A stretch of DNA of 64,000 nucleotides, taken from positions 96,001 through 160,000 of the forward strand of contig CAVXEP010000020.1 in assembly GCA_963760795.1 (NCBI GenBank), given 5' to 3'. This DNA is from an uncultured delta proteobacterium. Its GTDB lineage: Bacteria > Desulfobacterota > Binatia > UBA9968. Position 1 is the stretch's first letter, and every line of letters begins with the position of its first letter. Shown here piece after piece: positions 1 to 64,000 of this stretch. A program made the translations under genes and the position numbers. Below the pieces are notes generated by a model that was not told where the DNA came from, ran no database searches, and saw nothing but the letters and a program-made list of their open reading frames with translations.

Positions 1-47
1 GGTTGCCAAGTAGTCCGCCCAAGATTCACTTCATCACCCCTCGGTCG

Positions 48-79
48 AACCGGCTCGAGCCATCGAGCCGGTTTTTTTT
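48..79 (+). terminator. Rho-independent terminator of an upstream gene
   Basis: AACCGGCTCGA-gcca-TCGAGCCGGTT 11-bp stem followed by a T-run. Confidence 0.75.
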
Positions 80-182
80 CGCCTTCGTCTTGCTGTTCTC
101 TGTTCGATTCAATTTCGGGGCCGTAGACATTCTGCGCGCCTTGGCATAAGTGATCTGAGACAATCTGTGAAGGGGCGCGCCC

Positions 183-860
183 ATGGACATCGACAAACTC
201 AAACAAGACATCGTCACCGCCAGCCACATTCTCCACCAGCAAGGGATCGCCGCCGCCTTTGGCCATGTCAGCGCGCGCATTCCTGGCACGAATACGTTCA
301 TCTTCCCGCCGCGTATGAGTCCCGCACTGGTGCGAATGGATAATCTCTTGACGCTCGATGTCGACGGCAACCAACTTTCCGGCGAAGGCCGGCCGAACAC
401 CGAATTCTGGATTCACGCGCGAATTTACCAAGCCCGCCCCGATGTCCAATCGGTTTGCCATGTGCATCCGCCGAGCTGTGTGGTGTTAGGCTCTCTCGGT
501 GAAACCGTGCGGCCGCTGCACGCGTCCGGCGCGGTGTTTAGAAACGACGTGCAAGTCTTCGATCCTATCACGTTAATTCGCACCCGCGAGTTGGGCGATG
601 CCGTGGCCAAGACTCTCGGCAACCATGGCGCCATGTTACTGCGCGGCCACGGCGTCAATGTCGCCGACAAAGATGTCCGGCGCGTCTGCATCATGACCCT
701 GTGGATGGAAGAAGCGGCCAATTATCAGCTGCGCGCCATGGCCGCCGGCAAGCCGCGCTACTTCACGCCGGAGGAGCTGGCGGTCATTTATCCGCAAGTC
801 TCCGGTGAAGAAGTCTCCAACCGGGCGTGGGAGTATTTCAGCAGCCGGGTCGAATCTTGA
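183..860 (+). CDS. Class II aldolase/adducin family protein
   Basis: GHVSAR, E-x-x-IH, CHVHP and LLRGHG metal-binding His motifs. Confidence 0.9.
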   Translation: MDIDKLKQDIVTASHILHQQGIAAAFGHVSARIPGTNTFIFPPRMSPALVRMDNLLTLDVDGNQLSGEGRPNTEFWIHARIYQARPDVQSVCHVHPPSCVVLGSLGETVRPLHASGAVFRNDVQVFDPITLIRTRELGDAVAKTLGNHGAMLLRGHGVNVADKDVRRVCIMTLWMEEAANYQLRAMAAGKPRYFTPEELAVIYPQVSGEEVSNRAWEYFSSRVES

Positions 861-927
861 TGCCAAAGGCTTGAGACCGTCCGCCTGATCGCGATATTGT
901 CGGTCCAGCAATAGCGAGGGGAAACCA

Positions 928-1611
928 ATGGCACTAAAACACAGCGACCTGCGCCAAGCGGTCATCGAGAGCGCGAATTTTCTCGTGCGCATCGGCGCGA
1001 TCTCGATGAGCCACCATGGCAACTTTAGCGTGCGCGTGCCCGGCACCGACACGATCTTGCTCACTGCATCGAGCTCCTTCGATAATTTGCAGCCGGAGAA
1101 TCTCGCGTTGCTCGATCTCGATGGCAAACTCGTCGAAGGCGAGATCAATCCGACCAACGCCGAGATCGTCCACATGCATGCCATCGTCTACAAACAACGG
1201 CCGGAGACCGGCGCCGTCGTCCACACCCACTCGACCTACGCCACCAGCTTCGCCCTCGCGAGCCGCGCCCTGGGTTGCTCCTATGAAGCGCTGGTGCGCA
1301 ATGACATGGCCGACGGCGTGCCGTTGGCGAAATATGGCCCGCGCGGCTCCGGCGAATCCATCGCCAACATCGTCACTGCCTTGAACGGGACGAAAAACAC
1401 CAAAGCCGTGCTGTTGGAAAACCACGGCGTGCTCGCCTTCGGCGCCAATCCCGCCGCCGCGGCGCGGGCCAATTTGATTGTCGAAGAAGCGGCGCAAATG
1501 GCGATCTACGCCGAGGTTTTGGGCGGCGCCAAGATCATCCCGCCGGAATTACTGAAAGCCACCGTCGGCCGTAGAGATGAATTTGCCCACGCGGGAATGC
1601 AGCGGGCATGA
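928..1611 (+). CDS. Class II aldolase/adducin family protein
   Basis: GNFSVR, EIVHMH, VVHTHS and LLENHG motifs; RBS GAGG. Confidence 0.9.
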   Translation: MALKHSDLRQAVIESANFLVRIGAISMSHHGNFSVRVPGTDTILLTASSSFDNLQPENLALLDLDGKLVEGEINPTNAEIVHMHAIVYKQRPETGAVVHTHSTYATSFALASRALGCSYEALVRNDMADGVPLAKYGPRGSGESIANIVTALNGTKNTKAVLLENHGVLAFGANPAAAARANLIVEEAAQMAIYAEVLGGAKIIPPELLKATVGRRDEFAHAGMQRA

Positions 1612-1617
1612 CGCAGC

Positions 1618-1638
1618 GGCGACCGGCCGGTCGCCCTA
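1618..1638. repeat. REP-like palindrome
   Basis: GGCGACCGGCCGGTCGCC perfect palindrome just after a stop codon; similar to the GTAG-type REPs elsewhere in the window. Confidence 0.5.
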
Positions 1639-1689
1639 ACCCGTATCAGCAGACCATCACAAGCAGGAAACAGGAAAGGAAGAAAGAAA

Positions 1690-2554
1690 ATGGCTATGAC
1701 CGCAAATGAAAAACGCAAGGCGTTGAAGGCGATGATGCAGCAGCCCACCTGTCATCTGGCGCCGAGTTGTAACGATGGCATTCAAGCCCGCTTGGTTGAG
1801 TGGCTGGGCTTTCCGCTGGTGCATATTTCCGGCAGCGGACAACACCGCTCGCTCGGATTTGCCGACGCCGGATCTGCTTACCCTCACCGAGATGATCAAC
1901 AAAGCGCGGGAAATCGTCGACGCCGTCAACATTCCCATCGTCAGCGACGCCGAGACCGGCTACGGCAATGCCGTCAACGTCTATCGCGCGGTAAAGGAAT
2001 TCGACCGTACCGGCGTCGCCGCCATCCACATCGAAGACCAGATGACGCCCAAGCGCGCCGGCCATGAAGGCTTCGACGTCGGTTTGATTTCGCGCGAGGA
2101 ATTCGTCGCCAAAATCAAAGCCGCCGTGGACGCACGCAGCGACCAGGACCTCGTCATCATCGCCCGCTCGGAAGCCAAGGACTCGCTGCAAGAGCGCCTC
2201 GAACGCACCCAGGCCTGCATCGAAGCCGGCGCCGACGCCTCCTGGGTCAGCGCGCGCACCGAGGAAGAAATCCAAGCCTATGCCAAGCTCGGCAAGCCGC
2301 TGGTCGGCGTGCCGCCGCGCGGCGTGATGACCATCCAGCGCTACGGCGAGTTGGGCGGCCGCGTCGGCTGCATCCCAACGGTGCTGCAAGTCGCCATGCT
2401 GCACGGCATGCGCCAGTGCTTGGAAGAACTGAAAAAGAACGGCACAGAAGCGGCCTATTTCAAAAACACTCCCGGCATCGAAGACACGCGCAAATGGTAC
2501 GCCAACATGGGTAATGCCGAGCTCAAGGAAATGGAAAAGAAGTACGGCTATTGA
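1690..2554 (+). CDS. Isocitrate lyase/PEP mutase superfamily enzyme (frameshift near 1870)
   Basis: SLGFADAG joined to LLTLTEM, IVSDAETGYGN, IHIEDQ..PKRAGH, IIARSEA. Confidence 0.85.
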
Positions 2555-2612
2555 GAGTATGCATCACTGACCGCCAATTAACTGCAGTATAACTAGACGT
2601 TGAGGGTTGTCT

Positions 2613-3612
2613 ATGTTTAGATCGAAATGCTTTGCCAGAATCATCCTAGCGATGGTGCTGATTCACCGGCACCGCACAGTCGGCGCAGGCACAACTGACG
2701 AAAATCAACGTCGGCTACAGCGCCATCAGCGGCGATGCGCTGCCGGCGTGGCTGGCCAAGGACGCCGGTATCTTTGAAAAAAATGGCCTCGACGTTCAAG
2801 CGGTTTTCTTCGCCGGCGGCACGACGGCGATCATGGCGTTGGTTTCCGCAGACACGCCGATCGCGCAGCTAGCCGGGCCCGCGGTAGTGAATTCCGTCAT
2901 GGCGGGTTCCGATGCGACAATCGTCGCCGGCGGCGTCATCTCGCTCAATTACTATTTACAAAGCCGAGCCGAAATCAAAACTCCCGAGCAGCTCAAAGGC
3001 GGGTCGGTGGCGGTCAGCCGCTTCGGCTCGTCTTCTGATTTCATCGCCCGCTACGCGCTGACAAAAATTGGACTCACGCCCGGCAAGGATGTCACCATCG
3101 TGCAGATCGGCAGCACCACGGCGCGCGTCGACGCCGTCATCGCTGGGCGCGTCCAGGCCACCGTGGTTAATCCACCGGCGAGTATCATCGCAACAAAGCG
3201 CGGTATGAACACGCTGGCCGACCTGCCCAAGCTCGGACTCGTCTATCAGCACACCGCGGCAGTCACGACTAAAAAATACATTCGCGAGAATCGCGACATC
3301 GTTCGGCGCTATGTAAAATCTCAAATTGAAGCCGTCCATCGTATTTACACCGACAAAGAAAGCGCCGTTCGCGCGTTGGGGCGATTCATCGGCCGCACGG
3401 TCGAGCGCGATGTCTTGGAAAAAACCTGGGAAAATTTAATCAGTGAAGCGGTGATGCCGAGAAAACAGTACCCGTCCATCGAAGGGCTGAAAACCATCCT
3501 CGCTTCAGAGCCGAAAGCCAAGTCGCACAACCCCGAGGACTATTTCGACGCGAGCTTCGTTAAAGAATTGGATCTGAGCGGTTATACCGATAGCCTCTAC
3601 AAGAAACGGTGA
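2613..3612 (+). CDS. ABC substrate-binding protein, SsuA/NMT1-like (frameshift near 2670)
   Basis: Reading frame extends upstream of the 2833 ORF as AQAQLTKINVGYSAISGDALPAWLAKDAGIFEKNGLDV; signal peptide from ATG 2613. Confidence 0.85.
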
Positions 3613-3619
3613 GAAGATA

Positions 3620-4408
3620 TCAATGGTGCGCCGCCGTTTGACCGGCGCCGCGGTAGCGCCAGCGTAACAGCCGCCGCTCAACGGCTTCCGCCCCGGTGAA
3701 CAGCAGCAGCACAAAGGCCATGATGAGAAAGATCAGTCCCATGGTCAGGGCTGCGTTGTAGGTGCTCTGAGCGAACTGCAGCAGATAACCAAGCCCGCGC
3801 GTCGCCGCGACGAACTCGCCGACCACCGCACCGGTAAAAGCAAAACCAACCGCGACTTTGAGGCTCCCCAACACCCAGGCGGTGACCGACGGAATATAAA
3901 CTTCGCGCAGCAGCACCAAGCGTCCGCCGCCGAGGGTGCGCACCCGGTCGACCAGCAACTGATTGACGTCGCGGATGCCGCTGTAAACGGCGAAGAAGAT
4001 GAGCACCGCCACCAGCACCACGGCCAAGGCGATTTTCGAAGGCAGTTCGATGCCGAGCCAGATCACGAATAGCGGCGCGAGGATCACGCGCGGGATCGCG
4101 TTCAGCAGCATCATGATCGGTTCGAGAATATCGGCGAGCAGCGGAACCAGCGCGGCGCCAAAGCCGAGCACGATGCCCAACGCCAAGCCGATCGCCAGGC
4201 CGGCGAGCGCGGCGGTAAAGGTCGCCTGCAAGTGACCGAGAATCGTGCCCTCGGCAAACAAGGAAAAAACAACTCGTAAAATTTCACTCGGAGCCGGAGC
4301 ATAAAATGGATTTATGATCCCCAGCCGCGCCAACACCTCCCAAAGAGCCGCGAGGACCAGTAGCGAAACAAACCGCCGCACCCATAACTTTTCTCCATAG
4401 GCTCTCAT
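3620..4408 (-). CDS. ABC permease, SsuC/TauC type
   Basis: NAIPRVILAPL, GAVVGEF, hydrophobic TM segments. Confidence 0.9.
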   Translation of the reverse strand: MRAYGEKLWVRRFVSLLVLAALWEVLARLGIINPFYAPAPSEILRVVFSLFAEGTILGHLQATFTAALAGLAIGLALGIVLGFGAALVPLLADILEPIMMLLNAIPRVILAPLFVIWLGIELPSKIALAVVLVAVLIFFAVYSGIRDVNQLLVDRVRTLGGGRLVLLREVYIPSVTAWVLGSLKVAVGFAFTGAVVGEFVAATRGLGYLLQFAQSTYNAALTMGLIFLIMAFVLLLFTGAEAVERRLLRWRYRGAGQTAAHH

Positions 4409-5163
4409 CTCGTGGCCTCAACTTGCGGCGAACCCACCACGTCCGACAGGTCCTTCCAAAGCTGCTCAAGAAGCGGGGCGAAGCTAGGATGTCTGCGGCT
4501 GGCGATAATATCCCGTGGACGGGGAATCGACACTTCATACGAGGTTTGGACTCGCGCCCTCGGACCCTGCGACAGCAGGTAGACCGTGTCAGAGACGGTC
4601 AACGCTTCTTCAAGATCATGGGTTACCAAGAGCACGCTCAAGTGCTCGCGCTCCACCCAGTTTAAAAGTTCCTGCGTGATGCGCGTTCGAACGATCGCAT
4701 CGAGCGCCGCGAATGGCTCGTCCATGAGCAGCAATTTTGGCTTCAGGGCGAGAATCTGCGCGATGGCGACCCGCTTTCTTTGACCGCCCGAGAGTTCGTG
4801 AGGGAAACGCCCGCCTAAACCTTCGAGTCCAAGTCGCGTAAGCCATGCGTCGGCCTCGACCTGCGCTTTACTTTTGGCAAGTTTTCGAATGCGCAAACCA
4901 AGCGCGACGTTTTCCCGGGCGGTACGCCAAGGCAGAAGCGCATCGTCCTGAAACAAAAAACCCAGCGACTCGCCGCTGCCATTCAAATCGATATGGCCGG
5001 CGCTTGGTGTGAGCAGGCCGTTTACCGCGCGCAGAATGCTGGTCTTGCCGGAGCCCGACGGCCCGATCAAACTGACGAATTGCCCCGCGGCGACTTCGAG
5101 GCTAACTCCTTCGATAACCGGTTCTTGCCCATAACCCAAGGCGAGGTCTGAGACGCGAAGCAC
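4405..5163 (-). CDS. ABC ATP-binding protein, SsuB/TauB type
   Basis: Walker A GPSGSGKT, LSGGQ, LLLMDEPF. Confidence 0.95.
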   Translation of the reverse strand: MLRVSDLALGYGQEPVIEGVSLEVAAGQFVSLIGPSGSGKTSILRAVNGLLTPSAGHIDLNGSGESLGFLFQDDALLPWRTARENVALGLRIRKLAKSKAQVEADAWLTRLGLEGLGGRFPHELSGGQRKRVAIAQILALKPKLLLMDEPFAALDAIVRTRITQELLNWVEREHLSVLLVTHDLEEALTVSDTVYLLSQGPRARVQTSYEVSIPRPRDIIASRRHPSFAPLLEQLWKDLSDVVGSPQVEATR

Positions 5164-6228
5164 TTAATTCCCGACTATCGATAGATCGAGCAAGGGTTTG
5201 AGATCGACGGATGCAGCCAGCAGACCTGCGGCCTTATGGGCGTCCCCAACACGAGTTACAGCGGCGAGATCGATTTTGACGTTGTCGGGATAAAGAGATC
5301 GCCGGTAGCGCTCCAGAATCCCGCTAAGCCGATCCCGATTGGCACCGGTGATGAGCTCTTTAGGCAGCGCAGCGACAGCTTCCTTAACGGGGATGTTGCG
5401 CGTGTCCTGCAATCCCTTCGCGAGCGCTCGGGCCAGCCGACCCATTTCGTCCCGCCGTTTCTCACGTTCCTCGAGGCGCACAGATACACCCATAAATTCG
5501 TACGCTCCGCCGAGATAGCGGTTCGCTTCCTCGATGTTCATTACATTAGCGATCACTCCACCACCCGCGCCGGTGATTAGAGTCAACGCCGGCTCTTGCA
5601 CCATACCGGCATCGACTTGTCCAAGCCGGAGCGCATCATAAAGGTTAGGGCCGAGAGTAGCGAAGCGCACCCGGTCGGGATCAGCACCCGCCCGCTTCAT
5701 AAGGTGAATGACCAAGATGTGGTCGGCGTTGCCTAGACCCGAGATCCCCACCGTCCGGTTCTCAATATCCTTCAGGCTCCGTATATCTTTCGCCGTTTTC
5801 GGGCCGCTTGCGAGGGCAAAGAGCGGCACTCTTCCTGTCGAGGCGAAGCGGGCTATTTTGGCGCCGTGGGCAAAGGCCTGAAGCGCCACATCAAAAGAAG
5901 TCCCCGCGTAGTCCACCGCGCGCCCGACCAGTGCCTGCATGGCCACGTTGCCGCCGCGGGTGTATACCAGCCTGACATCGAGCCCTTCCTCGGCAAAATG
6001 TCCTCGCGCCCTGGCTACCTCGTAGGGTACGACGCAGAGGAGCTGCCCGCAGAATGCGAGCAATACTTGCCGGCCTTGAGCGTGGGCATTTTTCTTGGAG
6101 ACGAACATGATGCCGCTCGCCAAACCTGCCAGGCGCTTTAATGCCGTGCGTCTGCCAATTTGTTTTTTGCCACTGGTGATTTCGGGTTCTTCGGAAAAAT
6201 CAGGCGTCAACTTTTCACAGCAATCCAT
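5164..6228 (-). CDS. ABC substrate-binding protein, NMT1/SsuA-like, with Tat-like signal
   Basis: GRRTALK twin-Arg signal; GHFAEEGLDV..TRGG; FCGQLLC motif; first gene of the ABC operon. Confidence 0.9.
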   Translation of the reverse strand: MDCCEKLTPDFSEEPEITSGKKQIGRRTALKRLAGLASGIMFVSKKNAHAQGRQVLLAFCGQLLCVVPYEVARARGHFAEEGLDVRLVYTRGGNVAMQALVGRAVDYAGTSFDVALQAFAHGAKIARFASTGRVPLFALASGPKTAKDIRSLKDIENRTVGISGLGNADHILVIHLMKRAGADPDRVRFATLGPNLYDALRLGQVDAGMVQEPALTLITGAGGGVIANVMNIEEANRYLGGAYEFMGVSVRLEEREKRRDEMGRLARALAKGLQDTRNIPVKEAVAALPKELITGANRDRLSGILERYRRSLYPDNVKIDLAAVTRVGDAHKAAGLLAASVDLKPLLDLSIVGN

Positions 6229-6545
6229 CTTGGTCTCCCTTCACGGAGAGAATTTCGTAGCGTACCGGCAAGACAATAAACGACGCCACTTCGCGGGTGG
6301 AGTTTTAACCCCACCCTTGAGCAAAGGGGGATGCTCGCCCCTTTTGGCAACCCACCACAATAATGTTCCCACCTCAAGAGGCGGGATTACCTTCGAATGT
6401 GCGAGGGAGTTAAAATACATCAACCACGGCAAAAGCCAAATGGCAATCTCGACCCGGCCAGCTTTTTCACGCTGGAACAGCCAACCTACCCAACTCGCCG
6501 AGGCTTGGCTCATGTTCAGGCGCTATTGTGCTCATCGCGGCAACC
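6229..6545 (-). ncRNA. Candidate structured cis-regulatory leader RNA (unassigned)
   Basis: Five or more hairpins, two of which need G-U pairs that form only on the minus strand; alternative 10-bp helix; hairpin sequestering the Shine-Dalgarno; minus-strand TATAAT at 6547-6552. Confidence 0.45.
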
Positions 6546-6666
6546 GATTATAGAGGTCGGCAGGGATTTAAGAGGGTCAATTAAACAACTGCGATCCCCA
6601 TGCGCCCATGCAAATCCGATTTCTTTTTTGCCTTCTTTGCGGTTAAATTTATTCAAAGGAGTGGCT

Positions 6667-7423
6667 ATGAGCGGTTATAAAACATTTAGCGAATGATTTG
6701 ATCAGCGCATTGGAACTATCCCAGCCGCCGATTGCCATATCATTTTGCGACGCCCCACCGCCAAATGTTCCGGCTTTCAATGGCATGGTTCCGGCTGGTT
6801 GCTCTTTCTGGCAGCAGGCGGCGACGCGGATGTTTTTTACCTCGACGAAAGACCATGAGCTTTGCGCCATCGGCGTCCACACGCACCATATGTCGCAGCC
6901 TTCACCGTCGCATCAGTCCGAGCTCGGTGACGCGCTTGCGGCCATGAGTGGGTTGGATTACGTGCGCGCCGAGGAGGTCGCGGCGATCCCGGTGGTGCAG
7001 CGCGAAGTGAAGCATGTCGTCTATGGTCCACTAGCGGAATGGCGCAGCGACCCCGAAGTCGTGCTCCTATTCGCGCACGCCCAGCAGGGATTAATCGTCA
7101 GCGAAGCGGCCAGCCGCGTCGACAAGGGTATGCCGGCGGCGATGGGACGGCCCGCTTGCGCCGTCGTGCCGCAGGTGATCAATCAAGGCCGCGCGGCCAT
7201 GAGTCTCGGCTGCTGCGGCGCGCGCGCCTACCTTGACATTTTACCCGACAGCGTCGCCATGTGGGCGTTTCCCGGCAACAAGCTTGAGCAATACTGCGCC
7301 GAAATCGTCACTCTCGCCCGCGCCAACCAGACTCTCGCGGTGTTTCACGCGCGGCGCAAGCAAGATGTCGAAGCCGGCAAACATCCGACGGTGCGCCAAT
7401 CCCTCGATCGGCTGTCATCTTAG
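6667..7423 (+). CDS. DUF169 family Cys-rich protein (frameshift near 6686)
   Basis: PPIAISF, AGCSFW, LCAIG, RPACA, SLGCCGAR; RBS AAGGAG before ATG 6667. Confidence 0.8.
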
Positions 7424-7493
7424 GGAAACATTCAGTCCGTTCGGACAATCTCGCGCAAAGACGCAACGCACAGAAAACAAAAGAGGCAAGCCG

Positions 7494-8575
7494 ATGAAGT
7501 TCGCCCACTTCTCCCATGTCTGGAACAAGCCCGGTATGAACGCGGCGGAGCGCTACGGGCAACTGTGGCGCGAATTAGCAGCGGCGGATGAGCTCGGTTT
7601 TGACTATGGCTTTTGCGTCGAGCATCACTTCAATCCGCGCGAAAGCTGGATGCCGTCGCCGTCGATTTACTGCGCCGCGGCTGCCGCCCATACCCGACGG
7701 CTGCGCGTCGGCACCATGGGCAATGTCGCGCCCCTTTACGATCCGTTGCGTATCGCCGAAGACGCCGCGGTGCTGGACAACGTCGCCAATGGCCGGTTTG
7801 AACTGGGACTCGTCTCCGGCATTGTGCCCGACTTCTTCGGCCCCTACGGCGCTGATTTTAATAATCGCCGCGCGCTCACTCACGAAGCGCTGCTCTGCAT
7901 CAAACAAGCGCTAGCGAGCCAGGGGCCGTTCAGCTTCAACGGGGAATTTCACCAGTACCAGAACGTCACGCTCGGAGTTAAGCCACTCCAACAGCCCCAT
8001 CCGCCGATTTGGATTCATTCGCGGGACGCCGACACTCTGGCGCTCCTTGCCCGCGAAGGCGTCCATACCGGATATCTTTTCTTGGTGCCGCGCGACGAGG
8101 TTGCGCCGCGCTATCGCGAATATTTACGCCTGTGGAAAGACAGCGGGCCACACCGGCGAAGCCCAACATCGGCTACTGGATTTTAGTGTATGTCGATGAG
8201 ACCGACGCCAAAGCCGTGGCGAAAGCCAAACCCTATTTCGAGCACTGTTTCACCAATGTCTTTGGCACCCGCGCGGACGGTGGCATCGGCTACCAGCGGC
8301 TGGCCGAGAATCACGAGAAACGCGGCAATCCCCGCGGCGCCGAGATCGCGCGCCACTCGATCGACGTCGAATATTTGCGAGAAAAGAATCTAGCCTTTGT
8401 CGGCTCGCCGAAAACTGTCATCGAACAGATCAAGCAAGCGGCCGGCGAGGGTGTATTCAACACCGTCATGGCCGAGTTCAACATCGGCGCCATCGCAGAA
8501 GAAGATTTAATGCGCTCGATCAAACTCTTCGGCAGCGAAGTCCTGCCGGCTTTGCGCGACTTCGAACCCTATTGA
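7494..8575 (+). CDS. LLM-class flavin-dependent oxidoreductase (frameshift near 8150)
   Basis: ADELGFD..VEHHF, PLRIAED.AVLD, KPLQQPHPPIW, C-terminal LFGSEVLPALR in the second frame. Confidence 0.9.
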
Positions 8576-8610
8576 GCCAAGAGTCAATTGCGCTCAAGGC
8601 TCCTATTGGA

Positions 8611-9030
8611 TCACGGGTAGGTCCGGTAGATCTCCGACTCCGGTGGAATTTCCATCAGCTCGATGCTGTTACCGTCGGGATCGGAGACAAACGCGATGCG
8701 CTGCTTGGCACGGCCGATGAATTTGCGATCGGGCTTCACGCCCATCTTCGCCAGATGCTCCAGTGCCTGCTCGAGATTATCGAGCACCAGGCAGAAATGA
8801 ATGTAGCCGATCGGATCGGGCGGCGACGCCAACATGTTTTTGCCGCCGGGAAAAAGCTCGACGCACTGTCCTTTGGAAAACTCCAAGAACATCAGCTCCG
8901 GCCGCTCGCCGCTCGCCTCGACGCGATAGATCACCTTGGCGCCGAAGGCATCGCCGTACCAGCGAATACTCTTCTCGACATCCGCAACTTTAAAGGCCAC
9001 ATGGCCAAAACGAACTCCATCAATCGGCAT
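8611..9030 (-). CDS. VOC/glyoxalase family protein
   Basis: GHVAFKVADVEKS, IHFCL, DPDGNSIELME. Confidence 0.9.
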   Translation of the reverse strand: MPIDGVRFGHVAFKVADVEKSIRWYGDAFGAKVIYRVEASGERPELMFLEFSKGQCVELFPGGKNMLASPPDPIGYIHFCLVLDNLEQALEHLAKMGVKPDRKFIGRAKQRIAFVSDPDGNSIELMEIPPESEIYRTYP

Positions 9031-9073
9031 GATATTAGTTCCTTTCCGTGTCAGTTAATGAATAGTTAGAGAT

Positions 9074-9634
9074 CTACTGAACTGCTTTGCTTCGTGCTTT
9101 ACCATAGCGCGCCGGTCGTTCACCGACGAGAAAACCAATCCGCCGCTTCTTGGGCTCCGGTTGTACCATTAGTTTTCGGAGCGCGTCGAAAACAACCTTG
9201 AACTGGTTGTCATATTGGCGTTCCATGGCGGCGAGCTTGCGCGCCAGCTTGGCGTGTGACGCTAACAGTTGGCGCAAGCGCGCAAAGGTCCGCATAATCT
9301 CGATATTGACCTTTAGTGCGCGCTTGCTTTTTAGCACGCTCGACAGCATCGCGACGTCCTGTTCCGTGAACGCATAAGGTACAGCCCGGCGTACTCCGCC
9401 CCAACTTGAAATCACAATTTGTGATTTCAAGTTGGTAAACTCCGCCTTACTGAGTTGAAACATGAAATCCCCCGGGGAGCGATCGAGATTGCGCTTCACG
9501 GCCTGCACCAATGCGCGTGGCTCGACCTCATAGAGTTCGGCGAGATGTGTGCTCAACATGACCTTCTTGTTGCCGATAGCCACAATGCGTTGTTCGATTC
9601 GCTCCAGGGGAACAGCTTTGATCTGTCCGGCCAT
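9074..9634 (-). CDS. ORF6N (KilA-N-like) domain DNA-binding protein
   Basis: KVML..LAELYEV..L.QAVKRN..R...[24 protein letters not shown]-terminal RIGF. Confidence 0.9.
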
Positions 9635-9755
9635 AAGTTCGGGGATATTATGCAAATAAGCCGCTAGACAGCAAGTCCAAAAGTTGACAATACAGCGCTG
9701 CCCCTTGTACTAATGGCTTGGCGCGATTCTGCTATTCCAGTGAGGAGGACATTCG

Positions 9756-10601
9756 ATGCCAACGGAAGCCTCGATTCGCTTCGATCATTTTGCTTACCCG
9801 GTCGACGATCTCGTGAAAGCCGAGGATTTTTACACCGGCGTGCTCGAAGTGCCGATCTATGAGAGACGCGGTCTGCGCGTCATTGACGTGCGCGCCGGCA
9901 CTTTGCCGCGGACGTTTTTGAATGTGGCGGGCAGCCGTGTCGGTATTTTTCTTGGCCGCGAGTCACTGCCGGAAGACAAAGAATTGCATGGCGCGCCGGT
10001 TGTTGGCATTGAAGTCACCAGCGACGGTTTCAAGCGGATTCACCGGCGATTGGAAGAGAAACAGACGGTAAAATTCGACGGCCCGCGACTGCGTGAGAGA
10101 CTAGGCCCTAGAGCGAAATCGATTCTGCTCCAAGACCCCTTCGGCAATCATCTCGAACTGATCGAGAAAGATCGTCCCGCCGCGCATAACGGCTCGGCCT
10201 ATTTGGGCTTGAGCCAGTTGGAATTGGAAGTCACCGACTTGGATCGCTCCGAAGCTTTTTATCGCAACGTCTTCGGTTTGAAAGTACTGGGCCGGGAACA
10301 GGATGCCCTGGGCCGCGAGACCTCCTGCTTGCAATTGCAGAGCGGCCAATGGCTCGTGCTGCACAAAGTGAAAACGCTCAACGAACGCAGCAGCGCTAAC
10401 TATCGCTTCGAAGGGCAGCACTACGCTTTTTTTACACCGACGGCGGACACCCTGAAGCAATTTCGCCAAGCGGTGGCGCGGGAAGGCGGTAAAGTCGACG
10501 CCTTGGAACAGACTCAAGTGCGCAGTGCGACGGCGCACGGACTCTACTTTACCGACTACGACGGCAACCCGCTGCAGCTGCAAGTCGAAGGATCGGAATA
10601 G
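9756..10601 (+). CDS. Two-domain VOC family protein
   Basis: FDHFAYPVDDL, DPFGNHLELIE, DYDGNPLQL; RBS GAGGAGG. Confidence 0.85.
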   Translation: MPTEASIRFDHFAYPVDDLVKAEDFYTGVLEVPIYERRGLRVIDVRAGTLPRTFLNVAGSRVGIFLGRESLPEDKELHGAPVVGIEVTSDGFKRIHRRLEEKQTVKFDGPRLRERLGPRAKSILLQDPFGNHLELIEKDRPAAHNGSAYLGLSQLELEVTDLDRSEAFYRNVFGLKVLGREQDALGRETSCLQLQSGQWLVLHKVKTLNERSSANYRFEGQHYAFFTPTADTLKQFRQAVAREGGKVDALEQTQVRSATAHGLYFTDYDGNPLQLQVEGSE

Positions 10602-10638
10602 GCTTGTTCGGCAATTTATTTTTTGGAGATCACCAGCC

Positions 10639-11740
10639 ATGATGCTAATCTCGGCATTGCTCGCGACCGTTCTGGCGCTGGCGCCGCTGCTTTGCGGTAT
10701 CGACTCAGCAGGGGCGGCCGCCGCGCCTGGCGCCAATGAAAAACTCGCCGCGCTGAAGAAAGGCCGCCCAAGCCGAAGGCATGCTCAATTTGGTCTGGGG
10801 CGAGAATACCTTTCGCGGCCTGCAAGGCGTGCGCGATTTGGTGTCGGGAATGAACAAACAGTTCGGCACCAGTATCATCGCCAACTGGACGCCGGGACCA
10901 AGCCAGCCGCAAATGGCGGCGAAGATCGCCCAGGAGTTCGCCGCCGGCGTGCCGGCGACCTCCGACGTTTATATCGGCGGCTCGGAAACCTATATCGCCA
11001 CGCTGTCGACGCCGCTCATGGTGCTCGATCAGTTCGATTGGGCATCGACTTTCCCGCAGATCGATCCGGCCGCCGTGTCGCTCAAAGGCGCCGCCCTGGA
11101 AATCAGCGGCCGTTTTCCCGGCATCGTTTACAACACCAAACTGATCAGCAAGAACGATGTGCCGAAAAGCTTGAGCGATCTGCTTCAGCCTAAGTACAAA
11201 GGCAGAGTTTCGACCCAGCCCTACTTGTCCTATTTCGATATCTTGGCCGGTCCCAAACAATGGGGACCGGAACGAACCGCCGATTACGTCAAAAAACTTT
11301 CCGGCCAGGTTTCCGGCCTGATGCGCTGCGGCGAGTACGAGCGCGTCGTCAGCGGCGAATTTCCCATCCACGTGCTCGCCTGCGGCGAGGGCGGCGTCGC
11401 GCCGTTCATCGAGAAAGGCGCGCCGCTGGCCTATGTGATCCCGAGCGATGCGGCGATGGTCACACACCGCTACTGCGCCGTGCCCAAGAACGGCAAGGCG
11501 AAGGCCGCCGCCAAACTGTTCTGCGCCTTCTTGATGACCAAGTCCGGGCAGGAGTTTCAGTGGACTGTCGACCGGCAGGATAGCGAGAAGTTCCCCGGCA
11601 CCAGGTACAACCGCCAAATGAAACAGCTCCAAGCCGCCGGCGTCAAACCCCTCGACGTCTCGGTCGACTATGTAATGAGCTTCCCGGTTCTGAAATACGC
11701 CAAGGAGCAGGAAAACATCATCAAAGCCGTGGCGAACTGA
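10639..11740 (+). CDS. Extracellular solute-binding protein, Fe/thiamine-like cluster (frameshift near 10770)
   Basis: Signal peptide; GIVYNTKLI..DVPKSLSDLLQPKYKG; AAAKLFCAFL; precedes a permease. Confidence 0.85.
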
Positions 11741-11790
11741 CGGATCAGCGGTCGCAGTCGCGAAACTAATCTTGGTCAGTAATTGCGACC

Positions 11791-13497
11791 GTGAATCGCC
11801 TGCCCAATCCCGCCATTGTTTTTGCCGCCGCCATCGGTCTGATTATCGGACTGATGCTCGCGGTGGTTTTCTACCTGAGTTTCTACGAAGGTTTGCCGGG
11901 CATTCCCGGTGGATTTCTCACCACCGCGCACTACACCGATCTGCTTAAAGACCAACTGGTTTTTCGTGTCACGATCAACACTGTGATCTACACCGCCACC
12001 GCGATGTTTTTTTCCCTGCTCTTCGGCGTGCTGATCGCCTGGCTGGTCGAACGCACCGACATCGGCGGCCGCAATCTCATCTACACCGGCATGACCGTGA
12101 GCTTGCTGATCCCGACTTTTTTTCCCGCCATGGGCTGGTTGTTTCTGCTCCATCCGCGCATCGGCTTTTTAAATGTCGTCATGCGCCAATTCTTCGGCGC
12201 AGATTTTAGGCTAAGCATCGCCACGCCCATCGGCATGGGCTGGGTCGAAGGCATCACCCTGGCGCCGGTGGTGTTCATCATGGTGGCGGCGAATCTGCGC
12301 ATGGCCGATACGACGCTGGAAGAAGCCGCCAAAGTCGCCGGCGCCAGCGCCTGGCAGCTGTTCAAGACCGTGATCCTGCCGCTGTCAACACCAGCCACCA
12401 TGGCCGCGGCGTTTTACGTTGCCGCCATCGCCGTCGCTTCCTTCGACGTGCCCGCGATCATCGGCCTGTCGAACCGCGTCTACACTCTCGGCACTTTTAT
12501 CTATGAAGATCTGGTGCCGCACCAGGGCTTTCCGCTCTATGGCAGACCCGCGGCGGTGAGCACGCTGCTGATCGCCATCGGCGTTTTGTTATCGGTCTGG
12601 TATCTGCGCGCGATCCGCCAAGCCAACCGATTTCAACTGGTATCGGGGAAAAGCTACCGGCCGCTGCGCTATCAATTGACTGGTTGGCGCTACGCCGCCA
12701 ACCTATTCGTGCTGGGATATTTTCTCGTGGAGCTACTTATTCCGCTCGCTCTGCTCATCTGGGTAGCTTTTCAACCCTATGTCCAGCCGCCGTCGTTGGA
12801 AGCCTTGGCGCAGTTGGAACTCGGCAACTTCGTCCGCGCGCCCTGGGACTTATTTTTTCGCGCGCTTAAGAACAGCGCCCTCCTCGCCCTCGCCGTGCCG
12901 ATCTTGTCGATCGTCGTTTGCTTCATCTATTCCTGGGTGGTGCTGCGCTCGAAAACCCGGCTGCGCTACTTTCTCGACGCCCTGGCGTTTCTCCCCCACG
13001 CGGTGCCTTCCATCGTTTTCGCCGTCAGCGGCCTGTTGCTTTCGCTCTTTGTCTTTCGCAATTTCTTGCCGCTCTACGGCACGTTGACGCTGCTGGTCGC
13101 GGTCCATGTCATCCACCGCCTGAGTTTCGGCACCCGGGTGACCAACGCGGCGATCATCGCCGTCAGCGAAGAGCTGGAAGAAGCCGCCGCAGCCTGCGGC
13201 GCCGGCCGGCGCGATGTCATCTCGCGGATTCTTTTGCCGCTGATCGCGCCGACGCTGATCAATGCGTTTTTCTGGATTGCGCTTTTAACGCTGCGAGAAC
13301 TTACGCTGGCGACCATACTGTTCAGCCCGAACAACATCACCCTGTCGGTGGTCATCTGGAGCTTGTGGAGCTCCGGCCAGCATGGACCGTCGGCCGCCAT
13401 GAGCCTAGTTATGATTCTACTGATGCTACCGGTAATGATCCTCTACTGGCGCGTCGGCAATCGCGTCGGCGGCTCACTGAGCGGAACCAAAGATTGA
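11791..13497 (+). CDS. ABC permease, FbpB/ThiP type (two modules)
   Basis: Two EAA loops (LEEAAKVAGAS, LEEAAAACGAG); AWLVERTD. Confidence 0.9.
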   Translation: MNRLPNPAIVFAAAIGLIIGLMLAVVFYLSFYEGLPGIPGGFLTTAHYTDLLKDQLVFRVTINTVIYTATAMFFSLLFGVLIAWLVERTDIGGRNLIYTGMTVSLLIPTFFPAMGWLFLLHPRIGFLNVVMRQFFGADFRLSIATPIGMGWVEGITLAPVVFIMVAANLRMADTTLEEAAKVAGASAWQLFKTVILPLSTPATMAAAFYVAAIAVASFDVPAIIGLSNRVYTLGTFIYEDLVPHQGFPLYGRPAAVSTLLIAIGVLLSVWYLRAIRQANRFQLVSGKSYRPLRYQLTGWRYAANLFVLGYFLVELLIPLALLIWVAFQPYVQPPSLEALAQLELGNFVRAPWDLFFRALKNSALLALAVPILSIVVCFIYSWVVLRSKTRLRYFLDALAFLPHAVPSIVFAVSGLLLSLFVFRNFLPLYGTLTLLVAVHVIHRLSFGTRVTNAAIIAVSEELEEAAAACGAGRRDVISRILLPLIAPTLINAFFWIALLTLRELTLATILFSPNNITLSVVIWSLWSSGQHGPSAAMSLVMILLMLPVMILYWRVGNRVGGSLSGTKD

Positions 13498-13508
13498 ACC
13501 GACCTAGG

Positions 13509-14462
13509 CTAGAAATTCTGATAGAGCCTTTCCACCGCCGGCTTGTTCTTGATCAGTTTCAGATCGAACAGTTGATTGACCAACGCTGTCCAGCGCTCGG
13601 CGCTCATTCTACCCAGCTCTTTATTTGGCGTATTGGCGGCGAGGATAAAGGGCTTCTGGACTTCGGCGGATTCTTTCATGGTCTCGCTGTCCATCGCCGG
13701 ATTTAACTTGACCATCCACGCATTGGCAGTTTCGGGCGCGCGCAGGTATTCGCTCCAGCCATCGCGAATCGCGCTGATCAAGTCGCGCACCTGCTTGGGG
13801 TTCTTATCGATATATTGGCGCCGCGCAATCACCACGGTGCCGTAAGGATTGAAACCGGCATCGGCGATGAGAAAGCTCGCCGCCGGCTTGTTCTTTTTCC
13901 TAGCGAGCAAAGGCTCCGCCGTAACAAAGCACTGCTGCGAGTAGTCGGCATCGGTAAGAAATTGCCCGATGCCGCCGGCGTAGGGAACAAGTTTAACTTT
14001 GGCGTTAGGAAATTTGCTTTGAAGAAAAAGCGTGTAGGGCGCGCCGCTCTGAATCGCCAGCTTGCCCGGCGCGGCGAAGACATCGCCAAGCGCTTTGAAT
14101 CCGCGTTCGGGGTGAACCATGATTCCTTGCGGATTGATTTGATAGACGGCAAATAGCGCGACCACGTCGGTGCCGCGCGCTTGCGAGAGCACCACTTCAT
14201 CCGCCGCCGCGATGCCAAACGGTGCTTTTGAATTAGCGACCATCTGCACCACCGGCGTGCCGGCGCCGCCTTCGGTAATCTCGACATTGAGACCGCCGCG
14301 CTTTTCGAAACTGCCGGCGAGCTTGGCGGCGTAAAAACCGCCAAACTCTGGCTCCGCCTTCCAATTAAGCGCGAGCGTTAGCGCCGGATGCTTCGCGCCC
14401 TCGGCCGCCTGAGCCGCAATGGGCAATAAAATCACGGATAGTAATAGGAGGAGAAAATTCAT
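13509..14462 (-). CDS. NMT1/THI5-like ABC substrate-binding protein
   Basis: LALNWKAEPEFGGFYAA, GLNVEITEGG, GFNPYG. Confidence 0.9.
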   Translation of the reverse strand: MNFLLLLLSVILLPIAAQAAEGAKHPALTLALNWKAEPEFGGFYAAKLAGSFEKRGGLNVEITEGGAGTPVVQMVANSKAPFGIAAADEVVLSQARGTDVVALFAVYQINPQGIMVHPERGFKALGDVFAAPGKLAIQSGAPYTLFLQSKFPNAKVKLVPYAGGIGQFLTDADYSQQCFVTAEPLLARKKNKPAASFLIADAGFNPYGTVVIARRQYIDKNPKQVRDLISAIRDGWSEYLRAPETANAWMVKLNPAMDSETMKESAEVQKPFILAANTPNKELGRMSAERWTALVNQLFDLKLIKNKPAVERLYQNF

Positions 14463-15232
14463 GATGACTGCCTTTCTGAGCTATGCCACGATCCCAGGGA
14501 TAGTCCCGAGACAAAATTAACCGCACCGACTAAAACGATACCCAGCAGAGAAGAGATTAGCACCGCCGCGAACACTCGATCAATTCGTTGTTGGGTGCGC
14601 GCAGCATCGACGACGCTGCCGAGTCCGCCGCCGCCGATGAATTCCCCGACGATGGCGCCGACCACCGCCAGGCCCGATGCAATCCTCAAGCCGGAGAAAA
14701 TTTGCGGCAGGGCGAAGGGGATTTTCAACATCCAGAGCAGTTGCCGCTTCGATGCCGTATACAATTTGAAGAGATCGAGCAACGCCGGCTCGGTCGATTT
14801 CAAGCCTAACAGAGTGCTGGCGATGATCGGAAACACCGAGACAATCGCCGCCGAGGCGATCACGGTGGGCTGGCCGAAGCCGAACCAGATCACCAAGAGC
14901 GGCGCAATGGAAATAATCGGTACGGTTTGAAAAAATACCGCGTAGGGATAAAACGCCCGGCGTGCCAAGTCGGAGGATGACAACGCGATGGCGAACATTG
15001 TCCCTGTGACAAAGCTCAGCAGTAGCCCGGCCAATGCGGAACTCAGCGTCGCCCAAGCCGCCAGCGCCAGTTCGGACCGATCGTCGAGCAGCGATTGCAA
15101 CACTTCGCTGGGCGCCGGTATTAAATACGACGGAACCCAGGCCATGCGGACGACAATCTCCGCAGCGCCGAGGGAAAGAACCAGCGGCAGCAAAGGCGGC
15201 AACCATGAAGCAAAGCGCGCTCTCATTGTCAT
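14459..15232 (-). CDS. ABC permease, SsuC/TauC type
   Basis: QTVPIISIAPLL, GLRIASGLAVVGAIVGEF. Confidence 0.9.
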   Translation of the reverse strand: MTMRARFASWLPPLLPLVLSLGAAEIVVRMAWVPSYLIPAPSEVLQSLLDDRSELALAAWATLSSALAGLLLSFVTGTMFAIALSSSDLARRAFYPYAVFFQTVPIISIAPLLVIWFGFGQPTVIASAAIVSVFPIIASTLLGLKSTEPALLDLFKLYTASKRQLLWMLKIPFALPQIFSGLRIASGLAVVGAIVGEFIGGGGLGSVVDAARTQQRIDRVFAAVLISSLLGIVLVGAVNFVSGLSLGSWHSSERQSS

Positions 15233-16014
15233 GATGGCTCTACGCCCACCGGCACCGCGGTACCGACACGCCGGACTTCAGTGATGTATTCCAGCGATGT
15301 GCGCAGCTCGATGTTGCGGTTCTCAGGGAGCGCGATGCTTTGATCGCGGAGCAGCCGCGCCGGGCGCTGGGACAGAACGATGATCCGGTCGGCGAGAAAA
15401 ACCGCCTCGGTAACCGAATGAGTGACAAATAATACGGTCATTTTGAGCGCGCGCCAAATCTCGCGCAGCTGCATTTGCAGCGCGTGACGCGTCGGCTCAT
15501 CGAGCGCGGCAAATGGCTCATCGAGCAGCAGTAAGTTCGGCCGGGTCGTCAAGGCGCGCGCCACCGAAGTGCGCATCTTCATGCCGCCGGAAAGTTCGTG
15601 TGGATAGCGCGCGGCAAACTCGGTCAAGCGTACCCGGCCCAGCTCTTCGGTCGCACGGCCGTCGGCATCCGCCCTGGACCAACCAGCCAATTCCAGCGGC
15701 AATGTAGTGTTGCGCAACACGGTGCGCCATGGCATCAGCGTGGCTTCTTGAAAAACAAAACCGCGCGACAACACGCCACTGGTTACTTCAATCACAAGGC
15801 TGCCGCTATTCGGTTGATCGAGCCCAGCGGTGAGGCGAAGCAGAGAAGATTTCCCTGAGCCGGAAGGCCCGAGCAAAGCGACGAATTCACCGGGCTCGAC
15901 TTGAAAGGAAATTTGGTCGAGCACCAAACCGGTGCCGGCGAACGAGCGCGAAACCGCCTCGCAACGGATTGCCGCGCCGAACCGCTCTTGACCTAGTTGC
16001 AAATCGGCGATCAT
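15229..16014 (-). CDS. ABC ATP-binding protein
   Basis: GPSGSGKS, LSGGM, LLLLDEPF. Confidence 0.95.
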   Translation of the reverse strand: MIADLQLGQERFGAAIRCEAVSRSFAGTGLVLDQISFQVEPGEFVALLGPSGSGKSSLLRLTAGLDQPNSGSLVIEVTSGVLSRGFVFQEATLMPWRTVLRNTTLPLELAGWSRADADGRATEELGRVRLTEFAARYPHELSGGMKMRTSVARALTTRPNLLLLDEPFAALDEPTRHALQMQLREIWRALKMTVLFVTHSVTEAVFLADRIIVLSQRPARLLRDQSIALPENRNIELRTSLEYITEVRRVGTAVPVGVEPS

Positions 16015-16026
16015 CGACGATGTCGG

Positions 16027-17061
16027 TCAAATCCGCAACGAATAAAAATCAACACAGTTGTCGCGCAGGATAAGTTTTTTGACCTTATCCGAAAGGTCTT
16101 CCCGCGCCTGGAAGTGGGGAATATCGGCGAGAAACTGTTCGAGGGTCGGCCGCTCGTGCGGAAAGTCCGATGGATACATGATCTTTTTCTCAAGGCCCAA
16201 ACCGATAACGTAGGAAAGAATGCGTTCTTCCAATTCGCAAGAAAAGTAGATTGAGCCGTCCTTGACGTACTCGCTCGGGGCTTTGGTCAGTAGCGGTGCC
16301 TGGTGCGGCAACTTCTCATATTTTTCGTCGAGCCGTTCCATCAAATAAGGCACCCAGCCAACGCCGGCTTCGAGGAAAGCGATCTTAAGATCGGGAAAAC
16401 GCACCGGCCCGCCGTCGAGAAGAAAACTGGTAAAATGAATCTGCTGCGCCACAGCGTGTTCCAGGACCAAGATTTTCACGAACGAGTCTAAAATATCGAG
16501 GCCGAGCCCCGCGCTCGACCCGCCATGAACAGCTAACGGCACGTTCAATCGCACGGCGGTGCGATAGAGCGGATCGTACATCGGATGGCCGAGGCCTTTC
16601 GACAAACCGACGGCGGGAATCACCCCGCCGACCATTTGCAAATCCTTGACGCAGCGTTCAAGTTCGTCGGCTGCCGCTGCGACATCTTGTATCGGCAGCA
16701 AAGCCACGCCCCAGAGCCGCTCTGGCTCCTGGGCGAGATATTCGCCGTAAAGATAGTCGTTGTAACAGCGCGCCATCACCGTCGCCCATTGGACGTCTTT
16801 GATATGCGCCATGGCGAGACCCATGGTCGGATAGAGTACCGAACCCGCCACGCCGGAGGCATTGAGAAACATCCGCCATCTTTCTAAACAAGGCGTTGGG
16901 TCCGGCGCCTTGCGCGTGCTGCGCGGCCAGCCGTCGAGGGATGGAAACAGCGCGGTCAGCGCGCGCCGCCCCTCGAAGGGCGGCGGCAAATAGCGGCGCA
17001 GCTCGTCGTCGGTCTCCATCACATGGCCGTCGGCATCGATCGGTGCATAACTCGCGTTCAT
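16027..17061 (-). CDS. Amidohydrolase_2 family protein (LigW/ACMSD-like)
   Basis: IDADGHVME, LAVHG, FLEAGVGW, YPSDFPH. Confidence 0.9.
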   Translation of the reverse strand: MNASYAPIDADGHVMETDDELRRYLPPPFEGRRALTALFPSLDGWPRSTRKAPDPTPCLERWRMFLNASGVAGSVLYPTMGLAMAHIKDVQWATVMARCYNDYLYGEYLAQEPERLWGVALLPIQDVAAAADELERCVKDLQMVGGVIPAVGLSKGLGHPMYDPLYRTAVRLNVPLAVHGGSSAGLGLDILDSFVKILVLEHAVAQQIHFTSFLLDGGPVRFPDLKIAFLEAGVGWVPYLMERLDEKYEKLPHQAPLLTKAPSEYVKDGSIYFSCELEERILSYVIGLGLEKKIMYPSDFPHERPTLEQFLADIPHFQAREDLSDKVKKLILRDNCVDFYSLRI

Positions 17062-17073
17062 CCAAACTCCCTT

Positions 17074-18060
17074 TCACTTACCCCACAGCGATTTGTAGAA
17101 CCCTTCGCTGATAAGCTCCTGCACTAAGCTGTTGTCGTAGAATCGCTCGGCGGTGACATCCTTCGCCTGGGGAATCTTCGCCGCCTCTTGATCGAGCACC
17201 ACCTGCACGCCCTCGCGCTTTACCAGGGGAATCTTCTCGGTAAAGTCATAGGCGTATTTCATGCTGCCTTCGAGCATGCCGGCGTCATCGATCTTGGCAT
17301 ATTTGGTCAGGAGCTTTTTCGCCTCGTCCTTTTGTTGAAACATGAAGTGGGTGGCGCGGCCGAAGGCGCGCAGAAAAGCTTTGGCTTCGCCGCGTTGCTC
17401 GCGCAGATAGCGGCGCGTCGTCGTCAGTCCGGCGATGACAAAGTAAATTCGTTCGTCAGCGAGGTTGGCGATGATCCGGTTTCCCCGTTGTTCGGCGATA
17501 TGGAAACTCGGCGCCGACAACGGCGCCGCGCTGATCGAGCCATTGTTTAATGCCGCGGCCAATTCCGGCATGCCGCCGATCTGGACGATATTAACGTCAC
17601 GGCTGGGATTCAATTTATTTCTTTGCAGATATTCGCGCACGGCGAAATCCGAGGACGAGCCCAATCGCGTAACGCCAATTTTCTTGCCGCGCAACTCCTG
17701 AACGTTGGCGATCTCCGGCCGGGTCATGATGTAAAACCCGGCCACATTCATCACCGCGCCCATGAGGACCAGATCGCCGCCCTGAAGCGTGCTGGTCACC
17801 ACACTGCCGCTGTTGACCGACGAGATCGCCACCTGGCGGGCAAACATCGCCTGCGCCATGGTCGTCGAGCTGGCGATGTAGACGAGCTGAGCGTCGAGCC
17901 CTTCTTTCTTGTAAAACCCCGCTTCTTTGCCGATCCAGAACGGCAAGAACACCGAACTCACCGCCGAGTAGCCGACCACCAGCGGCTCGGCAGACGCATT
18001 TGCCATCGGCATGTGCCAACAAAACATCAAACAGAATAAATATCGTAATGCAGGCTTCAT
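17074..18060 (-). CDS. ABC substrate-binding protein, SsuA/NMT1-like
   Basis: Signal peptide; VVGYSAVS..PFWIGKEAGFYKKEGLD; GKKIGVTRLGSSS. Confidence 0.9.
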   Translation of the reverse strand: MKPALRYLFCLMFCWHMPMANASAEPLVVGYSAVSSVFLPFWIGKEAGFYKKEGLDAQLVYIASSTTMAQAMFARQVAISSVNSGSVVTSTLQGGDLVLMGAVMNVAGFYIMTRPEIANVQELRGKKIGVTRLGSSSDFAVREYLQRNKLNPSRDVNIVQIGGMPELAAALNNGSISAAPLSAPSFHIAEQRGNRIIANLADERIYFVIAGLTTTRRYLREQRGEAKAFLRAFGRATHFMFQQKDEAKKLLTKYAKIDDAGMLEGSMKYAYDFTEKIPLVKREGVQVVLDQEAAKIPQAKDVTAERFYDNSLVQELISEGFYKSLWGK

Positions 18061-18239
18061 AATCGTCGGGCCTTTCCCCCTTGGGCGCAAGCTAATCGGA
18101 ATTCCCCGATTTGGCAATTACCTTTCTGCGCCCACTCCCCACTTTTCATTGACACCAATCCAATTGGGCGATATGTCAAGCAACGTTCGTATTCGAGCGT
18201 AGCGTGCCGGCGGGGAGAATTCGCAGGAGGAGATATCTC

Positions 18240-19647
18240 ATGGGTGTAAAGAAGCTTTTCCAATTAACTCGGTTTAGTTGCGTAATCGTTTTGGCATTGA
18301 GCTCGGCGGCACAGGTGGTCGCGCAGACGCCAATCCTCGGCGGCGCCAAGGAACGCCAGCCAAGCTACGGCGAGCTGGAGAACTTCACGATCCTGTCTTA
18401 CACCGATCTCGACGGCTGGGACCAGGCCGCCGAATTTCGCGTCAGCAAAGACGGCAAACACGCTTATGTTTCCAATTATCAAGGTTTCAGCATCGTCGAC
18501 GTCAGCGATCCGACAAAACCGAAGGTCATCTCCAAGGTCAAAAACAAGCGCCGGCGTGCAGAGCCAGTACATCGACGTTCTCGGTAATACTTTGGTCATC
18601 AATCAAGACGGCTTGCGCGATCCAAAGTTCCCTACTTGGGACGGCGGCATCCGACTTTACGACATCACCGATCCGGCCAAGCCGCGCGAAGTGGGATTTT
18701 TCAAAACCGACGTCGCGCCGCGCCGCGGCGTCCATGGTTTCTGGCTGCATGAAGACCCCAAACAGGGAAAATTCGCTTTCATCGCGACTACCATGGAAGG
18801 CTACTACGACCAGATCCTCTTGATCGTCGATATTAACGACCCGGCCAGTCCCAAGGAAGTGGCGCGCTGGTGGTTTCCCGGCCAATGGACCGCGGGCGGC
18901 GAAAAGCCCGGCGACAACTGGGTCGAGCCCGACCGCGGCCTGCGCGAAGGGCTGCCGAAAATCTGGGTCGCGCTGCACGACGTAACAACCTACAAGGATC
19001 GCGCCTACCTAGCGTACCGCGATGAGGGAGTGATCATTCTTGACATCAGCGATGTGCGCAAACCGACTAAGATCAGCCAGATCAAGTGGTCGCCGCCCGA
19101 GGAAGGCAATACCCACAGTATCGGCATCGTCATTCCGTCCCACGGCGGCAGACCCGATGTGATTATCGCCGGCGATGAAATCACTCAACCACAGCAATGC
19201 CCGTTCGGATACATGCATGTTCTCGACGTCCGCAACGAGAAAAATCCGGTGCAGATTTCCACCTTCCGGCTGCCTCTCAACCGCTTTTGTCCGCCCGACC
19301 GGCCCGGCCGGCGCTTCGGCATCCACGATATCGAGCGGATGATCAAGGGCAATATTGTTTTTAGCGCCTGGGAAAATTCCGGCTTTTGGGCAGTCGACAT
19401 TTCCGACCCGCATCAACCGAAAGCCGTCGGCCACTTCGTGCCGCCCGTGTTTCGCCGGGTGAATTCCGACGCAGGCCATGCCGATGATGTGTTTGTCCAC
19501 GATAATGGCTTGGTTTTCTTCAGCTCCTCCGATCCCGGCGGCGGCTTTTGGATCACGCGCTACACACCAGGCGTGAAAGGCACGGTCTCCTGGACCGAGG
19601 ACAACAAAAATGTGATCGTCAAGTATGACAAGCGGCCGGAGAATTGA
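18240..19647 (+). CDS. Secreted LVIVD-repeat (beta-propeller) protein (frameshift near 18545)
   Basis: Signal peptide; repeats FSIVDVSDP, LYDITDP, LIVDINDP, IILDISD, VLDVRN, AVDISDP. Confidence 0.85.
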
Positions 19648-20053
19648 CCTCAAGATCTTCTTCCTACTCGGATTGATCGGTGCTTTCCTACCGTGGCCGG
19701 CCTTTGCCGGCCACGGAGTCGAGGACACCGTCGACAATCTTACTGCTGACCGGGTGAAGCAGCTGCTCGATGCCGGTGAAAAGCTGACATTCATCGACAT
19801 GCGCCCGGCCAAGGAGTATCAGCAGACTCGCTTGCCGGGCGCCAAGTCACTGCCCATCGCCGAAGTCGCTAATCGATTCAGCGAGATTCCCAAAACCGGC
19901 CGGGTGGTTCTTTACTGCGACTGCAAGCCTTACGACGTCGCCGACCGCGCCGTCTTCTTGGAGTATCGCGGATTTCGTAACATATTCATCATGCCTGAAG
20001 GCTACGCCGGCTGGGTTAAACGGGGCTATCCACTAGAGAAGACACCGCGCTAA
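19625..20053 (+). CDS. Secreted rhodanese-like domain protein
   Basis: FIDMR..EY..RLPGA, VVLYCDC, EGYAGW..GYP; signal peptide. Confidence 0.85.
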   Translation: MTSGRRIDLKIFFLLGLIGAFLPWPAFAGHGVEDTVDNLTADRVKQLLDAGEKLTFIDMRPAKEYQQTRLPGAKSLPIAEVANRFSEIPKTGRVVLYCDCKPYDVADRAVFLEYRGFRNIFIMPEGYAGWVKRGYPLEKTPR

Positions 20054-20412
20054 TGATCAGGCCGGGGCTCGCCGTACTGCTGATATCGCTGTTGTTGCCA
20101 TCATCGCTATGGGCTCACGCCTATCTGGTCAAGTCGGCGCCTGCCCAGCGTGCCACGCTCTATCGCGCGCCAGCGAAAATCCAACTATGGTTCAACGAGC
20201 GCTTGGAACCGCGCTACTCGTCGTTCACCGTCAGCTCAGCCGACGGCAATTCGATTGAGACCATCAAAAGCGCCGTCGACGACCATGACGCCAAGCAAAT
20301 CTTCGCCGTGCTGAACCCGCTGCCGCCCGGCCGTTACCTGGTCAAATTCAGGGTCCTATCGGTCGACGGCCACGTCGTCGAAGATCAGTTTCCCTTCACC
20401 ATAAAGCGATGA
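20053..20412 (+). CDS. copC: Copper resistance protein CopC
   Basis: WA-HAYLVKSAP N-terminal His; LWFNE; VLSVDGH. Confidence 0.92.
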   Translation: MIRPGLAVLLISLLLPSSLWAHAYLVKSAPAQRATLYRAPAKIQLWFNERLEPRYSSFTVSSADGNSIETIKSAVDDHDAKQIFAVLNPLPPGRYLVKFRVLSVDGHVVEDQFPFTIKR

Positions 20413-22428
20413 GCGAACTCGCCGCGCTGGTTCGTTTCGTTCATTTGACAGCGGCGATCGTTCTCGCCGGCGGTTTCGGCTTTTGGCTGTTTGTCGCGCG
20501 GCCAACGTTTGCCAGCGCCAAGGATGCGTCGGCGGCGCTGGAACATTTTATCCAGCGTTCGCAGCTACGGAATTTTCGTTGGTGCGTTGCCGTCCTCAGC
20601 GTAACCATGCTGCTTGGCCTATGGCTGCAAGCCGCCAATGTGAGCGGCTCATCGCGCCCTACTCTCGGCGCGCTATTCCCCCTCGTGACGGAAACCCAAT
20701 TCGGCAGAGTATGGTTAACGCGCATGGCGCTGCTGATCGTCATCGCCGTCCTGGTCAAACGAAAACCAACGGCAAATGAACCGCCAAACCTACTAGCGCT
20801 CGGTTTCACACTCAGTGGCTGTCTATTGGCTGGGTTGGCCCTCGCTGGTCATGCCGCAGCCGCCGATGGTGCTGAGTTTGCGTTGCAGGTGTCCGCCGAC
20901 GCTGTGCATCTGCTCGCCGGCGGCGTCTGGCTAGGCGGTCTCGTGCCATTGGCTTTGCTGCTGCGCCAATGTAATCGAAACGATGATGCGGCGAACCTTG
21001 CGGCGGCCAGAGAGGCTACCCGGCGCTTTTCGAGCCTGGCCTTGGCGAGCGTAATCGTTCTCATCTGCACCGGCCTCTACAACACGTGGAATTTAGTCGG
21101 CGGTTTCGCGCCGCTGTTTGGCACAGCCTACGGTAAGCTCTTGCTGGTCAAGCTCGGACTGCTTCTGCCGCTGCTCGCCATCGGCGCGGTAAACTTATTG
21201 CGGCTCAAACCGACAATCGTCGCGTCGAGCGACCGCGCAGGAGCAACCACCGGCGCGCTACGAAGCCTGAGCCGCAACGTCATCATCGAAGTTTTGCTCG
21301 GCCTTGCCATTTTGCTGATCGTCGGCCACATGGGCGTCACGCCGCCGGCGCGCCATGTTCCACCCGATTGGCCCTTGTCATTTCGCTGGGATTGGACGGT
21401 TCTTGAAAAAGCGCCGAGGGCGTTTGCCGAAGTTCAACGCGGCGCGATCTGGTTCACGATTGGTGCCATTGCGCTCATCGGCGGGATTTTCCAGAGACGA
21501 AAACGGCTTATTGCAACAATGATTGGCATTGGCGCGATGGCTTACGCGATCAATCTCGTGCACCAGGCGGTGCTGATCGATGCTTACCCTGACACCTACA
21601 AACGGCCGGCCGTAGCCTACCAAGCGATTTCCGTAGCCAACGGCGCAGCGCTCTATCAAGATAGCGGTTGCGCCGCTTGCCACGGCGACGGCGGTCACGG
21701 CGACGGCCCGGTGGCAGCCGAACTCAACCCTCCGCCACCCGATCTTACCGGCCGCCACGCCAACGCCCACACCGCCGGCGATCTGTACTGGTGGTTGAGC
21801 TACGGCGTCAAACCGGCTTCGGCGATGCCGGGGTTCAGCCAAAGCTTGAGCGATGAAGAGCGCTGGGATTTGATCAATTATTTGCGCGCGCTTGCCAGCG
21901 GCGAGCGCGCCCGCAATCTTGGCTCCGATAATCGACGACAACGCCTGGTTGGTCGCGCCGGATTTCAATTACGGCACATCCACGGGAGAATCGCGAACGC
22001 TCAAAGACCATCGCGGCGACAAGATCGTCCTGCTCGTCCTGCTCAATTTAGCAGCCACTGAAAAACGCTTGCAACAACTCGCCATCAGCTTGCCTCAACT
22101 CAGGGCCGCTGGCGTCGAAGTGATCGTCGTCCCAAACCTGATCGATTACCTTTACGTCGCCAATAAACTCCCCGGCCTGATTGTCAACGAAGGAATCAGA
22201 GAAATCACCGAAACCTATAAACTGTTCGCTCGCTCGTTTAGTGATGAAAACCTGATCACAACCACACCTCATGTCGAATTTCTAATCGACAAACAAGGCT
22301 ACATCCGCGCCCGCTGGTTGCCCGCCGAGAGCGAAGCTTGGAGCAAAATCGCAGGTCTTCTGTCGCAAGTAGAATTACTCAGGAATGAAAAGCCGCGCGC
22401 TGCCGCGCCGGACGATCATGTGCACTAA
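20409..22428 (+). CDS. copD: CopD fused to cytochrome c and a redoxin-like domain (frameshift near 21920)
   Basis: AGHAAA, HLLAGGVWLGGL, YGKLLLVK; CAACH heme motif and AMPGF; then APDF..LIDKQGYIRARW..PDDHVH. Confidence 0.85.
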
Positions 22429-22510
22429 TCACCCAAGCCGTGAGAAAACTACGTTCCTTTGATAATGTTTGATCAGATTACCGGCAATTCGAACATATGC
22501 GCGCGGAGGT

Positions 22511-23020
22511 CTACAAGAACACGCTGATATTTTTCGCGTCCAGCACCGCTTGATCGAGGATGATCGTGCGCCGGGCGATTTTGAAGGTCGCCGCCGCGCG
22601 CCGCAGGATATCCTGGCGCGTGCCGACGAAGATATCTTTGTCGCTTTCCTGGCGCGTGCGGTAGACAAGGAAATTCGAATGGGCTTCGATTTGCTCGCCG
22701 TCGTCTTTCTTAATACGGATGTTGGTAATCAGGTGGCGCGTGCGCGACGGCGGCACTTCCGCCCAGGCGATTTTGGAATAGGCGCGCTCGACGCGGATCT
22801 TCAAACTCTGCCAATCGTCGTTGAAATAATAGGCGTCGCCGGGCTGGGAAAGCTCGTCGCTGACACTTTCAGGCCGCTCCAGCGTGTTGTGCCGTAGCGG
22901 CATCCAGTAACGAATGTCTTCGGTCAGCAGCTCGAACCACTCGCGCAGCTTGCGCTCGTCGAGCAGCTCGGCTTCGAGGTAATAAAAATCCTCGACTTGG
23001 TGGCGCAGCTGGCTATCCAT
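22511..23020 (-). CDS. Aromatic ring-hydroxylating dioxygenase beta subunit
   Basis: EAELLDER...W, YWMP, PPSRTRHLITN, SNFLVYRTR, KIARRTIILDQ. Confidence 0.92.
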   Translation of the reverse strand: MDSQLRHQVEDFYYLEAELLDERKLREWFELLTEDIRYWMPLRHNTLERPESVSDELSQPGDAYYFNDDWQSLKIRVERAYSKIAWAEVPPSRTRHLITNIRIKKDDGEQIEAHSNFLVYRTRQESDKDIFVGTRQDILRRAAATFKIARRTIILDQAVLDAKNISVFL

Positions 23021-24296
23021 TGGACTCGCTCGCAACCTCGCGCCAATTTTTCGCTTGCAACAGCTTGGCCCAATGCATGTACAGGCTCAGCTGATTGTTG
23101 TCGCTGAAGCGGCTTTTCACGCGTCCCGGCAGATCGATTTCCACCGGCGGCTCGTTGCCGCGCATCTGATAGTTGGCCGGAAAACGCTGGCCGATCAGGC
23201 TGCGCGCCGCGCCGGTGACTTGAATCCAGTTGTCCATGTCATCCTGCTCAAAGACTCCCGACGGACTGAAACGGTACTGCGCCACGAAGCGCATGACATC
23301 CTTGATCTTCGGCGAAGCCGCTTTGTCGACGATCGCCCAGCTCCAGATCTCCATCTTGTCCGGCCCGCGCGGCTGCCAGACGCGTATCGTCCGCGTCAGC
23401 CAGTGCACCGAGAGATTGGGGAAAACCGTTCCCGCCGACGGGGAAATCTGCCGCGCCCGCTTGGTTCCTAAACGGCTTTCAATTTCAACTTCGTGCTCTT
23501 TCATGTAGTCGGCGAGCTGATCATCCGGCTGAGCAAACCACGGCCCGCTGTCCGGCGGCGTCAGCCAGGAGACTAGAATATGGCCGTTGTCGCAGGCGAT
23601 CTGACAGCCTTTGTTCCATTGGCGGGTTTTGCTGGTGGTCGTGTCGATGCCCAACTCGCGAGCCGAGCCATGAGTCGAGGCGATGTGGTAACCGTCGCCA
23701 CCGAAATTTTCCGCGGCGGTCTTCCAGTTGGCGTCGACTACCCAGCGCTGCGGACCGCTTACCTCCGTGCCGCCCTCGCGGCGGTCGAGGAGAATGTCCA
23801 AATACCAGGCCATGTCACCGAGATAATCGCATAGCGACGGCGCTTCGGGATCGAAGGTCGCGAAGATCAGTCCCTTGTAACTGTCGACCTGCGCCACCGA
23901 AACCAAGCCCCACTGCGAGCGATCGAGATTGCCGAAAGTGTCGACCATCGGCACCAGCGCGAGTTTGCCATCGGTGGTGTATGACCAGCCATGATACGAG
24001 CATTGAAATAATTTGGTATTGCCGCGGTCGGCGCGGCACACCCGATTGCCGCGATGGCGGCACATGTTTAAATGCGCGCGCAGTTGGCCGTTTAAGTCGC
24101 GCGCTAAAATCACCGGGTCTTCGCCCATGTAGCGGGTGACGAAATCGCCGGGGTTGGGTATCTCACACTCGTGGCCGAGGTAAAGCCAGCAGCGCGCAAA
24201 GATCCGCTCGCGTTCCAAATCGTAGATCTCCCGGTCGGCGAAGATCCGCCGATCGATGAGACCGCCTTCCGGGTCGACGAGTGATTTGATGTCCAT
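23013..24296 (-). CDS. Rieske aromatic ring-hydroxylating dioxygenase alpha subunit (HcaE/BphA-like)
   Basis: CRHRG and CSYHGW Rieske ligands; NWK..ENF..DGYH..TH; EQDD. Confidence 0.95.
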   Translation of the reverse strand: MDIKSLVDPEGGLIDRRIFADREIYDLERERIFARCWLYLGHECEIPNPGDFVTRYMGEDPVILARDLNGQLRAHLNMCRHRGNRVCRADRGNTKLFQCSYHGWSYTTDGKLALVPMVDTFGNLDRSQWGLVSVAQVDSYKGLIFATFDPEAPSLCDYLGDMAWYLDILLDRREGGTEVSGPQRWVVDANWKTAAENFGGDGYHIASTHGSARELGIDTTTSKTRQWNKGCQIACDNGHILVSWLTPPDSGPWFAQPDDQLADYMKEHEVEIESRLGTKRARQISPSAGTVFPNLSVHWLTRTIRVWQPRGPDKMEIWSWAIVDKAASPKIKDVMRFVAQYRFSPSGVFEQDDMDNWIQVTGAARSLIGQRFPANYQMRGNEPPVEIDLPGRVKSRFSDNNQLSLYMHWAKLLQAKNWREVASESNG

Positions 24297-24569
24297 GCCA
24301 ACACCTCGCTTAGGTCGAGAGCGCCTGTTCGGTCATAATAACTCTGGCGCCATTGTGTCAAGCTAACGCCGATTAGCCAAGCGACTGCGATAAAAATCAC
24401 TTTGCCGTGCGAACAGCGCTGGTGCTATAAGCGGACAATAAGATTGGCCGCAATGAACGCATAGAACACAAAATAGATATCGGGAGAAATCCGATGTAGG
24501 GGCGCGCTTGCACTGCAACAACACTCATTCGCGCCAGCACTAAAGATCGGCAAATAAAGGAGCACTGCC

Positions 24570-26102
24570 ATGGCTACCAAAGAAACCAACCTAAGTCGCC
24601 GGCGTTTTCTGCAACACAGTACCACGCTCAGCCTCGGGGCTCTGATCGGGCCAGCCCTTGGAGGGAATGCGCTCGCGGCGTCCAGAGAGCGGGTCGTCAT
24701 CTATCAAGGCGTCAGCCTCGACTCGCTCCATCCCTACGGCTACAGCGGCGGCGGCATCAACGGCATCTGGCTCCATCTGATCGAGCCGCTGATCGTCATG
24801 GACTACACCCGGCAAAAATATGTCGGCGTGCTCGCCGACTCGTGGGAGTTCCAAGGACGACGCTGGATATTCCAGCTCAGAAAAAACATCCGCTTTCACA
24901 ACGGCGCGCCGTTCACATCGAAAGACGTGGCCTATTCGATCGAGCGCATGAAAACCGACAAGCGCAGCCTTCAGGGCGGCGACATCTTGGAGCTAGAAGT
25001 TGAAACGCCCGACGATTTCACCGTGGTTTTCAACACCAAGCAGCCACTCTCGCTGCTGCTCGACCGCCTGGACACGCGCTACATCATCAGCAAAGCCGCT
25101 GCGGAAAAATACGGCGACCAAGCCGACAACTACGCCATCGGCACCGGCCCCTATAAATTTGTCAGCTGGCAGCGCGGCGGCAACCTGGTCTTGACGCGCA
25201 ACGACGACTATTGGGGCGCCAAGGCGGAGATCAAGGAAGTCATCTTGAGAGGCGTAAAAGAAGAGGCAGCGCGGGTCGCCGGCCTGCTGTCAGGCCAGGC
25301 CGACGTGGTCAGCAACCTGCCCATCGAAGAAATCGATCGAGTAGCGAAACATCCGCGCGTCCGGGTCGAGAAGATTCCCGGCTTTCGCATGTATTTCGTC
25401 GCCATGAACTTCGCCCATAAACCTTTCGACAACAAGTTGGTGCGCCAAGCGATCAACCACGCCATCGATCCGGCGCCGATGATGAAACATGTCTTTTCCG
25501 GCAACGGCCAGGTGCTCAACGGCCCGCTGGCGGCGAACATGACCGGCTTCGACCCGGCGATGAAACGCTATGCCCACGATCCCAAGAAAGCCCGCGAGCT
25601 GCTCGCCCAGGCCGGCTATCCAAACGGCTTCGAAATCAAGCTGCATTTCTCGCCCGACCGTCATCTCAAGGGCCGAGAAGTCTGTGAAGTGATCGGCGAT
25701 CAGTTGGCAAAAGTCGGCATCAAAATCGAATTGGTCGGCCAGGAGTACGCCGTCTACTGGGGCAGGGATGGCGTCAACGGCGGCAAGCTGCCCTTCTACT
25801 ACGCCGGCCGCACCGCCTCCGACGCCGACACTTTCTACGATCAATACTTTCACACCGGCATCACCAAGCGCATCGGCTACAGCAACCCGGAGGCCGACAA
25901 ACTCATCGAAGAGCAACAGCGCACCGCCGATCAGAAAAAACGCGTGACGATCTTGCAGCAAGCTGGCCGCCTGATCATGGAAGACGCGCCCTTCGTGCCC
26001 CTCTACACCCTATCGGAAATTTACGGCGTGGCGAAAAATGTCATCTGGAAAGGCACACCCGACAACCGTATCCTCGCTGCGGAGATGAAGATCAGAGGGT
26101 GA
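24570..26102 (+). CDS. ABC substrate-binding protein family 5 (Dpp/Opp-like), Tat-exported
   Basis: SRRRFL; FHNGAPFTSKDV; GTGPYKF; VRQAINHAID. Confidence 0.92.
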   Translation: MATKETNLSRRRFLQHSTTLSLGALIGPALGGNALAASRERVVIYQGVSLDSLHPYGYSGGGINGIWLHLIEPLIVMDYTRQKYVGVLADSWEFQGRRWIFQLRKNIRFHNGAPFTSKDVAYSIERMKTDKRSLQGGDILELEVETPDDFTVVFNTKQPLSLLLDRLDTRYIISKAAAEKYGDQADNYAIGTGPYKFVSWQRGGNLVLTRNDDYWGAKAEIKEVILRGVKEEAARVAGLLSGQADVVSNLPIEEIDRVAKHPRVRVEKIPGFRMYFVAMNFAHKPFDNKLVRQAINHAIDPAPMMKHVFSGNGQVLNGPLAANMTGFDPAMKRYAHDPKKARELLAQAGYPNGFEIKLHFSPDRHLKGREVCEVIGDQLAKVGIKIELVGQEYAVYWGRDGVNGGKLPFYYAGRTASDADTFYDQYFHTGITKRIGYSNPEADKLIEEQQRTADQKKRVTILQQAGRLIMEDAPFVPLYTLSEIYGVAKNVIWKGTPDNRILAAEMKIRG

Positions 26103-26118
26103 GGGTGAATCGGGGATA

Positions 26119-26191
26119 GTGGAGTGATGGAGTTCTGGAGTACTGGAGGGAGGAACCGTCTGACCCATCACTCCAACACTCCATTACTCCA
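26119..26191. repeat. TGGAGT-unit periodic palindrome
   Basis: Tandem TGGAGTnn units followed by inverted ACTCCA units, between convergent genes. Confidence 0.75.
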
Positions 26192-27680
26192 ACCTAAGCA
26201 TTTGTCCCAACGCGAGGCCGAACGGCGCGGCGTGAACGCCGTACTGGCTAAAGTCATTGGCGAATGCGCACAGCGCCCAGTGCGCCGCGTCGCGATACTT
26301 GGCGTCCTTCGTCGCTTGAGCCAAATGAGAGAAAGAACGAAGCCGCGGTGCCGTTCTGTTCGATCAAAGTTAACCGAAGTCGGAGCGAAGCCGAATCCGG
26401 CGTGCAAATATCGTAGAAACCGCCGGCCGGGTTTTTCAGTTCTGATAAAATGAACGCCGCCAACCGTCGCGCCCGATCCACGTATGTCACCATCTCCCGT
26501 CACTTGGTAGGCGCGCAACAACGCGCTGCCCATCTGCGCTTGATCCTGCAGCAGCCCTGGCACATGCGCCGCGCCGTCGAAGTAGTGAAACATCCCGCCG
26601 CCATCGCTGCGGCAGTTCTGCCAGAGAAACTCCAGCGCGGCGAGCCCTCGCTCGCGGTAAGCCGGTTGGTCTAATAACACCGCAGCATCGAGATACGCCG
26701 CGCTGGCAACCCCGTTCGCGTCGGTGTAAATGCAGCGATCGATGATCGTGAAGAATTCCTCGCCATCGACGGCCGGCGGTTCATAACGCAACCAATCTTC
26801 GCAGCCGTGGAAAGTTCCGCTCGCCGGATCGAAAAGCCTGGCATCCAAGTACTCAATAATCTCCTCAGCCATGCGCCGGTATTCCGCCCGCTGAGTGATA
26901 CGAAATACAGACAAGCAATTGGCCAACAGCCCGGCCTCTTCCAACAGCAATTTTTCCCGGTGCGGATGGCTCCAGTCCGGGTTGGAAGAAGTGCGAAAGT
27001 AGGCGCCGCCTTGCTGATCGTAAAGCTCACCTGCGCGCATGCGCTCAAGAGTCAAACAAACCTGATCGAGATATTGCGTGTCGTCGGTCGCTTGATACCG
27101 CGCCAGCAAAAAATCATTAACTTGGGGATGGATAAATTTCTGCCCACGATCGTAACCGCCGTAGGAACGGTCCGCCAGCGCCATTACGCTCGCGGTGATC
27201 TCCGAAAGATTCGTTGCCAACTCCGCCTCATCCAACTGTCGCGCCGGCTCAGGCGTCGACTCTTCCGGTAGCTTGAGCCGCGGCACGAAGCTCCTCTTTG
27301 CGCTGCTGGTAGCTCATGTACACATCGATGAGCAATTCTTTGAACTGATCCGTCGGCAAATAATTTACGGCCGCGAGCAACTGCCCAGCGGGCGTCATGA
27401 AGGCGATGGTCGGCCAGCCGTTCAAGTTGTAACGCGCATCGACGTCGGGCCGCTGGGCATACTCGACCCGCAGCGGAATGAAGTAAGCATTCAAGAGTGC
27501 GATGTTTTCAGTCTCAGAAAACGCTTGCTCATCCATACGCTGGCAGAACCGGCACCAGAACGCCGACAAGTAAAGCATAACAGGTTTGTCCTCGGCGTGG
27601 GCCGCGCGGAAGGCCGCGTCGCCCCATTCATGCCAGGGGATGATATGAGCTTGGTTGGGAAGCGGTGAGAAACGGATCAC
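26184..27680 (-). CDS. YyaL/SSP411-like thioredoxin-domain (DUF255) protein (several frameshifts)
   Basis: WHEWGDAAF..DKPV..WCRFC..MD, RPDVDARY..GWPT; HPHREKLL; GLLQDQ; ELKNPAGGFYD; reconstructed stop at 26184. Confidence 0.8.
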
Positions 27681-27780
27681 GGTTTTGAATGACCTCTGTT
27701 AATCTGCCTAGCTTTTAGCACTTTTCACCTTCGCGAAGAAAGGCCATAAACTAGTTCGTGGTTCAGTTTCGAATGTAACC

Positions 27781-27840
27781 GTAGGGGCGACCCCCTGTGG
27801 TCGCCCGTCCGAGAGGGTAGGCACAGGGGCCTACCCCTAC
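27781..27840. repeat. GTAG-type REP doublet
   Basis: GTAGGGGCGAC...GTCGCCC then GGGTAGGC...GCCTACCCCTAC. Confidence 0.8.
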
Positions 27841-27847
27841 AATGACA

Positions 27848-27911
27848 ATTCACTGAAATCACAGTGAATCACGACCACAAGTTGACAAGCGCAAGCGCGG
27901 GGACATAGATT
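27848..27911 (+). promoter_or_regulatory. Operator-like inverted repeat plus sigma70-like promoter of the grdE/grdB-like operon
   Basis: ATTCACTG-N6-CAGTGAAT (27848-27869); TTGACA (27882)-N18-TAGATT (27906). Confidence 0.55.
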
Positions 27912-27959
27912 GCCTAGAATCGAAGTTTGATCTGTCAGTTGTAATCGGGAGATCGTCGC

Positions 27960-29237
27960 ATGCAGTTGACCCTTGCAGTCCATCCAATCACCGACATTCA
28001 ATTCGGCACGCGCTTGTCGCTCGACGGCAGCGCGCTTACGGTCGATGGCGAGGAATTGCGCCGCTTGGTGTTGGAAGATGCGGCCATCGATAGCGTCGCT
28101 TTCGACATCGTCCGTCCCGGCGAGAGCTGCCGCGCCGGGCCGATCTTCGATGTCGTCGAGCCGCGCGCTAAAGCCGACGGCGGCAGCGACTTTCCCGGCA
28201 TCATTGGCGCGCCGACTACCGCGGGGATGGGAACGACTCATGTACTCGCCGGCGCGGCGGTCTCGATCCTCGCCGAAATGTCCCCCGACCCGTCGCGCAG
28301 CGCCACCGGACGGGTGTTGGAGATGAGCGGCAGCGCCACCGCCGGCAGCGCATATTCAAAACTTTGTCATCTCTTGGTGGTACCGCAGACAAAATCAGGA
28401 TTGCCGCGCTCGGCGGTGTTAAAAGCCTACCGCGTCGCCAGCGTCAAAGTCGCCGTGCGTCTAGCCCGCGCCGCGCTTGCGCAGGCACCGGCGTCCACAC
28501 AGACGTTTGAGCCCATCGGCGCCGAAGACAAGAGCCGCGAAGGGTTGTCCCGGGTCGTTTATATCGGGCAGATTTTTTCGCGCCAGCGCAAACCGGCGGT
28601 GGACGAGCCGATTATTTATGGAACCAATACCGACGGCATGCTGCCGGTAATTTTACATCCCGACGAATGGCTCGATGGCGCGCTGGTGCCGTCGCTCAAC
28701 TCCTGGTTTGGCGGCACGGAGACTTATTTTTATCAAAATCACCCGGTGGTTCTCGATCTCTACCGGCGCCACCACGCGCGCGAGATAAACTTTGTCGGCA
28801 CCGTGGCCACCGTCGCCGGCAACGACAATGTCGACCGGGTAAGGCAGTGCCACGCCGCGGCGAATTTAGCCAAGTGGAACCTGCGCGCCGACGGCGCCGT
28901 GATGACCAAGTACGGCGGCGGCTTGCCCCACGCCGACCTGTCGGAGACCGCGCGCTTGTTGGAACATATGGGCATCAAAACCGCCGTCATGGTTTCCGAC
29001 GTGGCGCGCGACCGGCGCGTCGAATCGGCGCTCTTGTTCAACGTCCCTGAAGTCAACGCCATCGTCTACAACGGCGGCAACGGCACCGAATATGAAATTC
29101 CCAAAGCCGCCCGCGTCATCGCCGCCAAACCGGAACTGGCCGCGCTGCTTGCCGGACCCATGACGATAGATGCCAACAACATCATCGGCGTCACCAACCA
29201 GCAGGGCGCGTCGCGAATGAAATCGTTAGTCTATTGA
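27960..29237 (+). CDS. Glycine/sarcosine/betaine reductase component B proprotein-like (GrdE/GrdI family)
   Basis: DVVEPRAK, FPGIIG..GMGTTHVLAG, LHPDEWLDGA, YQNHPVV..LY, GGG.PHADL. Confidence 0.85.
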   Translation: MQLTLAVHPITDIQFGTRLSLDGSALTVDGEELRRLVLEDAAIDSVAFDIVRPGESCRAGPIFDVVEPRAKADGGSDFPGIIGAPTTAGMGTTHVLAGAAVSILAEMSPDPSRSATGRVLEMSGSATAGSAYSKLCHLLVVPQTKSGLPRSAVLKAYRVASVKVAVRLARAALAQAPASTQTFEPIGAEDKSREGLSRVVYIGQIFSRQRKPAVDEPIIYGTNTDGMLPVILHPDEWLDGALVPSLNSWFGGTETYFYQNHPVVLDLYRRHHAREINFVGTVATVAGNDNVDRVRQCHAAANLAKWNLRADGAVMTKYGGGLPHADLSETARLLEHMGIKTAVMVSDVARDRRVESALLFNVPEVNAIVYNGGNGTEYEIPKAARVIAAKPELAALLAGPMTIDANNIIGVTNQQGASRMKSLVY

Positions 29238-29301
29238 AGAAAACGCGAGGCATGAGTAGAAATCCGAACTCGCGCTTCATGCCTGTATGAAGGAGCTAAG
29301 T

Positions 29302-30585
29302 ATGCGCATCGTTTACTACGTCAATCAATTTTTCGGCGGCATCGGCGCGGAAGAACATGCCGGCGCGCCACTGGAATTTCGCGACGGCGCATTGGGGCCA
29401 GCGAAGTTGTTCGAACAGCTCATGGGCGAAGATACGACGGTAACCATGACAATCGTCTGCGGTGACAATCATGCCGTCGAACATCAAGACCAGGTAACCG
29501 CGGCGGTGTTGGAGAAGGTTCGCGCCACCGGCGCGGATCTCTTCGCCGCCGGTCCCTGCTTCGATGCCGGCCGTTACGGCATGGCCGCCGGCGCAATCTG
29601 CAGCGCCATACAGAGCGAGTTGGGGATTCCCGCGATCACCGCGATGCACGTGGAGAATCCCGGTGTCGATCTTTTCCGCGAGCAGCTTCACATCGTCGAC
29701 TCGGGGAACAGTATCGCCAAGATGCGCGATATCATCGCCACCATGGCAAAGCTCGGCAAAAAACTCGTCGCCAAGCAACCCATCGGGCTGCCGGCCGAGG
29801 AAGGCTATATCAGCCGCGGCCTGCTGCGCGATCAACTCGGCGACAAGACCGCGGCCACGCGCATGATCGATATGCTCATAGCCAAAATGAACGGCGAAAA
29901 GTTCGATTCCGAAATGCTGCCGAACGCGTTCGCGCCCGTGCCGATGCCGGCGCGGATTAAAGACATGTCGAAAGCCAAGCTGATGGTTATCACCGACGGC
30001 GGGCTGGTGCCCAAGGGGAATCCCGACAAGATCGAAGGCACTGCGGCGACTCGTTGGGGCGCCTATAACATCGAAGGCAGCGATGATTTACGCAGTGAGG
30101 ACTACGAAGTCTCGCACGGCGGCTACGATACGCGATTCGTCCAGGACGATCCCGACCGTTTGGTACCCCTCGACGCCCTGCGCGAGCTGGAAAAGAGCGG
30201 CGTCATCGGCAAACTGCACGAGGAGTTTCTCTCCACCTGCGGCCGTTCCAATCCGCTCTCGAACACCCGCCGACTGGGACGGGAAATGGTGGAAAAAATC
30301 AAGCGCGACGGCGTCGACGCGGTGATCCTCACGTCAACTTGAGGCACCAGCACTCGCAGCGGCGCTGCGATCACCACCGAACTCGAAAAGGCCGGCATCC
30401 CGGTCGTGCAAATCACCTCCGCGCTGCCGATCGCCAAAATGGTCGGCTCCAACCGCGTCGTTTTAGGCACTGGAATTGTCCATGTGACTGGCGACGCCAA
30501 GTTACCGCTGAAGGATGAAAAAGAGCTGCGCCGCAAGCTCGTCCAACAAGCCCTCGACGCGTTGCAGTCGAATGAGAAACAGTAG
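29302..30585 (+). CDS. grdB: Glycine/sarcosine/betaine reductase selenoprotein B-like; Sec at TGA 30340-30342
   Basis: YVNQFFGGIG.EE, CGDN, AGPCFDAGRYG, GGLVPKGNPD, HGGYD, DPDRLVPLD, VDAVILTST-U-GTSTRSGA; frame continues as ELEKAGIPVVQI..VGSNRVV..RKLVQQALDAL to TAG 30583. Confidence 0.9.
30354..30370 (+). promoter_or_regulatory. Candidate bacterial SECIS hairpin
   Basis: TCGCAGC-GGC-GCTGCGA stem-loop starting 11 nt after the UGA, with G in the loop. Confidence 0.7.
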
Positions 30586-30640
30586 CAGGCGGCTGTAAAA
30601 CTCACATCTTCGGCGCGTTCCCAATGACAAGAAGACTTTT

Positions 30641-30716
30641 ATCACGAAGGCACGAAGGACACGAAGTTTCGCAAATTAAATCTCTTACCTTCGTGATCTT
30701 CGTCCTTACGTGGTGA
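30641..30716. repeat. CACGAAG-unit periodic palindrome
   Basis: Three CACGAAG units, a spacer, then inverted CTTCGT units ending GTGGTG. Confidence 0.75.
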
Positions 30717-30725
30717 GTCTTAGGA

Positions 30726-32009
30726 TCATCCCTTGGCTGCGATTTCGTCCAAAACCGGTAGCAGATAGCTTCGGAACACTTCGTAGTTCTCCGTCATCGG
30801 GAAGTGGCCTAGCCCTTTCATCTCGACAAACTTCGATCCTTTGATGTGCTCTGCGAGCGCGCGGGTTTCGATCGGCGAATTGCCCCAATCATACTCACCG
30901 GTCAGTAAGTAGACGGGAATCTTCGAAGTGTCGATTTGTGCCGCCTTTTCCTCCGTCAGCCCGTGATCGATGAAGTTGTAGTACAGATCGCCCTTGGAAA
31001 CCGACGGCGAGCTTTGGCCGTAGATCCAGGCAACCTCGCGGCGGTAGGTTTCTGGATTGCCCGGTGCGGTCTTGCCGTACATGGTCGCCATGCGCATCTC
31101 GTTGCCGATACGCGGGTGATCGTGGAAATCGAGCGAACGAGCCATGCTGTATTTGCTCGCGCCCGATTCAAGCCCGACCACGGCACGGAACTTATCCGGA
31201 TGCTCTAGCGCCAGATTTATCGCCAACCGGCCACCGATCGAGCAACCGACATAAACGGGTTGTGTCAAGTGCAACGCGCCGCTGATCGCGATTTGGCACT
31301 CGACAAAAAAACTTCGCGTCAATTTATATTCCTGCTTCCACCACTCGACACTTTCCGGCGGCGACGACTTGCCGTGGTAGGGGATATCGGGAACGATGAC
31401 ACGAAAGCGCCGGGTAATTTCCTCGTCATTCAAGAGATGGCGCCACTGCCGGCCATCGGACGCCGCGGTGTGCTGGCAGAGCAGCGGAATGCCTTGGCCG
31501 TTTTCTTCAAAATAAATCCGGTATTCAATCCCCAAGATGTCCACGTGGAGGTATCTGCCGACAATCGCCTCGCATCCCCCTCGATCGAATTTCGCCGCCG
31601 GGCCGGACTGAATCGTCGATCCGGTTTGGCACTCCCGAAAAATATCGAGCATGCGATTCACGGCCCAAAAGTGTGCGAACATCGCTTCGATGTCGCCGCC
31701 GACGTCGAAATGCCGGCGCGCCATCAGGCCCGACAGGTCGGAAAAATAGGCTGGCGGCTGTCGCTGTAAAAACTTCTCCCACGCCGCCGCCGAACCCTTG
31801 ATGAAAAAACTCCAGGGATTCATGAACGTGGGATTGAGCTGAATTTGGGTGACGATACCGTCACGCAGCTTGACGATACACTCGGCGTCGTCAACCGCCA
31901 AAAGAATGTCTTTGGAAAAAAAACGGCTGGCGCGGCAAAACTCTCGGTCGTTGTTTAGGGTGTGACACACCCGGCCGATTTGGTCTTGTTGAAGAAAGCA
32001 AGGAAACAT
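30726..32009 (-). CDS. Alpha/beta hydrolase with N-terminal SCP2-like domain
   Basis: LLCQHTA, DIPYHGKS, GCSIGG nucleophile elbow, TGEYD, GHFPMTEN; RBS GGAGGAG. Confidence 0.85.
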   Translation of the reverse strand: MFPCFLQQDQIGRVCHTLNNDREFCRASRFFSKDILLAVDDAECIVKLRDGIVTQIQLNPTFMNPWSFFIKGSAAAWEKFLQRQPPAYFSDLSGLMARRHFDVGGDIEAMFAHFWAVNRMLDIFRECQTGSTIQSGPAAKFDRGGCEAIVGRYLHVDILGIEYRIYFEENGQGIPLLCQHTAASDGRQWRHLLNDEEITRRFRVIVPDIPYHGKSSPPESVEWWKQEYKLTRSFFVECQIAISGALHLTQPVYVGCSIGGRLAINLALEHPDKFRAVVGLESGASKYSMARSLDFHDHPRIGNEMRMATMYGKTAPGNPETYRREVAWIYGQSSPSVSKGDLYYNFIDHGLTEEKAAQIDTSKIPVYLLTGEYDWGNSPIETRALAEHIKGSKFVEMKGLGHFPMTENYEVFRSYLLPVLDEIAAKG

Positions 32010-32029
32010 AGATAGCTCCTCCATTATGG

Positions 32030-32206
32030 TTAAGACCGGCTCACTTTATGCCCAAACTTGGCGATCAGCCAGTCCACCGTCGGCATGCCGCTGCTGGAGT
32101 AGCTGAGAGTGATCTTCTGTAGCGGCGTTTGCGCCTCGGCAGCGTATCCGGTGAGCGACAAACAAATTAAGGTCGAAACCAGGACCACGATAATTTTAAG
32201 CTTCAC
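32030..32206 (-). pseudogene. Truncated ABC substrate-binding protein (58 codons)
   Basis: RBS AGGAG and GTG start; MKLKIIVVLVSTLICLSLTGYAAEAQTPLQKITLSYSSSGMPTVDWLIAK, then it breaks off. Confidence 0.65.
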
Positions 32207-32429
32207 TAATTTTCTCCTGGAGGAATATTGCCGGTATATTAACCCTAATCTTAGACAATCGGCCAGCAGCCGAGGAAACGTTACACTGCGGAGTTAACTT
32301 TCGTATTGCCAGCGCCCTCTCTTGAGCCCGCGCCGATCTCGTTATATGACTGGCCAGACTGAATTTCACGGCATGCAGAGCCGGGTTAGAAATCAGTTCA
32401 ACCAACATACCAACGGAGGAATGACAAGC

Positions 32430-32922
<493 letters not shown>

Positions 32923-32936
<14 letters not shown>

Positions 32937-33793
32937 TTTTGGTTATGTCGCCGCCCGTTCGGTGGAAGACGCTTTGCAGCTGATGGCCAAGCATGGCGAG
33001 GATGGCAAACTCCTGGCCGGCGGTCACAGCTTGATTCCGGCGATGAAGCTGCGGCTGCAATCGCCGCAGACTTTGATCGACTTGGGCACCGTGCCGGGCC
33101 TGCGTGGCGTGAGCGTTGACGGCAGTCATCTGGTCATCGGCGCACTGACAGTGCACGCCGACGTCGCCTCATCCGACCTCGTGCGCAAGCATGTTCCCGC
33201 CCTGGCCGACGCCGCTGCGGTGATTGGCGATGTCCAGGTGCGCAACCGCGGCACCATCGGCGGCAGCGTTGCCCATGCCGACCCCGCGGCAGACTTACCG
33301 GTTGTCCTGACCGCGCTCAACGCCAGTTTCGTCGCCCAGTCGCCAACCGGCAAGCGCACCATTAGCGTCGACGATTTTTTCACCGATTTTTACACCACCG
33401 CGTTAAACGCCAATGAAATTCTTACCGAAATCCGCGTGCCGATTCCGGCCGCTGGAACCGGCACGGCATACGCCAAGTTGCCGCACCCGGCCTCCGGTTA
33501 CGTGGTCGTCAGCGCGGCGGCGTTGATCGTCGCGACAGGCCTCCGGCACCTGCACCGCTTCGCGGATCGCCATCGGCGGCTTGAGCAGCGGTCCGATCCG
33601 GGCCATCGCAACCGAACTGGAACTGCAAGGTAAGCCGTTGACGACACAGATGATCGCCGGCGCCGCAGCCAAAGCCGCCGAAGAGACCGACCCGATGGAA
33701 GATTCTTACGCCAGCGCGGAGTACAAGCGCCATGTCGCGACGGTATACGCGCGCAAGGCGATTGAGGCAGCGGTGGCACGCGCGGCAAAATAG
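32923..33793 (+). CDS. coxM: Mo-hydroxylase FAD subunit, CoxM/CutM-like (frameshift near 33535)
   Basis: [42 protein letters not shown]. Confidence 0.9.
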
Positions 33794-33864
33794 CGATTCA
33801 AGATCTTGATACGCCTCTCTGACCCCAAACCCGGGAGAGAAGGTCAAGAGGGAGACAGACCACC

Positions 33865-36182
33865 ATGACCACCGAACATCAAACCAGCGGACTGATCGGC
33901 GCCTCGCCCAAGCGAGTCGAAGATCCGCCGCTGATTACCGGCAAGGGCTGCTACACCGACGATATTCAATTGCCGGGCATGCTCTATCTCGCGTTTCAGC
34001 GCAGCCCTTACCCGCATGCGAAAATTATTTCTATCGACAGCAGCAAAGCCAAATCCATGGCCGGCGTCGAACTGGTCATTACCGGCGACGATCTCAGCGA
34101 CAAGCTCAATCTCGCGCCATCGCAGGTGCTGCCGAACATGATCATTCCCGCGCATCCAGTGCTCGCCCGCGGCGCCGTGCATTGCGTCGGCGTGCCGGTC
34201 GCCGCCGTGGCCGCCAAGACGCGAGCGCAAGCGAAGATGCGGCCCATGCCATCGACGTCGAATATGACGAGCTGCCCGGCGTGTCCAACGCCGAGGACGC
34301 GCTCAAAGCCCGGCGCGCCGCTCGCCCATCAGGAGCTCGACAGCAACGTCTGCTACACGATGACGAAAAACGGCGGCGACGTCGATAAAGCCTTCGCCGC
34401 GGCGGATCATGTCTTCACCATGCATATCGCCAGCCCGCGCCAGGTGGCCTTGGCGATGGAACCGCGCGGCATCGCCGTCAAGCCCGATCCCTTCGGTAAG
34501 AATTTAACTATCTGGCTGTCGACTCAAGGACCCCATCGCGCCCGCGCCGAGATCTCCGGCGTGTTGGGTTTTCCCGAGCATAGAATTCATTTGATCGCCC
34601 CCGATGTCGGCGGCGGCTTCGGCAGCAAAGGGCCGGTCTACCGCGAAGACATCGTCGCCTGCTACGTCGCGCTCAAGCTGCGCAAGCCGGTCAAATGGAT
34701 CGCCACCCGCAGCGAGGATTTTCTGACGACCATCCAAGGGCGCGATCAGGCGATGACCTCCGAGATGGCGCTCAGCAAAGACGGCAAGATCCTCGGCTTG
34801 AAAGTCAAAGTGGTCGCCAACCTGGGCGCGTATCTGCACTCCAGCACCGCCGGACCGCCCCAGCGCATGATGGGCATGGCCTGCGGCAGCTATCAGATCA
34901 AAGACTGCCGCGTCGAGATTGTCAGCGTTTTCACCAACACCTGCCCCACCGGCCCCTATCGCGGCGCCGGCCGGCCCGAGTCGGTGTTGAACATCGAGCG
35001 GCTACTCGACAAAGCCGCCGACGTGCTCGGCATGGATCGCTTGGCAATCCGCCGCAAGAATTTTATTCAACCCGATCAGTTCCCCTACACCACCGGCACC
35101 GGCGTCGAGTACGATTCCGGCGATTACGAAAAGCCGTTGCGCGAAGCGTTGAAGCTGTCTAACTACGACGAGCTGTTGCGCCAGCGCGATGCTCGGCGCA
35201 ACAAACGGCGAACTGGTCGGCGTCGGCTTTTCCACCTTCGTCGAACCGAGCGGCGGCGCGGGTTTCGAGAGCGGCAGCGGTGCGCGTCGAGCGCACCGGC
35301 GAGATTACCGTGCTCACCGGGTCGAGCTCCCACGGCCAAGGCCATGAAACCTCCTGGGCGCAGATCGCCGCGGGCTTAATGCAGACCAGCATGGATCACG
35401 TCACCGTGCTGCACGGCGACACCCATGTGAGCCAGCAAGGCACCGGCACCTTCGGCAGCCGCAGCGCCGTGGTCGGCGGCGGCGCGCTGGCCACCGCAGC
35501 CGAGCGCGTCATCACCAAAGGCAAACGCATCGCCGCGCACTTGGTCGAAGCGTCACCGGAAGACATCGTCCAAGCCGACGGCGGCTTCGCCGTCAAAGGC
35601 GTGCCTGATAAAAAAGTCAGCTGGCGCCAAGTCGCCGCCGCCGCTTACAGCGGCAGAGTGCCGCAGGGTATGGAGATCGGCCTGCAAGAAACCGCTTTCT
35701 TCGATCCCAAGCGCGAAGCCTGGGGCTTCGGCACCCATATCTCGCTGGTTAGCGTTGACCGTGACACCGGCAAGTTTAATTTGGAAAAACTGGTCATGGT
35801 CGACGACTGCGGCGTGGTCATCAACCCGATGATCGTCGAAGGACAGATTCACGGCGGCGTCGCCCAAGGTTTGGGCGAAGCCCTGCGCGAACAGATGCTC
35901 TACAGTGAAGACGGGCAAGCGCAAACCGACACATTGATGAATTATGCCATCATGCGCGCCGGCGACATGCCGCCCATGATTCTCGGCGAAACCATCACGC
36001 CCAACCCGTTCAATCCGCTGGGCGTCAAAGGCGTCGGCGAATGCGGCACCAACGGCGCCCCGCCGTCAGTGGCCAACGCCCTCATGGACGCGCTCAAGCC
36101 GCTCGGCATCGATCATGTGGACATGCCCTACACCGCGCCCAAACTGTGGGAATTGATTCGCAAGGCGGAGGCGAAGAATTAG
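33865..36182 (+). CDS. coxL: Mo-hydroxylase molybdopterin subunit, form II CoxL/xanthine-dehydrogenase family (several frameshifts)
   Basis: KRVEDPPLITGKG, VGGGFGSK, PYRGAGRPE, HGQGHET, GTFGSRS, EGQIHGGVAQG, GVKGVGE. Confidence 0.88.
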
Positions 36183-36205
36183 TCAGAAGGCATTAGACGA
36201 GAGTG

Positions 36206-36242
36206 GAAGGGGTGACGCTTGGCGCGGCCCTTTTCTTTTTCT
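36206..36242 (+). terminator. Probable intrinsic terminator after the coxL-like gene
   Basis: Imperfect GC stem followed by TTTTCTTTTT. Confidence 0.45.
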
Positions 36243-36280
36243 GAGTGGTTTTCTATACAGGCGCTGTAAGGAGAAGAAAT

Positions 36281-37258
36281 ATGCTTACGCAAATTCTCCG
36301 CTCCCTAGTGGCGCTTACACTCATTCTGCCGTTTTCTAGTACAAGTCACGCCCAGGTCACGCCAGACAAAATTGTCGTCAGCTATCCAAGCAAGTCGATC
36401 ACTAACTTTCCGATCTTAGAAACCGCGCAGCGCCGCGGCTTTTTTCACAAAGAAAATCTCGCCGTCAGCATGGTCTACATGCGCGGCGGCATCGACATCA
36501 AAGCGCTCATCACCGGCGATGCCGACTTCGGCACCGGCAGCACCACCGCGGTCACGGCATTCGTCGCCGGCGCGCCGCTGCGGGTGGTGATGAGCATGAA
36601 CGCTTTCGTCGATCAGGCGCTCTACGCTCAGACGAAATATCGAAACCTGGCACAGCTCAAAGGCCAGTCCATCGGCTCGCTCAACCCTGGCGGTCTAGTC
36701 GACACGCTGCTGCGCAGAATTATCGTCAAGGAAGGCTTCTCGCCGGAGCGTGATTTTATTCTATTAAACATGGGCGGCACGCCCGAACGGTATGCCGCGC
36801 TCAAGTCGGGAACCTTAGCGGCGTCGATGCTGAGCGCGCCGCATAGCCTGCGCGCCGAGAAGGACGGTTTTATCAAGATCGCCGCCACCCGTGACTATGT
36901 CGATGTTCCCGGCACGGCGTTCGTCACCCATGCCGATAAGATCAAGAAGCAACCGAACGTCATCAAGCGCTTCATGCGCGCCGGACTGCGCGCCATGAAT
37001 TATATCCGCGAAAACCGCACCGACACAGTGCAAATGATCATGCGCGAGTTCGGCATGGACCAGGAAATAGCGGGGCTGGCGTACAAAGTGTTGCTCGAAT
37101 TGCTCAGCCCCGATGGCAAGAATCGCATCGAAGGTTATCAACTGCTCGTCGACTTTGCCCGCGCCGGACAAAAGCTCGACCGCCCAATCAGTGCAGCGCA
37201 GTTTATCGACGAAACGATATTGGATGAGATTATCAAGGAAGGTTTGATCACACGATAG
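36281..37258 (+). CDS. ABC substrate-binding protein, SsuA/NMT1-like
   Basis: Signal peptide; VVSYPSKS..AQRRGFFHKENL..MRGG; RBS AAGGAG. Confidence 0.88.
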   Translation: MLTQILRSLVALTLILPFSSTSHAQVTPDKIVVSYPSKSITNFPILETAQRRGFFHKENLAVSMVYMRGGIDIKALITGDADFGTGSTTAVTAFVAGAPLRVVMSMNAFVDQALYAQTKYRNLAQLKGQSIGSLNPGGLVDTLLRRIIVKEGFSPERDFILLNMGGTPERYAALKSGTLAASMLSAPHSLRAEKDGFIKIAATRDYVDVPGTAFVTHADKIKKQPNVIKRFMRAGLRAMNYIRENRTDTVQMIMREFGMDQEIAGLAYKVLLELLSPDGKNRIEGYQLLVDFARAGQKLDRPISAAQFIDETILDEIIKEGLITR

Positions 37259-37287
37259 TAATGTAGTCACCGCCTGGAGTTGGCATT

Positions 37288-37617
37288 ATGGATTTCACCA
37301 AGATCAAGAAACAATACCGGAATCAGTGGGTGCTGATTGAGTTCTCAAAACTCGACAAACATCTAAAGCCGAAAACCGGTCGAGTAATCGCCCACGCTCC
37401 GAACAAAGAGGACATCTACAAAGCGCTTCTACAAACTAAGGGGAAGAACATTTCAGTTGAGTATTGTGGAAAGGTTAACGACGATATAGCGGTGATGTTT
37501 TCAGGAAGGCAGAGAGAGGATATCATTGAGTTCCAAACCTTCCCAAGCCATCGGTGCGGTCTGGGCAACGATTTGAACAAAGCGCTCAGCGGGCAAAAGT
37601 CGACCTTGCCTTCTTAG
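37288..37617 (+). CDS. Small DUF5678-like protein
   Basis: KKQYRNQWVLI..GRVIAHAPNKEDIY; AT-richer than its neighbours; the C-terminal tail may be spurious. Confidence 0.55.
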   Translation: MDFTKIKKQYRNQWVLIEFSKLDKHLKPKTGRVIAHAPNKEDIYKALLQTKGKNISVEYCGKVNDDIAVMFSGRQREDIIEFQTFPSHRCGLGNDLNKALSGQKSTLPS

Positions 37618-37667
37618 CAATGAAAGTTGTAAAGATGCGCAGGTCCAAACGGAATTAAGGAGGGGTT

Positions 37668-38102
37668 ATGGGAACATTCAAAATCGAAGGGGTCACCCAC
37701 TGGTCGATACCAGTCAACAATCTTAAAGAATCGGAAGAGTTTTACGGCGGCGTGCTCGGCCTCCAGCTCTTGGGGCGGCTGAGCAACGGCGTGATGACCT
37801 GCTTCAACATCGGCGATCACAACATCCTGTTATGCGAGCGGCAAAAGCCGCAGGACAAGACCATCGTCGAAGAGCGCGTGCATCATTCGTTCAATGTCAG
37901 CCCGGAAGGATTCGTCGCGGCTTGCAAGACGTTTCATGAAAATAAAGTCCCCATCGTTGAGCTCGAATACCGCGCCAAAGGCCATTTTACCGGGCGCGAG
38001 CTTTATATTCACGATCCGAGCGGCAACCGCCTCGAACTTCGCGATTCAACTTGGCAGAAAGGCATGCCGGAGCCGAGTTTCGAAGAAATCGTCCGGTCGT
38101 AG
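37668..38102 (+). CDS. VOC family protein
   Basis: THWSIPVNNL..FYGGVLGL, HHSF, YIHDPSGNRLEL. Confidence 0.9.
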   Translation: MGTFKIEGVTHWSIPVNNLKESEEFYGGVLGLQLLGRLSNGVMTCFNIGDHNILLCERQKPQDKTIVEERVHHSFNVSPEGFVAACKTFHENKVPIVELEYRAKGHFTGRELYIHDPSGNRLELRDSTWQKGMPEPSFEEIVRS

Positions 38103-38150
38103 CGCCCGGTACTCTCCGGGTCATCGACTCGAGATCGATCACTCTACTCC

Positions 38151-38234
38151 GTCATTCCGGCGCAGGCCGGAATCCAGGTTTTCTTTGGCTTTGTAGCGCG
38201 AGCAAAGATGGATGCCGGCCTATGCCGGCATGAC
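38151..38234. repeat. GTCAT...ATGAC palindromic element (dRS3/RPE-like)
   Basis: GTCATTCCGGCGCAGGCCGGAATCC...GGATGCCGGCCTATGCCGGCATGAC. Confidence 0.75.
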
Positions 38235-38318
38235 AGATCTTCTCTTCACCTGACCGCGAGGAATTTCAATGATTCCGAAAGGGGCCTGACGAGAAAGTTC
38301 AGAAATGTTAGCGCGGCT

Positions 38319-40033
38319 TTATCTCGCGCCGTAATCCCTTGCGGCCGCATCGGCTGAAACATAGCCGCGCATCACATCGCGCTCGACCGACTCGCGCGGC
38401 CGATCATTCGGCGATCCATACCCGCCGCCACCGCCGGTCTCGACGGTGATCTTGTCGCCGGCTTTGAGCGGATAGGCTTTTTCTTTGTAAATGATTTCCT
38501 TCTCGCCGGATTTCTTTTCGACGACGATGCGCCCCGACCGGCCTTCCTTGCCGCCGTAGACGCCCCAGGGCGGATATTTGACGCGGTCGAACATCGCTTG
38601 CAGATCGGCGTCGCCGAGCAATTGATACTTTTTGCGGAAGCCCAAACCGCCGCGGAATTTGCCCGCGCCGGCGGAATCTTGGCGCAGACCGAACTCGGCG
38701 ACGCGATAGGGATACATGGACTCCTGCAGCTCGACGGGAATGATCCGCGTATCGCCGTGCGCCATCGTGCGAAACGGCCCCGCGCCGTCGTGGGTTGCGC
38801 AGCCGCCCCAGCCGCCATGACCGCTGTCATGGCAATCGAAGAGCGTGCCGTTGTCGCGCCGGCCGCGGAAGCGCACGCCGGAGAAAGTGCCAAAGTGCGC
38901 ACCGGTGACCCGCGCCGGCAGCGCCGGCTCCAGAGCTTTGATAAAAGCGTCGATGACCGTCGGAAACGGCTGGGAGTAGTTGCCCATCGGCGCGGTCGCG
39001 TTGGCGCTCAGCAATTTTCCCTCTGGAAGAATCAACTTCAGCGGCCGGAACGTGCCCTCGTTGGCCGCTTCCTCGTCGGCGATTAAATATTTAAAGGCCA
39101 CCCGCGCGCAGGTGCGCCCGCCGCCGTAGTATCCCGAGTTGATGCAGCCTTTGACCTGGTCGGCAACCTCGCTCAGATCCACCGTCATTTCGTCGCCGGC
39201 GACGATGACTTTGACATATGATCGGCAAGCGGTTCGTCGGACTCGCCGTCGTTGTCGAAAAACGTCCCATGGCTGTACGTGCCGTCCGGCAGAGCGCGAA
39301 TCTTGGCGCGCGCCGCCGCTTCGCTCTGGTCGAGAATCGTTTGCACGGCGTTGAGAAAGGTCTCGACGCCATACTTGTCCGCCAGCGCTTGAACGAGATC
39401 GCGCCCGAGAACGCAGCCGGCGTGTTGCGCGGCGATGTCGCCCATCAGTTCCACCGGAAAGCGCGTGTTGTTCTCGATGATGCGATAAACTTCTTGAATC
39501 GGCTCGCCCTTGGACCAGAGTTTGATCGAGCGCAGCTGCAATCCTTCCATGAAAATGTCAGTCGAGCGCGGCGTGATGCCGCCGATGTCGATCCAGTGCA
39601 TGTTGATGGCGAAAAAGCCGACGAGAGATTGTTTCGCCGTCCCGGCAAAGATCGGCGTGTACATCACCGTATTGTTCAGATGCTGTCCTTGCACGGCGGC
39701 ATGATTGCACAGCACAAAGTCGCCACGGTGCAGACGATCTTTGCCGTACACCGAGAGACCGTCGCGCACCGCCATGCCGACCGAGTCGGCGACAAACACC
39801 GGAATACCGCCGGTGCTTTGCGCGATCAACTCGCCGTCGGGGCCGGCGAGACCCACGGCAAAATCTTTGTACTCGTAAATATACGGGCTAAACGCCGTGC
39901 GTGTGATGTTGGCGTCGATCTGATCGGTGATCGACACCAGACCGTGGCGGATCACTTCGAGGGTGATCGGGTCGACGGCTGGTCGATTTTTGGGTTTTGA
40001 TGATTCGGATTTCATGTTGTTAGCATTTAGCAT
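38319..40033 (-). CDS. hyuB: Hydantoinase B/oxoprolinase family protein (frameshift near 39215)
   Basis: DPITLEVIRH, RTAFSPYIYE, GQHLNN, HWIDIGG, PVELQES.YP, GAGKFRGG, TGGGGGYG. Confidence 0.88.
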
Positions 40034-40129
40034 GGTCGCCTCTCATAGGGGCAGACCGGAGCCTGTCCTGAGTCAATCGAAGGATGTCCGCGCTCTGAAG
40101 GGCAATCACATAGGATTGCCCCGCCAATT

Positions 40130-42181
40130 CTAATTTCCGCTGCAATGGATGCGAATCTCTCGCAACTCGCCGATCTCAAACCGATCCCCCGGCCAAATCA
40201 CCGTCGTCGAGCCATACTCTTCGATCACCGCCGGGCCGCTGGCGCTGAAACCCGGCGCCAAGGCGTCGCGATGATAAATCGGCGCGTCGAGCCAGCCGCC
40301 GGCATTGCCGATGTAGATCTTCCGAATCTGTTGGGCCGGCGCTTGCGCCGCGGCGCGCGGCAAGCGCGCGATGTTGGGTTGTTGCAAGCGCGCGAAGGCC
40401 GAGAGATGCAATGCTTGAAACTCCGCCGGCGCCTTGGCGTCGGCGTGGCCGTAGCGCCGTTTGTAGTCCCGTTCAAAGGCGGCGCGGATTGCCTCCACGT
40501 CTTTCAATCCCGACACCGGGACTTTGATGTTATGGCGCTGGCCGCGGTAACGCATCTCTGCGTGGCGCTCGAAAAACACTTCGCTGGTGCCGAACTCGAC
40601 GGCGAGCGCCGCCGCCGCTTCGGTTTCCATCGAAGCGAACAGCTCGGTCATCGACGGCATGGTTTTCTCGCTGAGGATGCCGACAAAGGTTTTCGACGTA
40701 TCGATGCGCGCATCGGCCAACAGCATGCCGATGGCGGAAAAGTTACCCGGCTCGGGTGGAATGACCACAGTGGGAATCGACAACTCGTGGGCGAGGGCGG
40801 AAGAATGCAGCGGCCCGCCGCCGCCGTAGCTGAACAGAATAAAATCGCGCGGATCGAGGCCATGCTCCACCGACACTTTGCGAATCGCGCCGGCCATGAT
40901 CACCGTCGCGATGGAAATTATCCCGTCGGCCATCTGCACCATGCCGCTTTCACCCGCGTAGCCGAGCGGTGTGGCGATGCGCTCGGTTATCGCGCTTTGC
41001 GCCGCGTTCACGTCGAGCGCCATCTCGCCACCGAGGAAGTTCATCGCATTGAGACGGCCGAGCACGAGATTGGCATCGGTGATCGTCGGCTCTAAACCGC
41101 CGCGGCCGTAGCATACCGGTCCCGGTGTCGAGCCGGCGCTATGGGGTCCGACGTGCAAACGCTTTTGCGTATCGAGCCAGGCGATGGAACCGCCGCCCGA
41201 GCCCACTTCGACGATGTCGATGACCGCCGATTTAATTGGAAAGCCTTTGACATAGCCGTTGGCGTAGTAGAGGGAATTCACCGAAAAGCGGCCGTTCTCG
41301 ACCAGCGCGCATTTCGCCGTAGTGCCGCCCATGTCGAAGGCGACGACGTTTTTAAAGCCGAGTTGGTCCGCGTAGGCGCCGGCGCCGATGCAGCCGCCGA
41401 TGGGGCCGGATTCGACTAGGCCGATGGGCTGGCGGCAAGTGCGATCGGTGGAGAGCAAGCCGCCGTTGGAGCCCATCATGAAAAGCGAACCGCCAAAGCC
41501 TTGTTGTTTGAAGTCGTTGTCCAAGCGGCGAATATAGGTGCTCACCTGTGGCCCGATGTAGGCGTTGGCGGCGACCGTCGAACAGCGCTCGTACTCGTAC
41601 CACTCGCGGGTCAGATCGGTGCTGAATGTTATGTAAGTGTCCGGTAGCAGCTCTTTCAATTTTTCAGCCGCCGCTTCCTCGTGGGCCGGGTTGACATACG
41701 AGTTCATGAAAAAAACCGCCACCGACTCGACGCCGAGTTTACGGATCGCGACGGCGAGTTTTTCCAAACCCGCAACATCGAGCGGCGTTACCACTTCGCC
41801 TTTGCTGCCCATTCGTTCGGGTATTTCAAAACGCAGCTCGCGTGGAATCAGCGGCTCATCGCGCTGATAGTGCAGATCGAACGGGTCGGGCCGGTTACCA
41901 CGGGCGATTTCGAGAATATCGCGGAAGCCCTGGGTGGTAACCAATGCGGTCTTCGAACCTTTGCGCTGGATCAAGGAATTGATCACCAGCGTCGTGCCAT
42001 GGTTGACGATTGAAGCTTGCGCCGGTTTGAGTTGCGCTTTGTTAAAACAATCGAGAATCCCCTCGACCAGATTGTCATAGGTCGTCGGACTCTTGGAATA
42101 GATCACCTTCTGGGTTTCGTGATCGAACGCGACCAGATCGGTAAACGTGCCGCCAATATCGACGGCGATGGCGTAACTCAT
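40130..42181 (-). CDS. hyuA: Hydantoinase A/oxoprolinase family protein
   Basis: VDIGGTFTD, HGTT, ESGPIGG, DMGGTT, GSGGGSIA, PGPVCYGRGG, MRYRGQ. Confidence 0.93.
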   Translation of the reverse strand: MSYAIAVDIGGTFTDLVAFDHETQKVIYSKSPTTYDNLVEGILDCFNKAQLKPAQASIVNHGTTLVINSLIQRKGSKTALVTTQGFRDILEIARGNRPDPFDLHYQRDEPLIPRELRFEIPERMGSKGEVVTPLDVAGLEKLAVAIRKLGVESVAVFFMNSYVNPAHEEAAAEKLKELLPDTYITFSTDLTREWYEYERCSTVAANAYIGPQVSTYIRRLDNDFKQQGFGGSLFMMGSNGGLLSTDRTCRQPIGLVESGPIGGCIGAGAYADQLGFKNVVAFDMGGTTAKCALVENGRFSVNSLYYANGYVKGFPIKSAVIDIVEVGSGGGSIAWLDTQKRLHVGPHSAGSTPGPVCYGRGGLEPTITDANLVLGRLNAMNFLGGEMALDVNAAQSAITERIATPLGYAGESGMVQMADGIISIATVIMAGAIRKVSVEHGLDPRDFILFSYGGGGPLHSSALAHELSIPTVVIPPEPGNFSAIGMLLADARIDTSKTFVGILSEKTMPSMTELFASMETEAAAALAVEFGTSEVFFERHAEMRYRGQRHNIKVPVSGLKDVEAIRAAFERDYKRRYGHADAKAPAEFQALHLSAFARLQQPNIARLPRAAAQAPAQQIRKIYIGNAGGWLDAPIYHRDALAPGFSASGPAVIEEYGSTTVIWPGDRFEIGELREIRIHCSGN

Positions 42182-42197
42182 TTCTAAGATAACTCCC

Positions 42198-42316
42198 GTT
42201 CAAAAGTTCAAAGGTTCAAACGTTCAATGGTTCAAGAGTTCGCGCTTCGGATTTTTCCGACGTTGAACCCATTCGGCAGGCTCAGGGCAGGCTTTTGAAC
42301 CCTTGAACCTTGAACG
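42198..42316. repeat. GTTCAA-unit periodic palindrome
   Basis: Five 8-nt GTTCAAnn units and four inverted TTGAAC units, interrupted by TTCGGCAGGCTCAGGGCAGGC. Confidence 0.75.
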
Positions 42317-44060
42317 TCATTCGCGCTTCGCGCTTGCCAGCGCTATCGATAACAACACCGTAATCGTCGCGCGCGCTTTCAATCGAAACAAAGCCGCGAA
42401 TGACATCCTTAGCGACGAGTTCGGTTGGCCGCTTGCGCGGATCGCCGTAACCGCCGCCGCCGCCGGTGGACATGCGCACGCGGTCGCCGGCGGCGACCGG
42501 GCAGTTTTCGGTTTTATAAAGCAGCTCCGGTTCTTGCTGGCCATTTTTTAGCACCAGCACTTGCCCGGTTTTCCCGGCCTTGGCGTTTTGCACGCCCCAG
42601 GGCGGACAGCCGATGCGGTCGAAGTTGGCCCATAGTTCACAGGGCGCGAGCAAAACATATTGCTTGTCGAAGCCCAGACCGCCGCGCCACTGGCCGGCGC
42701 CGCCGGAATCCTGGCGCAGGCGAAATTCTTCGACGCGAAACGGATACATCGACTCTTGCAGCTCGATGGGAATCAGCCGGGTGTCGCCATGGGCCATGGT
42801 GCGAAACGGCCCGGCACCGTCGTGGGTCGCGCAAGCGCCCCAGCCGCCATGGCCGCTGTCGTTGGCTTTGAAATACGCTCCGGTGTCGACCCGCCTGCCG
42901 CCGAAGCTGAGCGAAGAGAAGGTGCCGAAATGCGCGCCGGTAACGCGCTGCGGTAAAGCCGGTTCCAAGGCTTTGATGAAACAATCGATCACCGTGGGGA
43001 ATGGAATGCTGTAGAGTCCCATGGCCGCGGTGGCTTCGGCGCTGATCAGCGTACCTTCGGGGAGGATCATCTTTAACGGCCGAAAGGTGCCTTCGTTGGC
43101 CGGCTCATCGGTGGCGATGAGATACTTGAATCCGACCCGCGCGCAGGTGCGCCCGCCGCCGAAGAATCCCGAGTTGACACAGCCGCGCACCTGCGGCGAC
43201 ATCTCGGAATAATCGATGGTCATCTCGTCGCCGGCGACGATGACTTTGACGCGAATGGGAATTTTCTCGTCGCGCACGCCGTCGTTGTCGAGAAACGCTT
43301 CATGTTGGTAGACGCCGTCGGGAATGGCGCGGATCTTTTCCCGCGTCGCCGCCTCGCATTGATCGAGAATCGCGTCGAGGGTGCCGAGAAAAACCGCCGG
43401 GCTATACTTATTCGCCATCTCCTGGGTCAAATCCCGGCCCAAGAAGCAGCCGCCCAGCTGCGCTTCGATGTCGCCCAAGCAGTTCTAACGGGAAACGGGT
43501 GTTGTTCTCGATGATCCGGTAGACTTCTTCAATCGGCTCGCCCTTGGACCAGAGTTTAATCGAGCGCAGCTGCAACCCTTCCATGAAAATATCGGTGGAC
43601 GAATAGGACACCGAGCCGATGGCCGAGCCGCCGATATCGATCCAATGGCAGTTGACTGCGAAGAATCCGATCAGCTCGTCGCCCTTGCGGGCCGGCCAAG
43701 CACCGGCGTGTACATGACCGTGTTGTTTAAATGCTGCCCCTGGATCGCCGCGTGGTTGCAGACGATGACATCGCCCTTGTGCAAATTCTCCCGGCCGTAG
43801 ACTTCCAGACCGTCTTTCACCGCCGCGCCCACCGAGTCGGCGACAAACACCGGCATGCCGCCGGTGGATTGGGCTAACAACTCGCCGGTGGCGCTGACGA
43901 AGCCGACGGCGTAATCCTTGTACTCGTAGATATACGGGCTAAACGCCGTGCGCGTCATGTTGGCGTCGATCTGATCGCAGATCGAGATGATCCCATGGCG
44001 GATCACTTCCAGAGTAATCGGATCGATTTTAGTTTTGACAGCGGCGTTGGGCATGGACAC
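42282..44060 (-). CDS. hyuB: Hydantoinase B/oxoprolinase family protein, second paralog (frameshifts near 43690 and 43480)
   Basis: Same motifs as 38319-40033; shared GPFRTMAHGDTR and HGGWG.CATHDG. Confidence 0.88.
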
Positions 44061-44285
44061 TCGATTTCGTAGCCGGGCAATCCTAAGCCCGGCAATTTTG
44101 CGATCCTTTCAAGTAACCAAAAAGTTGTCAAGCAAGCGATCCGTTCGCCAATGGATTTATCACAGACGGTAAGAAGATCGCATCCTGGTCGCAGGGGTGT
44201 ATTGCATACGCCCTCCCGCTATCTCTTGGTTGACAGGTGGCGAGCCTGGCAGGTATAGACCACCAAGGATTACTCAGGAGTGAAT

Positions 44286-45363
44286 ATGAAACGATTACTA
44301 ACAGTTCTAACTGGTCTTGCGCTCTACTCTGGTTTGGCCTCAAGCGTCATGGCCGCGCAATGGTCGCCGCCGCTGTCCGCCGTGATCAAAGACGCCAACA
44401 AAGAAGGCAAGCTCAAACTGCTCTGGGGCGAGGGTACTCTTGGCGGCACCAAGGGCGCGGCCAAGTTCGAGCAGATGATGAATAAGATGTTCGGCACCGA
44501 CATCCGCATCAGCTTCACCCCCGGCGCCGCCATGCCCCAGGTGGGCAGCCAGATCGCCGCCGAACATGCCGCCGGCCAATCCTCCGCCTCGGACGTTTAC
44601 ATCGGCGCCGACAGTTATCTAACGCCGCTGGTCAAGCGCAAAATCTTTCACGAAGTCGAGTGGCCCAAATATCTGCCCGGCCGGATCACCAACGAGATGG
44701 TCGAAGGCGACCGCACCAGCCTGCGCGTCTACACCGGTATTCCGGGCATTCCCTACAACACCAAGCGCACGGCCAAAAACGATGTGCCGAAAACCCTCAA
44801 AGATATGCTCAAGCCGCACTGGAAAGGCAAAATCGCTTCGACGCCTTACGTGACCAGCTTGAACATACTCGCGGCGAAAGAGATGTGGGGCAAAGAAGCG
44901 GCGCTCGAATATGTCCGGCAACTGTCGAAACAAGTCACCGGACTGATTCGCTGCAACGAGATCGACCGGGTCGCCTCCGGCGAATTTCTCGCCTTCGTCA
45001 TGGATTGTTCCGGCTCGCAGACCTTTGAAGCGCAAGCCCACGGCGCGCCGGTGGAGCATGTCATCGCGGCCGACGGCGCCATGCTGCGCCATCGCATGCT
45101 GGCGATCCCGAAGAATGCCGAGCATCCCAACGCCGCCAAACTGTTCACGACCTTCATGCTGACCAGGGAAGCGCAGCAATTCCTGTGGGACAGCGATTAC
45201 TGCGGATATGTATCTGTTCCCAGAATCGCGCATCGGCCAACGGGTCCGCCAGGCGCAAAAACAAGGCGTCAAGTTTTTCGTGCCGACGTTGGAATGGGTC
45301 GCCGCCAACCCAGAGATCGATGCGATTTCCGAAGAGATGGTCAAGATCATGACGCAGAAATAA
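44286..45363 (+). CDS. Extracellular solute-binding protein (frameshift near 45205)
   Basis: Signal peptide; ANKEGKL.L.WGEGTLGG; YNT..VPKTLKD; HPNAAKLF; stop TAA 45361. Confidence 0.88.
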
Positions 45364-45372
45364 CAACGCATT

Positions 45373-45399
45373 GTAGGGGCGATTCATGAATCGCCCCTA
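45373..45399. repeat. GTAG-type REP
   Basis: G followed by TAGGGGCGATTCATGAATCGCCCCTA, a perfect 26-nt palindrome. Confidence 0.8.
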
Positions 45400-45470
45400 G
45401 GCATGCTGGGCTCGGATAAACTCCGCGAGAGACCTCGTCTTCCGCTCGCGATGACAGTCTAGGAGATATT

Positions 45471-46552
45471 ATGAAAAGTGTACTCCGATCCGTCCTCTTC
45501 GTCCTGTCGGTCCTCGGCGCTGCCTCGAGCTACGCCGCCCAGTCGCAGTGGTCGCCAGCGATGACCACTGTCATCCAGGAAGCCAACAAAGAAGGCAAGC
45601 TCAAACTCAGCTGGGGCGAGGGCACCCTGGGCGGCACCAAGCGCATGGCGCTCTACGAACAGTTGATGAACAAGATGTTCGGCAGCAATCGTCAAAATCG
45701 GCTTCACGCCAGGACCGTCGATGCCGGCCATGGGCAGCCAGATCGCCACGGAATTGGCCGCCGGACAGACCGCCGTGTCCGATGTTTACATCGGCGCGGA
45801 AAGTTATCTCGTGCCGCTGGTCAACCGGAAAATCTTTCAGCCGGTCGAGTGGCAAAAGCTCTTGCCCGGCCGCATCACCAACGCCAATGGTTGAAGGCGA
45901 TGGCCAGAGTTTGCGCGTGTTCTCCGGCTTGCCGGGCACGCCCTATAACAAAACTCGCGTGCCGAAAAATGAAGTGCCGAAAACCCTCAAAGATTTCTTG
46001 AAACCGTTTTGGAAAGGCAAGATCGCCTCGACGCCTTACGTCACCGGCTTGAATCTGCTCGCGGCCAAAGAGCTGTGGGGCCGCGATGCCGCGCTCGATT
46101 ACGTCAAGCAGTTCTCCAAGCAGATCACCGGCTTGATCCGCTGCAACGAAATGGAGCGGGTCGTCACCGGCGAGTTTCTCGCACTGGTGATGGACTGCAA
46201 CGGCGCCCGCACCTTCGAACTCCAAGCCCAAGGCGCGCCGCTGGAACATATGATCCCTAGCGATGGCGCCATGGTGCGCCATTTCTATTTGAGCATTCCC
46301 AAGAACTCCGAGCACCCCAACGCCGCCAAGCTGTTCACCACTTTCATGCTCACCAAGGAAGCGCAGAAACTTTTGTGGGAAAGCGACTTCTCCGATCTCT
46401 ATATGTTCCCCGAGTCACAGTTGGGCCAAAAGGTCAGAGCGCTTGAGAAGCAGGGCGTCAAATTCTTCGTGCCGACCTTGGAATGGGTCGCCAACAACCC
46501 GGAGATCGAAAAAATCTCCGAAGAAATGGTCAAGATCGTCAGCCAGAAATGA
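45471..46552 (+). CDS. Extracellular solute-binding protein, tandem paralog (frameshifts near 45690 and 45885)
   Basis: Colinear and highly similar to 44286-45363. Confidence 0.88.
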
Positions 46553-46574
46553 CCGCGTGGAGCACGCGGTCATC

Positions 46575-46599
46575 GTAGGGGCGATTCACGAATCGCCCT
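46575..46599. repeat. GTAG-type REP
   Basis: GTAGGGGCGATTCACGAATCGCCCT, nearly identical to the 45373 copy. Confidence 0.8.
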
Positions 46600-46625
46600 C
46601 CCCATCCCAGAAACCAACCCTGTTC

Positions 46626-48368
46626 ATGCGCGCAACACAACATATCTCAAACCCCTCAGGCCAAGCCGACCCCTGGGCCATCCTGATGGTCGCCATCGCG
46701 ACCTTCTTCAGCCTGCTGATCCTCGCGCCATTGGCGGTGGTTTTCTATCTAAGTTTCTTCGAGGGCTCGCTGCTCGATACCGTCAATCGCTTCTCCTTGA
46801 AAAACTACACGACCGTTTTCGGCGAAGCGTTTACTTACAAGGTTCTGTGGAACACCGCCGGCTTTTCGTTCGTCGCCCTGGTGGTTTCTTTTTTTTTCGG
46901 CATACCGACGGCGTGGCTGGTCGAACGCAGCGATTTCCCCGGCAAGACCGTCTTGCTGACCTTCATGACCATCGGCCTGCTCATCCCCGGCTTCGCGGTC
47001 GCCATGGGCTGGCTGTTTCTGCTCCATCCGCGCATCGGCATCGTCAATCAATTGTTACAGGATACTTTCGGTTTAATTGACGCGCCGCTCAGCATCACGA
47101 CCATCACCGGCATGGGTTGGGTGCAGGGATTAAATTTAACGCCGGTGGCGTTCATCATGACCGCCGGCGCGTTTCGCGCCATGGACCCCAAGCTCGAAGA
47201 AGCCGCCGAAGCCAGCGGCGCCAGCACCGCGCGGATGATCCTCACCGTCACCATCCCGCTCATCTGGCCCGGTATCCTGGCGGCGGCGATTTATATTTTT
47301 ACCGTCGGCCTGTCCGCCTTCGACGTGCCGGCGATCATCGGCTGGTCCAACCGGATTTTTACCTTCAGCACTTATATGTATTTGATGGTGAGCCCCCAGG
47401 AAGGGCTGCCGAAATACGGCGCCAGCGCGACGTTTAGCATCATCGGCATCATCCTGGCTGCGTTTTTGGGCTGGTGGTACTCGCGCGTGCAGCGGCAAAG
47501 CCACCAATACGAAGTCATCACCGGCAAAGCCTATCAGCCGAAGATCGTTAAACTCGGCAACCGCGCCGTGCTCGCCTGGTTGTTCATCGGGCTGTATCTG
47601 GTTTTGAGCAAGCTCATCCCGCTGTCGATGCTGCTTTGGGCATCACTGCTGCGATATTTTGAGATGCCGTCGGTGGAAGCCTTCGCCCGCACCTCGCTGC
47701 AAAACTATGTCGGCCTGCCCTGGGAACTCGTCCTGCGCGGCGCCGGCAACACATCTATCTTGATGATCCTGACGCCGACGATCACGGTGATCGTCAGCCT
47801 GATCTTCGCCTGGGTGGTGCTGCGCTCGCAGATCCGCTGCCGTTTTGTCTTCGACTTCTTCGCCTTCCTGCCCCACGCCGTGCCCAATATTATTTTCGCC
47901 ATCGGCGCGGTCCTGCTCGCGCTCTTCGTCCTGCGCGGCTTCATCCCGCTCTACGGCACGATCTGGCTGTTGCTCTTGCTCTACATCATCGTCCGGCTGA
48001 GTTACGGCACGCGCATGATGAACAGCTCGCTGATCCAAATTCATCCCGAGCTCGAAGAAGCCGCCTACGTCGCCGGCGGCAGCACCTGGAACGTCGTGCG
48101 GCGAATTTTGGTTCCGATCCTCACGCCGCCGATCCTTTACGGCTGGCTCTGGATCGCCTTACTGACCTACCGCGAACTGACTCTCGCCGTCCTGCTCTCG
48201 CGCGCCGAAAACATGACGCTGCCGGTGGTCATCTGGAGCATCTGGCTGAGCGGCGGTTTCGGCCAGGCCGCGGCATTGACGACGGTGATGCTGTGCATTC
48301 TCGTGCCGATCATCGCCCTCTACTGGTTTGTCGCCCACCGATCCGGCATCGGCCCGCGCGCCATGTGA
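46626..48368 (+). CDS. ABC permease, FbpB/ThiP type
   Basis: Two EAA loops; paralog of 11791-13497 (MGWLFLLHPRIG, AFLPHAVP). Confidence 0.9.
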   Translation: MRATQHISNPSGQADPWAILMVAIATFFSLLILAPLAVVFYLSFFEGSLLDTVNRFSLKNYTTVFGEAFTYKVLWNTAGFSFVALVVSFFFGIPTAWLVERSDFPGKTVLLTFMTIGLLIPGFAVAMGWLFLLHPRIGIVNQLLQDTFGLIDAPLSITTITGMGWVQGLNLTPVAFIMTAGAFRAMDPKLEEAAEASGASTARMILTVTIPLIWPGILAAAIYIFTVGLSAFDVPAIIGWSNRIFTFSTYMYLMVSPQEGLPKYGASATFSIIGIILAAFLGWWYSRVQRQSHQYEVITGKAYQPKIVKLGNRAVLAWLFIGLYLVLSKLIPLSMLLWASLLRYFEMPSVEAFARTSLQNYVGLPWELVLRGAGNTSILMILTPTITVIVSLIFAWVVLRSQIRCRFVFDFFAFLPHAVPNIIFAIGAVLLALFVLRGFIPLYGTIWLLLLLYIIVRLSYGTRMMNSSLIQIHPELEEAAYVAGGSTWNVVRRILVPILTPPILYGWLWIALLTYRELTLAVLLSRAENMTLPVVIWSIWLSGGFGQAAALTTVMLCILVPIIALYWFVAHRSGIGPRAM

Positions 48369-48393
48369 TTTGCTTTTCGCCGCCGCTCGCCGT

Positions 48394-49395
48394 ATGAAAA
48401 CCATCATGCCAATGCCAATACCATTCATGAAGCTAGCCATCATTCTTTGCGTGACATTACTTCTAGCCGATCACGGCGCCAGCCAAGAGCGGCGCAGCAA
48501 ATTGCGCATCACCAACGCCGGCTTCACGATCACGGCGCTGCCGTTGTTGGCGGCCCAAGAGTGGAAAATCTTCAACGCCAACAACTTGGACATGGAAGTC
48601 ATCCTGATGCAGTCGGCGCTGGTGCCGCCGGCGCTCACCCAGGGCGACATCGACTATCAAGCCGGCGTCGGACCCGCCTCGGTCAATGCCACCATGAGCG
48701 GTTTCGCCACCCGCGCCATCTGGTTTTCCTCCGACCGCATCTCCTATTGGCTGATGGCCAAACCGCAGTTCAAAACCATTGAAAGTCTGAAAGGCAAGAA
48801 AGTCGCCGTCACCGGTCTCGGCGGCACCGTGCATGTCGCCTTCAACATGGCAGTGGAAAAAGTCGGCGCCAATCCTAGAGACTTTGTCTTAGTCTCCATC
48901 GGCGGCCAACAGATTCAACAACTGATTTCTCTGGAAGCCGGCTATGTCGATGCCGCGGTGCTGTCGCCGCCGGTAACTTTGGGCGCGCAGAAAAAAGGCT
49001 TCAACAAAGTTTTGGACGTCGGCGCCATGGTCGAGATGCCCGGCGGCGGTCTCACCACCTTGGCCAAGACCATTCAAGACCGGCCGGTGGACACCAAACG
49101 GGTGATTCGCTCGCTGCAAATGGCCAAGGAAGAGATTCGCAAGTCAAAGCCAAAAAGCTTGGACTTGATCGTCAAGCTATTGCGCATGGACCGGGAAGCC
49201 GCCAGCGAAACCTACGATCACTTCCTCACCACGCTCAGTCCGACCGGCGTTCCCACACGCGTCGGCATGGATATCTTGGTCAAGTCGGTACAGTCCCAAG
49301 GCCGCCACGTCGACCGCAAAGTGGCGTTCACCGACATCGCCGACGACCGCCTCGCCACCGAAGTCGCCAAAGAGATGGGCTACAAAATTCCGTGA
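48394..49395 (+). CDS. ABC substrate-binding protein, SsuA/NMT1-like (alternative start 48427)
   Basis: LRITNAGFTITALPLLAA, GDIDY.AGVGP, VEMPGGG, DDRLATEVAKEMGYK. Confidence 0.88.
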   Translation: MKTIMPMPIPFMKLAIILCVTLLLADHGASQERRSKLRITNAGFTITALPLLAAQEWKIFNANNLDMEVILMQSALVPPALTQGDIDYQAGVGPASVNATMSGFATRAIWFSSDRISYWLMAKPQFKTIESLKGKKVAVTGLGGTVHVAFNMAVEKVGANPRDFVLVSIGGQQIQQLISLEAGYVDAAVLSPPVTLGAQKKGFNKVLDVGAMVEMPGGGLTTLAKTIQDRPVDTKRVIRSLQMAKEEIRKSKPKSLDLIVKLLRMDREAASETYDHFLTTLSPTGVPTRVGMDILVKSVQSQGRHVDRKVAFTDIADDRLATEVAKEMGYKIP

Positions 49396-49424
49396 GCGGC
49401 CGCCAGCGCACCGATGTGGAATCT

Positions 49425-49460
49425 TAACCCTCGCCCTCAGGGAGAGGGAGAGGGTGAGGG
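49425..49460. repeat. CCCTC...GGGAGAGGG...GGTGAGGG element
   Basis: AACCCTCGCCCTCAGGGAGAGGGAGAGGGTGAGGG; a degenerate relative lies near 33815-33843. Confidence 0.5.
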
Positions 49461-49483
49461 CAAAAGCAATCGAGGCAGACTCC

Positions 49484-50480
49484 GTGCACAAAAAAATCAC
49501 TAGACTAGCTCTATGCGCTCTGCTCTTGGCTCTTCCCTTTCCAGCTCGGGCGCAGCAGCCGAAGAAAGTCCCGCGGATAGGGTATCTATCGCCGAGCGAT
49601 CCAGCTAGTGAGTCCACCCGTTCCGAGGCAATTCGGCTGGCTCTGCGCGAGCGTGGCTACATAGAAGGACAGAACATCGCCATCGAGTACCGATATGCGG
49701 AGGGGAAGCGCGATCGGTTCCCTGAGCTTGCGGCCGAGCTGGTGCGTCTCAAGGTTGATATCATCGTGGTAGCAGGAGGGGTCACGCCGGTCCGGGCGGC
49801 CAAGAATGCGACCAAGACGATTCCCATCGTTATGATGGGCCATGGGGCCGATCCTGTCGAGGCAGGCCTGGTTGAAAGCCTTGCCCGTCCCGGCGGCAAC
49901 GTCACCGGCCTTACAAACCTTTCCAGAGAACTAGGCGGGAAGCGGCTGGAGCTGCTCAAAGAAGCCGTTCCCAAACTTGCCCGTGTCGCGGTTCTCTACG
50001 ATCCGGCCGTTCCGTCCAGTGTACTCGAGGTGAAAGAGGTTCTCCCAGTCGCGGCGCGCGCGCTGCGGTTGACTCTTCAGCCTTGGGAGGTACGAGCATG
50101 CGGACGGTTTCGAGAAGGTATTCGCTGCGCTGAGCAAGCAGCGCCCGGATGGACTCTACGTGCCCGGCGGGCCCGCTAATGCGTGCTAACCAAAAACGGA
50201 TCGCGGGCTTTGCGTTAAAGAGCCGGTTACCGTCGATGTACGAGCAGCAGAGAAGCTGTAGATGCCGGTGGGCTCATGTACTACGGGGCGGACGCAAGCG
50301 GAGAGCTACCGGCGCGTCGCATATTACGTGGACAGAATCCTGAAGGGCGCCAAGCCCGCCGATCTGCCGGTGGAGCAGCCGACGAAGTTCGAGTTTGTGA
50401 TCAATCTCAAGACGGCGAAACAGATCGGCGTGACGATTCCGCCGGAGGTGCTGGCGCGCGCGAACAAGTTGATTCGATAA
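49484..50480 (+). CDS. ABC_sub_bind-type putative substrate-binding protein (frameshifts 50095-50295)
   Basis: AQQPKKVPRIGYL, GYIEGQNIAIEYR, SLARPGGNVTG, KRLELLKE, ILKGAKPADLPVEQPTKFEFVINLKTAKQIG. Confidence 0.9.
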
Positions 50481-50481
50481 C
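50412..50481 (+). repeat. Direct repeat copy 1 (3' end of the binding-protein gene)
   Basis: 53 nt (50421-50473) identical to 51312-51364; flanks nearly identical. Confidence 0.95.
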
Positions 50482-50534
50482 GCGTAAGGGGTGAAGGGTA
50501 AGGCGTCAGGCGTTGGGGGAAATGTAAATTAGAG

Positions 50535-50960
50535 CTATGAGCGCTCTTGATGCAAAACGGTCACGTGTCTTTTGAAACGATACTGGCGGAAGTGGCCGTC
50601 AAAAGCGAAAGCATGATCGAGCCGGTGATGATCGATCGACGCGAAGCTGGTGCAATCGACAAAGCTAAACTCTTTGTCGTCGTAGCGTGTGAAAATCGCT
50701 TTTGCCATGTGCTCGATGGCCTCGGTCACACGGAGGACTTTGATGCCCGTCTGATCGAACCGTTTCATGAATTCGACCGCGGCATTGTGGCCGACTTTGA
50801 AGCGGATCAGCGTATAGGTTTCAGCGAGTACGAAATTCGATGTTAGGAGCTGAGCGTGGGCTCCGAGCAGTTGAGTGTGGACCGATTTGGCGACGGAATG
50901 ATAATCGTCGTCTTCGTCAGCGAGAGCAAGAAACGCTCCGGTATCGAAAAAGACTTTCAA
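50535..50960 (-). CDS. vapC: PIN-domain VapC toxin
   Basis: FFDTGAFLAL..D.YH, TSNFVLAETY, FSFVDCTSF, AFAFD.HF. Confidence 0.9.
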   Translation of the reverse strand: MKVFFDTGAFLALADEDDDYHSVAKSVHTQLLGAHAQLLTSNFVLAETYTLIRFKVGHNAAVEFMKRFDQTGIKVLRVTEAIEHMAKAIFTRYDDKEFSFVDCTSFASIDHHRLDHAFAFDGHFRQYRFKRHVTVLHQERS

Positions 50961-51232
50961 GGATTAGACTTTTGCCGATAGAGATAGCGGTCATGATTTA
51001 TCGCGAGGTCATGAGTACCGCTTTTAAACAGCCCGACAATGTCGCTGTGCAAGATGCGAGTCGACATCGGTTTGACTAGGGATGCGCCGACGCTTGGGCG
51101 TCGACTTAGCGAACTCGCTTTAACGATGTCTCGATCACGGTCAGCTTAACTCGTTGTTTGTTTTTGAGACGGACTTTTTCGAGCGGCTTGGAAAACTCCG
51201 TTCTCATACATCGCGTTAATGGCTCTTGCCAT
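50957..51232 (-). CDS. DUF104/AF2212-like antitoxin (frameshifted; missed by the ORF track)
   Basis: MARAINAMYENGVF, then PLEKVRLKNKQRVKLTVIE, ending IVGLFKSGTHDLAINHDRYLY; stop overlaps the vapC start (TTGA). Confidence 0.75.
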
Positions 51233-51302
51233 GAGTGACCTCGTTGGACGCTAGAGAATTGCATGAATCAAAGTCTATAGGCCGTTCCCGGATCTGTCAA
51301 AT

Positions 51303-51372
51303 ACAGCGAAGCAGATCGGCGTGACGATTCCGCCGGAGGTGCTGGCGCGCGCGAACAAGTTGATCAGATAAC
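51303..51372 (+). repeat. Direct repeat copy 2 (orphan gene tail TAKQIGVTIPPEVLARANKLIR*)
   Basis: Matches 50412-50481 with only synonymous differences. Confidence 0.95.
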
Positions 51373-51406
51373 AGAGATCAGAAGTCAGATCAGATAGAGG
51401 ACCGTC

Positions 51407-52409
51407 ATGAATCGATTATCCACCGCGAAAATTAGTCTGGCAAATTTTCTTCGCACTGTTCCTAATTATTCTCAACGCTCTCCCGGCGGCGAGCCAGGAC
51501 AAGCGCACCAAGGTACGAATCTCCAACGCCGGTCTGACCATCACCGCGCTGCCGCTATTGGCAGCGCGCGATTGGGGCACATTCAACGCCAATGGTCTCG
51601 ATGTTGAAATCATCGTCATGAGCCCACCCATCGGCGCCGCGGCGATGGCTCAGGGTGATATCGATTACGTCGCCGGCGTCGGGCCGGCATCGGTGGCCGC
51701 GACCCTCACCGGTTTGCCGTCGCGAGCGATTTGGTTTTCTTCGGATCGGATCTCCTACTGGATCCAGGCCGCGCCGCAGTACAAGACGCTGCAAGATCTC
51801 AAAGGCAAAAAGATCGCCCTCTCCGGCGGTGTCGGCGGCACCAACCATGTAGCGCTGACGATTGCGATGGAGAGATCCGGCTTCAACCCAAAAGACTATA
51901 CAATGGTCGCCATCCCCGGCCAGCAACTGCAGATTCTCTACTCCCTCGAATCCGGCTTCGTCGACGCCGCGCTGATGTCGCCGCCGCATATTTTCGCCGC
52001 GGCGAAAAAAGGCTTTAACAAGCTCATGGATGTCGGCGCCATGGTCGAGATGCCGGGCGGCGGATTGACGGCGATGGTGAAAACCATACAAGAGCGTCCC
52101 GCCGAAACACGACGCGTCATCCGCGCGCTGCAAGTCGCCAAAGATGAAGTGCGCAAGTCCAAACCCAAGACCGTCGAATTGATCATGCGGCTGTTGAAGA
52201 TGGACAGTCAGGGCGCGGCCGACACCTACGATGCGTTCCAGACGACACTTAACCCGAGCGGTATCCCCAATCGCCCCGGCATCGACAACCTGGTGCGCTC
52301 GCTCCAAGCCCAGGGCCGCTTCACCGACCGCAAAGTAAACTTCGCCGAAGTCGCCGACGACCGCTTGGCGACCGAAGTGGCTAAAGAATTGGGTTACAAA
52401 CTGCCGTAA
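51407..52409 (+). CDS. ABC substrate-binding protein, paralog of 48394-49395 (frameshift near 51450)
   Basis: AASQDKRTKVRISNAGLTITALPLLAARDW; VEMPGGG; DDRLATEVAKELGYK. Confidence 0.88.
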
Positions 52410-52446
52410 TGGTGAAATTCTGTTTCTGATATGAAGCAAAGAATCT

Positions 52447-52517
52447 CACCACGAAGTTCACGAAGGACACGAAGGTTCCAGATAGTTTTTTCTCCGAACT
52501 TCGTGCCCTTCGTGGTG
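52447..52517. repeat. CACGAAG-unit periodic palindrome
   Basis: CACCACGAAGTTCACGAAGGACACGAAG...CTTCGTGCCCTTCGTGGTG. Confidence 0.8.
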
Positions 52518-52547
52518 TAAAAAACTGTCTGCAAATAAGAGAGTGCC

Positions 52548-53941
52548 ATGGAAACAATTCAAACTGATATTCTTATCGTCGGCGCCGGCTTGGCAGGCTT
52601 CACCGCCGCGGTGCGCGCAGCGGAGCAAGGCGCCAAGGTTTTGCTCGTCGACAAAAGCCACGGCGAGCTGGGCGACGGCAACGTCTTGATGGCGTCGGGC
52701 AGTCTGCGCGCCGGCGGCAAGAGTCCAAAAACCGGCGCTCAAGAGCTCTACGACTTCGTCATGGCCGAAGGCGTCGGTTATCCCGACCTGGTAAACTCCT
52801 GGTCGCAGACCTGCGGCCGGGCCATCGACTGGTTACAGACCGTCGGTGTCGCCATCGAAGAAACCGCGCCGGGAAGAATCTGGCTCAACCAGAAGAGCGA
52901 AATCTCCTTTGGACCTGTCTACAAAAAAGATGTCGGCCCGCGCGCCATCGCGAGTCTCAAGCAGCGATTTCTCAGTCTCGGCGGCAGTTATCTCAACGGC
53001 ATCGAAGGCGTCAGCCTGATCGTTGAAAATAACCGAGTCGTCGGCCTGATCGGCAAACGCGACGGCGAGTCCGTCGAACTCCGCGCCCGCGCGACAATTC
53101 TTTCCACCGGCGGCTTCGCCGCCAACAAAGAACTCGTCAAGCAATACATCGGCGCCCACGCCGACCGCTGCAAATTGCGCGGCTCCAAGCAGGACACCGG
53201 CGATGGTCTGCGCATGGCGCTGGAAGTCGGCGCCAAGGCGGTCAACCTGAAATATTTCTACGGCCACCTGATCGCGCGCAAAGCGCTCACCGACGACCGC
53301 TTCTGGCCCTATCCGCGTTTGGACTCTTTCGTCGATGAAGGAGTTTTAGTCGATGGCAACGGCAACCGCTTTGTCGACGAAGGCCGCGGCGATGTCGCCG
53401 TCGCCAACGAGCTTTCCCGCACCGACGATCCCACCGGCGCGACTTTGATCTTCGACGGCGAATCATGGGCAGCGTCGAAGAGTTCGCCGTCTTCGACATC
53501 ATTGGCAATCCCCGCGCCCAATCCCTGGATCCTCGACAATGGCGGCGAGTTATTTTGCGACGACACGGTTGCAGGCTTAGCGAAAAAACTCGGCGTCGAT
53601 GCCGCCAACTTGAGTCAAACCATCGAGGCGTACAATCGCGCCGTCAGCGCGACCGACGCTCAAATACATTGCCGGTGGCGCGCACGGGCAAACCGAAAGT
53701 GCTGCGCGCGCCCTTCTACGGCCTGCGGGTGGTCTCCGGCATCACTTTCACCATGGGCGGGATTGCCATCGACGGCAAAGGCCAAGCGCTCAATCAAAGC
53801 GACCAACCGATCGCCGGCCTCTTCGCCGCCGGCGACGCCATCGGCGGACTCATGGGCGGTTACCGCGGCGGCTACACCGGCGGTCTGATGCAAGCGATCG
53901 TGACTGGAATATTGGCCGGCGAAAACGCCGGTAGTCGTTAG
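52548..53941 (+). CDS. FAD-dependent oxidoreductase, FAD_binding_2 (TcuA/fumarate-reductase-like; frameshift near 53665)
   Basis: IVGAGLAG, LSTGGF, TGDGLRMA, GNRFVDE, TFTMGG, GLFAAGD. Confidence 0.88.
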
Positions 53942-53975
53942 TGAATGTGTCACAATTCGAGGAAACCCCATTGCA

Positions 53976-54058
53976 GTCATGCTGAGCATGAAGCGAAGCA
54001 TCTCGTCTTAATCAGCCACTTACAGTGACGAGATTCCTCGGCTTCACCTCGGAATGAC
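53976..54058. repeat. GTCAT...ATGAC palindromic element
   Basis: GTCATGCTGAGC..GAAGCATCTCG...CGAGATTCCTCGG..CTCGGAATGAC. Confidence 0.7.
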
Positions 54059-54095
54059 CAATTAAGACGCAGTCTCCTAGGGAAAAAATAGAGAC

Positions 54096-55088
54096 ATGAT
54101 GCTCCAAGCGCTCGGCAGAATCTTCCTTGTGCTGCTTCTTTGCGCCAAGCTCGGATTGGCGTCGAACCGATCCATGCCCAGGATTCCAGAACCAAAATCC
54201 GAATTTCCAACTCGGCATTGAGCGTCACTTCGCTCGCTCTGCTCGCCGCGCGGGATTGGAAACTATTTCAGGAACGCGGCCTCGATGTGGAAATCATTCT
54301 CATGTCGCCGGCGCTGACCGTGCCGGCGATGATCTCCGGCGACATCGATTACTTCGCCGGTGTCGGTCCCGGCGTGGTCAGCGCCAGTCTCGGCGGCTTG
54401 CCGTTTCGCGCCGTCTGGGTCTCCTCCGACCGAGTTTCCTACTCGCTGGTGGCCCATGCGAAATTCAAGACGCTGCAAGAGTTAAGAGGCAAAAAGATCG
54501 GCGTCACCGGCAGCCTCGGCGCGACCAATCACGTCTCGCTGGTTATCGCACTTGGAGAAACTCGGCATCTCACCGAAGGAATTTAACATCTTAGCGCTGC
54601 CGCCGCAGGAGATGCTGCGCTCCCTCGAAAGTGGCTTTCTCGACGCCGCGTCGCTCAATCCGCCGACGTTGTTCATGGCACAGAAGAAAGGCTTTGCAAA
54701 TATTCTCGACATCGGCGCGCTGGTCGAGATGCCCGGCGGAGGACTCACCGTCCTGGCCAAAGACATCAAAGCCAAACCCGATGAAGTAAAGCGGGTGATT
54801 CGCGCCATGCAGGGGGCGAAAGAGATCATGCGCAAGTCGAAAGAGAAAAGCGTCGAGCTAATGACGCGGATTTTAAAAATGGATCAGGAAACCGCGGTGA
54901 GTACCTATGAAGTTTTTTTGAAAACCCTCAGCCCCGACGGCATCCCGTCCCGCGCCGGCATGGAGAATCTCGTCAAGTCGATCCAAGCTCAAGGCCGCTT
55001 CGTCGATAAGAAACCGGCGTTTAGTGATCTAGCCGACGATCGTCTGGCGCGGGAAGTGGCTAAAGAATTAGGTTACAAGGTTCAATAG
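54096..55088 (+). CDS. ABC substrate-binding protein, third paralog (frameshifts near 54165 and 54560)
   Basis: HAQDSRTKIRISNSALSVTSL, GDIDYFAGVGP, VEMPGGG, DDRLAREVAKELGYK. Confidence 0.87.
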
Positions 55089-55130
55089 GCGAGCGACAAA
55101 CGTTTCGTTCCGGGTTCACTGAAAAGGCAC

Positions 55131-55169
55131 AAAAAGTTAGGCCGCCGGATTGGAATTCCGGCGGCCTAA
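55131..55169 (-). terminator. Intrinsic terminator, possibly bidirectional
   Basis: 13-bp stem TTAGGCCGCCGGA/TCCGGCGGCCTAA with an A-run on its left (U-tract on the minus strand). Confidence 0.8.
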
Positions 55170-55208
55170 TCGTGTTGTTAGTTAGCGGCGATCGTGGTCG
55201 TCATGCTC

Positions 55209-55532
55209 TCAGTCGCGACGATCCCAGCCACGATTGGAATTCCAGGAGTATCGGTTATCACGCTCGATCTCATCCAAAATCGCCTGAATCTCCGCGCGAT
55301 CCTGAGCTATGCGATATCGGCTAGCGTTCTGGCGCAGGTCATAGGCGAGCCTCGCCCTGGCTGCTTCCAATCGGGCGTAGTCGGCGCGCAACTCGCTGCG
55401 GTCCGATCGGCCGAAATAAGGGCGCTCCCGGCCATAACTGTGCCAAGGACTATCAGATACCGCACACCCGGATGAGGCCATCAACGCTCCTGCCATTAGG
55501 CCACCCATTACCAGGGTTTTTATACGGCTCAT
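55209..55532 (-). CDS. Small putative lipoprotein, Arg/Asp-rich and helical
   Basis: RBS AAGGAG; MSRIKTLVMGGLMAGALMASSG-C lipobox; own terminator. Confidence 0.65.
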   Translation of the reverse strand: MSRIKTLVMGGLMAGALMASSGCAVSDSPWHSYGRERPYFGRSDRSELRADYARLEAARARLAYDLRQNASRYRIAQDRAEIQAILDEIERDNRYSWNSNRGWDRRD

Positions 55533-55680
55533 CGTCAATCTCCTTTTGTTAGTGGTTTCCACCATCCGCCTCCAATCCTCTTACCTACTTAGACGCGTAA
55601 GGTGCAAAAAGTTTACACGCTGGCCATCAATCGGCCCATAAACGGCACTTGCAGCTCCAAGATGGCGATAACATGCCAAT

Positions 55681-55710
55681 AAAAAAGGGATGCAGCTTTC
55701 TGCATCCCTT
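55681..55710 (-). terminator. Intrinsic terminator
   Basis: AAGGGATGCAG-cttt-CTGCATCCCTT preceded by an A-run; lies downstream of the cupin gene. Confidence 0.75.
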
Positions 55711-55809
55711 GGCGTCCGTTTTTGACCGGCGATGAATGCCGGCGGAGTAGCGATAACTTGTGTGTTCAGCCGCGTCCCATGGACCGGCACGATTCACATG
55801 TCGTTGTCA

Positions 55810-56799
55810 TCACTCGCCCTCTTCCCGATACAACGCCAGCGCTTCGGTCGATGGCCGGTCGCTGATCGAAAACAGGATAGCGTCGTCGCTCATGGGATTC
55901 TCGTGGGAGTGCCACATCCACGACGGCACGACGAAGATATCGCCCTGCTTCCAGGAGAATTCATTGGCCGACACTTTGGCCGTCCCTTGGCCGCGGAAGG
56001 CATAGTAAACCGTCGTACTGGTGTGGCGATGCGACTTGGTTTTTTCCTTGGGCCGCAGCAGTTGGATCGAACAGGAGCAGGTCGGCAGAGTGTGCCCGCC
56101 GTCCACCGGATTGGTATATTCCAAGAGAATGCCGTCGTAGGGATCGCCGGCGCTCTCTTTGAGCGCTTGCAAAGCAGCGTTGGTCTCGTCCCAGGGATAC
56201 CGGTAGGGCGGCGCTTGAAATTCATTCTTCACCCAGCTCGGCCGGGTATGGGAAAATACCTTCGACGACAGATTGTCGGGCTTTTCCAGCGGCTGCTGCT
56301 CTTTTTTGAAATTCTCTTGGATCATCGCGCCAAAGTGGGTCACTAGCCGCACATCCAAACCATCGAGCCACATCACCGGCTCGGTGGAATTGTTGAAGTG
56401 ATCATGCCAAGTCCAGTTGGGTGTGGTGATGAAATCGCCTTCGAACATCGGGAAGCGCTCGCCCTCGACGACGGTGTAAGCGTCGGAAGTGCCTTTAACG
56501 ACAAAGCGGATCGCCGCCGCGGTGTGGCGGTGCGCCGCAGCGATCTCGCCGGGCTTCACCAGCTGCACCGAGATATGCACGGTGTTGGTCATGCCGGCGG
56601 ACAGTCCCGGATTGCGCATCTGAACTGTCCGCCGCCCGGCCTCGCCGGTGGTGATCAGCTCGCCGGACCAGTTGAGCGCTTGCATGATCTCTTCGCCGTT
56701 CCACAAACAGGGCTTAACCGTCTGCGACCATTCCGAGTGTTCCCAATGGCCCTTTAAATTCCGCTCTTTCATCCACTGACTGAGTTCTTGCAGATCCAT
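55810..56799 (-). CDS. Gentisate 1,2-dioxygenase-like bicupin
   Basis: RRTVQMRNPG, AAAHRHTAAAIRF, TPNWTWHDH, WLDGLD, YTNPVDGG, SHRHT, VPSWMWH. Confidence 0.9.
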   Translation of the reverse strand: MDLQELSQWMKERNLKGHWEHSEWSQTVKPCLWNGEEIMQALNWSGELITTGEAGRRTVQMRNPGLSAGMTNTVHISVQLVKPGEIAAAHRHTAAAIRFVVKGTSDAYTVVEGERFPMFEGDFITTPNWTWHDHFNNSTEPVMWLDGLDVRLVTHFGAMIQENFKKEQQPLEKPDNLSSKVFSHTRPSWVKNEFQAPPYRYPWDETNAALQALKESAGDPYDGILLEYTNPVDGGHTLPTCSCSIQLLRPKEKTKSHRHTSTTVYYAFRGQGTAKVSANEFSWKQGDIFVVPSWMWHSHENPMSDDAILFSISDRPSTEALALYREEGE

Positions 56800-57068
56800 A
56801 GCTTCCTCCCGTGCCGACCAGCGTTACCCTTGAGCTTGTTCAATACAAACGGCGCGCTGCGCTGTCAAGTCAAGCGCATCAGGCAATAGCGCAGTTGAGC
56901 CACAAGAAAGAGCAGGAAGGTTCACCACAAAGTACATGGTTCGACGACGCTCACCACAGACTACGATCATAGAGATCAAGATTGGGATTCGGAATGTTGG
57001 CCGCAAAGAACGCAAATAGGATTCGGATAAGAATATAGATTGACAGGCTAAGACGACTGTGGAAACTG

Positions 57069-58327
57069 ATGCCAGTTATGAAAGGCTATTGGTTCAGGGG
57101 AGGCTTTCTCTGGCTTCGATCAGTCGGCCTACTCGGCCTTTTGATATTTTCCGGTTGCTTGATCGACCGGATCGGCGGTGCGTTCACGCAAAAGCCCGAG
57201 GATCTCGAACAAAAAGCTGCGGACGCAACTAAAAAACTCATCGACCATGCCTTCGATGACATCGACCCGGCCCGGCTCGTCGACTTCCACACCCATGTGA
57301 TCGCCATCGGCACCAGCGTCAAAGACGCGTTTATCAATTCGAAGATGCGCAGCGGAATAAATCTGCAACGGTTCAAGTTTCTCATCTACGCCAGCGCCGC
57401 CGATGTCAAGAACTTCGACAACGCGGATCAAGAATACCTGACTCGCCTGGTCCGCCTCGCGCGCTCGACCAAACGCCAAGGCAAATACCGCATCCTGGCG
57501 TTCGACAAACACTACACGACCCGACGGCACAGTAGATTTGACCAAGACCACCATGTATGTGCCCAACGATTACGTCGTCGAGCTGGCGCGCCAGTACGCC
57601 GATGTGTTTCTACCGGTGATTTCGCTGCACCCGTATCGACCGGACGCGATCGACGAATTGGACAGATGGGGCAAGGCGGGCGTGAAGTACATAAAATGGC
57701 TGCCCAACGCCATGGGCATGGACCCGGCGAATAAAGCCATCGAGCCGTTTTACCGCAAGATGAAAGAACACAACATGATCCTCTTGTCCCACGGCGGCGA
57801 CGAGCAAGCGGTCGAAGCCGAGGAGGATCAAAAACTCGGCAATCCGCTGAGACTGCGCAAACCATTGGACATGGGCATCCGGGTCATCATCGCTCACGCC
57901 GCCAGCCTCGGCAGCTGCGCCGATCTCGACAGCGGCGGAGACAAGAAAGCCAACTGCTTCGATCTATTTCCTGCGTTTGATGGATGAAGCGAAATATCGC
58001 GGCTTGCTCTTCGGCGAGATCTCGGCGATGCTGCAATTCAATCGCATGCCCGGGCCATTCTCGACGCTGCTCAAACGCCAAGACCTGCACCCACGCCTGG
58101 TCAACGGCAGCGATTACCCGTTGCCGGCGATCAATGCGTTGATTCGCACAAGGTCGCTGGCCAGCGACGGATTTATCACCGGCGAAGAGCGCACCGCGCT
58201 CAATGAGATCTATGATTACAACCCGCTGCTGTTCGATTTCGTCTTGAAGCGCACCATGCGCCATCCGGAAACCAAGCAAAAGCTCGCGCCATCGGTGTTC
58301 ATGGAAAATCCCGGGCTGGAGAACTGA
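57069..58327 (+). CDS. Amidohydrolase family lipoprotein (frameshifts near 57515 and 57975)
   Basis: Lipobox FSGC; DFHTH; SLHPYR; KWLP; LSHGG; IIAHAA; NGSDYP. Confidence 0.85.
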
Positions 58328-58334
58328 CGAAGCG

Positions 58335-58400
58335 TTGGAGTAATAGAGTACTGGAGTGATGGACTGGTCCGAAAAACCCATTACTCCGACACTCCATTCT
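58335..58400. repeat. TGGAGT-unit periodic palindrome
   Basis: TTGGAGTAATAGAGTACTGGAGTGATGG...CCATTACTCCGACACTCCA, between convergent genes. Confidence 0.75.
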
Positions 58401-58403
58401 TCG

Positions 58404-59633
<1,230 letters not shown>

Positions 59634-59742
59634 GATTCGTTCCCCTGTAATGGCGGTAGCGTATCAGCGCGATGTCATGTCTCGTTACCCGTCATATCAC
59701 CTAGTATCTCAGAAAATTATTTCTCAGCAATCGAGGTTCACC

Positions 59743-59883
59743 ATGGTACAGGCGAAGAAAGCGACTGTCCAAACTGGCGAATTCTTTTCGATCTTAAAGC
59801 CGTCAGGGTGCGGCAAGTCACCATTGCTCAGAATCATCAGCGGGCTGCGTTTGCGGCTCGGCCCCGCTCGACCAATACCTTGA
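59743..59883 (+). pseudogene. Degenerate fragment of an ABC ATPase N-terminus
   Basis: VQTGEFFSILKPSGCGKSPLLRIISGL versus VQSGEFFSIIGPSGCGKSTLLRIIGGL in 60034-60828. Confidence 0.7.
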
Positions 59884-59939
59884 CTTATCCCTGACTAATC
59901 TTTCTCCCGATCCGCCTCTCACACGCCTCTCGTTTCTCC

Positions 59940-59968
59940 TTGACGCCCCCCAACTTTCCGCCTATTTT
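59940..59968 (+). promoter_or_regulatory. Sigma70-like promoter
   Basis: TTGACG-N17-TATTTT about 65 nt before ATG 60034. Confidence 0.45.
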
Positions 59969-60033
59969 AAGCCACCTTATCTCGGAGGCCAGTTTTGCGG
60001 CTACGAAGCAACACACCAATTTAAAACTCATTC

Positions 60034-60828
60034 ATGACGATCTTAACCCTGCGCAACGTCAACAAAGTCTTTGGCGACCCCGACAACGGGGCGGCGTTGG
60101 TGCCGGCGGTGGACAATGTTTCTCTCGACGTCCAGTCCGGAGAGTTTTTTTCGATCATCGGACCTTCGGGTTGCGGCAAGTCGACACTACTCCGAATCAT
60201 CGGCGGCTTGATTCCGGCAACTTCCGGCGAATTGACCGTGGGAACAGAGAGAGTCACCGGCCCGCATCCTTGGCTTGGCATGGTGTTCCAAGAGGAGTCG
60301 ACCTTCCCCTGGCGCACGACGTTAGGCAACGTTGAGTTCGGCTTGGAAATGCGCGGCGTGGCGCCGGATGAGCGGCGGCGCAAGGCCAAGGAAATGATCG
60401 GTCTGGTCGGCTTGTCGGGATTTGACGAGCGTTATCCGTCGGAACTCTCCGGCGGCATGAAGCAGCGGGTCGCCATCGCCCGCGCGCTGGTGCTCGAGCC
60501 CAAGATCCTGCTGATGGACGAACCCTTCGGTGCCCTCGACGAGCAGACGCGCATCATTCTCGGCGAAGAGCTCATGCGCATTCGCGATCAGTTGAAGCAA
60601 ACGATTATTCTGGTAACCCACAATATCAACGAGTCGGTGCAGCTTTCCGACCGGGTCATGATCATGACCGCCCGGCCGGGCCGGGTAAAAGAAATCGTCG
60701 CCATCGACTTGCCGCAGCCGCGCGACTCGTCGATCATCGCTTCGGACCGCTTCGGCAAATTGGTCGCGCAGGTCTGGAACGCGCTCCGAGAAGAATCGAT
60801 CAAGAGTTTCAAACAGCAAAACATTTAA
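60034..60828 (+). CDS. ABC ATP-binding protein, SsuB/TauB type
   Basis: GPSGCGKS, LSGGMKQR, LLMDEPF. Confidence 0.95.
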   Translation: MTILTLRNVNKVFGDPDNGAALVPAVDNVSLDVQSGEFFSIIGPSGCGKSTLLRIIGGLIPATSGELTVGTERVTGPHPWLGMVFQEESTFPWRTTLGNVEFGLEMRGVAPDERRRKAKEMIGLVGLSGFDERYPSELSGGMKQRVAIARALVLEPKILLMDEPFGALDEQTRIILGEELMRIRDQLKQTIILVTHNINESVQLSDRVMIMTARPGRVKEIVAIDLPQPRDSSIIASDRFGKLVAQVWNALREESIKSFKQQNI

Positions 60829-60840
60829 GGAGAATCCGCC

Positions 60841-61846
60841 ATGAACAAATATTTATCGCAGTTCGGCAAATGGCTCGTGATCGCGGGCGCGGCCTTCTTC
60901 GCTGTCACCGCCGCGTCCTCCGCCTGGGCGGCCGCCGCGCGCACGAAAATCATCGTCGTCGTGCCCCATCGGATTCTGTTCACCGTCGCCCTGCCGGTCT
61001 ACATCGCCCAGGAAAAAGGCTTTTACCGCGACGCCAATCTCGACGTCGACGCCGTGTTTACCCGCGGTGGCGGCGAGAACGTGCAAGCGGTGGTCTCGGG
61101 CGACGCGCAGATCGGTCTCGGCACCGGCACCTTGGCGGTGATCAGCGCGTTCGTAAAAAAGGCGCCGGTCAAAATCGCCGCCGCTGAGATCACCGGCATG
61201 GACGCCTTCTGGTACGTGCCGGCAAACACTCCGATGCGCAAGCTCGAAGATCTCGCGGGTAAAAAAGTCGCTTACAGCCGTCCCGGCGCTTCGAGCCACA
61301 TGGCGGTCTTGGGAATCGCGGAACAGATCAAGGCAAAGGGATTGAAACCCGCCGAGCCGGTTTCGCTCGGAGGTATCCCAGAAGTCTATACGGCTCTGCG
61401 CACCGGTCAGACCGACGCCGCCTGGTCGGTAGCGCCGTTCCAGTTGGACCGCGTCGAGAAAGGCGAGCTTCGCGTCGTCGTCAAAGGCGATGAGATCGTA
61501 TCGATGCGCGATCAGTCGGCTCGGGTGCATTTTACCAACAACGATTTTGCCGCGAAGAACCCCGACGTCGTGCGCGGTTTTTTCCGCGCCCAGCAGCGCG
61601 CCCTCGACTACATGTTCGCGAATAAAGAGGAAACCGCCAAGATATGGATTCGCCGCGCTGAACTTAAATTTCCCGAATCCGCCGTGCTCGCCACCTGGGA
61701 CTACTACAACCGGGCAGCGATGAATTTGAAACCGATCCGCGGCCTGCAAACGATCATCGACGACGGCATCAGAAACAAATTTCTTAAACGCGCCGCTGAC
61801 GCCGGCGGAGCTCAACGCCCTAGTCGACCTGAGCTTCCTGCCGTAG
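60841..61846 (+). CDS. ABC substrate-binding protein, SsuA/NMT1-like (frameshift near 61790)
   Basis: YIAQEKGFY..LDV..TRGGG; reconstructed end LTPAELNALVDLSFLP*. Confidence 0.88.
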
Positions 61847-61875
61847 GAACGGGAAGAAGCAGAATCAAGAGGATT

Positions 61876-61937
61876 GGCCGCAAAAAACGCAAAAGCCGCA
61901 TAGAGATTCCTTTGCGAACTTTGCGTCCTTTGCGGCC
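61876..61937. repeat. CGCAAA-unit periodic palindrome
   Basis: GGCCGCAAAAAACGCAAAAGCCGCA...TTTGCGAACTTTGCGTCCTTTGCGGCC. Confidence 0.75.
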
Positions 61938-61952
61938 GACACAGTCCGAATC

Positions 61953-62699
61953 ATGTCTGAAAGCACGAGACTCACCGCCTGGCGGCTGGGCATTATCTTC
62001 GGCGCGCTCTTGCTCGTCGAAACCGCGGTGCGCGGCGGCTGGATCAGCACGTTTTTTCTCGCCGCGCCGACGCGCGCGGTCATCGTGCTCTGGCAACAAC
62101 TGTTGCATGGCAATGCGCTCTCGCTAACCGGCATCACGCTTTTCGAGATCGCCGCCTGTCTGGTCATTTCCACCATCTTCGGCGTCCTTGCCGGCTTCAT
62201 TCTCTGGCGCTACAAGCTCATCGGGACCAGTTACGAAATGCCGCTCGCCGCGCTCTTCTCCTCGCCGATCATTCTTGCTTACCCGATCTTTCTCGTTACC
62301 TTCGGCCGCACCAGCGCCGCGGTGATCGCGCTGTCGTCGATCTTCGGCTTGATTCCGATCATCATGAACACCAAAGGGGCTTTTCAGAACGTCAATCCGA
62401 TCTTGCTGCAGGTCGGCGCCAGCATGAATCTGTCGCGCCAGCAGATGTTCCGCCATATCTTGATCCCCGCCGTCGCGCCGACGATCTTCAGCGGCTTTCG
62501 TTTGGCGCTCACCTATATTTTGAAATCGGTTCTCGGCCTGGAATATGTCGCTCAGGTCGGCGGCGTCGGCATGTGGCTGTCCGACGCGTCGTACAAGTTC
62601 GAAATCGAAGAAGTCTACGCCGGCCTGTTCGGCACCATCTCGCTGTCGATTTTGTTTCTGTATTTAATCAACCGTTGCGAACTTTGGTTCAGGAAGTAA
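61953..62699 (+). CDS. ABC permease
   Basis: TM segments; PTIFSGFRL. Confidence 0.88.
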   Translation: MSESTRLTAWRLGIIFGALLLVETAVRGGWISTFFLAAPTRAVIVLWQQLLHGNALSLTGITLFEIAACLVISTIFGVLAGFILWRYKLIGTSYEMPLAALFSSPIILAYPIFLVTFGRTSAAVIALSSIFGLIPIIMNTKGAFQNVNPILLQVGASMNLSRQQMFRHILIPAVAPTIFSGFRLALTYILKSVLGLEYVAQVGGVGMWLSDASYKFEIEEVYAGLFGTISLSILFLYLINRCELWFRK

Positions 62700-62701
62700 C
62701 C

Positions 62702-63517
62702 ATGGCCCACGCACAACCCAACCCCTCGGCCCTCGCGGCGACAATGCACACGCCATTTGGCGTTCAGGCGCTCACGCTGCTCGGCCTGATCGCCATCTGG
62801 GAGTTCATCGGTCGCAGCGGCTTATTGTTCCCCGAGCTCTTTCCGTCGATCGTGGAAATCCTCCAATCCCTCTGGATCTACGTCACCACGCCGGTCATGC
62901 TGCCGCATCTAAAGGCCAGCCTCTATGAAGTCGGCGGAGCGATCGCCGTCGCCGCCCTCAGCGGCATTCCGCTGGGCATCCTCTGGGGCAGCAAGCGCAG
63001 CTGGTTGGAGATCGTCGAGCCGCTGATTCTCTACGCCGCCGTGGTGCCCAAGATCGTGATCTTCCCGGTGTTCATTTTGTTTCTCGGCATCGACGTTCAA
63101 TCCAAACTCGCGGTCGGCGCCATCGCCGCGTTCTTTCCGATTTCGCTGCTGACCATCGCCGGCATGCGCGAAGTAAAAAAGGTTTACGTCGACGTCGCCC
63201 GCACCATCGGCGCCAGTCCGATGCAGATCGCGAAAAATGTCTATCTCCCGGCCATCGCCGGCCAAGTCTTCACCGGTATTAGAATCGGTCTCGGCGCCGC
63301 CGTCACCGGCGCGCTGCTCGCGGAAACGAAAATCGCCAAAGCCGGCTTGGGCTTCATGATCGTCGAGTACTACGGCCAGTTCCGCATCGCCGATATGTAC
63401 TCGCTGCTCCTGTTCATCTTTATCCTCGCCTCGCTGGCCAACTGGGCGATGAAGTCGCTGTTCGGCGTGCTATCCCCGGTGTCACGCAAGAGCGGCGATG
63501 CCGGGATGTATTTTTAA
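62702..63517 (+). CDS. ABC permease
   Basis: VPKIVIFP, ARTIGAS, FTGIRIG..GALLAE. Confidence 0.88.
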   Translation: MAHAQPNPSALAATMHTPFGVQALTLLGLIAIWEFIGRSGLLFPELFPSIVEILQSLWIYVTTPVMLPHLKASLYEVGGAIAVAALSGIPLGILWGSKRSWLEIVEPLILYAAVVPKIVIFPVFILFLGIDVQSKLAVGAIAAFFPISLLTIAGMREVKKVYVDVARTIGASPMQIAKNVYLPAIAGQVFTGIRIGLGAAVTGALLAETKIAKAGLGFMIVEYYGQFRIADMYSLLLFIFILASLANWAMKSLFGVLSPVSRKSGDAGMYF

Positions 63518-63552
63518 CTGCGCGCTTTGAAGTAAATTGGAAAAGAGGTTTT

Positions 63553-63632
63553 CACCACGGAGATCACGAAGGACACGAAGGTTTTGGATGATTCAAATTC
63601 CGAACTTCGTTATCTTCGTGTCCTTCGTGGTG
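63553..63632. repeat. CACGAAG-unit periodic palindrome
   Basis: CACCACGGAGATCACGAAGGACACGAAG...CTTCGTTATCTTCGTGTCCTTCGTGGTG. Confidence 0.8.
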
Positions 63633-63663
63633 TAAGGAATTCCCACATTTGAAGAGGTTTACG

Positions 63664-64000
63664 TTGTCAAAACATGGCCGTGCAATTCTACTGCGTTTGC
63701 TGATATTAATTCTCGGCGCGCCGGCGCTGCTTTGCGCCCAGGAGCGCTACATCGCCAGCTACGCCGGCTTTGCCGGCTTTCAAGCGCCGCTCTGGGCGGC
63801 GCAGGATTTTGGCTTGCTCGCCAAGTACAACATCAACTTGGATCTGGTCATGATCCCCGGCTCGGCGCGCGGCGCTCAGGCGCTGATCGGCGGTAGCACT
63901 CATTTTGGCCAGATCGACGGCACCGCGCTGATCAGCGCCATCAATCAGGGCGCCGATCTGGTCTTCATCGGCGCGTCGTTGAATAAATTTCCATTCAGCT
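63664..64000 (+). CDS. ABC substrate-binding protein (partial, runs off the window)
   Basis: TTG start after GAGG; signal peptide, then AQERYIASYAGFAGFQAPLWAAQDFGLLAKYNINLDLVMIPG. Confidence 0.8.
   Translation, partial: MSKHGRAILLRLLILILGAPALLCAQERYIASYAGFAGFQAPLWAAQDFGLLAKYNINLDLVMIPGSARGAQALIGGSTHFGQIDGTALISAINQGADLVFIGASLNKFPFS

Follow-up and report, generated by a model that had tools for sequence, protein, structure and literature searches.

A UGA-recoded GrdB-family selenoprotein of a UGTSTRS clade in Candidatus Binatia and its predicted partner proteins

We analyzed a 64,000-nucleotide stretch of DNA from an uncultured delta proteobacterium (hereafter, the window) and found that the gene at 29302..30585 is predicted to encode a full-length selenoprotein B. 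The TGA at 30340-42 is almost certainly its selenocysteine (Sec) codon, a degree of confidence that applies to the read-through alone. Sequence comparisons indicate that the gene belongs to a single clade, marked by the motif UGTSTRS and distributed over Ca. Binatia, SAR202/Dehalococcoidia, and others, that this clade carries a dedicated DUF255 CxxC protein, and that it works with GrdA and GrdC and without GrdD. The encoded system, as read from these comparisons, departs from the textbook reductases of glycine, sarcosine, and betaine.

Results and Discussion

Reading frame and selenocysteine codon

The gene and its recoded codon are as follows.

29302..30585, + strand: GrdB-family selenoprotein B beta subunit, 427 aa, Sec347, motif TST-U-GTSTRSG (TIGR01918, PF07355, and structure model)
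30340..30342, + strand: Sec codon TGA (codon 347, after VDAVILTST), conserved in orthologues and paralogues

The frame is open from ATG 29302, which is preceded by the ribosome-binding site AAGGAG at 29290-95, to the TGA, and we confirmed the claim of the initial annotation that it continues for 80 codons beyond, to TAG at 30583-85. The read-through product matched TIGR01918 with 473 bits (cut-off, 65.45) over residues 2-424, an alignment that runs across the UGA and supports the GrdB-family assignment made earlier; its score against PF07355 was 440 (cut-off, 22). Codon 347 was TGA in all 66 distinct orthologous coding sequences (at least 66% identity, the window's copy included), and TGA also occupied the Sec column in 5/5 GrdB paralogues of the window's genome and the TST-U-G column in the reference loci L172-L175. 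A GrdB match was obtained in 37 of the 41 genomes searched, the window's included, with one TGA in each listed full-length match. Homologues do not end at the Sec codon: the frame runs on for 77-103 codons past it in 69/70 copies, and the first stop thereafter varies (TAA, 31; TAG, 25; TGA, 14 of the 70 copies). One copy without a stop at the site, in genome G020, was considered as a sense-codon version and rejected, a short deletion having removed the codon together with preceding residues to leave a broken copy.

In an AlphaFold model of the 427-aa product (115-row alignment; mean pLDDT, 92.9), residue 347 is placed between a strand (340-344) and a helix (348-363), and the part encoded past the UGA adds two strands and three helices. 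No solved structure matched the GrdB protein by sequence, and the matches from fold searches were all of a generic flavodoxin-like/periplasmic-binding-type kind, the best having a Z of 10.6 and 16% identity. The contigs from sequencing runs were those of relatives only (best word share, 0.46); two soil contigs among them cover the TGA as far as 30369, 27 nt past it, with no change there among the differences listed. Two RNA runs yielded short pieces, which do not show transcription. A promoter/terminator scan was at chance level, and a single promoter-like site was located at 27882-27911, immediately before grdE.

The alternative that the TGA is a genuine stop, a lesion in a pseudogene, or an error of sequencing draws on the many indel errors of this assembly, the neighboring DUF255 gene included, but it is refuted at the sequence level and retains a negligible probability, given a TGA in 66/66 orthologues, a conserved tail, a covarying SECIS (see below), and residues 348-421 that the model requires to complete a confidently predicted domain; the break is thus an in-frame recoded UGA rather than an indel-type error, as had been proposed. 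UGA recoding in GrdB-family genes is textbook knowledge. Of the 76 library representatives between 330 and 370 aa long, 72 have Thr as their last residue, which indicates that gene callers truncate the GrdB family at UGA, and the read-through itself matters for annotation only, in that UGA cuts the called genes of this family.

SECIS element and selenocysteine machinery

The following element was identified downstream of the Sec codon.

30355..30369, + strand: bacterial SECIS, 6-bp stem (30355-60 with 30364-69), loop GGC (30361-63), 18 nt after UGA

The hairpin TCGCAGC-GGC-GCTGCGA described in the initial annotation is present at 30354-30370 and begins, as described there, 11 nt after the TGA; its conserved stem is 6 bp, the seventh, outer U-A pair being held in only 35/50 sequences. 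All six stem pairs are kept in 50/50 distinct post-UGA sequences (paralogues and four reference operons included). Two of the six are kept through changes on both sides (17 cells; 0/500 shuffles, a significance that is inflated by the relatedness of the sequences), and one covarying pair couples a Cys-to-Ser change (TGC to AGC) with a silent GCA-to-GCT change. Stem pairing was 96%, compared with 13-58% in slid controls. The least variable of 122 conserved four-fold-degenerate sites were codons 355, 356, 352, and 354, all in the hairpin; the third-position entropy had a median of 1.41 bits over the 122 sites and fell below 0.15 only at codons 352, 355, and 356, with codon 354 fourth. Ala355 was GCT in 66/66 orthologues. 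The energy of the element was -9.9 to -10.7 kcal/mol, and its loop, stem, spacing, and energy all fit the bacterial SECIS consensus in the part of the source available to us (PMC13188914). Covariation, frozen silent positions, and the fit to the consensus support the SECIS reading. Folding energy alone was not significant in windows of 41-78 nt (z, -0.02 to -1.40); hairpin stability was discarded as proof, z values of -1.95 and -2.32 having appeared only in windows trimmed post hoc to the hairpin. Rfam gave no match at E ≤1 across 25000-33000.

The initial annotation had pointed to selA, selB, selC, and selD as the machinery to look for, and all four were found in the window's genome.

C11:6183-7514: selA, over cut-off
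C11:2972-4855: selB, over cut-off
C13:190670-190764: selC (tRNA-Sec)
C11:1948-2862: selD, over cut-off, with one TGA within the gene

These results indicate that SelB recognizes the predicted 6-bp SECIS and places Sec at codon 347. An ORF whose translation appeared transposase-like by inspection (C11:4875-6092) lies between selA and selB.

The UGTSTRS clade

The motif was UGTSTRS in 69 of 70 motif matches, the remaining one being a second paralogue, and UGTCTRC in 4/4 reference loci (L172-L175), which were taken from plasmid records and include proteins annotated as GrdF (P. acidaminophilum) and GrdH (E. gilvus). The window's GrdB protein has UxxSxxS and lacks the cysteines of UxxCxxC. The initial annotation, which cited the canonical TST-U-GTCTRC, was right about codon 347 but did not point out that the motif is UGTSTRS here, or that the partner and the remaining components are non-canonical. 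The clade has a further cysteine.

29557..29559, + strand: Cys86 codon (AGPCF), clade-specific

GPC[FY] was present in 68/68 UGTSTRS proteins, and GPAF (Ala) in 21/21 others. An internal comparison weakly pairs Sec347 with the Cys86 position in the N-terminal repeat (E, 0.002).

In a quick tree of 49 rows (28 chosen UGTSTRS proteins and 21 others, leaving out L026, L178, L185, L188, and L194, which the motif pattern had missed), the 28 UGTSTRS rows formed one branch with an SH-aLRT of 99, apart from the four reference GrdF/GrdH/UGTCTRC proteins. The branch nearest to this clade was a sister paralogue with UGSSTRC, in which one cysteine is kept, and with a shorter alpha-subunit segment (L127:13889, L177, L182, and L190). 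The window's protein scored below all the member-specific cut-offs (GrdB, 429 against 602.2; GrdF, 482.7 against 800; GrdH, 439.3 against 775), and the top-scoring named model was GrdF (483 bits). Sequence identity was 44% with the GrdF of P. acidaminophilum and ranged from 41 to 45% across the annotated GrdF and GrdH proteins. By title, the closest named records belong to Ca. Binatia or an uncultured delta proteobacterium, at 91-94% identity, followed by SAR202/Dehalococcoidia and others (59-70%); the window is therefore probably from Ca. Binatia.

A separate SAR202 GrdB clade is mentioned, without these features, in a figure legend in the accessible part of bioRxiv 2022.01.25.477282. Our literature search, of partial coverage, found no description of a cysteine-poor, GrdD-less system.

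Alpha subunit and paralogues

The partner gene lies directly upstream of grdB.

27960..29237, + strand: GrdE/GrdG/GrdI-like alpha subunit, 425 aa, without the GNCV(S/A)xC processing motif (PF09338, 248 bits)

The alpha-subunit motif is DGALVPSLNSWFGG in the window, as against DGA(I)xSGNCV(S/A)(A/P)CDK in three reference operons, and none of the 38 clade-type alpha-subunit motifs counted had a cysteine in the processing segment. In glycine and sarcosine reductases the alpha subunit is made as a pro-protein, and its pyruvoyl site derives from a cysteine. The pyruvoyl group of GrdE has been placed at residue 242 and, according to a view relayed in the same source as far as we could consult it, may only maintain a separate carbonyl of GrdB (PMC9908766). 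Because of this possible role, the loss of the pyruvoyl group would leave amine substrates possible.

The window's genome has four further GrdB paralogues, each with TGA at the Sec column.

C13:9944-11212: GrdB paralogue, UGTSTRS
C1:107031-108308: GrdB paralogue, UGTGTRS
C4:122444-123733: GrdB paralogue, UGTCSRS
C4:155457-156735: GrdB paralogue, UGTCTRS, frameshifted near its start

The full UxxCxxC was present in none of these four, and one grdA and one grdC are common to seven GrdE-like genes and up to five divergent B subunits. In one cluster (C4:118580-122172), a single grdB-like gene is followed by two GrdE-like genes, a pair that recurs in L183, and the GrdE-like gene at C7:96546-97725 has no adjoining grdB match. 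Library proteins of 774-798 aa (P0018, P0028, P0029, and P0103), in which the GrdB part starts at about residue 440, are probably GrdE-GrdB fusions; a frame of 812 codons was also observed at G038:C1:3781418.

GrdA and GrdC without GrdD

GrdA is encoded elsewhere in the window's genome.

C13:157087-157515: GrdA, CFVU (CxxU), 179.7 bits (cut-off, 130)

GrdC of the same genome scored 536.8 bits (cut-off, 450), and the two genes are together on C13. GrdA was found in 34/41 relatives, and the contiguous order grdC-grdA-grdE-grdB occurs in L113, L116, L118, and L127. In regards to GrdD, no protein passed the cut-off in any of the 41 relatives, no match was obtained at E ≤1e-10 in 151 genomes of the class (a set that overlaps with the 41 relatives), and none was found in five further genomes behind Chloroflexota-titled and other loci; tblastn with an annotated GrdD gave no match. 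As a positive control, the GrdD model scored an annotated GrdD at 552 bits. A weak GrdD match in the window's genome was rejected as plsX, a relative of GrdD.

GrdC ends 24-28 residues after GSLF in 11/11 copies, compared with 55-58 in 3/3 operons with grdD, and the GrdC of the clade is thus about 30 residues shorter than the copies from grdD operons; the missing helix may be the one that docks GrdD. In GrdC, the FC[AS]GP cysteine shares its alignment position with the CAG cysteine in FabH enzymes of solved structure (E, 1e-5). This cysteine is also found in canonical GrdC, and therefore by itself gives no indication of CoA transfer. The single-contig genomes G025, G026, G028, and G038 have GrdA, GrdB, and GrdC, with no GrdD and no acetate kinase match. 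An acetate kinase match was obtained in a fifth single-contig genome (G037), in the window's genome, and in 27/40 relatives. No phosphotransacetylase domain was found in the window's genome, which is 88.9% complete.

The neighboring DUF255 gene

Divergent from grdE is the following gene.

26193..27680, - strand: DUF255 (Thioredox_DsbH)/YyaL-like gene, WCxxC thioredoxin domain and epimerase-like helical barrel

The DUF255/YyaL family, which includes SSP411, is poorly understood. The closest solved chain to the window's protein was 7TKV (E, 1.6e-49). In this assembly the frame of the gene is broken into four pieces; short-read contigs of relatives have one base fewer at each of the three breaks (27265, 26484/5, and 26328), and 39 intact copies were recovered elsewhere, which suggests that the breaks are probably assembly errors.

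A DUF255 gene neighbors 50 of 77 related loci. It adjoins 38 of the 46 clade loci with long flanks, in varying order and orientation, and is found beside none of 28 other loci (24 of other paralogues and four reference loci); the other eight long clade loci and the C13 GrdB paralogue have no such neighbor. Among 151 genomes of the class, the clade GrdB occurs in 17, of which 16 have the DUF255 orthologue and 16 have GrdC, and the remaining genomes have none of the three. Because these genomes are kin, the co-occurrence represents one or a few events and not 17. Ordinary thioredoxins and TrxB homologues are present in the window's genome and could serve GrdA. In neighbor clustering, grdB kept just two companions from lineage to lineage, grdE and the DUF255 gene, and no cross-lineage transporter or pathway gene was detected (first 28 clusters in a second pass).

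Several other features surround the locus. A family-5 ABC substrate-binding protein gene (24570-26102, +) converges on the DUF255 gene and recurs in 15 related loci, mostly of close relatives. A Rieske ring-hydroxylating dioxygenase pair (22511-24296, -) and, by inspection, a CoxSML-like molybdoenzyme set (32322-36182, +) flank the locus; both recur in 12-16 related loci, apparently as genus-level synteny, and several of the ORFs are frameshifted. The interval from the DUF255 gene to grdE contains a short, G+C-rich palindromic sequence (27780-27840) that differs in a relative, attracts contig ends from elsewhere, and is probably a dispersed repeat.

Proposed reaction and alternatives

We propose a reaction on the basis of the chemistry of the family, as described in the available portions of three sources (PMC13188914, PMC9908766, and PMC10838667). 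By analogy, Sec347 at the start of its helix would attack the C-alpha of an X-CH2-COO- substrate and expel X. The partner has no pyruvoyl site, and X is therefore probably a self-sufficient leaving group, such as an onium, a halide, a thiolate, or similar, comparable to those of the betaine and fluoroacetate reductases. The carboxymethyl group would then pass to the Sec of GrdA, in which CxxU is kept, and from there to GrdC, whose FabH-type cysteine would carry an acetyl thioester. There is no GrdD to make acetyl phosphate, and the product released by GrdC would therefore most likely be acetyl-CoA, formed by transfer to CoA, or else acetate. Re-reduction or protection of the selenols may fall to the CxxC domain of the DUF255 protein, perhaps together with Cys86, now that the CxxC of protein B has been lost. 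In the part of the report consulted, the fluoroacetate reductase FarEB of Cloacibacillus porcorum MFA1 has a FarB without CxxC and a FarE without the processing cysteines, and its substrate, fluoroacetate, forms no Schiff base (PMC10838667). FarEB thus shares both losses, although the window's partner is not a FarE. We therefore favor a self-activated substrate and an acetyl-CoA or acetate product. We give the whole chain, from the read-through through the self-activated substrate and the acetyl-CoA/acetate product to redox support by DUF255/Cys86, an even chance of being correct.

A more specific proposal, which we put forward only tentatively, is that GrdE-GrdB (UxxSxxS, Cys86), GrdA, the truncated GrdC, and DUF255 constitute a distinct Se-dependent reductase of Ca. 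Binatia/SAR202-type bacteria that cleaves a carboxymethyl compound, makes acetyl-CoA directly via the FabH-like subunit, and uses DUF255/YyaL as a dedicated thiol reductant. If this is true, the DUF255/YyaL family, including SSP411, gains a defined partner, and the link provides a concrete assay for a family without one. Furthermore, a GrdD-less system would test the long-open point of what GrdC does alone. Where metagenome studies score grdB, grdA, and grdC as glycine reductase, glycine fermentation or carbon fixation would be misassigned to organisms lacking the parts for it.

It is possible, though unlikely, that the protein is a redox or repair enzyme, in which a relay of Sec, Cys86, and DUF255 acts by reduction or de-alkylation on an adduct or metabolite that is conserved in cells, with only minor acetyl flux. 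The high conservation across phyla (at least 66% identity), the presence in 37/41 genomes, the lack of a conserved transporter, and the tight link to a CxxC protein are consistent with such a role, but GrdA and GrdC are retained and are co-operonic in several genomes, and up to five divergent B subunits for each GrdA/GrdC pair form the pattern of substrate-specific modules.

We regard as quite unlikely an ordinary glycine/sarcosine reductase that forms acetyl phosphate with PlsX or an unrecognized protein in place of GrdD. GrdF as the best-scoring named model, the 44% identity noted above, and the presence of plsX and acetate kinase in the window's genome point in this direction; however, the protein falls under all three specific cut-offs and on a separate branch, neither CxxC nor the pyruvoyl motif is present, and the four single-contig genomes listed above have the system and show no acetate kinase.

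The biosynthetic direction, in which acetyl-CoA via GrdC and GrdA would carboxymethylate an acceptor bound by protein B, is very unlikely. A FabH-like GrdC would accept acetyl-CoA, and a reverse glycine reductase has been proposed for carbon fixation in the portion available of bioRxiv 2022.01.25.477282, but no biosynthetic genes are conserved nearby and several B paralogues fit substrate scavenging better.

Comparison with known systems

Glycine/sarcosine/betaine protein B consists of GrdB and GrdE, GrdF and GrdG, or GrdH and GrdI (TIGR01918, PF07355, and PF09338), and the GrdABCDE-thioredoxin system is that of Peptoclostridium acidaminophilum and relatives. The window's system resembles protein B in full-length homology, in Sec at the same column, in the grdE-grdB order, and in the SECIS hairpin and its spacing, and it resembles the Grd system in that GrdA (CxxU) and GrdC pass their cut-offs. 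It differs from canonical Grd in the UxxSxxS that replaces UxxCxxC in its clade and the extra Cys86, in a partner without processing cysteines, in the lack of GrdD and the shorter GrdC, in a DUF255 gene beside the locus instead of trxA/trxB, and in a protein that scores under the GrdB, GrdF, and GrdH cut-offs. Reduction of glycine, sarcosine, or betaine is not implied by this evidence.

In regards to FarEB, both losses are shared and both systems are proposed to feed GrdA/GrdC, a comparison made with FarB as described in the part of the report consulted (PMC10838667). Unlike FarEB, the window's partner scored 148.9 bits on the FarE model, against a cut-off of 675 and below its GrdG score, and no MFS antiporter or radical-SAM gene is found among the annotated neighbors. 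The C-terminal Sec domain is homologous to that of the D-proline reductase subunit PrdB (89 bits); unlike PrdB/PrdA, the window's gene encodes a two-domain protein that scores far under the PrdB and PrdA cut-offs and is linked to GrdA/GrdC.
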